64,000 bases of DNA from sequence record MK234886, one strand, 5' to 3'. Below, piece after piece: positions 1-64,000 of this stretch (position 1 is its first letter; every line of letters begins with the position of its first letter). The position numbers were made by a program, and so were the translations under genes. Source of the DNA: Escherichia phage AnYang. Under the pieces are notes generated by a model, which saw only the letters and a list, made by a program, of their open reading frames with translations, ran no database searches and was not told the origin of the DNA.

Positions 1-130
1 CGAACATCTGTGCTTTAAAATTATTCCATGAACCTTGGTCGGCAATGAAATCCCAATCAGAATTTTCGATATACTTACTTTCAATCAGACCAGCATGGTG
101 CAGTGCACGAGAACCAATAACTAACATCAT
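1..130 (-). CDS. hypothetical protein, 5' part only (3' end lies beyond window start)
   Basis: ATG at 128-130 (minus) with GAGGAAA RBS upstream; reading frame MMLVIGSRALHHAGLIESKY... stays open to position 1. Confidence 0.4.
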   Translation of the reverse strand, partial: MMLVIGSRALHHAGLIESKYIENSDWDFIADQGSWNNFKAQMF

Positions 131-149
131 AATATTTTCCTCAGTAAAC

Positions 150-389
150 TTAAATTTCGGCAACATAAGTATTATGCAATTCCCACATATCATCGGAATT
201 ACTCTCAACGATAGGAATTATCTCATTAGAGATTTCTTCTGCATAAGGGTCATTGATACAATGGGCATCTTCAAAACGAACACCGTAATCAGACTTCTTA
301 TAAGCAAAGCCATAAATCTTTTTAAACTTGGCACGAGTAATGCGTACCGGTTCATTAGACTTATCGGACATCGGAGCGTAATACCACAT
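150..389 (-). CDS. hypothetical small protein (79 aa)
   Basis: ORF track; GAGGAG RBS 5 nt upstream of ATG; early promoter-like element immediately upstream. Confidence 0.55.
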   Translation of the reverse strand: MWYYAPMSDKSNEPVRITRAKFKKIYGFAYKKSDYGVRFEDAHCINDPYAEEISNEIIPIVESNSDDMWELHNTYVAEI

Positions 390-416
390 ATGTTCTCCTC
401 ATGTTTGTGTAGGGTA

Positions 417-445
417 ATAGTAACACGTATTTTTAGAGTTGTACA
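417..445 (-). promoter_or_regulatory. sigma70-type early promoter (TGTACA-N17-TACTAT, TG-extended) on minus strand
   Basis: hexamers read on minus strand; -10/leader/RBS module near-identical to the one at 56099-56158. Confidence 0.45.
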
Positions 446-762
446 TCACTTCTGCAATATTCTAAAAATAATTTATCGTTGTCTACCGTATCCCAACGAC
501 GCCAAGATGGATTCCAGACCAGAGCGTTGTCACCACAATCATTGAGCTTAAAATGGTCGTAGTACATAGCTATACGTTTAGTCTCGTCGCCAGAGAACCC
601 CAGTATAGGCTCACCGTGGGTATGATACATATGATGGTGCATTGAGAGGTCGCATTTGTAAAACATCTCACGTTTACCACGAACGAACAAGAAGGCTTGC
701 CCATTCATATAGAATTCTTTATCTGTTTTCAAAAGATATTTGAATACTGAATCTTTATGCAT
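433..762 (-). CDS. hypothetical His-rich protein (SMHHHMYHTHGEP); ORF track start 783, start 762 preferred
   Basis: internal ATG at 762 has AGGAGG RBS with 4-5 nt spacer; ATG at 783 has weaker signal. Confidence 0.5.
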   Translation of the reverse strand: MHKDSVFKYLLKTDKEFYMNGQAFLFVRGKREMFYKCDLSMHHHMYHTHGEPILGFSGDETKRIAMYYDHFKLNDCGDNALVWNPSWRRWDTVDNDKLFLEYCRSDVQL

Positions 763-792
763 AAGTCCTCCTATCACATCCATGTGGTTAAA

Positions 793-1020
793 TTATTTTC
801 CTAACGAAACACGAGTAGGTTTTTTACCAAAATAGTCCTCATAAGAACCATCTAAACGACCCGCTTTAGACCGACAATATGAATCGTACTTTTTGTAATA
901 AGTCATCTCAGTATTATAACGTGGGTGTCTATCAGCCATAATAATACTTAGTGGCCAACCTTTGGCATAATCGCGAAGACCATTTATTTTACGAATGTAT
1001 CGTTTTTTCAATTTTAGCAT
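793..1020 (-). CDS. hypothetical basic protein (75 aa)
   Basis: ORF track; start ATG overlaps last codon and stop of upstream paralog E (ATGCTAA), translational coupling. Confidence 0.5.
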   Translation of the reverse strand: MLKLKKRYIRKINGLRDYAKGWPLSIIMADRHPRYNTEMTYYKKYDSYCRSKAGRLDGSYEDYFGKKPTRVSLGK

Positions 1021-1238
1021 GAGCTTGGGTACCAGATTTTACCATCGGAACGAGCAACGAAGGTGCGACCAGCTTCTTCACCATAACAAGAGCTATTCAG
1101 CCAATCTTCGAGACGAACTTCACCGTCATAATCATCGAGCTCAACGCCAAAATCCTGAGCAGAAGCCATATCTTTTACTTTCTTATACAGTGCAGCCAGT
1201 TCAAGTGCAGCTTTTTCTAATTCATTAATATCAGTCAT
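1014..1238 (-). CDS. small acidic protein, paralog E of C-terminal W-x-S-S-Cys family (74 aa; also internal WLNSSC)
   Basis: internal ATG at 1238 with GGTGA RBS overlapping stop of paralog D; ends ...GKIWYPSSC. Confidence 0.6.
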   Translation of the reverse strand: MTDINELEKAALELAALYKKVKDMASAQDFGVELDDYDGEVRLEDWLNSSCYGEEAGRTFVARSDGKIWYPSSC

Positions 1239-1248
1239 TTTTATCACC

Positions 1249-1458
1249 TTAGCAAGACATAGAGGAGCTAAACCAGAAACCTTCACCTTCTGGAATACCG
1301 TAATCATCACGGGCCCATTCGTAATCATCATATTCCGGACTAGAAGCTGGAATATATTCTTCGCCACCAGCGTGGAAGTGTTGACCTGTTTCGTCAGCCA
1401 CGGACTGGCCTTTACGTACTAATTCACGGATTTGTTTTTCAATTTCATCAATAGTCAT
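1249..1458 (-). CDS. small acidic protein, paralog D (69 aa), ends GFWFSSSMSC
   Basis: ORF track; AAGGAAA RBS overlapping stop codon of paralog C. Confidence 0.6.
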   Translation of the reverse strand: MTIDEIEKQIRELVRKGQSVADETGQHFHAGGEEYIPASSPEYDDYEWARDDYGIPEGEGFWFSSSMSC

Positions 1459-1467
1459 TTTATTTCC

Positions 1468-1665
1468 TTAGCATTCGTAAGAGGAGGACACCCAAGAGGT
1501 ACCACTAATAGTAATACAACCGTTATAAAGCGTGATATGTCGTTCTAGGTCACGAACACCATCGATATAGATATCAGCTTCTTCGCGTTCTTCTTTACAA
1601 ATCTGGATAACGTTTTCAATAGCTGCGGCTGCAGTACGGATTGCACAATCTAGTTCACGAGACAT
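1468..1665 (-). CDS. small acidic protein, paralog C (65 aa), ends TSWVSSSYEC
   Basis: ORF track; AAGGAA RBS overlapping stop codon of paralog B. Confidence 0.6.
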   Translation of the reverse strand: MSRELDCAIRTAAAAIENVIQICKEEREEADIYIDGVRDLERHITLYNGCITISGTSWVSSSYEC

Positions 1666-1674
1666 AATAATTCC

Positions 1675-1956
1675 TTAACATTCAGAAGAAGAGGACACCC
1701 ATCCACCATTTTCTAGGCTGGTGGTGTAATCATGTTGGTTTACAATAGCGTACTGAGCTTCACCGTATTCTTCCCAGTGGGCAAGGTCGGCTTTCAGGGC
1801 GCCAGGAGAATAATAGTCACCGCCCATACCGCGAGCAGGGTATATATTAAAATGAGTCTCATATTTGTTAGCAATTTCCTCAGCACGACGAATAGCTTTA
1901 TGAATATCATTTACTGCTTCAGCCAGCTCTTTATTTTTACGGTAATCATTCATCAT
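1675..1956 (-). CDS. small acidic protein, paralog B (93 aa), ends GGWVSSSSEC
   Basis: ORF track; AAGGAAA RBS overlapping stop codon of paralog A; shares KYG/GDY core with paralog A. Confidence 0.6.
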   Translation of the reverse strand: MMNDYRKNKELAEAVNDIHKAIRRAEEIANKYETHFNIYPARGMGGDYYSPGALKADLAHWEEYGEAQYAIVNQHDYTTSLENGGWVSSSSEC

Positions 1957-1965
1957 AGCGTTTCC

Positions 1966-2256
1966 TTAGCACATTGCCGAAGAGGAGACCCAAGCACCGA
2001 CTGTAACGACACCGTTTTCAACTTCACCGCCATTGTTTTCAATTTCATCTTTAAACCACTGGGAGCATTCATAACCGACAGGATAATATGTACGGCCTGA
2101 ACCATAATCACCTGTACCGAATTGGATACCATACTTATCGGCAATAGCTTCACATTCATGTTCGATGGTATTCACTTTATTCAGAAGAGCATAGATAGCC
2201 TTTTCTGCAGATTTCTCATCATTGTGTTCTGGGATTTCAATTTCAATTTTATTCAT
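1966..2256 (-). CDS. small acidic protein, paralog A (96 aa), ends GAWVSSSAMC
   Basis: ORF track; ATGA start/stop overlap with upstream membrane protein gene. Confidence 0.6.
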   Translation of the reverse strand: MNKIEIEIPEHNDEKSAEKAIYALLNKVNTIEHECEAIADKYGIQFGTGDYGSGRTYYPVGYECSQWFKDEIENNGGEVENGVVTVGAWVSSSAMC

Positions 2257-2606
2257 GATTTACATTCCTTAATAAAGGTTTCAAGGTCATTACGATTGGT
2301 TTGTTTTACATACTCATTATAATTAGCCATCGATACAGCATATCTCTTACGGATGGGAGCATTCAAAGCATTTGTATGGCAAATATCATACACTACAGGG
2401 ATAAAATAAGCCACGACAGCCGGAGCGATTATCATATAGAAACCCATCTCAATAGGTGTGACTCCTTCGATTACAGCCATAACCACGGTCATTACCAGGC
2501 CAATTAGGCCGCCAAGCATGGCTGTAACAATCCCTAATAATAAATTGGCACCAATATCATATTCAGCCAATTGATAAACATGTGATGAAAGACTAGGCCG
2601 CTCCAT
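2253..2606 (-). CDS. small membrane protein, two predicted TM helices (117 aa; ORF track start 2780, internal ATG 2606 preferred)
   Basis: hydrophobic stretches GANLLLGIVTAMLGGLIGLVMTVVMAV and GFYMIIAPAVVAYFIPVV; AGAGG RBS before ATG 2606. Confidence 0.45.
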   Translation of the reverse strand: MERPSLSSHVYQLAEYDIGANLLLGIVTAMLGGLIGLVMTVVMAVIEGVTPIEMGFYMIIAPAVVAYFIPVVYDICHTNALNAPIRKRYAVSMANYNEYVKQTNRNDLETFIKECKS

Positions 2607-3135
2607 TTTGAACCTCTTTAGCGTATTCGCGACATTCAGCAATAAAACGATTAAGCTTCCGTTGTTGTTTTCGAATCTCTGATGTATACTCATTAGCCAA
2701 AATAATAAGCTCATCTTTATCGTAATTTTTAATATCCGAATAACTCGGGCGGCGGTCGACCATACCAAAGTGGTCACCATTTTCTAACATCAAATAGCAT
2801 ACTAAATGGTAATCATCGTCAGCATCAACAAGCTGTTTACAATCACTTGGTTCATTTAAAGCGTATACTGAATAGCATAATCCAGCGAATTCCACTCGTT
2901 GAATACCTAGATTTAAGTCAATAATTTCTAAAGCTTCTGCAAAAGAAAGGTCCTCAGCTAAAGCAAAGATAAAAGGTAATTTGCTAGTGTATCCACGGCT
3001 ATTTGTTCGACTTAAGAAATCATTGGAATAACCTAAGTCTTGGCGAATTCTATAAAGAACTGAATTAGTTTCATGGGAAAGACCACTATGCTTAAACCAG
3101 TCAATATTTGATATCAGGTCGTCATATAAACTCAT
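2593..3135 (-). CDS. hypothetical protein (180 aa)
   Basis: ORF track; GGAGAGGAG RBS upstream of ATG. Confidence 0.5.
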   Translation of the reverse strand: MSLYDDLISNIDWFKHSGLSHETNSVLYRIRQDLGYSNDFLSRTNSRGYTSKLPFIFALAEDLSFAEALEIIDLNLGIQRVEFAGLCYSVYALNEPSDCKQLVDADDDYHLVCYLMLENGDHFGMVDRRPSYSDIKNYDKDELIILANEYTSEIRKQQRKLNRFIAECREYAKEVQNGAA

Positions 3136-3158
3136 AATATTCTCCTCTCCTCCAAATA

Positions 3159-3176
3159 GGGAGACCGAAGTCTCCC
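3159..3176 (-). terminator. stem-loop GGGAGAC-UUCG-GUCUCCC (minus strand)
   Basis: perfect 7-bp inverted repeat with UUCG tetraloop directly downstream of 3184-3777 gene; same hairpin at 4674-4689 and 41242-41259. Confidence 0.5.
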
Positions 3177-3183
3177 AGTAACA

Positions 3184-3777
3184 TTACTTAAGTGAATTAA
3201 TGTAGTCGTCGATATCGGCAGAAGTCGTATCCATTCCAACTTGTGGGCCTTTAAACGTTTCTACACGCAGCAGGGTATCTTCAATATCAATCTTAGTCAG
3301 TGCAGCGATTTCAACAACATCATCGGCAGTAGCAATACCAAGGGCAGCCATATTGCGAGTTTCACGGATGTACTCGAGCTTAACGGCCAGTTCCTGACGA
3401 GAGTCATCAAGTTCCTTGACCTTCAGTTTAATTTCATTACGCATTTCGATATAATCATCGGCCTTCTTACGAAGCTGAGTAGCTGTACGACGATAAAGGA
3501 GGCCAAGTTTAGCATGTACCTGGACATCAGCACCTTCGGCAATCAGTTTACGAATTTCACGTTCTTTAGAAGCGGCAAGCTGGTCTTTTTCATTAGCCAA
3601 CGCACGAATACGTTTTTCTTCATTCACAGACTTAACATGAGCGGTCTGGAGTTCAGTAATTTTATCAATCAGGGTAGAAGCAGCTTTGGTGTATTGGTCT
3701 TCGATTGACAGGTTCTGAGCCATTGCAGTACCCAGTTTAGAACGGATGAATTCAACGATTTTCTTTAAAGTGTTCAT
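3184..3777 (-). CDS. hypothetical coiled-coil protein (197 aa)
   Basis: ORF track; AAGGAAA RBS; heptad-rich charged sequence. Confidence 0.55.
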
Positions 3778-3819
3778 AGTATTTCCTTCAGTTGATTAAG
3801 ATTTATAATCCATGAGGAC

Positions 3820-3848
3820 ATTATACCCTGTCCTCTGAGGTTTGTAAA
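3820..3848 (-). promoter_or_regulatory. sigma70-type early promoter TTTACA-N17-TATAAT with overlapping stem-loop GAGGACA...TGTCCTC
   Basis: hexamers and inverted repeat read on minus strand upstream of 3184-3777 gene. Confidence 0.5.
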
Positions 3849-3852
3849 TATT

Positions 3853-4251
3853 TTATTTCATTTTTGCGAGGCAAATTTCATTGGCTTCCCATTGAGCTTG
3901 CTTAATAATAGCTTTGGATACAGGAACCCTTTGGCCATAAGTTTTTGACGTTGAGAGAACAATATGTTTGTTTGCTTCATTATGCCAGCCCCATGATTTT
4001 TCGCCATGAGTACCTTTAACTACAGCTGACACCTCAACAGAGCAACCACCATCAGAAATCTTGGTTTCGACAATCCATTCATTTCTTTCGACGGCTTCAA
4101 GTTCTAATCTAGTTTTTTCTTCATACATAGCGGCCCAATCAGTTTTTGCCAAGTTGAAAGTAAGAGCTTTCTCCAATTCTTTGGCAGCTTTTTGTTGTTC
4201 AGGCGTTAATGAATTATACAACTCTTGCATTTCTTTATCTTCGATATTCAT
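3853..4251 (-). CDS. hypothetical protein (132 aa)
   Basis: ORF track; GAGGAG RBS. Confidence 0.5.
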   Translation of the reverse strand: MNIEDKEMQELYNSLTPEQQKAAKELEKALTFNLAKTDWAAMYEEKTRLELEAVERNEWIVETKISDGGCSVEVSAVVKGTHGEKSWGWHNEANKHIVLSTSKTYGQRVPVSKAIIKQAQWEANEICLAKMK

Positions 4252-4276
4252 TATGTTCTCCTCAAATTACGGGCTC

Positions 4277-4306
4277 ATAATATCTTAATCATGAGCCCGT
4301 GTAAAC
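4277..4306 (-). promoter_or_regulatory. early promoter GTTTACA-N17-TATTAT with stem-loop CGGGCTCAT...ATGAGCCCG
   Basis: read on minus strand upstream of 3853-4251 gene. Confidence 0.45.
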
Positions 4307-4308
4307 AA

Positions 4309-4572
4309 TTATTTCATATTATTGAAATAATCTTCCGCATCAAAATCGTTATCATGATAAACTTTGGTAGACAATTTAGCATAACCTTCAGCTGAGAACA
4401 TATTAATCACAACCTTAATTGTATACCATTGTCCATCATCATTACCCATTACTGCGTAAGTTTCAAATATAGGATGGTCATCACCTATAACCTTAATATC
4501 GTTAACAGTAGCACCAAATTCTTCAGGAACGCATTTCATAAAGAAATTAAACAATTCACCATAATTATCCAT
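4309..4572 (-). CDS. hypothetical protein (87 aa; ORF track start 4587 is GTG, ATG at 4572 preferred)
   Basis: AAGGAGAG RBS upstream of ATG 4572. Confidence 0.5.
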   Translation of the reverse strand: MDNYGELFNFFMKCVPEEFGATVNDIKVIGDDHPIFETYAVMGNDDGQWYTIKVVINMFSAEGYAKLSTKVYHDNDFDAEDYFNNMK

Positions 4573-4607
4573 TTTACTCTCCTTCACTCTGTTGTTTTGA
4601 TAGGTCT

Positions 4608-4636
4608 ATAGTATCATGTTTAAAGGAGGTGTAAAC
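4608..4636 (-). promoter_or_regulatory. early promoter GTTTAC-N17-TACTAT (TG-extended)
   Basis: read on minus strand; member of repeated TGATACTATAGRCCTATCAAAAC module. Confidence 0.5.
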
Positions 4637-4673
4637 AACTTTGTGAAATTATTTTTAGTCTAACCCCCAAAAA

Positions 4674-4689
4674 GGAGACCGAAGTCTCC
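4674..4689 (-). terminator. rho-independent terminator GGAGAC-UUCG-GUCUCC + U-run (minus strand)
   Basis: hairpin followed by TTTTTGGGGG on minus strand, downstream of 4695-5303 gene. Confidence 0.55.
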
Positions 4690-4694
4690 TTTCA

Positions 4695-5303
4695 TTATTT
4701 ACGAGTCTTTTCGAACTGGGCTGCGTCACCTGCAAGGCGGCCGGCTTGGCGAAGTTTGTTATTGATTTCTTCGCGCATAGGCTGGGTATACTTAAGGCCT
4801 TCAACCGTCAGATAGAGACGATACAGGTCTGGGGTATCCAGGTTGTTAATGTGTTGACCATTACGAAGAGCGTTGAATTCACGAACAAGGTGTTTAGTTT
4901 CAGATTCGATTTCAGAAACTAAAGAAGCCAGTTGGTTATATTTTTTAACTATAGTGCTGGTGTCAAACTTGATTTTAGGTTTAGGAGCTTCTTTTACAGG
5001 TTCTGGTTTAGGCGTCGGTTTCGGTGTTGCAACTTTGGGCTGAGCCGCAGGTTTAGCAACAGGAGCTTTAGTAGGTTTAGTAGCGCCACCAGCTACGATA
5101 TCTTTAAAAGCTTTGGAAGCTTTGTAATATTCTTTCTGGTTACTGGTGTCGAGCCCATACATATCATAGACGTTTTTAAAGAATTCGGTGGTGGTTTTAG
5201 TCCCAGAAATTTTATCATAAGCTGCTTGCCACATATCTTTAGTCATGCGAACGCCGGCTTCACTCAGAATGCTTTCGTTCAAAAATTCATTGTAAGTTTT
5301 CAT
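4695..5303 (-). CDS. internal-protein-like (IPIII-like) packaged protein with N-terminal capsid-targeting-type leader MKTYNEFLNES and Lys/Pro-rich centre
   Basis: leader resembles T4 IP CTS MKTYQEFIAE; late promoter TATAAATA upstream; 202 aa. Confidence 0.55.
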   Translation of the reverse strand: MKTYNEFLNESILSEAGVRMTKDMWQAAYDKISGTKTTTEFFKNVYDMYGLDTSNQKEYYKASKAFKDIVAGGATKPTKAPVAKPAAQPKVATPKPTPKPEPVKEAPKPKIKFDTSTIVKKYNQLASLVSEIESETKHLVREFNALRNGQHINNLDTPDLYRLYLTVEGLKYTQPMREEINNKLRQAGRLAGDAAQFEKTRK

Positions 5304-5331
5304 TGGTATTTCCTAAGTTAATTAACTTATC

Positions 5332-5339
5332 TATTTATA
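5332..5339 (-). promoter_or_regulatory. T4-type late promoter TATAAATA (minus strand)
   Basis: exact TATAAATA about 30 nt upstream of ATG 5303, leader AACTTAGGAAATA. Confidence 0.55.
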
Positions 5340-5345
5340 CAAAAA

Positions 5346-5365
5346 GCCCAACCTTTCGGAAGGGC
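5346..5365 (-). terminator. hairpin GCCCUUCCGAAAGGUUGGGC + U-run (minus strand)
   Basis: inverted repeat followed by TTTTTG on minus strand, downstream of 5372-5926 gene. Confidence 0.5.
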
Positions 5366-5371
5366 TGTAAA

Positions 5372-5926
5372 TCAGTTCTTATAGAATCGGAACGGGTTTA
5401 CGTGGAAGGCTAACATAGCCTTAGGGATTTTACGAGACAAAAGACTCTTAAGTTTCCAACCACAGTACACGCGAAGGTAAAAGGTAATACCTCCAACCTT
5501 AAGATAAGGAACCGAAGCAAAAACTCCCCATGCGTCATCATTCCACATCCATAGCCACCCGTGATGAGCTTTATCAGGGGAACCTGATTCCACATCAGGA
5601 TTACCGCGATAATGGAATTCTGAGCTACAATCACGTCCGAGTTTATGGTAAGCAAAGTTATAAGCTTTATTTCGCCATAGCCAAGCTACTCTCTGGAGAT
5701 AAACGCCAAAAGGTAGTTTTCTGATTTTAGCCCAACGTTTAATGTGACCTTTATCACCGTCAATTGGATTATCGTATGTCATCATCCAATCAAAGCCATA
5801 TGGTAATTTACCGGTCTTTTTATTGTGGAAAGGGACTACAAAAGGTGCAAGGATAACAGCCAGAACCATAGAGATAAAATCTAGAGGGACCAACAGAACC
5901 CAACTCAAATATTTTAAAAGTTTCAT
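5372..5926 (-). CDS. hypothetical membrane-anchored Trp-rich protein (184 aa), late-expressed
   Basis: N-terminal hydrophobic helix WVLLVPLDFISMVLAVILAPFVV; TATAAATA late promoter and AGGAAA RBS upstream. Confidence 0.55.
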   Translation of the reverse strand: MKLLKYLSWVLLVPLDFISMVLAVILAPFVVPFHNKKTGKLPYGFDWMMTYDNPIDGDKGHIKRWAKIRKLPFGVYLQRVAWLWRNKAYNFAYHKLGRDCSSEFHYRGNPDVESGSPDKAHHGWLWMWNDDAWGVFASVPYLKVGGITFYLRVYCGWKLKSLLSRKIPKAMLAFHVNPFRFYKN

Positions 5927-5952
5927 ATTATTTCCTAAGTTAGTTTACTACA

Positions 5953-5960
5953 TATTTATA
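5953..5960 (-). promoter_or_regulatory. T4-type late promoter TATAAATA (minus strand)
   Basis: exact TATAAATA about 27 nt upstream of ATG 5926. Confidence 0.55.
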
Positions 5961-5967
5961 CAAAAAA

Positions 5968-5989
5968 GGCCCGACCTTTCGGAAGGGCC
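5968..5989 (-). terminator. hairpin GGCCCUUCCGAAAGGUCGGGCC + U-run (minus strand)
   Basis: inverted repeat followed by TTTTTTG; third copy of same element at 47703-47725. Confidence 0.5.
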
Positions 5990-5995
5990 TTTAAC

Positions 5996-6225
5996 CTAGG
6001 GTAACCTTGTCGGGGTTCCACCTGCTAGGCAAGTGTTCGGTGCGCCGTTTCAGCTGTGATATAAGGGACTTTAAGAGGAACTCATGTACGCCTTAAAGTC
6101 GGGTCTTATTCAGGGAACTTCAGTCCGACGACTTACCGGTAGCGACCCGGTTTCTTGTTTGTTGCGCCGGTGAATGCTGGTAATCAGTCTTCATACGACG
6201 GCTTGACTATATAATAGTCTTCATT
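5996..6225 (-). ncRNA. candidate small stable RNA(s) adjacent to tRNA-Arg (positional analogue of T4 RNA C/D)
   Basis: 230 nt with no ORF over 25 codons and no RBS, between tRNA-Arg and a terminator; no canonical tRNA T-loop found. Confidence 0.25.
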
Positions 6226-6300
6226 TGGTATCCCGCCCTGGGATCGAACCAGGACCGCAAACTTAGAAGGATCGTATGCTATCCATTACACCAGCGGGAC
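6226..6300 (-). tRNA. tRNA-Arg (anticodon UCU), CCA encoded
   Basis: 75 nt cloverleaf read on minus strand: 7-bp acceptor stem, T-arm CCUGG-UUCGAUC-CCAGG, anticodon loop CUUCUAA. Confidence 0.85.
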
Positions 6301-6305
6301 GTAAT

Positions 6306-6971
6306 TCAAAATTTTATTTTACGGCCTTTATTCCAACCTTCAGGAATAATATCCGTTTTGTTAATACGTTTAGAAACTTTTTCTTCTAAAGAATGAATCC
6401 ACATTTTTCCATATCCGGAATTATTTTCACCTTGTTGGTGTTTATTTCTGGCGTGAGATTCTTTCATTTTATTTTTGGTTTCATCTGAATGGGTCTTACC
6501 CAAGAAAGATTTAGTATTTGAAAATTTCTCTCTATACTTAGGATTATCCCAAAGTTGTTTAAACCTTTCTGAACCCATTTTACGATATTTTTCTTTAAGG
6601 TCTGGGTCGTTCTCAAATCTGGTTTTAAAAGCGGCAACTCCTTTTAAGGAAGCTTCTTTCTTTTTATCTAAATATTCTTCAGTGTTTAAATGGTCCCAAC
6701 CACCTTCACCGCCTAATTTCAAATTATAAACATCGGGGCGCTTTAAAAACTCTTCAGTCACAATATTCTTTTCTGACTCAAACATAGAGATTTTATCGTC
6801 AAAGAACTCTAATATTTCTTTAGAGAAATTTTCTATACCGTATTTGGCCTGGGCCCTTTTCAAGAGTTTACCGGAACCAAAATATGCATCATTCAAATTT
6901 TCGGTTGAATGGGCTCCTATATAGATTTTATTATTAATTTTGTTTGTTATTTTATAAGTGTAATGGAACAT
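6306..6971 (-). CDS. segB: GIY-YIG homing endonuclease, SegB-like (221 aa)
   Basis: N-terminal YTYKITNKINNKIYIGA motif; sits between two tRNA genes as segB does in T4; AGGAGA RBS. Confidence 0.75.
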   Translation of the reverse strand: MFHYTYKITNKINNKIYIGAHSTENLNDAYFGSGKLLKRAQAKYGIENFSKEILEFFDDKISMFESEKNIVTEEFLKRPDVYNLKLGGEGGWDHLNTEEYLDKKKEASLKGVAAFKTRFENDPDLKEKYRKMGSERFKQLWDNPKYREKFSNTKSFLGKTHSDETKNKMKESHARNKHQQGENNSGYGKMWIHSLEEKVSKRINKTDIIPEGWNKGRKIKF

Positions 6972-7012
6972 AAATATCTCCTATTTCTAAGAGTATTTAT
7001 GTTCTCAAAATA

Positions 7013-7083
7013 TGGCCCTGGGTGGAATCGAACCACCATCCAGCGATTATGAGTCGCTCGCTTGACCGTCCAGCTACAGGGCC
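7013..7083 (-). tRNA. tRNA with CAU anticodon (Ile2/Met type), CCA not encoded
   Basis: cloverleaf on minus strand: acceptor GGCCCUG/CAGGGCC, anticodon stem-loop GCGA-CUCAUAA-UCGC, T-arm GGUGG-UUCGAUU-CCACC. Confidence 0.8.
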
Positions 7084-7088
7084 TTAAT

Positions 7089-7355
7089 TTAAATTACAAA
7101 TCCAGCAGGAGCATTATCATCTTTAGCCATGTGCTGAATTGTATGATAAGTCATTTCTTCAGGAGCAACCAGATAAGCCGCAGCGTTAACTAGTGGAATT
7201 ATTTTTGGTTTAGCGAATGTGCTATCGGCAATTGCCATAAAGGGCTCGCCGTCGGTCTCAACTTCACCAAATTGGCATTCATATGAAATAGAACAACGTT
7301 TGGTAGTTGTTGTCTTGGTTTCCGGGTCATAAAAAGCTAATTTTAATACTAACAT
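7089..7355 (-). CDS. hypothetical protein (88 aa; ORF track start 7361 is GTG)
   Basis: ATG 7355 preceded by GAGGTG RBS. Confidence 0.45.
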   Translation of the reverse strand: MLVLKLAFYDPETKTTTTKRCSISYECQFGEVETDGEPFMAIADSTFAKPKIIPLVNAAAYLVAPEEMTYHTIQHMAKDDNAPAGFVI

Positions 7356-7393
7356 AAACACCTCAAATAAAATTAAGTAAAGTAAGTTTGATT

Positions 7394-7439
7394 AATAGAC
7401 CTTGTCTATTATGAAAGGTTCTTTGAGGGAAGAACCTTT
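7394..7439. other. two adjacent hairpins (AATAGAC-ctt-GTCTATT and AAAGGTTC-N10-GAACCTTT)
   Basis: inverted repeats in the 130-nt spacer between two minus-strand genes. Confidence 0.35.
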
Positions 7440-7484
7440 GGTAATAGAGGGTATTAATGATAGAGTAATAATATCACATAATTC

Positions 7485-7769
7485 TTAAAGCATATTAATG
7501 TAATCAAGTTTAATAGAAGCAATCTTCAAAGGATTTTTAAAGATGTCATATTCGACCAATCCATTTTCAGTTGCGGTATAAAAAGTAAAGTTAACAGAAT
7601 TATAACGATGGCTGTTAACTTTGAGTTTAACATCGCTTGAACTACGGCCAATATTAACCTGTTGAACATCAAGCACAGCATCTTTGCCATAATTGCGAAT
7701 CAACAACTCAGCTGCAACCTGGTCTGAATTATAGCCATTCTCTGGATTAGTAACCTTAACGTATAGCAT
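7485..7769 (-). CDS. hypothetical protein (94 aa)
   Basis: ORF track; ATG immediately follows stop of upstream gene (TAAATG). Confidence 0.5.
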   Translation of the reverse strand: MLYVKVTNPENGYNSDQVAAELLIRNYGKDAVLDVQQVNIGRSSSDVKLKVNSHRYNSVNFTFYTATENGLVEYDIFKNPLKIASIKLDYINML

Positions 7770-8171
7770 TTAACCCTCGTCTACAATGGTGTGGGTGTTG
7801 GCATTAACAATTTGCCACCAGTCAAAACGATTAGACCCATAAAGAGGCTTATTCTCGTTTTCTTTAATAATATCACGCAGTTCATCTTCAGAGAATGCTT
7901 TAGCGATTAAATCAGTATATCCACCACGTGGATAATAGTTGTCACCCGCGAACAAAAGGAAATTTACCTTTCCAGAAGGAATATATGCTTCCTTAGGATA
8001 CTTGTTTCCTGCATGGTCTAACACTTCAATATAACGATAAGGGATATCAGTACTTTCAACCCATTGCCAAGCCGCAGCAGGAGAGTCAAAAGCATCTACA
8101 CCTAAACGGTTATCTTCATCTTTAGACGGATTATTTTCATAATCCGCATATACATAATATTCAACGTTCAT
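7770..8171 (-). CDS. hypothetical protein (133 aa)
   Basis: ORF track; AAAGGTGA RBS; TAATG overlap with upstream gene. Confidence 0.5.
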   Translation of the reverse strand: MNVEYYVYADYENNPSKDEDNRLGVDAFDSPAAAWQWVESTDIPYRYIEVLDHAGNKYPKEAYIPSGKVNFLLFAGDNYYPRGGYTDLIAKAFSEDELRDIIKENENKPLYGSNRFDWWQIVNANTHTIVDEG

Positions 8172-8356
8172 TATTCACCTTTAGAGATTTTATCCATAAC
8201 AAAAGAGATTGAACCAATTAAAAATGCCACTACTAAAGAGATTATATTCTCGGAAGTTGAAAGCATATCGAGCATGAATCCTGCAAACATACTAAAGCCA
8301 AAAGCAGTAACGGCGGCCAGTGCAGTAACATTTCTAATTAATTCGCAACGTTTCAT
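8171..8356 (-). CDS. small hydrophobic membrane protein (61 aa; ORF track start 8368 is TTG)
   Basis: ATG 8356 with GGAGA RBS; two hydrophobic segments. Confidence 0.45.
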   Translation of the reverse strand: MKRCELIRNVTALAAVTAFGFSMFAGFMLDMLSTSENIISLVVAFLIGSISFVMDKISKGE

Positions 8357-8392
8357 TTTATTCTCCAATCACTCATTTGTTTTGATAGGGCT

Positions 8393-8421
8393 ATAGTATC
8401 ACCACTAGAGCCCGTTGTAAA
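8393..8421 (-). promoter_or_regulatory. early promoter TTTACA-N17-TACTAT with stem-loop
   Basis: read on minus strand upstream of 8171-8356 gene. Confidence 0.5.
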
Positions 8422-8424
8422 CAA

Positions 8425-8697
8425 TTATTTTAGATAAATTGCATACTTTTTATAACCAGCCGTTTCGTGACGCAGTCCTTTTTCATTAGCAAAACGTTCA
8501 ATATTGTTAATTTGATTCTGGTCAAGTTCTGAAGTATCAAAAACAAAAAAGTTTCGCTTATTGCCTAAAGTTACATGATTAGTCAAATCAATGTTATAGA
8601 GATGATTTATATTATCAATCATGGTCTTAACAGATTTGTTAATTTTTACTTCTTCATTAAGAACAGATTCAGCGATAAATTCTTGATAAGTTTTCAT
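8425..8697 (-). CDS. internal-protein-like small protein with capsid-targeting leader MKTYQEFIAES (90 aa)
   Basis: N-terminus matches T4 IP capsid-targeting consensus MKTYQEFIAE; sits next to 57B as ipI does in T4. Confidence 0.55.
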   Translation of the reverse strand: MKTYQEFIAESVLNEEVKINKSVKTMIDNINHLYNIDLTNHVTLGNKRNFFVFDTSELDQNQINNIERFANEKGLRHETAGYKKYAIYLK

Positions 8698-8698
8698 T

Positions 8699-8920
8699 TT
8701 ATTCTACGCCAGCGGCTTTCAAAAGTTTTTTAAGATTGGCGGTGCCTTGAGCAGAAAATGTGACCTTGCCGCCTTTTTCGCTGATGCTCCCAGTCAATTT
8801 AGCAAGTTTATCACTAGAGACTTTTTTAAAATCAGCCAATGTACCGTCAAAGGTTTTTGTAACAACCGGCAGTTGGTCATGTTTTTTAGCTTCTGTAATA
8901 AATTCTTGATAAGCTTTCAT
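8699..8920 (-). CDS. internal-protein-like small protein with leader MKAYQEFITEA (73 aa)
   Basis: CTS-like N-terminus; GGAAA RBS; tightly coupled to downstream IP-like ORF. Confidence 0.55.
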   Translation of the reverse strand: MKAYQEFITEAKKHDQLPVVTKTFDGTLADFKKVSSDKLAKLTGSISEKGGKVTFSAQGTANLKKLLKAAGVE

Positions 8921-8957
8921 TTTGATTTCCGTTTGGTTAGTTTGTTTTGATAGGTCT

Positions 8958-8986
8958 ATAGTATCACGCCTATAGACCTTGTAAAC
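8958..8986 (-). promoter_or_regulatory. early promoter GTTTAC-N17-TACTAT with perfect 10-bp stem-loop AGGTCTATAG...CTATAGACCT
   Basis: read on minus strand upstream of IP-like genes. Confidence 0.55.
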
Positions 8987-8998
8987 ACCTTTTTTAAA

Positions 8999-9676
<678 letters not shown>

Positions 9677-9684
<8 letters not shown>

Positions 9685-10438
9685 TTTTATTTCCTAATAA
9701 TTTATCAATAGTAGTGTATAGTTCAGAAAGAGTGCCGTTATTTTCAACAACAACGTCACCAGGTAAAATTGGTAGACCCGCTTCAGTGATGTGCGAGTCT
9801 TGTACTTGACCGGTTTCAGAGCGAACTACATGAATAATCGTAGCACCCATCGCTCTGAGCGAATCAATTTCGTGTGTTTGACGAACATCAGGTACGACAT
9901 AGTATTTCGCATCAGAGTATATTTTATCAAAATAGTCTAAAGCGAACAACTTAACCCAATACATCTTATCAAATTGGTTAACAATAATATCAGTCCCAAG
10001 GGTCTGCATGAGACGACGTACTGACCAATTGTTATTTTTATTTATTACTTCAAACAGTTGGTCTTTTGTTTCTTCAGACAGATACTGGACTGGGGTAAGA
10101 CCATAATGATATGCGGTACGAACGTCCATTCCTGGAATAGGAAGGATATTATTCAGTTTGACAATAGCATTTTCAAAGATATCAACCACATCATATGGTT
10201 TTAAAGGAAGGATTTCTTCACGGTCGTAACCGATACCTTCAAAACAGTTGAAATCCAGTTTAGGCATATAACTACGGTCGAATACAGGGTCATCAGAGAT
10301 GTATTCATAGGCTTCAGCCAGATACTTTTTAATAGGACCTGCGAGCTGAAATTTTACCGAATCCATATTTTCGATTACATAGTTAGCAACGGTATCCTTA
10401 CCGCTACGTTTGATTCCTACAATTGATATTAGTTTCAT
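9677..10438 (-). CDS. 1: gp1 deoxynucleoside monophosphate kinase
   Basis: P-loop GIKRSGKDT at N-terminus; 253 aa; synteny. Confidence 0.85.
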
Positions 10439-11028
10439 TATTTTCTCATAGATGGATGCATAGACATACGAGCCACACGTTGTTCGGCATACGAATCAAT
10501 TTGTGGACGACCTGTAACTATTGTACCATCTATTTCTACAGCAAACGATTTGAAGTTGAATGTTGCTGTAGCGATTATCGCAGGGTCAGAATCTTCTTTA
10601 TACGAATACTGGATTTCCGAGAGGTCGGATGGCCAACCACCGTAGTAATGAATGCTCATTACTATTTTCTGTTTGTTATTATCAAGGATATGGAGGGTAA
10701 TTGCTTCAGGTAAGCCTTTAGGATGCCAAGCTTCGGATTCGTGGGTTACATAGTTGTTTAATGACAACATCCACTTATAAACGTCAAGCCATGATTTCAA
10801 TTCACGGTCCACAAGAAAGTTCACAATCAATGGGTCGAATTCTACTGTAGAACCTGGCAGCTTAGCACGATGTATGCCCTGGGTCGATCCTGGGACGTCT
10901 GAGATCGGAATATGGATACCAGGTAGTGTTACATCTTGTACGTTCAATTTGAATGACTGTGTCATTCCTGAGTCACTAACCTCTAAGATAAAGTTGGTGG
11001 TGTTAGTTTGGTTAAATAAACCGTTCAT
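10438..11028 (-). CDS. 3: gp3 tail completion / sheath stabiliser
   Basis: synteny 1-3-2-4; AGGAA RBS; TAATG overlap with gene 1. Confidence 0.65.
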   Translation of the reverse strand: MNGLFNQTNTTNFILEVSDSGMTQSFKLNVQDVTLPGIHIPISDVPGSTQGIHRAKLPGSTVEFDPLIVNFLVDRELKSWLDVYKWMLSLNNYVTHESEAWHPKGLPEAITLHILDNNKQKIVMSIHYYGGWPSDLSEIQYSYKEDSDPAIIATATFNFKSFAVEIDGTIVTGRPQIDSYAEQRVARMSMHPSMRK

Positions 11029-11041
11029 AGGATTCCTATAT

Positions 11042-11067
11042 TGCTTAAATCCCGGACAGGGTATAAT
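11042..11067 (+). promoter_or_regulatory. promoter-like element on plus strand (TGCTTAA MotA-box-like, 13-nt spacer, TATAAT) antisense to genes 2 and 3
   Basis: core GGACAGGGTATAATG is the same as in the minus-strand promoter at 3820-3835 but in opposite orientation. Confidence 0.3.
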
Positions 11068-11110
11068 GGTCCTAGGTCTGTTCCATTCAATAACTGGCCG
11101 GGATAATAGA

Positions 11111-11947
11111 TTATGAATTCTTCCATACTTTCTGAGCTGAGTAACGCTTGCCTTTAGACATGAACTGTTGGAGAGGCATCATGACCACATTAGCCCAATC
11201 AGCAGGTTTTATCTCTACTAAAGGTCCTTTAATATTTCCTGGGATATAGGCCTTAATCATAACGTCTGCGCCAGCGAATCCTTTTACCTTACTCCAATCG
11301 ATTTTTAATTTAGTCGAGTTGGTAATGGTAGGTGTACTCGCGTATTGCTTCAGCAATTCTTCTAGAAATTGTTGGCGTGCTTTAGGCGGGATATAGTGTA
11401 GGTTCAGCCCATACATTAAATTATGCTTACCTAACCCAAGATAAATGATTAAAGGATATTTGTCCCAGTATGGCAGGGTATCCTTGTGTTTAGCGTCATA
11501 GATATAAGCATAAAGCTTACCGGGTTGTGGTTTAGATACCTGGTGTCCACGAATTCCTTTCTTTAATGTTTCTGTAAACCATTTAGCTGATTTATTGTTT
11601 ACAGCAGCGCCTTCGTTAGCAATCTTATCACGAATACTCTTTCTAAAACTATTCACCAAAATTAATTGACGTTCGGCTTTGGTTAATTTATTGCCAGGTT
11701 TCTTCTGAAGTTTTTCAACCTGTACAGCAGTTTTAATTCGACTCGAGTATCGAGACATCGCAGATGTAAAGCTAGAATACTTAATGCCTTTATCTTCAGC
11801 GAATTTCTTAGCCGAGACACCTTTAGCCTTAGCTTTGGCATATTCAACACCTAAAGCTATCCATTGTTGTTCTGAACGGGTAGGCTTAGAACCTTTTGTG
11901 GTTTCAGTAGCCTCATTGATGTAGGAAAATATACTCATCCTTTCCAT
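11111..11947 (-). CDS. 2: gp2 DNA end-protector protein
   Basis: 278 aa, synteny. Confidence 0.65.
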
Positions 11948-12384
11948 CCTAATTTTTTCAGTGAATGTTCGGTAATCAATCTAAAGGTGATACCCATTTT
12001 ATCTGCAGTAGCTTTAGCTGCTTTCCACTTATCGGTATTAACAGACCAAGTATAGTGTTCGTTGATATATCTCTTTTTAGCAGCCGTAGTCATTTTAACA
12101 GGCACCGCAGGAGCATGGGTTTCTTTAAAAGGTTTGACTTCAAAAAAGAATTGTTGGCCTGTATCAAATTTAACCCAGAAGTCCATAAAATATCGTCTTT
12201 TCTTTCCTTCGGCATTGCAAAAGTATGGGATAACCACCTCTTCTGAATTCCACTGGACTACATTAGGATGGTTGTCAAGCCAACGCATAAACCATGCTTC
12301 CCAAGAGGAACGATATTGGATTTTCTTCCAGTCACCTTTATATTTTTGTAAGTTTGTAGGTTTAAATTTCCCTGAGTAAGCCAT
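11935..12384 (-). CDS. 4: gp4 head completion protein (150 aa; ORF track start 12456, ATG 12384 preferred)
   Basis: GGAGG RBS upstream of ATG 12384; late promoter at 12411-12418; 150 aa as in T4. Confidence 0.7.
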
Positions 12385-12395
12385 AGTTGCCTCCT

Positions 12396-12403
12396 TATAA
12401 ATA
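12396..12403 (+). promoter_or_regulatory. late promoter TATAAATA for gene 53
   Basis: exact TATAAATA about 28 nt upstream of ATG 12431. Confidence 0.6.
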
Positions 12404-12410
12404 TTAATAT

Positions 12411-12418
12411 TATTTATA
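12411..12418 (-). promoter_or_regulatory. late promoter TATAAATA (minus strand) for gene 4
   Basis: reverse complement TATTTATA on plus strand, 27 nt from ATG 12384. Confidence 0.55.
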
Positions 12419-12430
12419 CTCGGAGGCCCT

Positions 12431-13033
12431 ATGCTCTTCTCATTTTTCGATCCCATCGATTACGAATCAAAAACAGTCAAGCCAGATTCGGGCTCATTAA
12501 CAAATGCCGATGTACTGAGCGTGCCGATGACTGATATATTTAGAAATTATAAAGAATATTTTGATAAAGTGGCTAAAAACTATACACTAAAGACTTATTA
12601 TATCAACGGGGCCCCTCGTCCGGAAGAATTGGCCAATCAACTTTATGGTAACGTTCAGTTATACTGGGTTTTATTGATGTGTAACAATATCTATGACCCT
12701 TATTATGGTTGGATTACAGGTCAAGAAGCAGCCTACCAAGCGGCAATCCAAAGATATTCTACTGCAGGCGGTAATCAAGTTCTTTATCACGTTAATGAAA
12801 AGGGTGAGAAATTCTGGAATCTTGTTAATACTCCAGAAAACCCGTATACTTGGTATGATAAAGGCGATACAGAAAAACGTTATCCTCAATATGAGGGCCC
12901 TTTGGCTGCAGTAGATATTTATGAGGATGCTATTCGTAAAAATGAATATAAGCGCGAAATAAAGATTGTAGACCCTAATGATATTGAGTCCTTTATTTCT
13001 GCCCTTATTCGCGAAATGGAGAAAGCCCTCTAA
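12431..13033 (+). CDS. 53: gp53 baseplate wedge protein
   Basis: 200 aa; divergent from gene 4, directly upstream of gene 5. Confidence 0.7.
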   Translation: MLFSFFDPIDYESKTVKPDSGSLTNADVLSVPMTDIFRNYKEYFDKVAKNYTLKTYYINGAPRPEELANQLYGNVQLYWVLLMCNNIYDPYYGWITGQEAAYQAAIQRYSTAGGNQVLYHVNEKGEKFWNLVNTPENPYTWYDKGDTEKRYPQYEGPLAAVDIYEDAIRKNEYKREIKIVDPNDIESFISALIREMEKAL

Positions 13034-14775
13034 TGATTAACATGTCTGATAATGTAAGTTGGTTCGTCGGTGTAGTTGAAGACCGAATGGACCCGCTCAA
13101 ACAAGGCCGAGTACGCGTACGTGTATGGGGTATGCATCCCTATGAAAAAGTTCAAGGCCCTGTAAAAGGCCTTCGTACAGAAGATTTACCATGGATGTCG
13201 GTATTAATGCCTACATCTTCTGCCTCTGTTTCTGGTATACAAACCGCCATGACTGGTATGGTCCCGGGTACACAAGTTTATGGTCACTTTCTTGATAAGT
13301 GGAAATTAAACGGACTTGTCCTTGGTACATACGGTTCTGCTTCAAAACAAAAAGCGAATCCTAATGAAGGTTTTAGTGACCCAACAGGCCAATATCCACT
13401 TTATTTAGGTAACGATGCTGCTGCACTAAACCGAGGTGGTGAAGTTGGATATGATGCAACTTCTAACGTAATACAGGATGCAAACACCGATGTAGGTATT
13501 AATCCTGATGGTTTAGATTTAAGTCAAGTCAAGCCTGACGATAATCCTAATTTCACAATAGAAAACATGCTTCATCGTGATGAGGGTCTTCGTCTTAAAG
13601 TATATTGGGACACTGAAGGATATCCTACTATAGGTATAGGTCACCTTATTACGCCACAACCTATTAGAGATATGAACCAGATAAACAAAATATTATCTAA
13701 TCAGGTAGGACGGGAAGTTAAAGGTAACCCTGGTGCAATATCAATGGACGAGGCTTCTAAATTATTTCAAGAAGACCTTAAAAAAGTCCAAAACGATATA
13801 GGCAGGCATAGTGTTGTAGGTCCTGTTTACAATAAAGAAAACCGTTCAAGACAAATGGCTCTTGAAAACATGGCTTTCCAAATGGGATTAGGTGGATTGG
13901 CTAAATTCCGTGGAATGCTTAGTGCAATGTTAATAGGCGATTATAAAAAGGCATTTGAAGAAGCTCGTAATTCAGTGTGGTTTAACCAAACTAAAGGACG
14001 TGCATCAAGGGTATCAATGATTATCCTTACAGGTAATATGGAATCATACGGTATTATGGCCCCTAAAGAAAGGTCATTTAAAGGGCGTTCGTATAGAATG
14101 ATTCAAACCTTTGCGGCCCCTACAAATTCTGACCCGGCCGATCCGTGGACCCCAGAAGACACAAGGATTCTTTTTAAAGAACCTGATTCTAGTTATAAAG
14201 GTGAGTACCCATATGTCCAAACCATGCAAACTGAAGGTGGACACGTCCAAGAATTTGATAACACCCCAGGGCAAGAACGTTATCGTTTAATCCATCCAAC
14301 CGGTAGTTATGAAGAAGTTGCTCCTGATGGTCGCAAAACTTCTAAGACGGTAGCCGATGGGTATTATATGACCCAAGGCGATTCTAATACTTATGTTGGT
14401 GGTAATAATAAAGTCAACATAGGTGGTGATGAAACCTATTATAATATGGCAAACGTGCGCCGTCAAACTGATGGGTCTGAAAGCATCCATATTCGTGGTA
14501 ATGAAACCAAAACGGTAGAAGGTGACGGAACCCTTATTGTTAAAGGGAACGTTACGGTTATTGTTGAAGGCAATGCAGATATAACTGTTAAAGGTGATGC
14601 AAAAACACTAGTTGAAGGCAATCACGACTATACCGTAAATGGAAACGTTAAATGGTCTGTAAACGGAAACGTTGATATGACTGTTGCCGGTAATTGGTCT
14701 GAAACTATGTCAACCATGAGTTCTATCGCATCAGGTCAATATACTATTGATGGTTCGAGGATTGACATTGGCTAA
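13033..14775 (+). CDS. 5: gp5 baseplate central spike with tail lysozyme domain
   Basis: T4-lysozyme-like segment EGLRLKVYWDTEGYPTIGIGHL; C-terminal VxGxxxxx beta-helix repeats (IVKGNVTVIVEGNADITVKGDAKTLVEGN); 580 aa. Confidence 0.95.
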   Translation: MINMSDNVSWFVGVVEDRMDPLKQGRVRVRVWGMHPYEKVQGPVKGLRTEDLPWMSVLMPTSSASVSGIQTAMTGMVPGTQVYGHFLDKWKLNGLVLGTYGSASKQKANPNEGFSDPTGQYPLYLGNDAAALNRGGEVGYDATSNVIQDANTDVGINPDGLDLSQVKPDDNPNFTIENMLHRDEGLRLKVYWDTEGYPTIGIGHLITPQPIRDMNQINKILSNQVGREVKGNPGAISMDEASKLFQEDLKKVQNDIGRHSVVGPVYNKENRSRQMALENMAFQMGLGGLAKFRGMLSAMLIGDYKKAFEEARNSVWFNQTKGRASRVSMIILTGNMESYGIMAPKERSFKGRSYRMIQTFAAPTNSDPADPWTPEDTRILFKEPDSSYKGEYPYVQTMQTEGGHVQEFDNTPGQERYRLIHPTGSYEEVAPDGRKTSKTVADGYYMTQGDSNTYVGGNNKVNIGGDETYYNMANVRRQTDGSESIHIRGNETKTVEGDGTLIVKGNVTVIVEGNADITVKGDAKTLVEGNHDYTVNGNVKWSVNGNVDMTVAGNWSETMSTMSSIASGQYTIDGSRIDIG

Positions 14776-14809
14776 TATTTTACCTATGAGCACAGATTTA
14801 GGAGACTCC

Positions 14810-15307
14810 ATGGAAGGGGCCTCAATCGATGTTACGTTTACTGCTCAATTAGAAACAAACGAAACATTAGTTGAAATAAATATAACAGAATATGAGCCTA
14901 CAGAAGGCATTATTGTCGATGGAGCCCATTTATATGGAACCTACGAATCGGTATTTGGATTCTCTGAGGATGCATTAAAATACCGATTAAACGATGAATT
15001 TAAAACTGCCGGTTCATGGAAAGATTTACCAGAGGACGAGAGCACTCAATTATACCTCTGGAAAGCCCCTAGCAATCTCCAGAAGACTTTTTCTTATACT
15101 GTCACATTAATCTATGACTTTCAGGAAGAGACGTCAGGAGGTGATACAGGGAGCTCAGGAGGGAGTAATTCTAGAGCCGGTAACGAAACAGACCCTCCTC
15201 CAGCACCAGTAAGAAAAACCCTTACTAAGGTTTATACCAAGGTTATAGTGGGTAATTGGAGCAAATGGGCTAACCAATTAAGAGAATACGTATATGCGAG
15301 GCCATAA
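14810..15307 (+). CDS. hypothetical protein in gp5.1 position (ORF track start 14747 is TTG; ATG 14810 with AGGAGA RBS preferred)
   Basis: ORF between gene 5 and 5.4; Gly/Ser-rich C-terminus. Confidence 0.45.
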
Positions 15308-15600
15308 TGTCAGGCTTAAGTTACAACCAATGCGTAACGGCAGGTCATGAAGCATGGCCTCCTACAGTAATAAATGCCACCCAAGGTAAAGTATTTACGG
15401 GCGGTATTCCTGTATTAGTTGCAGGAGACCCTATTACAGAACATACAGAAATTAAAAAACCATATGAAACCCACGGTGGGGTAACCCAACCTAGAACATC
15501 AAAGGTATATGTTACAGGCAAAAAGGCTGTCCAGATGGCAGACCCTATTTCATGCGGAGATACAGTCGCACAAGCCTCATCCAAAGTATTCATAAAATAG
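15307..15600 (+). CDS. 5.4: gp5.4 PAAR-repeat spike tip protein (97 aa)
   Basis: 97 aa with VAGDPI and CGD PAAR-like motifs, directly after gene 5 region. Confidence 0.85.
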
Positions 15601-15608
15601 GAATTAAA

Positions 15609-17567
15609 ATGGCTACTCCTACGAATTACCAATTAACAAGAACCGTTAACGCTATCCCAAAAGTATTTGTGGGAGCTACGTTTGAAGAAATTAAAAAGAA
15701 TATTATAGACTGGCTTTCTAGCCAGGACGAATTTAAGGATTATGATTTCGTTGGTTCTCGAATGAATATCCTTATTGATATGCTTGCTTATAATACCCTT
15801 TATATGCAACAATTTGCTAACACAGCTTTATACGAATCTTTTATAGGAACCGCAAACCTTCGTTCTTCGGTTGTCCAGGCTGCACAAGATAATGGATATC
15901 TTCCTAGTTCTAAATCAGCGGCAAAAACCACCGTAATGCTTACGTGTACTCAAGCCCTTAATGAAAAGAATATTCGTATTCCAAGAGGCACTAAATTCTT
16001 AGCTTATGCCCGTGATACATCCGCCGATCCATATTCTTTTGTGACGACCGATAACGTTATTGCAGTGCGTGATGTTAATAACCAGTATTGGCCTATTGTT
16101 TCTCTGGCTCAAGGACGTATTATTCGTACCGAACTTAAATACGACCCTAAAACTCCTATTCTTATTCGTGACCCGGATATTGATAGACAAGAAGTTAAAC
16201 TTTATGTTGATGGCGCGGAATGGATTAACTGGACCAACAAATCAATGGTTCACGCTGGTAGCACCTCTACCATTTACTATATGCGCGAAACCGTAGATGG
16301 TAATACTGAATTCTTCTTTGGTGAGGGTGAAGCCGAGAAATCTGTTGCAGGTGGAGTATTAGAAGCTAATTATATTGGCGGTCTAAAACCTGTTAAAGAT
16401 TCTACCATTGTTATAGAATACCTTCGTACCGATGGTGAAGTTGCAAACGGTGCGGTTGACTTCAGTTATGCCGACTCCTTGGCTTATATTACTGTAGAAA
16501 AAATTACTGAAAACTATAACGATGACCCTGATTATGTTGGTGCCGATGGTGGTGGTGACCCTGAAGATATTGAACGAATCCGTGAATTAGCTGTAGTTAA
16601 ACGTGAAGCCCAGATGCGTGCTGTAACAGGAACCGACTACGATACATTCGTGTCCGAACGTTTTGGTTCTATTGTACAAGCAGTACAAACCTTTACAGAC
16701 CCAAATAAACCAGGTTATGCTTTTGTCACCATTAAACCTAAATCAGGGCTATATTTGACAGCAGTCCAACGTGAAGATATCCAAGACTACCTAAAAGAAT
16801 TTAACTTAGCCCCTATTACCGCTTCTGTTATTTCTCCCGATTATTTGTTCTTAAAGCATAAAATTAAGGTGTCGTATGCCTTGAATAAATTACAGGAATC
16901 TGAACAGTGGTTATCGGCTCAAATTCTTTCTCAGATAGACCGTTATTATATTAACGAAGTAGAAATTTTTAACCACGGGTTCGCCAAGTCAAAAATGCTG
17001 ACTTATATTGATAATGCTGACCATAGTATTTTAGGCTCCTCTGCTACCATAACAATGGTTCGTGAGGTATTGAACTTTTTCAAAACCCCTGAATCAGGTA
17101 TTAAATACTATAATCAATACACTAACCGTTCTGTGGTTTCTAGTGAATTTGAGTTTGTCCCTACTATCGTTTCTGAAGACAGTCCTGCATATAATGTCAG
17201 AATTGCTGCTACAGATAAAGACGAACGTGGTGATGGTAAAATTGTTATTGGGCCTTTCCGTCCAGGAGATGTAATTGAAAACCAATATATTAAACCATAT
17301 ACAGGAAATGACTTTGATAAAATGCCTGCTCCTGCAGACCAATCCGTTTATTACGTTATAGGTGAAATTGATTATTATTCAGATTTCATTTTCTGGGACA
17401 TTGCGGCTATAGGTTTAACGTCCGATCGTTTTGAAGTTCAATCTATAGAACTTTATGCGGGACCTGACCAAGATAACATCTTTACAAAAGACGGTTCGTT
17501 AATCGTATTTGAAGATGACCTCCGCCCTCAATACACGACCATTGAATTAGAACCTATTACAATATAA
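15609..17567 (+). CDS. 6: gp6 baseplate wedge protein
   Basis: ATG 15609 with RBS; about 652 aa; synteny. Confidence 0.8.
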   Translation: MATPTNYQLTRTVNAIPKVFVGATFEEIKKNIIDWLSSQDEFKDYDFVGSRMNILIDMLAYNTLYMQQFANTALYESFIGTANLRSSVVQAAQDNGYLPSSKSAAKTTVMLTCTQALNEKNIRIPRGTKFLAYARDTSADPYSFVTTDNVIAVRDVNNQYWPIVSLAQGRIIRTELKYDPKTPILIRDPDIDRQEVKLYVDGAEWINWTNKSMVHAGSTSTIYYMRETVDGNTEFFFGEGEAEKSVAGGVLEANYIGGLKPVKDSTIVIEYLRTDGEVANGAVDFSYADSLAYITVEKITENYNDDPDYVGADGGGDPEDIERIRELAVVKREAQMRAVTGTDYDTFVSERFGSIVQAVQTFTDPNKPGYAFVTIKPKSGLYLTAVQREDIQDYLKEFNLAPITASVISPDYLFLKHKIKVSYALNKLQESEQWLSAQILSQIDRYYINEVEIFNHGFAKSKMLTYIDNADHSILGSSATITMVREVLNFFKTPESGIKYYNQYTNRSVVSSEFEFVPTIVSEDSPAYNVRIAATDKDERGDGKIVIGPFRPGDVIENQYIKPYTGNDFDKMPAPADQSVYYVIGEIDYYSDFIFWDIAAIGLTSDRFEVQSIELYAGPDQDNIFTKDGSLIVFEDDLRPQYTTIELEPITI

Positions 17568-17595
17568 GCCTCTTAGGAGGCTTTGAGGAGATTTA

Positions 17596-20500
17596 ATGTC
17601 TGTGCAAGCGCCTTCCGTTACTAGTTTGAGAATTGATAAACTCTCGGCTAACCATGTAAGTATTCTTTGGGATGACGTAGGCGCCAATTTCTATTATTTC
17701 GTAGAACTGGCCCAAACCAAGGATGCGGGTGAATCTATACCCGATGATAAGTTATTTTGGAGAAATTTAGGTTACACCCCGAACAATAACTGGTTCGAAG
17801 AAAGATTTATTTCTCCTAATTCGTTTTATAAAATGCGTGTCGCTGTAGCTGCTCAAGGATTTGAACAATCCGACTGGGTTTATACAGAAGAATTCGAGAC
17901 ATTTTCTACTAACGCATATACCTTCGAGCATATGCGTGAATTCACTTTATCCAATAAATTCATTGAAGAAAAATTTACCAAAAATAACCAGAGTTACGTG
18001 GATTTTAATAGCGACGCTATTATGGCCTCTATGATGACCGAAGATTTTACTTGGACTCCGGCATATTCACACCTTTCTTCAATTTCCAATTATGTATTAA
18101 AGGCCGACCGCTTCCATGAGATTCAAGGAAGTATCCAAGCCGTTTGTAAAGACCCTAATCGTTCTATTTTAATGGAGCTTGGTGGTGTACTTTACCTTTT
18201 AGAAAGATTCCAGAACACCGCTAAGGTATCTAACGATAAGGCCCAGAACTGGCATTATATCCGTTTGTTTAATGATAGAGTAGGTAATCCGGTTTCACGT
18301 ACGGCTCATTATCAAACAGACACAACAACTTATGTTCTAGGGTATGACCGTATATTTTACGGACGTAAATCAAGTGATATTCGTTGGTCTGCTGATGATG
18401 TACGTTTTAGCTCACAAGACGTGACATTTGCCAAAATTGGTAGTGATATCGATTTGGACTTCGAAATCGAAATTTTCGGTTCTTATGCCCGTTTACCATT
18501 AGCTATTTCTACTATCGCAGAAGCTATGTGTGCTTCGGATGATTTTATTTACGTTGCAGCCCGAGACAGAGTTTACAAAGCAAAAACTACTGATGCCCCT
18601 ATTGATACCGACCCAGGCTCTCCTACTTACGGTGAGAAAATATTTGAAAGTGGCTATTCGACCATAACCGGTAATCCTAAAGCGGTTTGTTATAAATTGG
18701 ATTCTATTCAAGGAAATACCTTTGCCTTAATTACGGGTGAAGTTAAAGAAGAAAGAATGGACCCTACTAAAGAAGAAAATGTGGTTGATTCTGAATCTAA
18801 AGGTGTTTATTGGTTGGATGTTGAAACTGATACATGGACCCGAGTATTTGGTAATACTGTAGAAGAGAGACGTCGTATTGAGCATGGCTATACTAGCATG
18901 TCTACCGATGGCGAAGAAATATTCTTTAGCTCAAGTAACTTCAAATATGAAGTAGAAGTTGATAACGAATTACCTTTAGAATACCCTATTGTGGCCTCAG
19001 CGGTAAAATATGTTAAGGATGAACAGTGGATTCACGATAAACATTATCTGATGATGAGCTTTAGAGCTAACAGTAAATCAGATTTTAAAGAATTCAAACC
19101 CGGTCGAATGGCTTATTATGCTGAACCGTTCTTTAGTTGGTCTAGACGCGACGGGACCCGTTCTTGGATTACCACAAGTAATCATGCAATGGTTGTTTAT
19201 AATGATGCCTTATACCAGAAAATTATTGATTTAAACAGCGGTTCTTCTCCTGAACGTATTATTCGTGAAATTTGGGATAAAGGCTTTTGTACCGTAACAT
19301 GCCCTAATATCGAATTCAATGGATTTAAAAAATACTCTTCAGGTATAATGATTCACAAATCATCAGGTGAATTGGTTGGATATTTCGAGTTCGACTACCG
19401 AGTTCGAGATGAAGTTAGAATAATCTGGAAGCCTAAAGAAATAATGTTTACGGCTGAACTTCAAAACCAAGAGCATGAAATTCCATGGACCCCTAAAGAG
19501 GAAACCGGTGAACAAGACCCTGATTTGCGTCCTTTATTGGTTAAAATGGTTCCTGATAGTTATTTGCTTCAAGATTCTAACTTTGAAAAATTCTGCGAAT
19601 ATTATCTCCAGTTTATTAGTGATGGCTCCGGCACCCATTATAATAATCTATTAAATCTTATTCGTAACCAATATCCTAGAGAAGAAGATGCCTGGGAATA
19701 CTTATGGTCTGAAATCTATAAACGCAATATCTATTTGTCTAAAGAAAAACGCGACGAAGTAGTTCGTTTCTTCCAAGCAAGACAATCGGATTTCTGGTCT
19801 ACAAAAGGTACCGAAGCTTCATATAAATTCCTGTTTAAATTGCTTTATAACGAAGATGTTGAAATTGACATCGAGTCCAAGAACTCGATTGAATATGATA
19901 TCATCGTAGAATCCGACAATATCAGTGAAGATATCGTAGGCCAAACGATTTATACCCCTACAGGAAGAAGTAATGTTACTTATATAGAACGAAATTACAA
20001 AGATGGTAAATTGCAATGGCGTTTAACCATTCACAATCTTTTAGGCCGTTTTATAGTTGGACAAGAGATTAAATCTGAACGCACCTCATTTAAAGGTATG
20101 ATAGTGCAGGGTGTACGCGGTAAAGAATTGTTAAGTAACAATATCGATTATATTAACCGTAACCGTTCTTATTATGTTATGACTATTAAATCCAACCTCC
20201 CTACTTCTCGATACCGTAATGACGTGTTGAGATTTGTCCACCCTGTAGGATTTGGTTTTATAGGTATTACGTTGCTTTCTATGTTTGTTAATGTTGGTTT
20301 GACATTAAAGCACACGGAAACCATTATTAATATACTTAAGAACTATAAGTGGGACTCAGGTCTTCCGTCCGAGTGGTACGATAGAGTTGCTGTAATCGGA
20401 TTTGATGGTAATATAGAAAGAGACCCTAGAACAGGACTTCCGGTTTATAACGTTGGGCCTAAAGCAGGCGAACCGTTCCCTATTCCTGATGGTTATGATG

Positions 20501-20688
20501 CAGAAAATGATTTCTCTGTATTCCAAGGTCAATTACCTCATGAACGTATTAAAAAGCATAGTCCTTTATTTGACCAAAGTGCAGTAACATTTTCAAAATG
20601 GCGTGCTTTAGTTGATGACAGACTTAAAGCTGATATTGGAAACCCTAGAGACCCGCAAGACCCAACTCAGGTAAAAATTGATGATTAA
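17596..20688 (+). CDS. 7: gp7 baseplate wedge protein (1030 aa)
   Basis: length and synteny. Confidence 0.8.
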   Translation: MSVQAPSVTSLRIDKLSANHVSILWDDVGANFYYFVELAQTKDAGESIPDDKLFWRNLGYTPNNNWFEERFISPNSFYKMRVAVAAQGFEQSDWVYTEEFETFSTNAYTFEHMREFTLSNKFIEEKFTKNNQSYVDFNSDAIMASMMTEDFTWTPAYSHLSSISNYVLKADRFHEIQGSIQAVCKDPNRSILMELGGVLYLLERFQNTAKVSNDKAQNWHYIRLFNDRVGNPVSRTAHYQTDTTTYVLGYDRIFYGRKSSDIRWSADDVRFSSQDVTFAKIGSDIDLDFEIEIFGSYARLPLAISTIAEAMCASDDFIYVAARDRVYKAKTTDAPIDTDPGSPTYGEKIFESGYSTITGNPKAVCYKLDSIQGNTFALITGEVKEERMDPTKEENVVDSESKGVYWLDVETDTWTRVFGNTVEERRRIEHGYTSMSTDGEEIFFSSSNFKYEVEVDNELPLEYPIVASAVKYVKDEQWIHDKHYLMMSFRANSKSDFKEFKPGRMAYYAEPFFSWSRRDGTRSWITTSNHAMVVYNDALYQKIIDLNSGSSPERIIREIWDKGFCTVTCPNIEFNGFKKYSSGIMIHKSSGELVGYFEFDYRVRDEVRIIWKPKEIMFTAELQNQEHEIPWTPKEETGEQDPDLRPLLVKMVPDSYLLQDSNFEKFCEYYLQFISDGSGTHYNNLLNLIRNQYPREEDAWEYLWSEIYKRNIYLSKEKRDEVVRFFQARQSDFWSTKGTEASYKFLFKLLYNEDVEIDIESKNSIEYDIIVESDNISEDIVGQTIYTPTGRSNVTYIERNYKDGKLQWRLTIHNLLGRFIVGQEIKSERTSFKGMIVQGVRGKELLSNNIDYINRNRSYYVMTIKSNLPTSRYRNDVLRFVHPVGFGFIGITLLSMFVNVGLTLKHTETIINILKNYKWDSGLPSEWYDRVAVIGFDGNIERDPRTGLPVYNVGPKAGEPFPIPDGYDAENDFSVFQGQLPHERIKKHSPLFDQSAVTFSKWRALVDDRLKADIGNPRDPQDPTQVKIDD

Positions 20689-21685
20689 TTCAACAGTAAT
20701 ATACCGTTCTATTGTTACTTCTAAATTTAGAACGGAAAAGATGTATAACTTTTACAGAACAATCGGTGATGGTGAAGACCAGAACACAATGTATGTATCT
20801 TTCGGGAGAGCCCAACCATGGGCTCCTAACGAAAACGACCCAGGCTTTGCTCCACCTTATCCTGTAGATGATTCTGAGGGCGTAGAAGACGTCTGGACAA
20901 ACATGATGGGTTGTGTTAAGGTTTATAAGAGTATGTTGGATTGTGTTGTTCCTCGCAAAGACTGGGGCGATACCTCTTATCCTAACCCTTTCACTTTCCA
21001 AATCGGTGAAATTGTAGTGGCTAACAGCCAACCTCAAAACCGTACTGATGTTGGTGCAGGTTGGATGGTTTATCGTTGTGTAGACGTGCCTGAATCAGGA
21101 GCATGTTCTATTTTGTCCCTTGATAATAAAACCGAGTGTATTAAACTTGGTGGTAAATGGACTGCTAACGTTCCTTCAGTTAAAGCCCCGGCCGGACAAG
21201 GCGATACGGAAGGTATGGTAGACACCGGTGACGGTTACCTTTGGGAATATCTTTATGAGATTCCACCTGATGTAAGTATCAACCGTTGTACTAATGAATA
21301 TATTGTAGTACCATGGCCAGAAGAAATTGCCGAAGACCCTGAACGTTGGGGATACGAGAATAACCTTACTTGGCAGCAAGACGATTATGGGTTAATTTAT
21401 CGTATTAAAGGCAATACTATTCGTTTTAAAGCATTCTTAGATTCGGTTTATTTCCCTGAATTTAGTCTGCCTGGTAACAAAGGGTTTAGACAGCTTTCGA
21501 TAATTTCTAACCCATTAAAAGCTAAAGCTCACCCATCCGATCCGATCATTAAAGCTGAAAAAGAGTACTATGATGTTATAGACCTCTCCCGCCATTCAGG
21601 TGAAATGATTTATATGGAAAACCGTCCTCCGGTTATTCGTTCCATGGACCAAACAGAAGAAATTAACATTATCTTCGAATTCTAA
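20681..21685 (+). CDS. 8: gp8 baseplate wedge protein
   Basis: ATG 20681 (track start 20678 is TTG); matches T4 gp8 as I recall it, e.g. FRTEKM, RCTNEYIVVPWPEE, MENRPP. Confidence 0.85.
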   Translation: MINSTVIYRSIVTSKFRTEKMYNFYRTIGDGEDQNTMYVSFGRAQPWAPNENDPGFAPPYPVDDSEGVEDVWTNMMGCVKVYKSMLDCVVPRKDWGDTSYPNPFTFQIGEIVVANSQPQNRTDVGAGWMVYRCVDVPESGACSILSLDNKTECIKLGGKWTANVPSVKAPAGQGDTEGMVDTGDGYLWEYLYEIPPDVSINRCTNEYIVVPWPEEIAEDPERWGYENNLTWQQDDYGLIYRIKGNTIRFKAFLDSVYFPEFSLPGNKGFRQLSIISNPLKAKAHPSDPIIKAEKEYYDVIDLSRHSGEMIYMENRPPVIRSMDQTEEINIIFEF

Positions 21686-21688
21686 TAA

Positions 21689-21702
21689 GGGCCGCAAGGC
21701 CC
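21689..21702 (+). terminator. hairpin GGGCCGCAAGGCCC after gene 8
   Basis: perfect stem with GCAA loop followed by TTTCGGGGG. Confidence 0.5.
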
Positions 21703-21711
21703 TTTCGGGGG

Positions 21712-21719
21712 TATAAATA
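21712..21719 (+). promoter_or_regulatory. late promoter TATAAATA for gene 9
   Basis: exact consensus about 27 nt upstream of ATG 21746. Confidence 0.6.
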
Positions 21720-21745
21720 CATTATATCAATAATGAGGCATACCT

Positions 21746-22606
21746 ATGATTAAGCAAACTGGTAAGTTACTAATTGACGTCGGTGAGATTGGTAATGCCA
21801 GCACCGGCGACATCTTATATGACGGCGGTGTTAAACTGAACACCGACTTAAACAACATCTATAATACTTTTGGTGACCAACGTAAAGCAGCCCTTACAGG
21901 TGAAACTACCGGTCAAAAATTACATGCCACTGGATACTATCAAAAATTCGGTGATACTGACCAAGCGGGTTCTGTTGATTTAGGCTCTTTGGTGGATATC
22001 GATGCTTCTACCGGTTCTATAGTTTTAACAACTGTAAAAGGGGCTGTGGGTGAAGGTATTGAAATAATTAACTCTAACGGAAGCATTTCAGCTACTAACT
22101 ATCTTGAAATCCGTATATTGGATTCATTTTTAAATCACCCTACATCAACCTTAAGAATAGTAACTCCTTATACTCGAGTTCTTTTATGGTGTGTAAGTGA
22201 TATAAATGGTATAGCTGTATGGGATTATTCTATTGAGAGTATGTTTGGTGACAAACGAGTACCATTAAATAGAACATATAACATTTCTAACGTACCTAGA
22301 GATATCCCAGTGGTTTTTTCAGGTCAATATTCTTTAGTTAAGCTTTTAGTTACGGCAGTAAATGCCAATGAAACCATTTATAAAGCTTCTGAATATCTTT
22401 TGTTTATGGATAACCAAGCTAAAAAAATATATTCTACGGAATACGCTGTTATCCGTCGTGGACAAGCCACTGATGAAGACGAAATTTACAATCTCGATTT
22501 TAAATTTGATACATCCAACTATATAGTGGCTACGGCATCATCTGAAATCCCTATGAGATTGGCAATTAAAGTCGTAGATACCCAAACTATTGGAGTCCCA
22601 GTATAA
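21746..22606 (+). CDS. 9: gp9 baseplate wedge / long tail fibre socket
   Basis: 286 aa; matches T4 gp9 as I recall it, e.g. IDTGEIGNASTGDIL, WNYSIESMFG. Confidence 0.85.
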   Translation: MIKQTGKLLIDVGEIGNASTGDILYDGGVKLNTDLNNIYNTFGDQRKAALTGETTGQKLHATGYYQKFGDTDQAGSVDLGSLVDIDASTGSIVLTTVKGAVGEGIEIINSNGSISATNYLEIRILDSFLNHPTSTLRIVTPYTRVLLWCVSDINGIAVWDYSIESMFGDKRVPLNRTYNISNVPRDIPVVFSGQYSLVKLLVTAVNANETIYKASEYLLFMDNQAKKIYSTEYAVIRRGQATDEDEIYNLDFKFDTSNYIVATASSEIPMRLAIKVVDTQTIGVPV

Positions 22607-24417
22607 TGAAACAAGAATTAAAAATCGGCCAGGCCGTTGACGATGGCTCCGGAGATTACCTGCGCGCAGGTGGTCTAAAAATCAATAATAACTTTAATGA
22701 GTTATATTATCAATTAGGTGATGGAGATAATCCACACGCTGCTGGTGCCTGGAAACAATATTCTACTGCAGACGGTCCTTTACTTAATGCCGTTATGGGT
22801 CATAGCTATACATTGAATACTCAAGGTGGAAGGATTAACGTTCAACTTCCTAAAGGCACCCCATCAGAATATAACTTTGTAATTCGTTTACGTGACGTTT
22901 ATTCCTCTTGGCAAGCTAACCCTGTGACTATTATACCGGCCCCAGGCGATACAATTAAAGGTTCCGCTGTACAGGTTGAAATAGCTCGTAATTTTGCTGA
23001 CCTTGAACTTGTTTACTGTGCCCCAGGACGTTGGGAATATGTTGAGAACAAACAAGTTAACCGTATCCCAAATAACGACCTCGCTACTGTAGCAACTAAA
23101 CAGTTTATTGCCACTGAAGGCCAGACCGATTTCTTGGATATTTTCCCAGGTCTAACCTATAATATTTCAAGTCTTAGCGTTATCCAACGTGGTAACAACT
23201 TGTTCTACGGTGTGGATGATGTATTTGATGAAGCTACTTCTGAGTTTGGTAGCCCAGGCGCAAACCCGGGTGAATTAGTTGAATTGAACGGTAAAGATAT
23301 CCGTTTGAAATATCCTTGTGAAGCTGGCGATACGGTAATTATTAAATCATATAACGATGGATTGGCCCAATGGCGTAGTTCTTATAATCGTCGCGATATT
23401 ACTATTTTAGATAGAACCCTGACCCATGAAACCACAGTTAATGGTTCTAAAGTAGTATTAGACCTTTCTACCGTACAGACTATTACATCAGCAGAATTAA
23501 ACGTTTCTCCTACAAGCCCTATTAACCCTAATGCTTGCCAGGTAATGCTTAACAGTACTTTATTGCATCAAGCTGGTACTGCAGGGTTCCCTGCTTTCTA
23601 TTGTGAAGGTGTTGATACGGATGATGCAGGCCTTTGTGCAGATTCTGGTGGTGTATGGACCCAATCTAAATCTGATTATATTTTGAATATAGCAGATGAC
23701 GATAAAATCGAGTCATTTGAATTTGGACGTAAACTGGAACATGGTGATATCCTTACTGTAATTTGGTATAATAACGATATCGGTACCACTATGACTATTG
23801 ACGAGATTTTAGATACTACAAATGATATCTACATTTCTCAAGGTCCTTCGGTATCTTTGACTGGCCAGGTTCGTATTACTGATGTGGATAATCCATTTTC
23901 TCCTAACTTTGAACCTGTAGCAGAATCTGAAGTTTCTATTAATACGGCAGCAGTGATGTTTGATTTGTTCCATCCTATCGGAACCATTTATGAGAACACC
24001 GTGAACCCTAATAACCCTGCAACTTATATGGGTATGGGTAGCTGGAAACGTCTATCTGATAGTTTCCTTGTAGGTTGGTCTCCGGATGCTGACTCGTTGT
24101 TCAATGCGAACAATAATGATTTAGACTCTGGTGGTGCTCCTAAATCTACTGCAGGCGGTACAGGTGGTTCTCATAATATTTCCATTAAATATGAAAACGT
24201 TCCTGAACTTAATACAGACGACAATGTATTAGTTGCTGATGATAATGGTCCTATTGTTATTGGTGGATGTTTGGTAGACCCGGATGCCCAAGGCCCGGCT
24301 TATACAAAATATCGTGAAGATAAAGCTACTATAAACAAACAGCAATCTACAACGCCTATTCCTATTGATACTTTGCCTCCATATACAACCGTTTATCGCT
24401 GGGTGAGGATTGCGTAA
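22606..24417 (+). CDS. 10: gp10 baseplate wedge protein
   Basis: 603 aa, synteny, TAATG coupling with gene 9. Confidence 0.8.
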   Translation: MKQELKIGQAVDDGSGDYLRAGGLKINNNFNELYYQLGDGDNPHAAGAWKQYSTADGPLLNAVMGHSYTLNTQGGRINVQLPKGTPSEYNFVIRLRDVYSSWQANPVTIIPAPGDTIKGSAVQVEIARNFADLELVYCAPGRWEYVENKQVNRIPNNDLATVATKQFIATEGQTDFLDIFPGLTYNISSLSVIQRGNNLFYGVDDVFDEATSEFGSPGANPGELVELNGKDIRLKYPCEAGDTVIIKSYNDGLAQWRSSYNRRDITILDRTLTHETTVNGSKVVLDLSTVQTITSAELNVSPTSPINPNACQVMLNSTLLHQAGTAGFPAFYCEGVDTDDAGLCADSGGVWTQSKSDYILNIADDDKIESFEFGRKLEHGDILTVIWYNNDIGTTMTIDEILDTTNDIYISQGPSVSLTGQVRITDVDNPFSPNFEPVAESEVSINTAAVMFDLFHPIGTIYENTVNPNNPATYMGMGSWKRLSDSFLVGWSPDADSLFNANNNDLDSGGAPKSTAGGTGGSHNISIKYENVPELNTDDNVLVADDNGPIVIGGCLVDPDAQGPAYTKYREDKATINKQQSTTPIPIDTLPPYTTVYRWVRIA

Positions 24418-25082
24418 TGACTTTAACAGAAATGAAAAGCGGGTTAAAATCCCGCCTTGCCGACTTTTTAGAATTTTCTTTTACAACTAATCAACCTGCC
24501 GCAGTGGCAGGTCAACGCCCTATTGGTGGTCCATCGGCAAACCAAACCCAAAAAGGCGTTTATTATCCTACAGTCCAAAGTGCTATTGATGATATTGCTT
24601 TCCGTGCAGAACTTCCTGTCAATGCGGTGGTAACTACTACTGAAAACAGAGCACCTGGCTTTATTCAACAATCAGATAAATTAACTTTCTCCGGCTCCAT
24701 TTCTTCCGGTGGCGAATTAGGCGATACGGTTATTATTAAGGTATTCGGTTTGCCTGTTGAAGTTATTGTAGGTGATTCTTCGGTCCTGGTTGCTTCTAAA
24801 GTTAACGATGCTTTTATAAGCGCTATTGCCGATAGTTATATTTTGGCAGAAACGTCTATTGACCCTCTAGACCAGTCTACTTTAAACATTAAATATAACG
24901 ACTACCAAAACCATATTTTTGAGCCATTTAAACAAGCAGGATGCACCATTTCTCAGACCATAGTTCAAGAGCCTCGTGCAGGTTATGGATACTGGGAATA
25001 TTTAGGTTCTACTACAGAATCTATGACAGGTGGAACCGTAAATGGAACAACAACCTTATATCACTATAAGCGAGTAAGTTAA
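24417..25082 (+). CDS. 11: gp11 baseplate wedge / short tail fibre attachment
   Basis: 221 aa, synteny. Confidence 0.8.
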   Translation: MTLTEMKSGLKSRLADFLEFSFTTNQPAAVAGQRPIGGPSANQTQKGVYYPTVQSAIDDIAFRAELPVNAVVTTTENRAPGFIQQSDKLTFSGSISSGGELGDTVIIKVFGLPVEVIVGDSSVLVASKVNDAFISAIADSYILAETSIDPLDQSTLNIKYNDYQNHIFEPFKQAGCTISQTIVQEPRAGYGYWEYLGSTTESMTGGTVNGTTTLYHYKRVS

Positions 25083-26614
25083 TGTCTACAAATACACTAA
25101 AACACATAAGTGATAAATCAGAATTTAAAACATTCGACCCTACCGGGTCGAATTTTGACCCCTCTATTACTAATGTCCAGGATGCATTGGCGTCTATTTC
25201 CGCTATAGGTGTTACAGGTAATATACCTTCGGCTTCTGAAACAGAACAGGGTATTATTAGATTAGCGACCCAACAAGAAGTTATTGATGGTACTGATACT
25301 TTCTCTGCGGTAACTCCGGCCACTTTAAAAGGTCGTTTAGATATTCCTACTCAAGCAACAGAAACTTATGTGGGTATCACCCGTTATGCCACTAATGCTG
25401 AAGCCATTGCCGGAACAGAAACCCAGGCTGCAATCGTAGCATCGTCTTTGAAAGCTACTATAGATTATACATTCACCAATCGTTTAGCCACAGAGAACAC
25501 TACAGGCGTACTCAAGATTTCAACCCTGCCTGCTGCTCTAGCAGGTACAGACGATACGACGGCAATGACACCTCTGAAAACCGCTCAGGCAATTGGTGCC
25601 GCTACATCCGCATTACCGACTTATGCCAGTGCTACTCAAACTACTGAGGGTATTGTTAGAATCGCAACAAATGCTGAAGTGGCAAATGGTACATTGACCA
25701 ACGGTGTAGCGATTTCTCCTTCCGGGTTAAAATCTTTAACTTCTACCCAAGGACGAGCAGGTATTATTAGATTAGCCACCCCGCAAGAAGCTTCTGCCGG
25801 CAGCGATTCCAATATAGCTTTATCTCCTTCAACTCTTCTTTCTCGTACTGGCACTACCGGAAGGTTGGGTGTTGTTAAATTATCGACTACGGTCGGTTCT
25901 GGTGATGGTAATACGGCATTGGCATATAATGCTAACGTTATTTCTACCACAGGTGGCACCATTAATGGTACTTTAAACGTTAATGGTACTTTACGTCGCA
26001 ATGGGCGTGATGTTGTTACTATCGACCAATTAAAAGATTCTGTCCCTATCGGTACTATTGTTATGTGGGGAGGCCAGATTAATAATATTCCTGCGGGTTG
26101 GGCTGTTTGTGATGGCGGTAACTCCGGTGAACAAGGATTCCGAAATGTAGTTGGTAGTAAATGGGGTTCAACCGGAGCACGTCCTGACTTCCGTGGATTA
26201 TATCCTAGAGGCGCAAACCAGACTAATGATGGTGGATTAAAAGAATGGGACGCTAACGTCAGAATTAGAGATGCTAAAGGTAATGATGCTAAAGGTAAAC
26301 CTAAATTAGGTGTAGGCTGTGGTTCATATGGTCACGGCACTGTACAAGCCCAGCAACTTCGTTTCCATAAACACGCCGGCGGCTTTGGTGAACACGACAA
26401 TGCGGGTGCATTTGGTAATACCGTTCGTTCTAATTTTGCCGGCACTCGTAAAGGCCTGGACTGGGATAACCGTTCTTACTTTACAAACGAAGGATACGAA
26501 ATTGATGGTTCAGGTTCACGAGATTCAAGAACTACTCTAAACAGTGAAGGGTTAATTGGTAACGAAAACCGTCCTTGGACTATGTCCATCCTATTCATTA
26601 TTAAAGTTGCTTAA
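25082..26614 (+). CDS. 12: gp12 short tail fibre
   Basis: 510 aa, repetitive Thr/Ala-rich fibrous region, synteny. Confidence 0.8.
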   Translation: MSTNTLKHISDKSEFKTFDPTGSNFDPSITNVQDALASISAIGVTGNIPSASETEQGIIRLATQQEVIDGTDTFSAVTPATLKGRLDIPTQATETYVGITRYATNAEAIAGTETQAAIVASSLKATIDYTFTNRLATENTTGVLKISTLPAALAGTDDTTAMTPLKTAQAIGAATSALPTYASATQTTEGIVRIATNAEVANGTLTNGVAISPSGLKSLTSTQGRAGIIRLATPQEASAGSDSNIALSPSTLLSRTGTTGRLGVVKLSTTVGSGDGNTALAYNANVISTTGGTINGTLNVNGTLRRNGRDVVTIDQLKDSVPIGTIVMWGGQINNIPAGWAVCDGGNSGEQGFRNVVGSKWGSTGARPDFRGLYPRGANQTNDGGLKEWDANVRIRDAKGNDAKGKPKLGVGCGSYGHGTVQAQQLRFHKHAGGFGEHDNAGAFGNTVRSNFAGTRKGLDWDNRSYFTNEGYEIDGSGSRDSRTTLNSEGLIGNENRPWTMSILFIIKVA

Positions 26615-26624
26615 GGAAATAAAA

Positions 26625-28169
26625 ATGATTGACAAACTGAGTATTAAAGAACTTCCGTTTGTCGATGGTGTACCCGATGCATCCCAAGAGCGTATCCGTT
26701 GGATACGCAATGGAGAATGTATTGAAGGAGCCACGACTAAATACGGTCACGACGGTAATTTGAATGCCCCTGCTTTAGGAGTACAAACCAACGTAGTTAG
26801 ATTAGAAGAAAACAGTATAGCTTCTAAAGACAAAATTAACGAGCTTGTGGATAACGTTAATTTGATTAATGAAGCCCTAGATATTTCTACTGATACAGGT
26901 GTTATTCAGCAAATTGAAAAGAACCGTGTCGATATACTGGCTGTGGATGAAAAGGCTTCCGAAACTAAACAAGAATTAGGTGACTTAACCGTTAATTTTA
27001 ATTTTTTAGAAGAAGATGTAGGTTATTATGACCCTTCTTTAGACGGCCCGTATCTCACTGTCAGAGAAAATATAAATCTTCTTAAATCTGAAATAGGTCA
27101 TTATGCGAACCAGGATATAAACAGCCAACCGCTTCCTCCAGGTGAAACTTCTGAAGCCACCGGCATGAAACGTCGCATTATGGATAATACCAGTGCTATT
27201 GTCGACCATTCACAACGTATAGATACCCTTGAAAAGAATTACGAAGATTCTGATGTAGGGCAGCTTGGGCTTAAGATTAACGAAATTCGTGAAGAACTTG
27301 GCCCTCATATCGATACCATAGGTAAACAACCGGCGTATACCAGGATTTCCACTCTTGAAACTGCTGCTGTAAGCTTTAACGAATCAATAGATTCTATCAA
27401 AACCAGTATAGGTTTTAATAAAGGCCCTATTGATACAAGAGTAACCACGCTGGAAACTAAAACTTCCACTTTAGAAAACACTGTTAATAACGGTTTGACC
27501 CCTAGAGTTACTGCAGTGGAAACCGCTATCGGTGCAGCAGATACCCCTACTTCTATTAACGGTAGATTAGGTGGCTTACGTACTGATGTTAACGAACTAA
27601 AAACTATAGTAGGTGCTAGTTCATCCGAAGGGCTTCGTTTCCAGATTTCTGATATTGACCGTAAAATTGGTGCCGATGTAAGTCCGGCTGCAGGAACAAT
27701 TAATAAACGTCTGAATGACCTTACGACTCAAGGTAATACTTCAGCCTCTACTATTCAGGACTTGCAGGCCGAAATTGGTAATAACCAAACGGGTATTAAA
27801 GGGTCTATTCTTAAAATTACCAACCAAATTGAAGGAACAAACCCTAACGGTAGTACTGTAGAAGAACGAGGGTTAATAAACTCTGTTAAAGGCCTTGAAG
27901 CTCAAATGCCTACTAAATTGGGTGACGCCCCTGCTGATGGTAAATTATACGGACGCAAAGATGCGGCTTGGGCTGAAATCCTTGGCACTACAGAAATTGA
28001 TACAGTCAAAGCTTCTTTATTGGTGGCTGAAGGTAAAATCACTGCACTAGAAACTGAGTTGGCTAAACGCCCTCCTGTTGCTCCTGTGGCTGACGGACTT
28101 CCGTATGTTCTGGTTAATAACGCATGGGTACTATTGTCAGATTTTGTGACTTTAAACCCAGCACCATAA
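26625..28169 (+). CDS. wac: fibritin (whisker/neck fibre), ATG 26625 (ORF track start 26556)
   Basis: N-terminus MIDKLSIKELPFVDGVPDA resembles T4 fibritin start; coiled-coil body; foldon-like C-terminus YVLVNNAWVLLSDF. Confidence 0.85.
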   Translation: MIDKLSIKELPFVDGVPDASQERIRWIRNGECIEGATTKYGHDGNLNAPALGVQTNVVRLEENSIASKDKINELVDNVNLINEALDISTDTGVIQQIEKNRVDILAVDEKASETKQELGDLTVNFNFLEEDVGYYDPSLDGPYLTVRENINLLKSEIGHYANQDINSQPLPPGETSEATGMKRRIMDNTSAIVDHSQRIDTLEKNYEDSDVGQLGLKINEIREELGPHIDTIGKQPAYTRISTLETAAVSFNESIDSIKTSIGFNKGPIDTRVTTLETKTSTLENTVNNGLTPRVTAVETAIGAADTPTSINGRLGGLRTDVNELKTIVGASSSEGLRFQISDIDRKIGADVSPAAGTINKRLNDLTTQGNTSASTIQDLQAEIGNNQTGIKGSILKITNQIEGTNPNGSTVEERGLINSVKGLEAQMPTKLGDAPADGKLYGRKDAAWAEILGTTEIDTVKASLLVAEGKITALETELAKRPPVAPVADGLPYVLVNNAWVLLSDFVTLNPAP

Positions 28170-28174
28170 TAAAA

Positions 28175-28186
28175 GGGCTTCGGCCC
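28175..28186 (+). terminator. rho-independent terminator GGGC-UUCG-GCCC + U7
   Basis: hairpin with UUCG tetraloop followed by TTTTTTT after wac. Confidence 0.6.
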
Positions 28187-28195
28187 TTTTTTTGC

Positions 28196-28203
28196 TATAA
28201 ATA
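28196..28203 (+). promoter_or_regulatory. late promoter TATAAATA for gene 13
   Basis: exact consensus about 22 nt upstream of ATG 28225. Confidence 0.6.
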
Positions 28204-28224
28204 CGGTTATTAGAGGAATAAAAC

Positions 28225-29157
28225 ATGGCAAGCGAATCATTTAACCCTAAGCAACTCAAGGACGCTATCCTGCGCCGCCTGGGTGCGCCGATTACAAATA
28301 TTGAAGTAACTACAGACCAAGTATACGATTGCATCCAGCGGGCCCTAGAGCTCTACGGTGAGTATCATTATAACGGGTATAACAAAGGTTATCAGGCTTT
28401 TTATATCGGTCATGATGATGAAGAAAAATTCCGTAATGGAGTGTTTGACCTTAAAGGACGTAATATATTTGCAGTGACACAAATTTTGAGAACTAACGTG
28501 GGTTCTTTAACATCTATGGACGGGCAAGCAACTTATCCATGGTTTACTGATTTTGTATTAGGCTTAGCAGGTATTAATGGCGGGTTAGGGTCTTCGTGTA
28601 ACAGTTTTGGACCTAATGCCTTCGGCGCCGACCTTGGTTATTTTACCCAGTTAATGCAATATCGTTCTATGATGCAGGACCTTTTGGTTCCACTACCTGA
28701 TTATTGGTATAACGACGCCACCGAACAGTTGAAGGTAATGGGTAACTTTGTTAAAGGCGATTTTATTGTAATTGAAGTTTATACTCGCTCTTTTAATGGA
28801 GTGGATTCTATGGTAGGAAATACTGTAGGATATGGTTATGCTTCAGCTTGTGGTGAAGATGCATGGAGCCCGGGTGCTGTTTGGGATAACCCGTCACGTC
28901 GTATTTCTGGTATGCGTGTAGGTGAGGACCTTGGTCTTCAAGATGGTGCATATAATAACCGTTGGGTTAAAGATTATGCTACTGCATTGGTTAAAGAAGT
29001 CAATGGTAATATTTTGGCCAAACACCAAGGCATGCAACTTGCAGGTGGAACCACTGTAGATGGTATTCGATTGATTGAAGAGGCTCGTTTAGAAAAAGAA
29101 CGTCTTCGTGAAGAATTAGATTTGCTCGACCCACCAACACCTATTTTAATTGGATAA
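28225..29157 (+). CDS. 13: gp13 neck protein
   Basis: 310 aa, synteny. Confidence 0.8.
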
Positions 29158-29159
29158 TT

Positions 29160-29933
29160 ATGGCTACTTTCGATTCGAGTTTATTCGCTAAGCTAGAAGA
29201 TAATACTGGCTATGCTAATACGAACGAAACTGAAATAATGAACCCTTTCGTCAACTTTTACAAGCATGAGAATACCCAAACATTGGCTGATGCTTTAGTT
29301 GCTGAGTCTATCCAGATGCGTGGTATTGAGCTTTATTATATACCACGTGAATATGTTAAACCGGACCAGCTATTTGGCGAAGACCTTCAGAACAAATTTA
29401 CTAAAGCCTGGAAGTTTGCAGGATATTTGGATTCCTTTGAAGGTTATTCAGGTGACAATACTTATTTCAGTAAGTTCGGTATGATGGTTAATGATGAAGT
29501 AACAATCACAATTAACCCTAACCTTTTTAAACATCAATGCAATGGCACTGAACCCGTTTCAGGCGACTTGATTTATTTCCCAATGGACAACAGCCTATTT
29601 GAAATTAACTGGGTTCAACCTTACGACCCGTTCTATCAAGTGGGTGCTAACGTCCAGCGTCGAATCACTGCTACCAAGTTCATTTACAACGGTGAAGAAC
29701 TTCGTCCTGAATTACAGAGAAATGAAGGTATTAATATTCCTGAGTTTAGTGAGCTTGATTTAATGCCTGTTAAGAATATCGACGGATTAGCTGATATCTC
29801 CGACATTCAATACGAAGAGGTCAATGAGATTAATGCTGAAGCGGCGGAATTCGTACATCCTTATGTTGTAATTAATGGACGAGGAGAAGATGCTCCTCCT
29901 ACAGCATTTGATGATGCTTTTTTAGATGATTAA
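29160..29933 (+). CDS. 14: gp14 neck protein
   Basis: 257 aa, synteny. Confidence 0.8.
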
Positions 29934-29971
29934 ATAATACATGGCGCATGGTGCGCCATTTAGGAGGTTTG

Positions 29972-30834
29972 ATGTTTGGACATTGGTATAATAGTTCGCT
30001 ACGTCGCTATATTGTTTTGATGGGTGATTTATTTTCCCATGTTCAAGTAGCACGTCAAAGAGAAGATACAGGGCTTAAATTTATTAAAGTTCCTATCACG
30101 TATGCTTCTAAAGAAAGATTTATGGCAAATTTGGGTAAATGGACTGCTGTTCAAAATATTCCAAACCCTAATATGTCTCCTAAAGAACGAGCTGAACAAA
30201 AAGCTAAAGTGGAAACAGTTCTTCCACGTATGAACCTTCAAATGGTCGATATGCTTTATAACTCACAATACAAAACAGCTCTTCAGAACAGAACCCAAAT
30301 TCAATTTGAGAATGGTGACCCGAGAAAACGAGTTAGCCAATATTCTCCTACTCCGGTTAAAATGATTTTCGAACTGGGTATTTACACTAGAACCCAAGAT
30401 GATATGTTCCAAATTGTGGAACAGATTATGCCTTATTTCCAACCTCATTTTAATACAACAATCACTGAACTCTATACAAACGAGATTAAATTTGACCGCG
30501 ATATTCGTATTGTGTTCCAGTCTATTGCAATGGACGAACAATTAGAAGGTGATACCACTTCACGTCGTCGTTTAGAATGGTCTATGATGTTTGAGGTTAA
30601 CGGGTGGTTATATCCTCCTGTGAAAGAAATGGAAGGCGAAATTAAAACCATTTATCTTGATTTCTTTGCTAACTCAAAGGAACTCGCTCCTGAAGGTAAT
30701 TTCGAATCGGTTGATAGCGAAGTGGTTCCGAGAGGTGTAGAACAAACAGAATGGGACGGAAGTTCCGTTCAAACATATTCACAAGATATTCCAGTGCCTG
30801 TCGAGCCAGCGCCTCCAGCCCCAAGGAGAAACCC

Positions 30835-30838
<4 letters not shown>
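29972..30838 (+). CDS. 15: gp15 tail sheath stabiliser / tail completion (ATG 29972 with AGGAGG RBS; ORF track start 29948)
   Basis: N-terminus [13 protein letters not shown] resembles T4 gp15 start; 288 aa. Confidence 0.85.
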
Positions 30839-33148
<2,310 letters not shown>

Positions 33149-33177
33149 ACAATAAAGCATAACCAAGAGGATTCAAA

Positions 33178-35160
33178 ATGTCTTTATTATCACCGGGCAT
33201 TGAGCTCAAAGAAACGTCCGTACAGAGTACTGTCGTTCGTAACGCAACGGGTCGTGCAGCGCTGGTTGGTAAATTCCAGTGGGGCCCTGCTTTCCAGGTA
33301 ACTCAAATTACTAACGAAGTTGAACTGGTGGATTTGTTTGGAGGTCCTAACAACGAAGTGGCAGATTATTTTATGTCTGGTATGAACTTCCTCCAGTATG
33401 GTAATGACCTTCGTACAGTTCGTGTTGTTAACCGTGAATTCGCTAAAAACGCATCTCCTATTGCAGGCAATATCGAAACCACTATTACTACGGCTGGTTC
33501 TAACTATGCAGTAGGCGATAAAATCAATATTAAATACAACCAAACCGTTGTTGAATCTGAAGGTCGTGTGACTTCTGTAGATACGGATGGTAAAATTCTT
33601 TCCGTGTTTATCCCATCAGCAAAAATTATTGCTTATGCACGTTCTTTAAACCAGTATCCTACCCTGGGTCCGGCTTGGACTGCTGAAGTAACTTCCGCTT
33701 CTTCTGGTGTTTCCGGTACTATTACCGTAGGTAAAATTGTTACGGATTCTGGTATTCTGTTGACTGAAGCAGAGAACAGTGAAGAAGCTATTACTTCCTT
33801 GGAATTCCAAGCATCTCTTAAACAGTTTGCTATGCCAGGCGTAGTTGCTCTTTATCCGGGTGAAATTGGTTCTACTTTGGAAGTTGAAATTGTTTCTAAA
33901 GCAGCTTATGATGCCGGTTCTACTAAAATGTTGGATATTTATCCAAATGGTGGTTCCCGTGCTTCTATTGCCAAGGCAGTATTTAACTACGGCCCACAAA
34001 CAGATGACCAATACGCAATTATTGTTCGTCGTGATGGCGCTATCGTAGAATCCGTCGTACTTTCCACCAAAGAAGGTGAAAAAGACGTTTACGGTAATAA
34101 CATTTATCTCGACGACTATTTCGCTAAAGGTACTTCTAACTATATTTTTGCTACCTCTTTGAACTGGCCTAAAGGCTTCAGTGGTATCATTAATCTGATG
34201 GGTGGTGTTTCTGCCAACGATAAAGTTACCGCAGGCGATTTGATGCAAGGTTGGGATTTGTTTGCCGATCGCGAAGCCCTCCATATTAACCTTTTGATTG
34301 CTGGTGCTGTTGCCGGTGAAGGTGATGAAGTTGCTTCTACCGTCCAGAAACACGTTGTTAGTATTGCTGATGAACGTCAGGATTGCTTAGCCTTTATTTC
34401 TCCTCCTAAGGGTCTTTTGGTTAACGTTCCATTGACTCGCGCAGTAGATAACCTTATTGACTGGCGTACCGGTGCAGGTACTTTCGATGCCAACAATATG
34501 AACATTAGCACCACTTATGCTGCTATTGACGGTAACTATAAATATCAGTATGACAAATATAATGACGTAAACCGTTGGGTGCCTCTGGCAGCCGATATGG
34601 CCGGTTTGTGTGCACGTACAGATGATGTTTCTCAGCCTTGGATGTCTCCGGCTGGTTATAACCGTGGTCAGATTCTTAACGTTCTGAAATTGGCAATTGA
34701 ACCACGCCAAGCTCAACGTGACCGCATGTACCAAGAAGCTATTAACCCAGTTGTCGGTTTTGCTGGTGGTGATGGTTTCGTATTGTTTGGTGATAAGACT
34801 GCAACTAAAGTTCCATCTCCGATGGACCATATTAACGTTCGCCGTCTGTTCAACATGCTTAAGAAAAATATCGGTGATGCCTCTAAATATAAACTGTTTG
34901 AATTGAACGACAACTTCACTCGTTCAAGCTTCCGTATGGAAGTTTCTCAGTACTTAGATGGTATTAAGGCACTTGGTGGGATTTATGAAGGACGTGTGGT
35001 TTGTGATACTACAGTGAACACCCCTGCGGTTATCGACCGTAATGAGTTTATTGCTAATATCTACGTTAAACCTTCTCGTTCTATTAACTACATCACGTTG
35101 AACTTCGTTGCAACGAGCACTGGTGCTGATTTTGATGAATTGATTGGACCTTTAGTATAA
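33178..35160 (+). CDS. 18: gp18 tail sheath protein
   Basis: 660 aa, synteny. Confidence 0.9.
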   Translation: MSLLSPGIELKETSVQSTVVRNATGRAALVGKFQWGPAFQVTQITNEVELVDLFGGPNNEVADYFMSGMNFLQYGNDLRTVRVVNREFAKNASPIAGNIETTITTAGSNYAVGDKINIKYNQTVVESEGRVTSVDTDGKILSVFIPSAKIIAYARSLNQYPTLGPAWTAEVTSASSGVSGTITVGKIVTDSGILLTEAENSEEAITSLEFQASLKQFAMPGVVALYPGEIGSTLEVEIVSKAAYDAGSTKMLDIYPNGGSRASIAKAVFNYGPQTDDQYAIIVRRDGAIVESVVLSTKEGEKDVYGNNIYLDDYFAKGTSNYIFATSLNWPKGFSGIINLMGGVSANDKVTAGDLMQGWDLFADREALHINLLIAGAVAGEGDEVASTVQKHVVSIADERQDCLAFISPPKGLLVNVPLTRAVDNLIDWRTGAGTFDANNMNISTTYAAIDGNYKYQYDKYNDVNRWVPLAADMAGLCARTDDVSQPWMSPAGYNRGQILNVLKLAIEPRQAQRDRMYQEAINPVVGFAGGDGFVLFGDKTATKVPSPMDHINVRRLFNMLKKNIGDASKYKLFELNDNFTRSSFRMEVSQYLDGIKALGGIYEGRVVCDTTVNTPAVIDRNEFIANIYVKPSRSINYITLNFVATSTGADFDELIGPLV

Positions 35161-35285
35161 TCTATTATCCCAGGCTGTAATATAAAGAACCTAAAACCAT
35201 TATACCATGTGTTTGGTTACAGCGTACATCACGTAGAATTGCGCCTGGGACTGATTATTCTTTAGGAATATGATTTATCAACTGT

Positions 35286-35293
35286 TATAAATA
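35286..35293 (+). promoter_or_regulatory. late promoter TATAAATA for gene 19, followed by leader hairpin GTTCCTGG-tgtgt-CCAGGAAC (35307-35327)
   Basis: consensus plus perfect 8-bp inverted repeat in 5' leader. Confidence 0.55.
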
Positions 35294-35345
35294 AATTAAT
35301 CAGAACGTTCCTGGTGTGTCCAGGAACTGACTTATGAGGCATCCC

Positions 35346-35837
35346 ATGGAGTTGACAGATATCACTCGTGCATTTGAGTCAGGTGACTTTGCACGCCCTA
35401 ACCTTTTCGAAGTGGAAATTCCATTTCTCGGTAAAAACTTTAGCTTTAAATGTAAAGCAGCACCTATGCCGGCAGGCATTGTAGAAAAAGTACCGGTTGG
35501 CTACATGAACCGTAAAATTAACGTAGCTGGTGACCGTACGTTTGATGATTGGACTATTACCATTTATAACGATGATGCACATGACACTCGTCAAGCAATT
35601 GTTGATTGGCAGAATCTCTGTCATGGTATGACCAATGAAATTACGGGTGCAGCACCTGCAGAATATAAGAAACAAGCAGTAGTTCGCCAGTTCCATCGTG
35701 ACGGCAAGACTGTGACCAAAGAAGTTACAATTTACGGCTTATGGCCTACTAACGTTGGTGAAGTCCAGATGGATTGGGACAGTAACAACGAAGTTGAAAC
35801 GTTTGAAAGTACGTTCGCTATCGATTGGTGGGAATGA
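35346..35837 (+). CDS. 19: gp19 tail tube protein (ATG 35346; ORF track start 35334)
   Basis: 163 aa from ATG 35346; N-terminus ...TRAFESGDFARPNLF resembles T4 gp19. Confidence 0.9.
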   Translation: MELTDITRAFESGDFARPNLFEVEIPFLGKNFSFKCKAAPMPAGIVEKVPVGYMNRKINVAGDRTFDDWTITIYNDDAHDTRQAIVDWQNLCHGMTNEITGAAPAEYKKQAVVRQFHRDGKTVTKEVTIYGLWPTNVGEVQMDWDSNNEVETFESTFAIDWWE

Positions 35838-35838
35838 G

Positions 35839-35846
35839 TATAAATA
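35839..35846 (+). promoter_or_regulatory. late promoter TATAAATA for gene 20, followed by hairpin AAGGAGC-UUCG-GCUCCUU (35855-35872)
   Basis: consensus directly after gene 19 stop; UUCG hairpin in leader. Confidence 0.55.
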
Positions 35847-35894
35847 GAATTATCAAGGAGCTTCGGCTCCTTATCCCATTCATCGGAGACTCTA

Positions 35895-37469
35895 ATGGCA
35901 AACTTTAATACAATATTAAGTTTTCTTAAGCCATGGGCTAATGAAGACGAAAAAGAATATAAACAACAAATTAATAACAATTTAGAGTCTGTCACCGCAC
36001 CTAAGCTTGATGATGGCGCTCGCGAAATTGAGACGCAAGAGCAAAATATTCCTTATAATGCTCTTATGCAACAGATGTTTGGTAGTAATGAGCCTGAAGT
36101 TAAAAATACCAGGGAACTTATTGATACCTACCGTAATTTAATGAATAACTATGAAGTCGACAACGCCGTACAGGAAATTGTGTCTGACGCTATTGTCTAT
36201 GAGGATGATAAAGAAGTAGTTGCATTGAATTTAGACGGGACAGAATTTAGTCAAGCAATTAAAGATAAAATCTTGGCCGAATTCAGTGAAGTTTTAAACC
36301 TTTTAAATTTCCAACGTAAAGGCACCGACCATTTCCAACGCTGGTATGTAGACTCAAGAATTTTCTTTCATAAAATTATAAACCCTAAAAAAATGAAAGA
36401 GGGCGTACAAGAGCTTCGTCGCTTAGACCCACGCCAAGTCCAATATATTCGTGAAATCGTTACACGTATGGAAGACGGTGTTAAAATTGTAGACGGATAT
36501 CGTGAGTTTTTCGTTTACGACACAGGTCATGAAAGCTATTGCGCAGATGGACGCGTTTATTCAGCCGGGACTAAAGTTAAAATTCCTCGTGCTGCTGTGG
36601 TTTATGCCCATTCAGGATTATTAGATTGTTGTGGTAAAAACATCATTGGCTATTTGCAACGTGCTATTAAGCCTGCAAACCAGCTTAAATTGATGGAAGA
36701 CGCAATGGTCATTTACCGTATTACCCGTGCTCCTGACCGTCGGGTGTTTTATATCGATACAGGTAATATGCCTTCACGTAAGGCTGCAGCACAAATGCAA
36801 CATATCATGAACACGATGAAAAACCGTGTAGTATATGATGCTTCGACAGGTAAAATTAAAAACCAACAACACAATATGTCCATGACTGAAGACTATTGGT
36901 TGCAACGTCGTGACGGTAAAGCGGTTACAGAAGTTGATACAATGCCAGGTGCTACTGGTATGAGTGATATGGATGACGTTCTTTATTTCCGCACAGCACT
37001 TTATCGTGCGCTGCGTGTTCCTGAATCACGTATCCCTAGCGAGTCTAATTCTGGTGTTATGTTTGATGCCGGTACAGCAATCACTCGTGACGAATTAAAA
37101 TTCTCTAAATGGATTCGTCAACTACAAAACAAATTTGAAGAAATTTTCCTAGACCCGTTAAAAACCAACCTCATTCTTAAAAAGATTATTACAGAAGATG
37201 AGTGGGAAAAGGAAATAAATAATATTAAAGTTACGTTTAACCGTGATAGCTATTTCAGTGAAATGAAAGATGCTGAAATCATGGAACGCAGAATCAATAT
37301 GCTAACGATGGCTGAACCATTTATTGGTAAGTACATTTCACATCAAACGGCTATGAAAGATTTCCTCCAAATGACTGACGAAGAAATTAATCAAGAAGCT
37401 AAGCAAATTGAAGAAGAGTCTAAAGAGGCTCGTTTCCAAAACCCAGATGAAGAAGAAGAGGATTTCTAA
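35895..37469 (+). CDS. 20: gp20 portal protein
   Basis: 524 aa, synteny. Confidence 0.9.
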
Positions 37470-37735
37470 TGGAAGATTTAATCGAAGCTATTAAATCAAA
37501 CGACCTCGTAGCAGTTCGTAAAGCAGCAGCCCCGCTTATCGAATCTCGAGTAGCCGCTTTGATTGAAGCCCGTAAAGCAGAAATTGCTCGCTCCGTTATG
37601 ATTGAAGGCGAAGAAGCTGACGAAGATGACGAAGACGAAGATAAAGACGAAAAATCCGATAAAGCAGATAAGAAAGACAAAAAAGAATCTGACGATGCGG
37701 ATGAAGGTGATGATGACGACGAGGACGACGAATAA
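37469..37735 (+). CDS. 67: gp67 prohead core protein (acidic)
   Basis: 88 aa with poly-acidic C-terminus; synteny 20-67-68-21. Confidence 0.75.
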
Positions 37736-38163
37736 TGTTCCTTATCCCTGATGATTACGAATTAACTCTAGAAAGCGTAGAGGCCAAAATTCCAGAAGCA
37801 CAGGGACGTTTTGCTGCTCTTTCTGAAGCGCTCGAGAAAAGCGATATAAATAATCTTGTAGAGAACATGATTGCTGAAGGCGATATCGAATGTGCTATCG
37901 CTCTTGGTTCTTTAAATGAATCAATGGCTCTTAACGAATTTATCGTTAAACACGTTTCCTCTAAAGGTGTGCTTACTCGTACTAAAGATATTAAAACCCG
38001 TCAACGTAACGCATTCCAAACGACCGGGTTATCTAAAGCAAAGCGCCGTCAGATTGCTCGCAAAGCATCTAAAACCAAACGTGCTAATCCATCTACTCAA
38101 GTGCGTGCTGAACGTAAGCGTAAGAAAGCCCGTTCTAAACGTAAAGCTTTTGGACTTAACTAA
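37735..38163 (+). CDS. 68: gp68 prohead core protein
   Basis: 142 aa, basic C-terminus, synteny. Confidence 0.75.
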
Positions 38164-38798
38164 TGAAACCTGAATTGCTCATCGAACATTGGGGACAACC
38201 AGGTGAAATTATCGATGGGGTTCCTATGTTGGAATCTCATGATGGAAAAAATTCTGGGCTTGCTCCCGGCCTTTATATAGAAGGCATTTTCATGCAAGCA
38301 GAGGTAGTTAACCGTAATAAACGCCTTTACCCAAAACCTATTTTGGAAAAAGCCGTTGCCGATTATATGGCAGAACAGGTTGCTACTAAACAAGCTTTAG
38401 GAGAATTAAACCACCCACCTCGTGCTAACGTTGACCCTATGCAAGCCGCTATTATTATTGAAGATATGTGGTGGAAAGGTAATGATGTTTATGGACGCGC
38501 ACGTATCATCGAAGGTGACCATGGCCCAGGTGATAAACTAGCTGCAAATATCCGTGCCGGTTGGGTTCCTGGTGTTAGTTCTCGTGGTCTTGGTTCTTTA
38601 ACCGAAACCAACAAAGGATATAAGCGTGTAAACGAAGGTTATAAATTAACCGTCGGTGTTGATGCAGTATGGGGACCATCTGCTCCTGATGCTTATGTAA
38701 CTCCAAAGCAAATTACAGAATCACAAACGGTAGAAACCGATACCAGTGCCGATGACGCCTTTATGGCTCTCGCAGAGGCCATGAAAAAAGCGTTATAA
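38163..38798 (+). CDS. 21: gp21 prohead core protease
   Basis: 211 aa, synteny. Confidence 0.85.
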   Translation: MKPELLIEHWGQPGEIIDGVPMLESHDGKNSGLAPGLYIEGIFMQAEVVNRNKRLYPKPILEKAVADYMAEQVATKQALGELNHPPRANVDPMQAAIIIEDMWWKGNDVYGRARIIEGDHGPGDKLAANIRAGWVPGVSSRGLGSLTETNKGYKRVNEGYKLTVGVDAVWGPSAPDAYVTPKQITESQTVETDTSADDAFMALAEAMKKAL

Positions 38799-38801
38799 AT
38801 A
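38794..38801 (+). promoter_or_regulatory. late promoter TATAAATA for gene 22
   Basis: exact consensus overlapping gene 21 stop, 28 nt upstream of ATG 38829. Confidence 0.5.
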
Positions 38802-38828
38802 TTATTATCTAAACAACAGGACTACAAA

Positions 38829-39644
38829 ATGCTTAAAGAACAACTGATCGCCGAAGCACAGAATATTGATGCTTCCGTTGCTCTTGACAGTATTTTCGAA
38901 TCAGTTAATATTTCTCCGGAAGCAAAAGAAACTTTCGGCACTGTATTCGAAGCTACCGTCAAGCAACACGCCGTGAAACTGGCTGAATCTCACATCGCTA
39001 AAATCGCTGAAAAAGCGGAAGAAGAAGTCGAGAAAAATAAAGAAGAAGCTGAAGAAAAAGCCGATAAGAAAATCCAAGAAGCTGCCGGTCGTTTCCTTGA
39101 CCACGTTGCTAAAGAATGGATGGCTGAAAACCAGCTGGCTGTTGATAAAGGTATTAAAGCCGAACTGTTCGAATCCATGTTGATGGGTATGAAAGAACTG
39201 TTTGTTGAACACAATGTGGTTGTTCCAGAAGAAGCAGTAGATGTTGTTGCTGAAATGGAAGAAGAACTCCAAGAGCAGAAAGATGAAACCGCTCGTCTGT
39301 TCGAAGAAGTTGGTAAGCGCGACGCGTATATTAATTACGTACAGCGTGAAGTTGCTGTTACGGAAGCAACTAAAGACCTGACTGAATCTCAAAAAGAAAA
39401 AGTTAGTTCTCTGGTAGAAGGCATGGATTATTCCGATGCATTCGGTAAAAAAATTGGCGCTATTGTTGAAATGGTTAAAGGTCAGTCTGACGTTGAAAAC
39501 CCAATCACCGAAGCCGCTATAAATAAAAATGTAGACGATGCTGCGGCACTGAATTACATTTCAGAAGCAGTTGAAGAAAAAGGCGCTAAGCCTACCCTGT
39601 CCTTCGCGGACCTGTCTGCAATCGCAGCATCACGAATTTCTTAA
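38829..39644 (+). CDS. 22: gp22 prohead scaffold core protein
   Basis: 271 aa, Glu/Lys-rich coiled coil, synteny. Confidence 0.8.
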   Translation: MLKEQLIAEAQNIDASVALDSIFESVNISPEAKETFGTVFEATVKQHAVKLAESHIAKIAEKAEEEVEKNKEEAEEKADKKIQEAAGRFLDHVAKEWMAENQLAVDKGIKAELFESMLMGMKELFVEHNVVVPEEAVDVVAEMEEELQEQKDETARLFEEVGKRDAYINYVQREVAVTEATKDLTESQKEKVSSLVEGMDYSDAFGKKIGAIVEMVKGQSDVENPITEAAINKNVDDAAALNYISEAVEEKGAKPTLSFADLSAIAASRIS

Positions 39645-39665
39645 TTTAATAAGGTTATACAACAC

Positions 39666-41225
39666 ATGAAAAAGAATGCATTAGTTCAAAAATGGTCCGC
39701 TCTGCTGGAAAACGAAGCCCTTCCTGAAATCGTGGGTGCTTCTAAACAAGCTATCATCGCTAAAATTTTCGAAAATCAGGAACAAGACATCCTGACTGCC
39801 CCGGAATACCGTGATGAAAAAATCTCCGAAGCATTTGGTTCTTTCCTGACCGAAGCTGAAATTGGTGGTGACCACGGTTATGATGCTACCAATATCGCAG
39901 CTGGCCAGACTTCTGGTGCTGTAACTCAGATTGGGCCGGCAGTAATGGGTATGGTTCGTCGTGCTATTCCTCATCTGATTGCTTTTGATATTTGTGGTGT
40001 TCAGCCTCTGAATAACCCTACCGGCCAGGTATTTGCCCTTCGTGCAGTTTATGGTAAAGACCCTATCGCTTCTGGCGCTAAAGAAGCTTTCCATCCGATG
40101 TATTCTCCAGACGCTATGTTCTCTGGTCAGGGTGCTGCTGAATCTTTCGAAGCACTGGCTGCAAGCAAAGTTCTGGAAGTTGGTAAAATTTATTCTCACT
40201 TCTTCGAAGCTACCGGTGCTGCACACTTCCAGGCTGTTGAAGCTGTAACCGTTGATGCAGGCGCTACTGATGCCGCTAAACTGGATGCTGCTGTTACCGC
40301 GTTGATTGAAGCTGGTAAGTTGGCTGAATTGGCTGAAGGTATGGCTACTTCTATCGCTGAACTTCAGGAAGGCTTTAACGGTTCTACCGATAACCCGTGG
40401 AACGAAATGGGCTTCCGCATCGACAAACAAGTTATCGAAGCTAAATCCCGTCAGCTGAAAGCAAGCTACTCTATCGAACTGGCACAGGACCTTCGTGCAG
40501 TACACGGTATGGATGCAGATGCTGAACTGTCCGGTATCCTTGCTACCGAAATTATGCTCGAAATCAACCGTGAAGTTATCGATTGGATTAACTACTCTGC
40601 ACAGGTTGGTAAATCTGGTATGACCAACACCGTTGGCGCTAAAGCTGGTGTGTTTGACTTCCAGGACCCGATTGATATCCGTGGTGCTCGTTGGGCCGGT
40701 GAGAGCTTTAAAGCCCTTCTGTTCCAGATTGATAAAGAAGCAGCCGAAATCGCTCGTCAGACCGGTCGTGGTGCTGGTAACTTCATCATCGCTTCCCGTA
40801 ACGTAGTTAACGTACTGGCTGCAGTTGATACTTCTGTAAGTTATGCAGCTCAAGGTCTGGGTCAAGGTTTCAACGTTGACACAACCAAAGCAGTATTTGC
40901 CGGTGTTCTTGGTGGTAAATATCGCGTTTACATCGACCAGTATGCACGTTCCGATTACTTCACCATCGGTTATAAAGGCGCTAACGAAATGGACGCAGGT
41001 ATCTACTATGCTCCGTACGTTGCACTGACCCCGCTGCGTGGTTCCGATCCGAAGAACTTCCAACCGGTAATGGGCTTCAAAACTCGTTACGGTATCGGTA
41101 TCAACCCGTTCGCTGACCCGTCTGCACAGGCTCCTACCAAACGTATTCAGAGCGGTATGCCTGACATCGTTAACAGCCTTGGTCTGAATGGTTACTTCCG
41201 TCGCGTATATGTTAAAGGTATCTAA
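39666..41225 (+). CDS. 23: gp23 major capsid protein
   Basis: 519 aa, synteny 22-23-24. Confidence 0.95.
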   Translation: MKKNALVQKWSALLENEALPEIVGASKQAIIAKIFENQEQDILTAPEYRDEKISEAFGSFLTEAEIGGDHGYDATNIAAGQTSGAVTQIGPAVMGMVRRAIPHLIAFDICGVQPLNNPTGQVFALRAVYGKDPIASGAKEAFHPMYSPDAMFSGQGAAESFEALAASKVLEVGKIYSHFFEATGAAHFQAVEAVTVDAGATDAAKLDAAVTALIEAGKLAELAEGMATSIAELQEGFNGSTDNPWNEMGFRIDKQVIEAKSRQLKASYSIELAQDLRAVHGMDADAELSGILATEIMLEINREVIDWINYSAQVGKSGMTNTVGAKAGVFDFQDPIDIRGARWAGESFKALLFQIDKEAAEIARQTGRGAGNFIIASRNVVNVLAAVDTSVSYAAQGLGQGFNVDTTKAVFAGVLGGKYRVYIDQYARSDYFTIGYKGANEMDAGIYYAPYVALTPLRGSDPKNFQPVMGFKTRYGIGINPFADPSAQAPTKRIQSGMPDIVNSLGLNGYFRRVYVKGI

Positions 41226-41241
41226 GATATAACCTTATTAT

Positions 41242-41259
41242 GGGAGACTTCGGTCTCCC
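41242..41259 (+). terminator. rho-independent terminator GGGAGAC-UUCG-GUCUCCC after gene 23
   Basis: perfect hairpin with UUCG loop followed by T-rich tract. Confidence 0.6.
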
Positions 41260-41274
41260 ATTCTTGTTTCTGTA

Positions 41275-41541
41275 CTATGCAATCTTAACTCGTCGATTGA
41301 TGATATCACGGAAGTCAATACGATTTTCTTGGATTTTCAGCCAGTTACCAGATTTGTCTTTGGTATGGGTAGAGTATTCACCGTTCCACCAGAAGTCAGT
41401 TTCATAAGCTAGGGCTTCGTATTTCTTAACCAATGCATTAACTGCATTACCGTTAGGATTGGTACCAAATTTTTCTACCAGAGCTTTGATGTCTTTGTCA
41501 AGGTTAGAAAGCGTGGTACGGATAAAGTTTAATTTGTTCAT
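41275..41541 (-). CDS. hypothetical protein (88 aa) in the position occupied by segD in T4
   Basis: ATG 41541 with GAGGAG RBS; early promoter upstream; no GIY-YIG motif. Confidence 0.5.
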   Translation of the reverse strand: MNKLNFIRTTLSNLDKDIKALVEKFGTNPNGNAVNALVKKYEALAYETDFWWNGEYSTHTKDKSGNWLKIQENRIDFRDIINRRVKIA

Positions 41542-41570
41542 TTTTAATCTCCTCATGTTTTGATAGGTCT

Positions 41571-41599
41571 ATAGTAACACGACGCTTTTTGTGTGTAAA
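41571..41599 (-). promoter_or_regulatory. early promoter GTTTACA-N17-TACTAT (minus strand)
   Basis: same repeated module as 4608-4636 and 8958-8986. Confidence 0.45.
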
Positions 41600-41606
41600 C
41601 CACTTT

Positions 41607-41614
41607 TATAAATA
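41607..41614 (+). promoter_or_regulatory. late promoter TATAAATA for gene 24
   Basis: exact consensus about 30 nt upstream of ATG 41644. Confidence 0.55.
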
Positions 41615-41643
41615 AAATTATATTCTCAATAAGGAAAATAGCA

Positions 41644-42924
41644 ATGGCTAAAATTAACGACCTTTTAAAAGAGTCGACCACTACTTCGAGTTCTTCGATT
41701 GGTCGTCCAAATTTAGTAGCTTTAACCAGAGCTACGACCAAACTGATTTATACCGACCTTGTAGCTCAGCAGCGTACTAACCAACCTTTGGCTGCTCTAT
41801 ATGGTATCAAATATCTTACAGAAAAAAACGAATTATCTTTCCAGACAGGTGCTACTTATTCTGGTGCAGTATCCGCTAAAGACCGTGCCTCTATCCCAGT
41901 TTTCACTGCAGGTGCTGTTTACGCTAAAGATGATTTGTTCCAATTTGAAAACGTAGTTTATAAAGCTTTGGTAGCAACACCATTTGCAGGTGCTACTGGC
42001 GATGAATACGAACAACTTCAAGAAGCTATTGTTAAGTTGACTATTCGTATTATGTCCGAAGCCGCACTGACTGAGCGTTTTGAAGGCCTCCAGGATGTAG
42101 ATGTTTCTGAAGCCAAATTCGTCGTTAATAAATGGAACGCTCCAGTTAAATCCCGTAAGTTGAAGAGTACTGTTACTGTAGAACTGGCTCAAGACCTCGA
42201 AGCAAATGGTTTCGATGCCCCTAATTTCTTGGAAGACCTCCTGGCTACTGAAATGGCTGATGAAATCAACAAAGATATTCTTCAGTCCCTGGTTACGGTT
42301 TCCAAGCGTTATAAAGTTGAAGGTTTGTGTGATGACGGCTTAATTGACCTGAGTTATGCTAACTCACCGGAAGCTTCTCGCAAGCTTTATGAAATAGTTT
42401 GTGAAATGGTTTCTCATATCCAGCGCGCAACCTCTTATACAGCAACTTATGTAGTAGCGAGTACTCGCGTAGCCGCTGTTCTGGCTGGTTCTGGCTGGTT
42501 AAGACATACCCCACAGAACGATAAATATCTTTCTGCAAATGCATACGGATTCCTGGAAAATGGTTTGCCAGTGTATTGTGATACCAACACGCCAATTGAT
42601 TATGTTACTGTAGGTGTTAAAGAGGAATTTGGTGGGAAAGAAGCGGTAGGTTCTTTGTTCTATGCGCCGTATACAGAAGGCCTTGATTTGGCTGACCCTG
42701 AACATGTGGGTACATTTAAAGTGGTCGTTGACCCTGAAAGCCTGCAACCATCTATTGCATTAATGGTTCGTTATGCACTGGCTGCTAACCCTTATACGGT
42801 TACTTCTGATGATAAACAAGCCCGTATTATTGATGCGACTAATATGGATTTGATGGCGGGACGTTCTGATATGTCCGTATTGCTTGGTGTGAAACTTCCT
42901 AAAGTTTTGACTGAATTAAACTAA
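41644..42924 (+). CDS. 24: gp24 capsid vertex protein
   Basis: 426 aa, synteny after gene 23. Confidence 0.9.
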   Translation: MAKINDLLKESTTTSSSSIGRPNLVALTRATTKLIYTDLVAQQRTNQPLAALYGIKYLTEKNELSFQTGATYSGAVSAKDRASIPVFTAGAVYAKDDLFQFENVVYKALVATPFAGATGDEYEQLQEAIVKLTIRIMSEAALTERFEGLQDVDVSEAKFVVNKWNAPVKSRKLKSTVTVELAQDLEANGFDAPNFLEDLLATEMADEINKDILQSLVTVSKRYKVEGLCDDGLIDLSYANSPEASRKLYEIVCEMVSHIQRATSYTATYVVASTRVAAVLAGSGWLRHTPQNDKYLSANAYGFLENGLPVYCDTNTPIDYVTVGVKEEFGGKEAVGSLFYAPYTEGLDLADPEHVGTFKVVVDPESLQPSIALMVRYALAANPYTVTSDDKQARIIDATNMDLMAGRSDMSVLLGVKLPKVLTELN

Positions 42925-42930
42925 CAAAAA

Positions 42931-42946
42931 GGGACCTCACGGTCCC
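42931..42946. terminator. bidirectional hairpin GGGACC-UCAC-GGUCCC flanked by A-run and U-run
   Basis: between convergent genes 24 and rnlB. Confidence 0.6.
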
Positions 42947-42954
42947 TTTATCAT

Positions 42955-43962
42955 TTATTTGGATACTAGTTCAATCCAAACATGTCTTAATGTTTCTTTT
43001 ACAGACTCGATGAGTTGCTTTTTAACTTCAACAGGATTTTCAGCGTCAGTTAATTCTAATTCTTCACGGGCGGCTTCTTCTAAGATATCTTGGACTGTCA
43101 AGCCCATTACCTTTCCGAAATCCTTTTTAGATACTTCGCCAATCTTACTGATGACATTGTTAATGCGGTTAACAGTCACATAATCGGTGAATTGCCACAT
43201 CAAATCCATATCGTCTTGGGATAAAACTACCGCAGTCTTGATAGGCTTATCGGACTTTTTCTTCTCGCTGAATTTAGAGTTCTTACATTTAATCGCTACG
43301 CGATTTCCGTTTGGAAGCCAGGTAGGAATATCAGGTTTAAGTACAAAGCCTTCGGCTGTAAATACTTTACCTTCTACCTTAGGAATAAAGTCTGTCGAGT
43401 TTGCAATAGTTAGGCCAGCGTTATCCACTGCAAAATTATAATCAGGAATAACTGAATCAAAGTCGTTAGGTAATTTAATAAGGTCTTCAAAGCTACCGGT
43501 GGCCAGACATGGAGCTACCTTAAACTTATGGATAATACAGAAGGCTTCCATCAATGTATCGGTTAGAACAGATTCTGAGCCATCTTCCTTAGTAACTCGG
43601 ATATCGAACACATAAAAGTCTTTATCGCCGTAGTCCACATTCTTCTGGATACCTGTCCCAGCGAATTCGCCATAAATCTGGTACGACTGATAATTAATCG
43701 ATTCAATTAGATGTTGAACAGATTTAATAGAATCGGCATAGTTCTTAAGTACAATTTCATAACCATAGAAATCTTCAGCAGGGAGGATAGGGCCAGTGCG
43801 CTTGGCGCATGTGACTGCGTCACGTTCTATGATTAAACTAAAGTTGGTTCCATGAATCTTCTCACGTGCCACCCATTCACCACCGGTCAAACCATTAGTA
43901 CGGAGTTTTTCGATAAACTTACTGTTGTAGTGGTTTTCGAGACTGCTATATTTCTTGAACAT
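42955..43962 (-). CDS. rnlB: RNA ligase 2
   Basis: 335 aa; nucleotidyltransferase motif [13 protein letters not shown]; N-terminus [20 protein letters not shown] matches T4 Rnl2 as I recall it. Confidence 0.9.
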
Positions 43963-44076
43963 AAATCACCATAATAAATATAATTAAATAGAAGAGCTAG
44001 TAGTCTTCTGTCACCAAGCCAAATGGTTTAACGGAAGGACCTAGACCCATTATAACACACCTAAATTTAAAGCATA

Positions 44077-44286
44077 TTACTTTGAACCAGAACGCGCTTT
44101 GCGCCGAACCTTGTTGTTCAATCTTTTACGATAAACAACCTTTTCTTTCGCTTTAAATTTGGCCTTGGCTTGTTCTACATCAACCCATGCTTTGGCCATG
44201 TCCTTAGCGGTCCCGCCCATTTTTTTAGCAATTTCTATAAAATTCAACCCAGATTCGTGTAAAAAATGTACTTTAACCTTATCCAT
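44077..44286 (-). CDS. small basic protein with helix-turn-helix-like segment (ORF track start 44325)
   Basis: ESGLNFIEIAKKMGGTAKDMAKAWV followed by Lys/Arg-rich tail; start uncertain. Confidence 0.4.
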   Translation of the reverse strand: MDKVKVHFLHESGLNFIEIAKKMGGTAKDMAKAWVDVEQAKAKFKAKEKVVYRKRLNNKVRRKARSGSK

Positions 44287-44389
44287 AACAATTCTCTCGT
44301 TGAGTTGGTAAACCCATCTTAACATAGGATTTTTAACTTGTAAACAGGAATTTTGTACTTTAATGCAAAATGGGCCTTGCGGCCCATAA

Positions 44390-45238
44390 TTAGTAAACGT
44401 AATCGTATATAATACCAGCTTCTAAAGCGGTGCGATGAATAATTCGACCATTACGAGATTCTTGTACATCAACCTCTGGATAGTCGGTAATCATTTTTTG
44501 AAGTGTGTATCGGTGCAAATAATACGGGCTATCCGGGCTATCAGTTTTCCAGTCTTGCCCAGCAAGAGTCATTTTCTGAATTTCGTCCATAACCCACCAA
44601 CCGCACCAAATATAAGCTGAATTACGTACTGGCAATGGATGTACATAAGGTAATTCGCCATCTGGAACTGGTGCGACTTTAGCCGTGACTGTTACATTAC
44701 CGGTTTTGGTAACGGTTGCAGGGTTATAATCAGTCGCCGAAACCACAACAGAAACTTCAATAACCTGTGAACCTTCAGCGCTTGTATCGATTGCTAGAGT
44801 ATCCGTGGTGCCAACTACAGGAGAACCGTCTTTCTTCCAAGAATAGGCAAAAGTAGCTCCACTCGGTGCGCCGACGACATCCGCTTTAAAAGAGGCCGGG
44901 GTGTCTTCCGGAACATTAATTGATTCTGGGGTTAATGTCACAGAAACACCAGTCATTGTTTTATTCTGGATAGTTAAAGTTGTTTCGGCTTCAGCTGTTT
45001 CTGGTTCGCCATCCGCCGGTGTAGTTGTTGCAACAACTTTAATAGTCTTGCTGCCTGCTGGACCAACTGCGACATAATCCATTGCTGCAGTCACAGAAGA
45101 TTGAGGAACACCATCAACGGTCCAGACAAATGATTCGGTACCTTCAGCTGCAGCACCGGAACCGGTCGCAGTGAAATTGGTTGTTGCTCCAATAACGGCC
45201 GTAGCCGCCAAAGGAGCAATAGTTACGGTATAAGCCAT
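44390..45238 (-). CDS. hoc: Hoc-like capsid decoration protein with Ig-like repeats (282 aa)
   Basis: Thr/Val/Ala-rich beta-strand repeats then conserved C-terminal domain; position between rnlB and inh. Confidence 0.7.
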   Translation of the reverse strand: MAYTVTIAPLAATAVIGATTNFTATGSGAAAEGTESFVWTVDGVPQSSVTAAMDYVAVGPAGSKTIKVVATTTPADGEPETAEAETTLTIQNKTMTGVSVTLTPESINVPEDTPASFKADVVGAPSGATFAYSWKKDGSPVVGTTDTLAIDTSAEGSQVIEVSVVVSATDYNPATVTKTGNVTVTAKVAPVPDGELPYVHPLPVRNSAYIWCGWWVMDEIQKMTLAGQDWKTDSPDSPYYLHRYTLQKMITDYPEVDVQESRNGRIIHRTALEAGIIYDYVY

Positions 45239-45247
45239 AATAAACCC

Positions 45248-45919
45248 TTATTTTAAAGTGACAAAAGATGAGTTACGAGTTTCTCGTATTAGAACAGACC
45301 CATTACGATTGATGTAATAAATCAAGCTGAATAGTGTTTGGTGTGCAGTAGGATGTTGGAAAGCAGTTGGACGTTCTTTCCAATCCGGGGTCTCAGAAAT
45401 CCATTGATAAATCCACCAAGGAACGGTGCAATAGCCAGGGTTCTTACCGATAAGCAAAAGATTAGGACTGAAGTTTTCAGGTAAAGAGAATACAGGTTTT
45501 TCCAATTCAACAACCTTGGCTACAGCTTCTTTGAATTTCTCTTCGTCAAACGGAACATCCTCTTCAATAATCTCTACCTTAGGATGTTCGGCTACCTCAA
45601 CGACTTCAACAACTGCCTCAGGAGCATCGAACAACAGGGTTGCTTCTTCTTTAGCAGGTTCAACACCATCAATAAATTCATTAGAACCTGTAAGTTCGTC
45701 GGCAGCATCAATCAAATCAGAAATGGACAACCCTTCGGTTTCCGGAAGTGGTTCGTCGGCCAAGGCTTTAAGACCTTCAGTGATATCGATAATCAAATTA
45801 TCAAACGAACGGGTTTTCTTAAGTTTTAAACCGAACTGTTCGCCGTATTCGATTAACTTAGCTTTAGCTTCTTTTTTATCTTCGAGTGCACGAAGCTCTT
45901 CAATATATTGAGTATCCAT
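45248..45919 (-). CDS. inh: Inh-like protein (inhibitor of prohead protease)
   Basis: 223 aa, acidic N-terminal half, position between hoc and uvsW. Confidence 0.55.
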   Translation of the reverse strand: MDTQYIEELRALEDKKEAKAKLIEYGEQFGLKLKKTRSFDNLIIDITEGLKALADEPLPETEGLSISDLIDAADELTGSNEFIDGVEPAKEEATLLFDAPEAVVEVVEVAEHPKVEIIEEDVPFDEEKFKEAVAKVVELEKPVFSLPENFSPNLLLIGKNPGYCTVPWWIYQWISETPDWKERPTAFQHPTAHQTLFSLIYYINRNGSVLIRETRNSSFVTLK

Positions 45920-45974
45920 AATTAGTCTCTTGTTGGTGTATAAATATAACTATATTTATAACTGAGAATTACTT

Positions 45975-47471
45975 ATGCAAATTCAAGTACATTTTGATAA
46001 TTTTAGTCATGTTCGTATTGAATGCGATGAATCTACATTCTACGAACTCAGAGACTATTTTAGCTTTGAAGCTGATGGATATAAATTCAACCCTAAATTT
46101 CGTTATGGGCAATGGGATGGTCGTATTCGTCTTCTGGATTATAACCGTAAACTGCCTTATGGATTGGTCCCTCAAATTAAAAAGTTCGCTGAACAATTTG
46201 AATACTCTCTGTGGATTGACCCACGTATTCTTGAACAGGAAGATATTTCTCGTGAAGATTTTGACTCATGGGTAGCTTCTCAAGAAATTTATTCAGGGTC
46301 TACCAAGATTGAGCCTCATTGGTATCAGAATGAAGCCGTATACAACGGCCTGACAAAACGTCGCGCAATTCTGAATTTACCTACATCCGCAGGTAAATCA
46401 TTAATCCAGGCGCTCCTGAGTCGATATTACGTTGAGAACTATGAAGGTAAAATCCTTATTCTGGTTCCTACTACTGCACTTGTCGACCAGATGATTAATG
46501 ACTTCATCGATTATCGTCTGTTCCCTAAAGCAGCAATGCTTGGTATTCGTTCAGGTACTGCTCGTGATTCTGATGCAATGATTTACGTTTCGACTTATCA
46601 AACTGCTATTAAGCAACCTAAAGAATGGTTTGCTCAGTTTGGTATGTTTATGAACGACGAATGCCATTTGGCTACAGGTAAATCTATTTCTACTATCATC
46701 GAAGGCCTAACCAACTGTATGTTTAAATTTGGTTTGTCTGGTTCTTTAAAAGATGGTAAAGCTAATTTAATGCAATATATGGGTTTGTTTGGTGACGTGT
46801 TTAAACCTGTTTCCACCTCCCAATTGATGGAAGAAGGACAGGTTACAGACCTTAAAATCAACAGTATTTTCCTTCGATACCCAGACGAATTCACAGTTAA
46901 GATGAAAGGTAAAGATTACCAATCAGAAATTAAAGTCATTACTAAGGCTACTCGTCGTAATAAATGGGTTGCTAATTTAGCTGTTAAACTCGCTAAGAAA
47001 GAAGAGAACGTATTCCTGATGTTTAAAAACATCGAACACGGTAAAACTCTTTTTGAAATGGTTAAAGAGCAACATAAAGAAGTTTATTATGTATCAGGTG
47101 AAGTTAATACCGAAACGCGTAATGCTCTGAAAGTAATGGCGGAAAATGGTAAGGGTATTATTGTTGTGGCAAGTTATGGTGTGTTCTCTACTGGTATTTC
47201 CGTTAAGAACCTTCACCACGTTGTATTTGCTCATCCGGTAAAATCTAAAATCATTGTACTCCAGACAATTGGTCGTGTACTCCGTAAACATGCTTCTAAA
47301 TCAACAGCACAAGTATGGGATATCATCGACGACATGGGTGTTAAGCCTAAATCAGCTACGGCTAAAAAGAAATATGTTCATTTGAACTACGCCCTCAAAC
47401 ACGCTTTAGAACGTATTCAACGTTATGCTGATGAGAAATTTAATTACGTAATGAAACAGGTGGATTTATGA
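45975..47471 (+). CDS. uvsW: UvsW DNA/RNA helicase
   Basis: Walker A PTSAGKS, DEAH-like box DECH, 498 aa. Confidence 0.9.
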   Translation: MQIQVHFDNFSHVRIECDESTFYELRDYFSFEADGYKFNPKFRYGQWDGRIRLLDYNRKLPYGLVPQIKKFAEQFEYSLWIDPRILEQEDISREDFDSWVASQEIYSGSTKIEPHWYQNEAVYNGLTKRRAILNLPTSAGKSLIQALLSRYYVENYEGKILILVPTTALVDQMINDFIDYRLFPKAAMLGIRSGTARDSDAMIYVSTYQTAIKQPKEWFAQFGMFMNDECHLATGKSISTIIEGLTNCMFKFGLSGSLKDGKANLMQYMGLFGDVFKPVSTSQLMEEGQVTDLKINSIFLRYPDEFTVKMKGKDYQSEIKVITKATRRNKWVANLAVKLAKKEENVFLMFKNIEHGKTLFEMVKEQHKEVYYVSGEVNTETRNALKVMAENGKGIIVVASYGVFSTGISVKNLHHVVFAHPVKSKIIVLQTIGRVLRKHASKSTAQVWDIIDDMGVKPKSATAKKKYVHLNYALKHALERIQRYADEKFNYVMKQVDL

Positions 47472-47695
47472 AAACCTTTAAAGAAGTTATTCAGGAAGCA
47501 TCTATTGAAAGCTTCATGTCTAAAATTAGTTCTTGTCAGACCATGGACGGTCTGGAGGAATTGGAGAAGTATTACAAAACTCGTAGTAAGGAAGCCGAAC
47601 TTCGTGATTCGGATGATATTAGCGTGCGCGATGCATTGGCTGGTAAGAGAGCTGAATTGGAGTCGATGGACGACGAGGAAGAGGAAGATTTCTAA
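47468..47695 (+). CDS. uvsW.1: UvsW.1 small acidic protein
   Basis: 75 aa, ATGA overlap with uvsW stop. Confidence 0.7.
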   Translation: MKTFKEVIQEASIESFMSKISSCQTMDGLEELEKYYKTRSKEAELRDSDDISVRDALAGKRAELESMDDEEEEDF

Positions 47696-47702
47696 ACAAA
47701 AA

Positions 47703-47725
47703 GGGCCCAACCTTTCGGAAGGGCC
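47703..47725 (-). terminator. hairpin GGCCCUUCCGAAAGGUUGGGCCC + U-run (minus strand)
   Basis: third copy of the element at 5346 and 5968; T-run on minus strand. Confidence 0.5.
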
Positions 47726-47755
47726 AATAACCATAAAATGGCTATACACACTAGA

Positions 47756-47923
47756 CTAAATTAATAATTGGGTTTCGTTCAGCTGTTCTTCAGTGTTTTC
47801 CGTAACTGGCAAGCTTTGAACGTAATTATAGCATGGACCCGGGTGAACCGGACCTTTTTCTGTTTCAACAACCAATGCAGCATCGATTGGAGTTTTACAG
47901 ACAACGCAAATCTTATCTGACAT
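47756..47923 (-). CDS. small Cys-containing protein (55 aa), uvsY.-2 position
   Basis: not in ORF track (under 60 aa); ATG with AAGGAG RBS 6 nt upstream; CVVC...C pattern. Confidence 0.5.
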   Translation of the reverse strand: MSDKICVVCKTPIDAALVVETEKGPVHPGPCYNYVQSLPVTENTEEQLNETQLLI

Positions 47924-47951
47924 GATTGTCTCCTTAGTTTAACTTACATAT

Positions 47952-48050
47952 CTATTTATTACTTGCTAAAGCGGCATTAATGAATTCTTGGAGAAGTTTC
48001 ATCTTATCGGCATCTACTTTAATGGGTTTGGTATTTTTAGTACGTCTCAT
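47952..48050 (-). CDS. possible small basic protein (32 aa), uvsY.-1 position
   Basis: ATG overlaps uvsY stop (TAATG); very short. Confidence 0.3.
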   Translation of the reverse strand: MRRTKNTKPIKVDADKMKLLQEFINAALASNK

Positions 48051-48484
48051 TATTTACCTGCCTCAAATTGTCTCATCTCATGCATAGTCTTAAGGTTAAA
48101 ACCACGCGCCTTAATAGCATCAAGTGCCGAACTACAGAAGTCCTGTAATAAAGCCCAATACTGGATTGATGTATCGATTTTAATTACACTAGAATCTGCT
48201 GCCATAACAGTCTTTAATTCAGACTTCTCGTACTGGTCCATACAAACCTCATCACCAGGCTCTCCACGTCCCGTGTAGAAATCTAATCGCTTCTTAAGTG
48301 AGGTCTTTTTCTGGATTTCTAATCTCATTATTTCTTTCTTACAATTCGTATACAGTCTTAGCCATTTGCTGTGCAGCAAAACGTTGTTCTGTACTTCATA
48401 CTGTAAACGAGTCCCATCAATCTTCAAATCTTCATCCAAAGCATCTTGAAACGACTCTAATTTATATTCAATCTCTTTACTCAT
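48050..48484 (-). CDS. uvsY: UvsY recombination mediator (ATG 48484; ORF track start 48517)
   Basis: resembles T4 UvsY as I recall it, e.g. KIDTSIQYWALLQDFCSSALDAIKARGF; 144 aa. Confidence 0.9.
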   Translation of the reverse strand: MSKEIEYKLESFQDALDEDLKIDGTRLQYEVQNNVLLHSKWLRLYTNCKKEIMRLEIQKKTSLKKRLDFYTGRGEPGDEVCMDQYEKSELKTVMAADSSVIKIDTSIQYWALLQDFCSSALDAIKARGFNLKTMHEMRQFEAGK

Positions 48485-48542
48485 CGCATGTTTCCTGTGT
48501 AATAACCATAGGACCATTATACACTATTCATTTGAACAGCAA

Positions 48543-48932
48543 TTAGCCACTCTGGGAGAGCTGAATTCTAATTTGCTCTAATGTATCCGGGTCATCAACA
48601 ATACTAAACTGAACCGTCACTATAATCGAGTTGTCATCGTACACAGGGGTCACACCTACGGCCAGGGCAGAAATTCTAGGTTCGAAGTTCCGCACAGCGG
48701 AAACTATATTACGCTTAATGGTATCCGTGATTAATGGGGTGATATTTTCAAACAATTGGTTACTGATGTCGCAACCAAATTCCGGCATAAAAGGGCGTGA
48801 ACCTTTGCGAGTAGTAATAATGCCTAACAAACTATTTTTTACTGCACGAGCACCTGTAGCTTTAGCAACGTCTCTATTCCAAGACGTTCTCATCTCAGGG
48901 TCTAAATCCGAATACATTTTATTGATATTCAT
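48543..48932 (-). CDS. 25: gp25 baseplate wedge protein
   Basis: 129 aa, synteny. Confidence 0.8.
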   Translation of the reverse strand: MNINKMYSDLDPEMRTSWNRDVAKATGARAVKNSLLGIITTRKGSRPFMPEFGCDISNQLFENITPLITDTIKRNIVSAVRNFEPRISALAVGVTPVYDDNSIIVTVQFSIVDDPDTLEQIRIQLSQSG

Positions 48933-49555
48933 TACATCACCTTAAAGAACTCTTTAAGTCCCTCAATAACGTGGACGGTATGTTCACCACATTCACAAGA
49001 AATAGGTATGGCCAAAATAGGCTTAGGGGTAACTAGTGCATCATAAACTTCTTTTATATCTTTTTCTGTTATCACAGAATAAAGGTCATCAAGTTCGGCA
49101 TCGCTTAAATCGGAAAGAAAAAGCTTTTCGCCTGCGGAAGTTAAAATATAATCGATACACCCTGCGACCATCATAGCCCTATTTTTATCTTCAAAGAGTT
49201 TAGGGTATCTGAAAACAATTTTAAAGTTGCCAAAGTCTTTAATAACATCAGGCTCTTTACCTAATGTTGCGCGAGTTAGTGTCATAGGGACAACCTGTGA
49301 GCGACCACAACTACAAACCCACTCACGTTCTATATTCACTTCAGCTAATGAATGGGCCCACAGGTTTATCACCAGGAGCTCGGATTCTTGCTTGTTTAAA
49401 TCACGAGCATCTGTGCAATTCGAAATGAGTTCATTGATAAAGGACTCTATTCTGCCTTCTAATTTAGCTTGGAGCAAGTCCTTATACTCTCTGAGGGTAA
49501 ATGCTCTGCATTTTATGGTTTTGTTTTTAATTTTTACGTCAAAAGTATAATTCAT
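48932..49555 (-). CDS. 26: gp26 baseplate hub protein
   Basis: 207 aa, synteny, TAATG coupling to gene 25. Confidence 0.75.
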   Translation of the reverse strand: MNYTFDVKIKNKTIKCRAFTLREYKDLLQAKLEGRIESFINELISNCTDARDLNKQESELLVINLWAHSLAEVNIEREWVCSCGRSQVVPMTLTRATLGKEPDVIKDFGNFKIVFRYPKLFEDKNRAMMVAGCIDYILTSAGEKLFLSDLSDAELDDLYSVITEKDIKEVYDALVTPKPILAIPISCECGEHTVHVIEGLKEFFKVM

Positions 49556-49573
49556 TGTCTTCTCCTTTAAGCT

Positions 49574-49585
49574 TATTTATAAATA
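49574..49585. promoter_or_regulatory. overlapping divergent late promoters (palindrome TATTTATAAATA) for genes 26 (minus) and 51 (plus)
   Basis: TATAAATA readable on both strands within 12 nt between divergent genes. Confidence 0.5.
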
Positions 49586-49605
49586 CATCAATAAGAGGAC
49601 ACCCT

Positions 49606-50358
49606 ATGGCTAATATAGTACGTTGTGAAATGCCTGATGGAGTCCACCGATTTAAACCTTTTACAGTAGCTGATTATCGTGATTTTATTTTGATTCGAAA
49701 TGACATGAATAATAAATCACCTGAAGAGCAAAAACAAATTTTAGATGAGTTACTGGAAGAATACTTCGGTGAATATCCTATGTCATGGCGCCCGTATATG
49801 TTCATTGAACTTTACACGTCATCACTCGGCAAGACCAAAATTCCTATCCGATACACTTGCAGTAAGTGTGAAAAGGATAGACAAGTTTTATTCAATTTGA
49901 AACAGGCCAAGTTAGATAATCCCACAATTGAAGTGGCAGGCTTGAAGCTAACATTCAAATTTCCGGAAATAGAATATCAAGACAAATCTGAATTGATTTT
50001 GAACACCCTCCAAACCGTAGAAGATGAAAACGGAAAATATAATTGGACTGACCTTTCTGAAGAAGACCAATTAGCCGTAATAGATGCTATAGACTTATCC
50101 ACTTTAGAGGATATAGTCAAACAAACCAGCCCTATTAATTTCGAACTCAAATACGGATGTTGTAATCGTAGAACGATTGCGTATACCGATATTTTAGAGG
50201 TGTTTAAGCTTATAGTCAATCCGGATGAGATATTTTTATTTTACCAAATAAACCATTTATTGGTAAAGAACAATTATTCATTAGAAAGCATTATGCAGAT
50301 GATTCCAATCGAACGCGGTATTGCTTTGTCTTTGGTTGAAAAGGACCTTAAGAAATGA
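49606..50358 (+). CDS. 51: gp51 baseplate hub assembly protein (ATG 49606; ORF track start 49555)
   Basis: AAGAGGA RBS before ATG 49606; 250 aa; Cys pairs CSKC and CC. Confidence 0.7.
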
Positions 50359-51524
50359 GTTCAAAAACTATGCAACGTGAAGGTTTTCCTAATATTAGTA
50401 TACGCCTTTACGAAGATTATGACGCCTGGTTAGAGCATCGTTTTGTTGAACTAGGCGCGACATTTACCACTCTAACAATGCGAGATGGACTTTACGGTAG
50501 TAATGAAGGGTTGCTCCAGTTTTATGATGCAAAAAACCTTCATACTAAAATGGATGGCGAACAGATTATTCAAATTTCTGTTAAGAACGCTAACTCCGAG
50601 CGTACCCAATCAAGAATTTATGGAAGTAAACACTTTGCTGTAGGAGTGGATTCGAAGGGTGACAATATCATAACAATACAACTCGCCCCAATCCACTTTT
50701 TAGAAAATCTTAAATTCGGACGTATGTTCTTCCCTAGTGTTCAAGAAACATTAACAGAAATGATTGGTGTTATTTACCAAGACCGTCCACTTCTTGCACC
50801 TCCATTGAACGGAATAAACGTTTATGTTCCTAATGTTCCTTGGTGCGATTCAATGGACCGTTATATGGAATTTGTACGAGAAGTAGGTATGGCCGTTGAA
50901 TCTGATAAATTTGTATTTGTCTGGGAAGATATAGATGGTATTTCTATCATGGACTACGAATTTATGGTTAATCAAGAGCCAATTAATTTTGTGGTAGGTG
51001 AGCCACGTTTAATAGGCCAATACGTCCAAGATATGGACACTCCTATCGCATTTGATTTTGAATGGTTAACTAAAGCCAACCAGCATTCCAGAAAACCATA
51101 TGAAAACGCTACTGTATACGCCCACTCTTTCTTAGACAAAAATGCCACACGAATTACTTTTGGCGATGGGCAAAACAGTATATTGGTTTCTCGCTCCGGT
51201 GGATATTCTGATTATACCTACAGAAACGGATTTGAAGAAGCCGATAGATTAGTTACTATGGCCCAATACGATGGTTATGCCCATTGTAAGGTATACGGTA
51301 ACTTTGAACTAACTCCAGGCGATAAGATTAATTTCTATGACCCTAAAAACCAATTCCAATACGATTTTTATGTAGACGAAGTTATTCATGAAGTGAGTAA
51401 CAATACATCAATTACAAACCTTTATATGTTTACTAATGGTAAGCCTATTAAGATTGAAGAACCACCGAAGGTTAAAAATGAACTTAAAACTGATACTCCC
51501 GATCAAGAAAATAACGCTGGGTGA
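50355..51524 (+). CDS. 27: gp27 baseplate hub protein
   Basis: 389 aa, synteny. Confidence 0.8.
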
Positions 51525-52005
51525 CAAAGAGATTTCTATTCCTAAATTGGGTCTTAAACACCAGAAATTGGTTAAAGATGAAAAGGACCCTTACAAGGCT
51601 CTTCACATATTAATGAATTCCATTTATAAAGGTTTATCCGCGGCAGAGACCGATTTTGCCGCTCTCCACCTTTTAGAATTCAATGGAAGATTAAAAAGTA
51701 AAGTAACCAAAGACGGGTTTACTTATAACCTAAATGACCTTTATATCTGCCAGCGACTTGAATTCCAATTCCAAGGTAAAACGTTTAAATTTAAATCACA
51801 CGAACCATTTCAAACATTTGGACCTGTTGATAGTGTATTACAATCTCTTTACCTTGGTGATGATGTACCAGATTTTCTGGATATGCCTGCCTTTGTTGCT
51901 ACATGGGCCGACGATATAACTTCTACCATAGCTATCCCTGGTCCTAATGGTCCTATCAAAGGATTGCTTAAAATCATGGATATCTTAAATGAAGAACGAA
52001 TCTAA
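51478..52005 (+). CDS. 28: gp28 baseplate hub distal subunit (ATG 51478; ORF track start 51436)
   Basis: 175 aa from ATG 51478 with GAAGG RBS. Confidence 0.75.
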
Positions 52006-53725
52006 TCAGAATAGTTTTCGTCGCAATAAACTGATTGAAGAAATGGCTCCTCAGCGTCGTGCTGAGGCGCTAGCCCAAACTCAGAACGACGAATTAGGAA
52101 ATATATCAGATGTTTTATCCGATTCCCAGGCGGCGTCTGAATTGCTCTCTGAAGTGGTTGAGACAAAGTCTAATCAGATTATTAGTTCTGTAGACCGAGT
52201 AGATAAAAGCGTCCAAGATGTTGTCGCTGGAACAGAATTAACAGCCGAAGCCATATCAGAACAAACCCAACAATCTAAAGCTCTTTCGGATGCATTAAAC
52301 GAAAAGATTAGTAAGCTTTCTAATATGTTGGAGGCTAAATTTTCTGGTATTTCTATTCCACCGGAAGGGAGTTCATTAAAGGTTATTGAAGACTCTATTC
52401 CGGAAGAACCCAAGGCTGAAACTCCTAAAGTTCCTGCTGTTATTGAAGATATTCTCCCTCCGGAAGACAATAAACCTGACGCTGAATTTGTGCCTGAGCC
52501 TCCTAAAAATTCGGATGAAGGTAAAGAAGGTGATAAGTCTTCTCTTTCTGATAAAATTGAAGCCCTTACTAAAATAACTGAAAAGGGATTTAAAGCTTCC
52601 GTAAGTGTCGCTGATAGAATTTCAGGTATGCTTTTTAAGTATACTGTTACCGCTGCTGCTGAAGCTGCTAAACTCGCCGCAGGTTTAGTCCTTTTAATAT
52701 TTGGTATAGATGCCATTCGTGTATACTTCCAATATTTCATGGACCAATTCGAGTCAGGGTGGAAAGAATTTAACGATAAGTTTAAAGAGTGGGGACCTGT
52801 ACTTGAAGGATTAATGACATGGGCCAAGAATGCCGAAGCTATGTTTAGTGAAGGGAACTGGTTAGGTCTGGCCGAAGCCATTATTCGCGGTATGGTTAAT
52901 CTTACTAAAAATATGGCCCAGCTTTTAATGCTCGGTATTTCTAAGTTGATTTCTGCTATTTTAAGTAAAATACCTGGTATGGGTGAGTTGGCTGAAAACG
53001 TAGAGGCTTCCGCTTTAATGTCGTATCAACAAAATACCGGAGCCACTTTAGATGACGAAGACCAAACTAAAGTGGCCAAGTACCATGATAGACGTTCTGC
53101 TGAGGCTTTAGAAACAGCCGAGAAAATGAATAAGAAGTATAAGGGTAAACCTGAGCTTATAAACCAGGCAGAGAAATACGGTAATCTTACTAAAGAACAG
53201 GCTGACCAATTACGCGCGGGTGGAATTGACACAAGCTTCCGTGACCTCCCTGAAGAAGAACGTTTAGAGTATTTCAAGAAACGTGATAAAGCCCAGGCCG
53301 ATATTATTCGTTTGACCCAAACTGCCGATAATATAATGAAGCCTGATTCTAAAGATATCGAAAATGCTAAAGCATATAAAGCTGATATCGAGAAACAATT
53401 GGCTGACCCTATTATGGCTAAAGGTGGAGCACCGAAGGACCTTAATATCCAGCAATTACTTGATAAGATGAATAAATCTTTAGAGAAATTTAACGAAGCT
53501 GAAAAGCCTAAACCTGCTTCTGTAGCTGAATCCCCTGAAAATACCCAGGTTAAAAAGGTTGATGAGCAAATGAGAGCAAAGGAAAATGCTAAATATAGTC
53601 AGCAGGCTCCAACACAAATAAATCAGCAAACGAATATCAAGAAAACGAGTAAGACTAGTTATAATTTACCTCCACAGTCTTCTACTCCGGCTCCTGGTAT
53701 GCGTCAAGCTACTAAAGTTAATTAG
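51989..53725 (+). CDS. 29: gp29 tail tape measure / hub protein
   Basis: 578 aa, synteny. Confidence 0.8.
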   Translation: MKNESNQNSFRRNKLIEEMAPQRRAEALAQTQNDELGNISDVLSDSQAASELLSEVVETKSNQIISSVDRVDKSVQDVVAGTELTAEAISEQTQQSKALSDALNEKISKLSNMLEAKFSGISIPPEGSSLKVIEDSIPEEPKAETPKVPAVIEDILPPEDNKPDAEFVPEPPKNSDEGKEGDKSSLSDKIEALTKITEKGFKASVSVADRISGMLFKYTVTAAAEAAKLAAGLVLLIFGIDAIRVYFQYFMDQFESGWKEFNDKFKEWGPVLEGLMTWAKNAEAMFSEGNWLGLAEAIIRGMVNLTKNMAQLLMLGISKLISAILSKIPGMGELAENVEASALMSYQQNTGATLDDEDQTKVAKYHDRRSAEALETAEKMNKKYKGKPELINQAEKYGNLTKEQADQLRAGGIDTSFRDLPEEERLEYFKKRDKAQADIIRLTQTADNIMKPDSKDIENAKAYKADIEKQLADPIMAKGGAPKDLNIQQLLDKMNKSLEKFNEAEKPKPASVAESPENTQVKKVDEQMRAKENAKYSQQAPTQINQQTNIKKTSKTSYNLPPQSSTPAPGMRQATKVN

Positions 53726-53733
53726 GATTAATA

Positions 53734-54822
53734 ATGAAAGCAAAAGAACTTGACTTTGATGTAGCCTCCTTGTTTAAAGGAGGTTCAAAGACCTCCGCCG
53801 GGCAGTCTAAAGCTAAACCGATCCAAACTACAGTAACGGCCCAATACCCGGCAGAAAGGGCCTCCGGCAATGACACCTCTACAGATATGGTGTTAAGCGA
53901 TTTATATAAAAATGGCTTACTTTTTACGGCATATAATTTTAGCTCTCGTGTATCACCTGATTTGCGTAATGACCGATCAAGTCAAATGACTAAAAAGTTT
54001 TCAAAAGCCTCTAGTAAACTTACTGGTAATACCGGAGGATTCAGCGCGGTTAAAAACTTGTTCAGTAATAACTCTAAAGGAGTAAAATTTGACAACCAAG
54101 CTTTGGCAAATATTTTACTCCCACGTTCTAAATCTGACGTAGATTCGGTATCGCATAAATTTAATGATGTCGGTGAATCATTAATTACTAAAGGTGGTGG
54201 TACTGCTACAGGTATTTTAAGTAACATTGCAAGTACTGCTGTATTTGGTGCATTGGAATCTGTAACTAACGGCGTAATGGCTGATTCAGGTGAACAGATA
54301 TACACCACCGCCCGTAGTATGTACGCCGGCCCGGATAACCGTACTAAGGTATTCACTTGGGAAATGACTCCACGAAACGCTCAAGACCTTATCCAGATTA
54401 TTAAAATATACGAAATCTTTAATTACTATTCTTATGGTGAAACCGGCAACTCAGCCTTCGCTGGTGAATTAAAAGAGAAGATTGATACTTGGTATCGTTC
54501 TACGTTTAAAAAAGAAGCTATTGACAAGTTTGACGGTAAGCTATTAGTGGAAAGTATTACAAGCTTCCTTTCTAATGTTATTGTGGTAAGTAACCCGACC
54601 ATTTGGTATATCCGAAACTTTGGCGATAGCAGTTCATATGATGGTCGTGAAGATATTTTTGGCCCATGCCAAATCCAGAGTATACGATTTGATAAAACTC
54701 CGGACGGGCATTTTAACGGATTGGCTATTGCTCCTAACTTACCATCTACATTTAGTTTAGAAGTTACTTTCCGTGAAATCATTACTTTAAACCGTGGCTC
54801 ACTTTATACGGAAGGATTCTAA
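53734..54822 (+). CDS. 48: gp48 baseplate-tail tube junction protein
   Basis: 362 aa, synteny. Confidence 0.8.
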   Translation: MKAKELDFDVASLFKGGSKTSAGQSKAKPIQTTVTAQYPAERASGNDTSTDMVLSDLYKNGLLFTAYNFSSRVSPDLRNDRSSQMTKKFSKASSKLTGNTGGFSAVKNLFSNNSKGVKFDNQALANILLPRSKSDVDSVSHKFNDVGESLITKGGGTATGILSNIASTAVFGALESVTNGVMADSGEQIYTTARSMYAGPDNRTKVFTWEMTPRNAQDLIQIIKIYEIFNYYSYGETGNSAFAGELKEKIDTWYRSTFKKEAIDKFDGKLLVESITSFLSNVIVVSNPTIWYIRNFGDSSSYDGREDIFGPCQIQSIRFDKTPDGHFNGLAIAPNLPSTFSLEVTFREIITLNRGSLYTEGF

Positions 54823-55775
54823 TGTATACTTTACAAGAATTTCAGAATCAGGCAATTAATATTGACCTACAAAGGAATAACCTGTTTAGTGTAGTATTTG
54901 CTACAGTTCCTTCTTCTAAATCTCAAGCGCTCCTCGACCAGTTCGGTGGAGCTTTATTTAACAATATCCCATTGAATACCGATTTGTTTGGTATTACACA
55001 AGGAGAGTTGACCCAAGGTGTTACGACATTAGTGACAGCGGGCACTCAGAAGTTGATTCGTAAGTCAGGCATAAGTAAATATCTGATTGGAGCTATGTCA
55101 TCCAGGGTTGTGCAGAGCTTACTAGGAGAGTTTGAAGTAGGTACATATCTGATGGATTTTTTCAATATGGCTTATCCTACCGCAGGTCTTTTAGTCCACG
55201 CTGTTAAAATCCCGGATAATACTTTGAATTATGAAATGGATTTGAACCACAACTCGCCTAATATCAAAATTACCGGAAGAGAATATTCTCCTCTGGTATT
55301 AAGCTTCCGTATGGATTCTGAAGCTGCTAACTACCGTGCTTTTAATGATTGGGTCAATAGTGTTCAAGACCCTATCACACAATTAAGAGCATTACCTGAG
55401 GATGTTGAAGCTGACATTCAAGTCAACCTTCATTCTCGTAATGGATTACCCCATACAGTAGTAATGCTTAACGGGTGTGTTCCTGTGGGTGTTTCATCGC
55501 CTGAATTATCTTATGATGGCGATAACCAAATTGCTTCGTTTGATGTTACATTTGCTTATAGAAGTGTGCAGACGGGTGCAGTTGGTAAACAGGCTGCTTA
55601 TGAATGGCTGGAAGATAAAGTCCTTAAAGGAGTGGCGGGTATAAGTGAGAGTAATTCATTGAGTTCTTCAGTAGCTAAATTAAGCCGACTTTCAGGAGCT
55701 TCTAGTGGATTGACTGGATTGGTTAATACATTTGGTGGGCGTGCTATTAATAATGGAATATCGAGGTTGTTATAA
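54822..55775 (+). CDS. 54: gp54 baseplate tail tube initiator
   Basis: 317 aa, synteny, TAATG coupling. Confidence 0.8.
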   Translation: MYTLQEFQNQAINIDLQRNNLFSVVFATVPSSKSQALLDQFGGALFNNIPLNTDLFGITQGELTQGVTTLVTAGTQKLIRKSGISKYLIGAMSSRVVQSLLGEFEVGTYLMDFFNMAYPTAGLLVHAVKIPDNTLNYEMDLNHNSPNIKITGREYSPLVLSFRMDSEAANYRAFNDWVNSVQDPITQLRALPEDVEADIQVNLHSRNGLPHTVVMLNGCVPVGVSSPELSYDGDNQIASFDVTFAYRSVQTGAVGKQAAYEWLEDKVLKGVAGISESNSLSSSVAKLSRLSGASSGLTGLVNTFGGRAINNGISRLL

Positions 55776-55782
55776 CAAAAAA

Positions 55783-55800
55783 GGAGAGCGTATGCTCTCC
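55783..55800. terminator. bidirectional hairpin GGAGAGC-GUAU-GCUCUCC flanked by A6 and U-run
   Basis: between convergent gene 54 and minus-strand early ORF. Confidence 0.55.
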
Positions 55801-55810
55801 TTTAGGGGGT

Positions 55811-56101
55811 TTATTTACGGAACGAAATGAAACCTGCAGCAGTCATTAATGGTTGCTTTTTAACAAATACCGTAACTGAAATAGGAGCTTCGGATTCAAG
55901 CTGACCGGTCACTACACCATTAAAAATGTTTTCGGTTTGTTCCGGCTGAGAAAAGTTCTCAACAGGTCGGATATCAAATTGCTTATCTTCACCGAAAACT
56001 CGACGCAATTCATTACCAACTGCACTGTCAAACTCTTCGGAAGCAGGGATAACGTTTTCAACTACCAGTTCTTGACCGTTAAAGCGGAATGCAGATTTCA
56101 T
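55811..56101 (-). CDS. hypothetical protein (96 aa)
   Basis: ORF track; GAGGAG RBS; early promoter upstream. Confidence 0.5.
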   Translation of the reverse strand: MKSAFRFNGQELVVENVIPASEEFDSAVGNELRRVFGEDKQFDIRPVENFSQPEQTENIFNGVVTGQLESEAPISVTVFVKKQPLMTAAGFISFRK

Positions 56102-56129
56102 AATGTTCTCCTCATGTTTGTGTAAGGTA

Positions 56130-56158
56130 ATAGTACCACATCCTTGTGGTGTTGTAAA
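56130..56158 (-). promoter_or_regulatory. early promoter TTTACA-N17-TACTAT; -10/leader/RBS near-identical to 387-422
   Basis: plus-strand text ATGTTCTCCTCATGTTTGTGTARGGTAATAGTA shared with the 390-422 region. Confidence 0.5.
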
Positions 56159-58282
56159 CTACATTTTGAATTTATTTGGTAGAGCAGAGATATCCAAAGA
56201 TGCCGCTAAGATTTCCATAGCCTCGTTGCTTTCAGAAACAGATTCACTAACCAAGAACTGTTTAAAGCCATCCATCGGACGAACTTCACCGGTTTCCATC
56301 AAATGGTCGCCATCGTAAACAGATTCACTGAGCTCTGAAGGAGACATCACTGTAGCTTCCATAAGGTATTTGTGAGATACCCTATCATTCATAGCAAAAG
56401 CCGCTACTTTATCGACCTTCATCAATAATCCGCGCGGAAGGATAATTTCTGCTTCTTCAGCGTATTCTGTAAGGTCACCTGGAGCGATAACTTTAACTGC
56501 TTCAGCACCTCGAATAACCATACCAATTTCAGCAATTCTATCCGCAGGGCCTTCAGGTGCAATTGGATTACCAAACTCGTCTTCTTCCCATTCTACCTCT
56601 TCGTCATCGACTTCACCCACATCAGATGAACTACCACTAGCCAATTTAAACAACTCATCAGCGGAGGATAAAGAACCTTCACCACCAACAAAAACGGCTT
56701 GGTTGTCGAGGGCCATATAATTTTTACCGAATTCACCAAAGATGTTAGGTTTTAGTGAGGCAGATACAAAGTTCTTAAAGTAAAATGTTTTGTTATCAAT
56801 ATTATGGCGCAGAATTTTGTATGGCAAATCCTGACCACGATACAAAATAGTACCCTTAGGAAGTTTAATACCCTTAGTAAATGCTGAGTCTAAATCCTTA
56901 ATCAATTTAATAGCCGTTGTATTGTTTTCGGATTCAGGTTTACCTAAAAGGAATAAGTTCATAGGAGCATATTCAGCAGCGCAATATTCAATAATAGCAT
57001 TGCTTTCATCTTTGGTTAGGTCCTTAGGTTTAATGAGCTCACCTGAATAAGCATATGCATCACTAATAGAATCGTTAATTAGTTTATAAACGGCTTCCAT
57101 AGCGAAAGCAATTCGGGATGCTTTCTCTGAAGGGGAGCCTTTAAAACGGGTACTCAGGTTATTAACAATTTTCTTAATAATATCCAGACTATTGGTTGTA
57201 TTGATTTGCGAAAGGCCGCTTAAAAGTCTATCGACTTCTGTATTAAAAAATGCCATATTTTTAGAGTAAATTTCAAACCCTTGTTTATCTCTATTAGCAT
57301 AATTTAGTTTAAATTTACTATCAGTCATTAAAGCGTGCGTGAGAGCAATGGTGTATCTAAAGTTGGCAAGGTCCTCGCTCTTAGATTTAAACTGAGAAGC
57401 CTGGCGCATTTTGGTAATAGCACCTTTTTTAAAGTTCTGACTAATCTGCTCAATACCTTCGTTCTCAGGGCCTTCGGCAGTGTGAACCGGCACAGAAGCT
57501 TCAAACTCATTATAAACCTGCAATTCTTTAGGGGACAAAGTTTCAGGCTCAGCAGTAGAATACTGTGCGGCTGCTGCCATACGACGGGAAATCTTAGTAC
57601 GAGTAATAACAGCCTTATCAGTACGTTTCTCTTCAACCTTAGCAATACTTGCCGAGACGGCTTCGACCTTACTTACAGACTGACCTGTTTTCTTGGATAC
57701 ATAAACTTCGCCGACTTTAGAATCGACTTTGGTATAAAGGTCAGCATCAATTTCGGGCATACCTTTGATATCTTCAATATTAGTACCACGACGTACTAAA
57801 AGAACGTAGGTATGTTTACCACTGAATTGGAACATATCATCGACAACTTTAAACTTACCACCGGTACGGGCCATCGCCAAACGTGCCAATACCCGCTGAA
57901 CAGTAGGGCCTTTACCTTTCATTTTCTTGGTAGGAAAACGGAATAAAACCGCATCCATTTTAAGTTTGTTTACTTGTTCGTATGCAGTATCAAAAATGGT
58001 ATTCAGCGTACCGAGTGGATCGGTACCCAAACCACCTTTGAGTTCTGCCGGAGCGCCTTTAGCAGACAAACTCATTAAGATGACATGGACGTACTTATCG
58101 CCTGGCTTAACCATTTTAATAGCATCGCCTTCAGACGCGTATGAAACCATACGCGCCACTAAATTGTCATTACCAGGAGCATGAACCGCAAAAATCTGCG
58201 GTATGCCCGAGCCAGGTTTAAGATTTGTTACTGGGTAATTTTTTTTATCACTTTTATCAAAAACTTCGTTTAAATTTTCCAT
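56159..58282 (-). CDS. Alt-like ADP-ribosyltransferase paralog 1 (707 aa)
   Basis: N-terminal about 220 aa near-identical to paralog 2; C-terminal R-S-E motifs LYRGQ, FVSASL, EAEIILPRG. Confidence 0.85.
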   Translation of the reverse strand: MENLNEVFDKSDKKNYPVTNLKPGSGIPQIFAVHAPGNDNLVARMVSYASEGDAIKMVKPGDKYVHVILMSLSAKGAPAELKGGLGTDPLGTLNTIFDTAYEQVNKLKMDAVLFRFPTKKMKGKGPTVQRVLARLAMARTGGKFKVVDDMFQFSGKHTYVLLVRRGTNIEDIKGMPEIDADLYTKVDSKVGEVYVSKKTGQSVSKVEAVSASIAKVEEKRTDKAVITRTKISRRMAAAAQYSTAEPETLSPKELQVYNEFEASVPVHTAEGPENEGIEQISQNFKKGAITKMRQASQFKSKSEDLANFRYTIALTHALMTDSKFKLNYANRDKQGFEIYSKNMAFFNTEVDRLLSGLSQINTTNSLDIIKKIVNNLSTRFKGSPSEKASRIAFAMEAVYKLINDSISDAYAYSGELIKPKDLTKDESNAIIEYCAAEYAPMNLFLLGKPESENNTTAIKLIKDLDSAFTKGIKLPKGTILYRGQDLPYKILRHNIDNKTFYFKNFVSASLKPNIFGEFGKNYMALDNQAVFVGGEGSLSSADELFKLASGSSSDVGEVDDEEVEWEEDEFGNPIAPEGPADRIAEIGMVIRGAEAVKVIAPGDLTEYAEEAEIILPRGLLMKVDKVAAFAMNDRVSHKYLMEATVMSPSELSESVYDGDHLMETGEVRPMDGFKQFLVSESVSESNEAMEILAASLDISALPNKFKM

Positions 58283-58285
58283 TAT

Positions 58286-60331
58286 TTACCCTTGGATGAA
58301 TTTTTCTGGGATTTCGTCAAAATTAATACATGAAGCTAAAATAGGCATTATATCCACTTTGGTCGATTTGACAAATGAATCAAAAGACACAGGGTTGTCG
58401 GTCTCTGTTTCTACACCTTGGTAAACAACCAATTCGCCTGTTTCCATCAATGCATCACCATCATAGATAACCGCATTTTCTGCTAGTTGGTCTGTGGTCT
58501 GGATATCTGCTTCCAATAATTTGGTGTTGTAGTTTCCTTTATATGAAGCATCAGTAATTTTAGTAATCTTAACTGTAGTTCCACGTGGAAGAATAACCTC
58601 TTGTTCTGTTGGAGAACCTGACAATTCACCAGGCATAATTACGTTAATAGAGTCTGCACCAGAAATTTTCCAGCCGATGTTCATCATTGTATTTTCGGAA
58701 CTCGTCAGCATACTTGGAAGAACAATTTCATTATCGCCTTGGAAAGATGTCCCAGCGCGATAGTCTTGATGTACTGCTGCCATTGCGACGTTTGATACCC
58801 AGCCGCCAAAGATAATCGGCTTAAGGGACGTTGATACATAGTTCCTGAAATAAAACAATTTTGAGTGCTTGATTTTATCAAAAGTGTTAACATTTAAATA
58901 TTGGCCACGCCAAAGTGTAATATCAGGTGGCAATTTATGACCAATTTCAAATGCCGCATCCATATCATTAATTACTTCAATTACACGCTGACTATCAATG
59001 AATTCTGCATCCTCTTCATAATAATTACCCAACAAATAATTATTAACATCGGTATAATATTGGCCGCAATAAGAAGAAATAGCCTCACGCTGCTCATACT
59101 CAAATCGATTATCGCTATAACCTGCTGTAAAATGCATAAGACTTTCTGATGCTTCATTAGCAAAGTCGGTAACAGCAGCACTTATACGTTGAGCATACTC
59201 TTGTTCCCAAAGCTCTGCTGCATATTCTGACGCATCCATATTAGGAGGGGCCTCATTCATTTTTCTTTCGATAAATGCAGCTTTGCGAAGGTTAAGAATC
59301 TCTGCACATGATTCGGCAAAAATCTGCATCTGCTTCATACTGCCGACAGGAGCACGTTTAAGTTCACGATGCATACGGTTAAAAATTGGGTCAGAGTCTT
59401 CGACTCGAATTTCTTCTTTCCAAACACCATTTGCTCGCATAGCCGTATCTGCCGCGCGCATACGGTCCATAGTATTCGTTTCAGAAGGTCGAACAAAAAT
59501 TTCCAGTTCTTCATAATCATCGATAAGTTCTGCCGTAGCCGGTCGACTAAACTTAGCAGCTTCTGCATCAATTTCGTCCCAACCTTCCGGAACTTCATCT
59601 CGAGGAGAATATTGGGCTGCGGCTACAGCACGCCTAGAAATCTTGGTAGTAGTAATGACAGCCTTATCAGTACGTTTTTCTTCGACTGCCGCTATACTAG
59701 CAGATAGTGCTTCTATTTTGGTTACTGATTGGCCTGTTTTCTTAGAAACATAAACCTCACCAACTTTAGAATCGACTTTAGTATAAAGGTCAGCATCAAT
59801 TTCGGGCATACCTTTTATGTCCTCAATATTAGCTTGTTTACGAACCAGTAAAACATATGTATGTTTGCCTGTAAATTGATACAGGCCATCAACAACTTTA
59901 AACTTACCGCCAGTACGAGCCATAGCCAAACGAGCTAATACGCGCTGAATAGTGGGACCCTTACCTTTCATTTTCTTAGTAGGGAAACGGAAAAGAACTG
60001 CATCCATTTTAAGTTTATTTACTTGTTCATATACCGTATCGAAAATGGTATTCAATGTACCAAGTGGGTCAGAACCTAACCCACCTTTCAACTCGGCTGG
60101 GGTACCCTTAGCAGACAAACTCATCAAAATAACATGAACATATTTGTCGCCCGGCTTAACCATTTTAATAGCGTCTCCTTGAGACGCATAAGATACCATA
60201 CGAGCGACCAAGTTATCATTACCTGGTGCTTGGATAGAGAAAATCTGTGGAATACCGGAACCTGGTTTAAGATTTATTACTGGATAGTTTTTAGCGGAAT
60301 CACTATCAAAAACTTCGTTTAAATTTTCCAT
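58286..60331 (-). CDS. Alt-like ADP-ribosyltransferase paralog 2 (681 aa)
   Basis: motifs LWRGQ, YVSTSL, EQEVILPRG; 3 nt from paralog 1 start. Confidence 0.85.
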   Translation of the reverse strand: MENLNEVFDSDSAKNYPVINLKPGSGIPQIFSIQAPGNDNLVARMVSYASQGDAIKMVKPGDKYVHVILMSLSAKGTPAELKGGLGSDPLGTLNTIFDTVYEQVNKLKMDAVLFRFPTKKMKGKGPTIQRVLARLAMARTGGKFKVVDGLYQFTGKHTYVLLVRKQANIEDIKGMPEIDADLYTKVDSKVGEVYVSKKTGQSVTKIEALSASIAAVEEKRTDKAVITTTKISRRAVAAAQYSPRDEVPEGWDEIDAEAAKFSRPATAELIDDYEELEIFVRPSETNTMDRMRAADTAMRANGVWKEEIRVEDSDPIFNRMHRELKRAPVGSMKQMQIFAESCAEILNLRKAAFIERKMNEAPPNMDASEYAAELWEQEYAQRISAAVTDFANEASESLMHFTAGYSDNRFEYEQREAISSYCGQYYTDVNNYLLGNYYEEDAEFIDSQRVIEVINDMDAAFEIGHKLPPDITLWRGQYLNVNTFDKIKHSKLFYFRNYVSTSLKPIIFGGWVSNVAMAAVHQDYRAGTSFQGDNEIVLPSMLTSSENTMMNIGWKISGADSINVIMPGELSGSPTEQEVILPRGTTVKITKITDASYKGNYNTKLLEADIQTTDQLAENAVIYDGDALMETGELVVYQGVETETDNPVSFDSFVKSTKVDIMPILASCINFDEIPEKFIQG

Positions 60332-60334
60332 TAT

Positions 60335-62419
60335 TTACCCTTGGATGAATTTTTCTGGGATGTCATAGAGGTCTATGCATGAAGCCAAAAGAGACAGCAC
60401 ATCAACCCGTGTAGATTTAACAAATGAATCAAAAGATACGGGGCTTTCGGAAGTATCGAAATCATCTTGATATACGACCAACTCGCCGGTTTCCATTAGT
60501 ACGTCACCATCATACACCACAGATTCTTGAAGCTCATCTGTTGTCATAACTTCAGCTTGGATGAGTTTTGTATTATTAGATGTTCTTCCATCATTATTAG
60601 ACGCATCTGTTATTTTATTAACTTTGACCATTAATCCACGCGGTAGAATAACTTCAGCTTCAGTTGCTATTCCGAGATTTCCTGGATATACAACATTAAC
60701 TTTATGAGCCCCATCAATCGCCCATCCTATTTGAACTTTAACGTAATCAGGATTTTCTTTATATGCTCTTATTTCATTAGGATTAATAGTTATTCCTTCT
60801 TCATTTTTATCGACCGTCAATTCATTACGAACTTCCGGTTCTAAAAGACCGATACCGGCGTGCGTAACACCAAAACGACCAAAAATGATAGGAGTTAAAG
60901 AAGTAGATACAAAATTTCTGAAATAGAACACTTTATTTTTAACTAGTGCTTCGTATATAGGAGCAGTCATACTCTGTGCACGATAAACTGTGATGCCTTC
61001 TGGTATACGGTCGCCATTTTCGAAAGCAGAATCCAAATTATTAACTGCAGATTCGATATCTTTTTCACTCATAATCTCATAGTTCTGAGGATTGTAACGA
61101 CCTAAAAGAAGGTTATTTATATCGCCGTATCCAGAGCCACAATATTCTCTGATGCCACGCTTTTGTGATGGGGTGTATTTAGAACCCTCACGAGCAATAG
61201 TAATATCAATCATTGAACCACCACCCACACCAGCAAAACTATACACGCGTTTTTTAATGAATTTGGTCTTGGATGCTTTCCACTTGGACTCGGTCAATTC
61301 ATTCCAGAGGTCGTCAGGTTGGCCTTTACGAGTTTTGTTATGCGTAGCCAACCATTCGCCTTTGTATTCTTCGAAAACGGTATTAATAGCAGAGGCATAT
61401 TTTTCTAGAGCTTTAACAGATGTCAAAGGTTCGTTTTTGATGGCTGATAGGATTTTCTCTTTAATTTTCTCTTTGATTTCACCTATACCGTGAAGAGGAA
61501 ACATTTTATAATCGTAATGCAATTCTTCAGCAGTGCCTTCAGCTACTATATTAGCAACCTTATTTTTAGCCGCAGGAGAATTGTTATTAGTAACCATTTC
61601 CTGGGCCTCAGGGATTAATGGAGCTGTTGCAGGTTTATTAAAATCTACGGCATTTGCTTCATATTTCTTAAACAGTTCACTTTCATTACGATAAGATTCT
61701 AACGATTGACTTGCTGCAATGGCACGACGAGAAATCTTAGTCTTGGTTATAACCATTTTATCAGTGCGACGTTCTTCAACTTTAGCAATACTGCCGGCAA
61801 TAGCAGTTTCTTTAGTAACCTGCACACCTTCTTTTTTAGAAATATAAACTTCACCGACATCAGAATCTACCTTAGTATATAATTCAGCATTAATTCCTGG
61901 CATACCTTTGATATCTTCGATATCGGCCTGTTTACGAACTACTAGGATATAAGTATGCTTGCCTGTAAATTGGTACATAGCTGGAATTACTTTGAAGCGC
62001 CCACCAGTTTTTTGAGTTACTAAACGTTGGATAATTCTCTGGACAATAGGGCCTTGTCCTTTCATTTTCTTGGTAGGAAAACGGAACATCACGGCATCCA
62101 TACGAAGCTTTTTAACTTGTTCGAATACTGCGTCGAAAATGGTATTAATAGCATCAATAGGAGTGGGACCAAGGCCACCCTTAAGTTCGGCTGGAGTACC
62201 TTTAGCTGATAAACTCATCAAAATAACGTGGGCATATTTATCACCCAATTTAACTTGTTTAATGGCGTCGCCTTCAGAGGCATAGGATACCATACGAGCA
62301 ACCAATTGGGATTCTGCGTCGCCTATCTTCCAAATCTGGGGTACTTTAAGTTTAGGGTTCAAGTTTACTGTAGGCAGTGTGCCTTCGGACTCAAACACTT
62401 CATTTAATTGTTCGGTCAT
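60335..62419 (-). CDS. alt: Alt ADP-ribosyltransferase (694 aa), copy adjacent to gene 30
   Basis: motifs VYRAQ, FVSTSL, EAEVILPRG; AGAGGAA RBS. Confidence 0.85.
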   Translation of the reverse strand: MTEQLNEVFESEGTLPTVNLNPKLKVPQIWKIGDAESQLVARMVSYASEGDAIKQVKLGDKYAHVILMSLSAKGTPAELKGGLGPTPIDAINTIFDAVFEQVKKLRMDAVMFRFPTKKMKGQGPIVQRIIQRLVTQKTGGRFKVIPAMYQFTGKHTYILVVRKQADIEDIKGMPGINAELYTKVDSDVGEVYISKKEGVQVTKETAIAGSIAKVEERRTDKMVITKTKISRRAIAASQSLESYRNESELFKKYEANAVDFNKPATAPLIPEAQEMVTNNNSPAAKNKVANIVAEGTAEELHYDYKMFPLHGIGEIKEKIKEKILSAIKNEPLTSVKALEKYASAINTVFEEYKGEWLATHNKTRKGQPDDLWNELTESKWKASKTKFIKKRVYSFAGVGGGSMIDITIAREGSKYTPSQKRGIREYCGSGYGDINNLLLGRYNPQNYEIMSEKDIESAVNNLDSAFENGDRIPEGITVYRAQSMTAPIYEALVKNKVFYFRNFVSTSLTPIIFGRFGVTHAGIGLLEPEVRNELTVDKNEEGITINPNEIRAYKENPDYVKVQIGWAIDGAHKVNVVYPGNLGIATEAEVILPRGLMVKVNKITDASNNDGRTSNNTKLIQAEVMTTDELQESVVYDGDVLMETGELVVYQDDFDTSESPVSFDSFVKSTRVDVLSLLASCIDLYDIPEKFIQG

Positions 62420-62457
62420 AATAATTCCTCTTTAATAACCTTATTTATGCCAGAAAA

Positions 62458-62469
62458 GGCCCGAAGGCC
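62458..62469 (-). terminator. hairpin GGCC-UUCG-GGCC + U-run (minus strand); CATAAATA late-promoter-like box at 62442-62449
   Basis: read on minus strand between small ORF and alt. Confidence 0.5.
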
Positions 62470-62473
62470 TTTA

Positions 62474-62656
62474 TTAAAGTACTAACAGCGTACGGTATAC
62501 TTCAAATTTAGGACCCTTTTCATAGCGGTCAAAATTATCTTTAAAATCGGCGAACGCGATTTCATTTTCAAATTCAAGGACAATTTGGGACACTGCAGTG
62601 GAGACATCGCCACCTTCTTTATATCCAATAACCACGGTTTCTAAATAAGCTTTCAT
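62474..62656 (-). CDS. hypothetical small protein (60 aa from ATG 62656; ORF track start 62698 overlaps ligase)
   Basis: ATG directly after ligase stop (TAATATG); no separate RBS seen. Confidence 0.35.
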   Translation of the reverse strand: MKAYLETVVIGYKEGGDVSTAVSQIVLEFENEIAFADFKDNFDRYEKGPKFEVYRTLLVL

Positions 62657-62657
62657 A

Positions 62658-64000
62658 TTATAGTCCAGTTTGAGACCAATCACCGAATACATCTTCAAAT
62701 GTATCAGCTTCTGTTTTATCGAAACGCCAACCTTTAATGATTGGAAGGAAAATACCTACAGTATCAGTACGTCCTTTAGAATGAACCCAACCATTACATT
62801 CACAGTCAGCAATACGTCCAATCAACTTACCTTCACGAGCTTGTTTCATAAGAAGTTCACGGTCTAAATCAGGACGGTCTTCCAATGGAATCAATACCTT
62901 TTTACCTGATTTATCTTTCTTATGGGTAGTATCTTTAAAGCCTGAACCACAGTCACTTGTAATTCGACGACAACGCGATACCAATTCAACACCACCAAGT
63001 TTGTTAGGGTCCTTCGAGTGTTCATAATAACCTACCACTTCTAAAGCAATATCGATTACTTCTTTGAACTTGATAAGATTCTTAGAACGGCGGTTTTCCC
63101 AGTAGGAGTCCATGTTCTTAAGGATAATGCCTTCCAAACCTTGGTCGACATATTTCTTATAAACGACTTTAGCTTCTTCAAGATTATTAACCCACTGGTT
63201 TTCGATAGCTTCAACACGCGTTGTACCATGCAATACGACATTATGAGCAACCATAAGTTCTAAGGCAGTAAAGCGTACATCGTACTTATCGCCTTTAATT
63301 TTACCTTCGGAATATACGACATCTAATGGGACATAATCCCATGCCTGCAATACCATACCTGCTGCTTCGGTTGAAGTAATAGTTCCTTGAAGAGCTTTGT
63401 TAGCCAAGCCATTTGAAGTGGAACGATCGGCTACGGTTTGGAATTCCTTAGCTTTACTTAATTCAGGAAGTTCCTCATCAAACATACTAAACAAATCATT
63501 AGATGCTTTAGGTTCTACTTTAGGAGTATGGTAAACTAATTCGCCGTCAATCATAACACCATTAGGATGGCGTTGTCGAGCTTCTTCGGTCATAGCCATT
63601 AATTCGGCAGCCAAAAGATTAAGCCCTTGATATTCGTTACCACCACGAGTAAGGAATGTCACACCATCATTACGAACTTCAGCAAAACAACGAGCACCGT
63701 CAGCTTTTAATTGAGCAAACGCAGGCCATTTAATATTTTTCTTAATCAAATCTTCATCATAAGAACTAGCCAACATCTGTGGTTGTTCAGGGATTAAACC
63801 TTTCCAAACCTTGTTAGCAATAGAAATCGATGCACCGCATTCAAGGTCACGCATCATTACACGACGTAATACCTCCGCATCCGGGGCCTTAGCATCGGCA
63901 ATGATTTGAGCCAGTTCTTCAATAGCTGCATTACCCGTAATCTTACGAGTGGCTAATGTGAATTCAGCGAAATCAAGAAGGTCTTCAAGAGTAATCATAC
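62658..64000 (-). CDS. 30: ATP-dependent DNA ligase gp30, C-terminal about 447 aa (N-terminus beyond window end)
   Basis: adenylation motif KADGARC; segment LEDLLDFAEFTLATRKITGNAAIEEL resembles T4 ligase residues about 60-90; frame open to window edge. Confidence 0.9.
   Translation of the reverse strand, partial: MITLEDLLDFAEFTLATRKITGNAAIEELAQIIADAKAPDAEVLRRVMMRDLECGASISIANKVWKGLIPEQPQMLASSYDEDLIKKNIKWPAFAQLKADGARCFAEVRNDGVTFLTRGGNEYQGLNLLAAELMAMTEEARQRHPNGVMIDGELVYHTPKVEPKASNDLFSMFDEELPELSKAKEFQTVADRSTSNGLANKALQGTITSTEAAGMVLQAWDYVPLDVVYSEGKIKGDKYDVRFTALELMVAHNVVLHGTTRVEAIENQWVNNLEEAKVVYKKYVDQGLEGIILKNMDSYWENRRSKNLIKFKEVIDIALEVVGYYEHSKDPNKLGGVELVSRCRRITSDCGSGFKDTTHKKDKSGKKVLIPLEDRPDLDRELLMKQAREGKLIGRIADCECNGWVHSKGRTDTVGIFLPIIKGWRFDKTEADTFEDVFGDWSQTGL

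Follow-up and report, generated by a model that had tools for sequence, protein, structure and literature searches.

The Escherichia phage AnYang (MK234886), a Dhakavirus-type T4-like phage, has three tandem alt-like ADP-ribosyltransferase genes on the minus strand, in the order C-B-A, and both boundaries between them carry the same sequence, which raises the question of whether that sequence is a footprint of recombination between the genes, a boundary held constant by its function, or a remnant of the event that built the array. By synteny with T4 and with annotated Dhakavirus records, the array is placed between the DNA ligase gene (gene 30) with alt.1 and alt.-3 with gene 54 (Table 1; positions are those of the 64,000-nucleotide stretch analysed here, the window). 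In each alt gene a conserved head (about 240 aa) is followed by a central, catalytic body that varies and by a short C-terminal propeptide tail. All three products score above the curated cut-off of 23.4 bits for the ADP-ribosyltransferase exoenzyme family PF03496 (A, 64.9 bits; B, 76.6 bits; C, 124 bits), and the catalytic R, S-x-S and E-x-E columns (R482, S507/S509 and E610/E612), which are common to T4 Alt, are invariant among them, in the forms YRGQ, WRGQ or YRAQ and ExE(V/I)ILPRG. The protease gp21 removes propeptides of 6 aa (N-terminal) and 63 aa (C-terminal) from T4 Alt, making the C-terminal cut at LTE-619 (PMC5694885). Sequence motifs in the paralogs mark putative N-terminal gp21 sites (L/I-x-E after residue 6: MENLNE/V and MTEQLNE/V, the slash marking the cut), and putative C-terminal sites (LSE/S, LAE/N and LQE/S) align with LTE-619 of T4, the E619 column being invariant and the L-x-E context present in all paralogs. 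By homology to T4 Alt, the products of the array are probably packaged in the capsid and injected as effectors.

Table 1. Features of the alt array and its surroundings in the window.
Feature	Position	Strand	Remarks
alt paralog C, 694 aa	60335..62419	-	First slot of the array; of the three, closest to T4 Alt (49% aa identity)
alt paralog B, 681 aa	58286..60331	-	Mosaic gene
B head, gene nt 1-720	59612-60331	-	Dhakavirus type
B body, gene nt 721-1890	58442-59611	-	Type of the sole alt of Gaprivervirus VR7
B tail, gene nt 1891-2046	58286-58441	-	C-like
alt paralog A, 707 aa	56159..58282	-	Head (57563-58282) about 79% identical to B head; body and tail distinct
Predicted C-terminal propeptide of B, 63 aa after QLAE-618	58289..58477	-	From alignment to the gp21 cut site of T4 Alt
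Predicted C-terminal propeptide of C, 62 aa	60338-60523	-	Region equivalent to that of B
Predicted C-terminal propeptide of A, 54 aa	56162-56323	-	Region equivalent to that of B
alt.-3 homologue	55811..56101	-	Downstream of the array; own early-type promoter (56158-56130) and terminator hairpin (55803-55780)
Junction repeat copy 1, C/B boundary	60304..60361	-	Last 8 codons of C (IPEKFIQG), TAA, ATA spacer, first 9 codons of B (MENLNEVFD) and 1 nt; exact match to copy 2
Junction repeat copy 2, B/A boundary	58255..58312	-	Content as copy 1; exact 58-nt match
Second-longest exact A/B repeat, 35 nt	57732..57766	-	Partner at 59781-59815; within the conserved heads of A and B
Shine-Dalgarno-like AAGGG for gene A	58289..58294	-	From the last two sense codons of B (CAA GGG), 6 nt before ATG
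Shine-Dalgarno-like site for gene B	60338-60343	-	Equivalent of the gene A site
Late-promoter-like CATAAATA upstream of C	62442..62449	-	TATAAATA at the same position in T4 and VR7
Hairpin AAGGCCTTCGGGCCTT	62471-62456	-	Precedes the late-promoter-like motif of C
Ribosome-binding site AAGAGGAA	62432-62425	-	Follows the late-promoter-like motif of C
B-type tract in A head (+282..+330)	57953..58001	-	6 consecutive diagnostic sites
A-type tract in B head (+387-408)	59924-59945	-	5 diagnostic sites

In a repeat search of the whole window, the longest exact direct repeat is the 58-nt junction sequence, the runners-up being the 35-nt pair in the heads of A and B and then one of 29 nt. An earlier note on this DNA had described a 44-mer at both junctions; it occurs exactly, twice (58269-58312 and 60318-60361), and its extent was slightly understated, the maximal exact match being 58 nt. 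On the minus strand each copy reads ATC CCA GAA AAA TTC ATC CAA GGG TAA, the spacer ATA, and ATG GAA AAT TTA AAC GAA GTT TTT GAT A, so the content was correctly given as C-terminal codons, stop, 3-nt spacer and next start; included are the end of the C-terminal propeptide, a Shine-Dalgarno sequence in the last two codons, and the 6-residue N-terminal propeptide. With exact repeats of 58 nt and 35 nt present, rather than none above about 30 nt, the observation of a junction repeat stands.

The long DNA-level repeats proposed around the junctions are real, with a period of 2049 or 2094 nt, but imperfect, only about 80% and 68% identical: blocks of 300 nt and 230 nt are 80% identical between A and B and 67-69% identical to C, and a 147-nt block across the junctions is 82% identical. 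Direct repeats of recombination length, arranged head to tail with the 2049-nt period, comprise the exact 58 nt and about 720 nt at roughly 79% identity. At the region of the 35-nt repeat, A and B are 94% identical in the window versus 84% in other three-copy phages. Three antisense open reading frames lie where they were reported (57927-58184, 59952-60137 and 62070-62285), their translations being similar rather than "near-identical"; they are the antisense frame of the conserved N-terminal codons, roughly 33-127.

The junction fits the layout of coupled genes, TAA-ATA-ATG with the Shine-Dalgarno sequence inside the upstream gene and no promoter between, and the motif CAAGGGTAAATAATG occupies 58294-58280 and 60343-60329, its counterpart at the T4 alt/alt.-1 junction being CAAGGATAAATCATG. 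Near a gene start of the array, a late-promoter-like motif is present only upstream of C and at neither junction, so that the three genes C-B-A probably form a single late transcription unit. Neither junction received a promoter or terminator call; promoter-like hits were no more numerous in this region than in shuffles, and the junction RNA folds no better than shuffled sequence. This arrangement suggests coupled translation of all three genes from one late transcript.

The layout of the junction is older than the array in which it is repeated. The alt/alt.-1/alt.-2 locus of T4 occupies the same place between gene 30/alt.1 and alt.-3/gene 54, and its alt/alt.-1 junction likewise reads KF(V/I)QG (KFVQG in T4), TAA, 3 nt and ATGGAA, with a Shine-Dalgarno sequence in the last codons. 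T4 also has a second alt copy downstream, and its annotation describes alt.-1/alt.-2 as the beginning of alt, duplicated long ago; whereas this copy has decayed to two short open reading frames and T4 has one junction, the window keeps three full-length genes with intact catalytic motifs and two junctions. The same layout in T4 indicates that the junction is ancient, much older than the array of the window, and therefore that the repeat is a maintained or re-homogenised boundary, more than a mark left by a single recent duplication.

Maintenance alone would mean that every position of the 58-mer is needed (for the ends of both propeptides, for the Shine-Dalgarno sequence and the distance from stop to start, and for an initiation region free of structure), recombination being irrelevant. 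The first 28 nt of T4 alt and alt.-1 are exactly alike (28/28 versus 68% background), which could reflect nucleotide-level constraint on the first 9 codons; the core CAAGGR-TAA-ATN-ATGGAA is kept as far as T4, both sides of the junction encode conserved peptides with L-x-E protease sites, and the junction is unstructured, as expected of an initiation site. Such an explanation is nevertheless unlikely. Among orthologs the junction is as variable as its flanks (pi 0.025, resting on about 5 variable sites, against 0.015-0.038), and among the changes are synonymous ones (+15, +18, -5), one in the spacer (-1), and some that alter an amino acid (I to T at -14 and -29). Gene C uses different codons for nearly the same N-terminal peptide, and codons for the same amino acid are identical in nucleotides in 52% of cases between A and B and 47% between B and C, against all 16 of the 16 degenerate codons at the junction (background 50%, P about 1e-5). 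In addition, conversion tracts adjoin the junction, and one crossover maps within it. As only about 5 sites vary, moderate constraint at the nucleotide level may still operate.

The exact identity over 58 nt is attributed instead to an ancestry that this segment shares much more recently than does the surrounding gene sequence, A and B diverging by 0.047 at the 58-mer and by 0.29-0.36 in the flanks. These comparisons favour recent recombination or gene conversion over nucleotide-level constraint as the explanation of the identity; the likely cause is an exchange between the junctions, by gene conversion or crossing-over, and moderate constraint on protein and translation probably contributes to the likeness. 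The A and B heads of the window carry reciprocal patches of each other's states (Table 1), with further B-type tracts in the A head at +396-408, +441-447 and +579-588, and the A genes of QL01 and UGJNEcP3 have 10 consecutive B-type sites at +31..+48, adjoining the junction. Greater likeness of paralogs within a genome than across genomes, as gene conversion can produce, was not found: A/B divergence at the junction is 0.047 in both comparisons, and the two are equal elsewhere too, so homogenisation has not been continuous in every lineage. Identical junction pairs are found only in the window and MX01; in KIT01, C6, QL01, UGJNEcP3 and fDHCT2, 3-4 sites distinguish one junction from the other.

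Relatives of the window phage (88-96% identical) have arrays of the types C-A, C-B-A, C'-B-A and D-C-A; an A-type body occurs in 44 phage records, but a B-type body at 95% identity or more in only 10. The phages without B have a chimeric downstream gene that switches from B-type to A-type, at three different points. In WG01, an unbroken run of B-type states (about 120 diagnostic sites) is followed by an unbroken A-type run, the switch lying at +354/+372; in the IME08 group it lies at about +270-330; and in ABTNLS3/LQ5 at +48/+69. The crossover of ABTNLS3/LQ5 falls inside the 58-mer, the sequence following the C-tail lineage up to -28 and the A lineage of QL01 from +15 (at most +30): upstream of the junction, ABTNLS3 differs from C tails at 5-6 of 370 nt, and in the gene body from QL01 A at 4 of 1424 nt. 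Throughout the A body and the downstream flank, QL01 and ABTNLS3/LQ5 are nearly identical (distance 0.000-0.002). This joint is the expected product of a crossover in the duplicated junction. Most natural joints, however, are in the conserved 5' head (+270 to +372) and not in the junction. The earlier note's reading of unequal crossing-over thus gains support from the differences in copy number and content among relatives and from the three chimeric joints, one within the 58-mer; of its statement that the array could still expand or contract, only contraction or replacement is documented, and the phage collection yielded no B-B expansion junction. We infer the direction of each event (loss or gain); a two-copy phage crossed with a three-copy one yields the same products as intragenomic unequal crossing-over.

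A single event that built C-B-A, such as insertion of a B cassette through its tail and head, might have left identical junctions with no later role in copy number. That B combines a local head with a body of Gaprivervirus type and a C-like tail indicates its assembly by recombination close to these boundaries, and the finding that junction divergence is no lower within a genome than between genomes also agrees with a static relic. The divergence between junction paralogs (0.047) is, however, only about twice the ortholog diversity, against 0.24-0.36 in the adjacent head and tail, so the junction segment is far younger than the modules that it joins; moreover, the three different joints are later, one of them being within the junction, and the +31..+48 tract of QL01 and UGJNEcP3 is a later exchange. 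An inert remnant is therefore improbable. Tandem paralogs are generally prone to assembly errors, but mis-assembly or coincidence has nothing specific in its favour and may be dismissed, the C-B-A layout with 3-nt spacers and near-identical junctions recurring in at least 8 independently sequenced phages (MX01, C6, QL01, KIT01, UGJNEcP3/4, fDHCT2 and LHE83) and none of 100 dinucleotide-preserving shuffles matching the junction 44-mer.

We consider it quite probable that the junction is an ancient translation-coupling boundary, recently homogenised, that serves as a recombination substrate for alt cassettes. As a substrate for non-allelic homologous recombination, the 58-mer would act jointly with the heads, which are approximately 80% identical over about 720 nt; this recombination appears to have repeatedly deleted or exchanged alt cassettes in natural phages.

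Arrays annotated as alta/altb or alt_1/alt_2/alt_3 are present in the Dhakavirus and Gaprivervirus phages JS98, JS10, IME08, MX01, QL01, WG01, SP18 and VR5; that of the window is of the C-B-A type of MX01 and QL01 (94-96% DNA identity), in which annotation already identifies the paralogs as Alt-like ADP-ribosyltransferases. Literature searches yielded only general notes on alt paralogy (PMC1524935); the repeat at the junctions, the chimeric joints and the variation in copy number were not described in anything found. The PeSLs of T4-type phages resemble the junction in being short and conserved, in bordering variable non-essential modules, and in serving as sites at which recombination between close relatives inserts, deletes or replaces sequence, but they are intergenic units of a sigma-70 promoter and a terminator in early hyperplastic regions (PMC2839356; PMC4122927), whereas the alt junction is a coding and, as its layout suggests, translation-coupling sequence in a late operon, devoid of promoter or stem-loop, and works together with a 720-nt homeologous head. 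Identification of the junction as a PeSL regulatory cassette was rejected, neither copy having an early sigma-70 promoter or a stem-loop terminator. Tandem copy number also changes through short repeats in the segmental amplifications and deletions of T4 (Srikant et al. 2022, PMC9391042, and earlier work on rII and genes 16-18 cited there), in which the alt region can be deleted when the genome must shrink; those events arise in the laboratory at homologies of only 6-10 bp, in contrast to the 58-bp exact repeat and long homeology of the alt array in natural isolates.

The near-isogenic comparison of QL01 with ABTNLS3/LQ5 is a rare natural case of a crossover that can be localised to about 40 nt. 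Textbook knowledge already covers non-allelic homologous recombination between tandem paralogs in a highly recombinogenic T4-type phage, so the finding refines existing knowledge and does not change it, the alt junction being a clear but ordinary example of tandem-gene recombination. Where Dhakavirus phages are used in therapy the locus is a practical concern, since stocks may vary in alt copy number and short-read assemblies can collapse here. Alt proteins, which enter the cell together with the phage DNA, modify host proteins within the first seconds of infection, and a locus that gains, loses and reshuffles injected effectors by homologous recombination is a plausible hotspot of an arms race. 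At least five types of alt body are found (A, B, C/C', D and the VR5 type). Tentatively, head, C-terminal propeptide tail and junction might form a scaffold for cassette exchange, on which the Tevenvirinae gain, lose and interchange ADP-ribosyltransferase bodies with no change in the signals for packaging, processing and translation; if so, the content of the array would track host targets or defences, as at tail-fibre adhesin or internal-protein loci.

The three alt-like genes of the window (ORFs C, B and A) are arranged head to tail with 3-nt gaps, flanked as in T4 by DNA ligase/alt.1 on one side and alt.-3/gene 54 on the other, in a region 94-96% identical to the Dhakavirus phages MX01, C6, fDHCT2 and QL01, whose records label the genes Alt-like RNA polymerase ADP-ribosyltransferases. 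Each of the three scores well over threshold for the ADP-ribosyltransferase exoenzyme domain and has the R / S-x-S / E-x-E catalytic motifs intact; amino acid identity to T4 Alt is 49% for C (the closest), 38% for B and 34% for A. The 44-nt sequence that an earlier note reported at both gene junctions occurs exactly twice in the window, with no matches in the dinucleotide-preserving shuffles that served as the chance control, and extends to an exact match of 58 nt, the longest exact direct repeat in the 64 kb; the next longest, of 35 nt and 29 nt, belong to the same locus. In the gene direction each copy of this 58-mer reads ...ATC CCA GAA AAA TTC ATC CAA GGG TAA / ATA / ATG GAA AAT TTA AAC GAA GTT TTT GAT A, and thus holds the C-terminal codons, stop, 3-nt spacer and next start that had been described. 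The first ~720 nt of each alt gene (the head) recur as imperfect repeats with a period of 2049/2094 nt, at about 79% identity between A and B and 68-71% to C, and a further such repeat takes in the final ~150 nt of genes B and C (76-82%). Three recurring antisense ORFs, earlier called near-identical in translation, do exist, but their translations are merely similar; they are simply conserved codons of the head (~33-127) read in the antisense frame.

Coordinates of the alt genes, the repeats and related features in the window and in comparison phage records (L-numbers are record handles)
Feature	Record	Position	Strand	Remark
ORF C	window	62419-60335	minus	694 aa
ORF B	window	60331-58286	minus	681 aa
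ORF A	window	58282-56159	minus	707 aa
44-mer	window	58269-58312; 60318-60361
58-mer	window	58255-58312; 60304-60361
35-nt exact A/B match	window	57732-57766; 59781-59815
CATAAATA, late-promoter-like	window	62449-62442		upstream of C; sole such motif adjoining a gene start
TATAAATA, perfect T4 late-promoter motif	window	61114-61121	minus	within alt C coding sequence, ~1.3 kb from start
TGTTTTGATAGGTCTATAGTATCA, 21-25-nt exact repeat	window	4592-4616; 8942-8966; 41555-41579
ATGTTCTCCTCATGTTTGTGTA, 22-nt exact repeat	window	390-411; 56103-56124
GCCCAACCTTTCGGAAGGGC, 20-nt GC-rich hairpin	window	5346-5365; 47705-47724		identical, distant sites
C' first-slot gene	KIT01 (L004)	7836-9923
C' first-slot gene	UP19 (L012)	4787-6874
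C' first-slot gene	UGJNEcP3 (L018)	6916-9003
Type D gene	WG01 (L003)	7877-9772
Type D gene	ABTNLS3 (L020)	from 5244
Type D gene	SP18 (L013)	6923-8797
Downstream alt	VR5 (L022)	1602-3650		mosaic B/A-type head
alt vs decayed alt.-1	T4 (L016)	1266-1451; 3476-3503

Codons for the same amino acid are nucleotide-identical in just 52% of cases between A and B and 47% between B and C, and at the junction 16/16 degenerate codons are identical (P about 1.3e-5). In a comparison of seven three-copy and eight further genomes, A-vs-B divergence falls from 0.29-0.36 in the flanks to 0.047 at the 58-mer, where ortholog diversity, 0.025-0.026 as estimated from few sites, is not below that of the flanks (0.015-0.038 upstream). 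Orthologous junctions vary at +15, +18 and -5 (synonymous; positions relative to the downstream ATG), at -1 in the spacer, and at -14 and -29 (non-synonymous); junction divergence is no lower within a genome than between genomes, and perfect identity of the junction pair is confined to the window and MX01. On these sequence comparisons, a recent common origin of the junction segment through conversion or crossover fits better than special nucleotide constraint, and recent exchange fits better than retention from the founding duplication.

Counts of polymorphism classes (shared, paralog-allele polymorphisms) were dropped as a conversion test because they are uninformative, new mutations at originally identical sites mimicking the pattern; runs of diagnostic sites, drawn from 212 that distinguish A and B, were used instead. 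In QL01 and UGJNEcP3, gene A has an unbroken run of 10 B-type states adjoining the junction (+31..+48). Within the window, the A head has B-type tracts at +282-330, +396-408, +441-447 and +579-588, and the B head has one A-type tract (+387-408). The exact 35-nt match between A and B sits in a 50-nt stretch where A and B are 94% identical in the window and 84% in the other three-copy phages, which suggests a conversion patch specific to the window lineage.

The gene after C is chimeric in every phage without B, with a B-type 5' end and A-type sequence from a switch point on, located at +354/+372 in WG01 (clean), about +270-330 in the IME08 group and +48/+69 in ABTNLS3/LQ5. QL01 (C-B-A) and ABTNLS3/LQ5 (D-C-A) are separated by a distance of 0.000-0.002 in the A body plus downstream flank, and the ABTNLS3 gene body differs from QL01 A at 4/1424 nt; upstream of -30, over 370 nt, ABTNLS3 shows 5-6 differences from C tails and 196 from the QL01 B tail. 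Since ABTNLS3 is C-type at -29/-28 and QL01-A-type at +15/+18, its joint falls between -28 and +15, or could reach up to +30 should AAC GAA have been present already in the C-side parent; on either limit the joint is within the 58-mer. An additional B-tail allele at -14 would confine the LQ5 joint to between -28 and -14. Joints are found mostly in the head, with one in the 58-mer.

This ABTNLS3/LQ5 joint is the product expected from the unequal crossing-over proposed in the earlier note, and supports that reading; intragenomic unequal crossing-over and a cross between different arrays are indistinguishable because their products are the same. Of the suggestion that the array could expand or contract, contraction or replacement is seen, but expansion is not: its product, a B/B boundary, is absent from 50,697 phage records, the best matches in the search being the B/A junctions of QL01 and UGJNEcP3 at about 90%.

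Arrays are C-A in IME08, JS10, NC-G, dhabil, CUA3 and ABTNLsp5; C-B-A in the window, MX01, C6, QL01, fDHCT2 and LHE83; D-C-A in WG01, ABTNLS3 and LQ5; and, with a divergent C body (C'), C'-A in UP19 and C'-B-A in KIT01 and UGJNEcP3; VR7 has a single B-type alt. The A-type body is found in 44 phage records, and the B-type body at 95% or above in only 10; at about 82% it reappears in Gaprivervirus phages as their alt gene. The C' genes have normal C-type heads and tails around middle and catalytic parts ~59-67% identical to window C, and C' is evidently an allelic replacement restricted to the body. Type D, a fourth alt type of 624-631 aa located upstream of C, has its own C-terminus (...MEKLANLFK), from which the usual tail motif is absent, and its spacer is 8-9 nt long and differs in sequence; therefore, the 58-mer junction is not used at every array slot. 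The body of the VR5 downstream alt, behind the same head, shares only ~55% identity with A, B or C, and so constitutes a fifth cassette type. The three-copy phages form no clean clade on trees of the A body and downstream flank, and these local trees therefore do not separate loss from gain.

The B gene is itself a mosaic: its head (nt 1-720) is nearest to Dhakavirus heads (the VR5 downstream gene at 93-97% over parts, A at 74-87%), its body (nt 721-1890) to VR7 alt (66-96%) and its tail (nt 1891-2046) to C (68-76%). Thus, tail, junction and head make up a conserved ~880-nt unit between variable bodies. The idea that a single recent unequal crossover made B as a simple hybrid of an A head and a C tail was rejected: the B body shares only ~55% identity with A or C and matches Gaprivervirus alt instead, and the C-like motif in the tail is common to Alt proteins in general, T4 Alt included.

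The gp21 prohead protease trims six N-terminal residues (ITE-6) and 63 C-terminal residues (LTE-619) from T4 Alt (PMC5694885). Both cleavage-site glutamates are invariant columns, in L-x-E context in A, B and C, so the upstream half of the 58-mer is predicted to encode the end of the C-terminal propeptide and the downstream half the N-terminal propeptide and a further three residues. The final two sense codons (CAA GGG) make a Shine-Dalgarno AAGGG 6 nt before the next ATG. In T4 and VR7, TATAAATA occupies the position that CATAAATA has upstream of C. We infer that C-B-A would be one late transcript with translational coupling. An internal late promoter was ruled out by the absence of the motif from both junctions, a sigma-70 promoter by hits in the region no more numerous than in shuffles, and structured RNA at the junctions by z-scores near the shuffled level (+1.2, -0.5 and +0.1). 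The TATAAATA within alt C may be coincidental or may serve as an internal late start.

In T4, the alt stop is followed after 3 nt by alt.-1/alt.-2, which the T4 record attributes to an old duplication of the beginning of alt, and this junction (...TTC GTT CAA GGA TAA ATC ATG GAA...) has the same layout as that of the window. The first 28 nt of T4 alt and of the decayed alt.-1 match exactly, against 68% identity over the rest of the duplicated segment. The junction layout is, to judge from sequence, ancient. The exact sharing in T4 ends at +28, the same boundary as in the window.

Read on the minus strand, TGTTTTGATAGGTCTATAGTATCA comprises the -10 element (TACTAT) and the start of the transcript of early promoters of the T4 type, GTTTAC standing at -35, and its sites probably represent a set of early promoters with nearly the same sequence. 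On the same strand, ATGTTCTCCTCATGTTTGTGTA is a 5' leader common to both of its sites, contains a GAGGAG ribosome-binding site and has an early-type promoter ahead of it; the copy right after the alt A stop drives alt.-3, and alt.-3 therefore has its own predicted early promoter. The GCCCAACCTTTCGGAAGGGC hairpins are probably shared terminator stem-loops.

Paralogy of alt has already been recorded in the T4 annotation, in alta/altb and alt_1-3 annotations, and for T4-like phages by Nolan et al. 2006 (PMC1524935); the literature gives general remarks of this kind, and no published account of the junction repeat or of Dhakavirus alt array polymorphism was found. The alt junction operates similarly to a PeSL, yet differs in having neither promoter nor stem-loop, and for that reason is not one. 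In T4, tandem amplifications and deletions arise at homologies of 6-10 bp, and alt is deletable (PMC9391042). The recombination mechanism at the alt array is a standard one.
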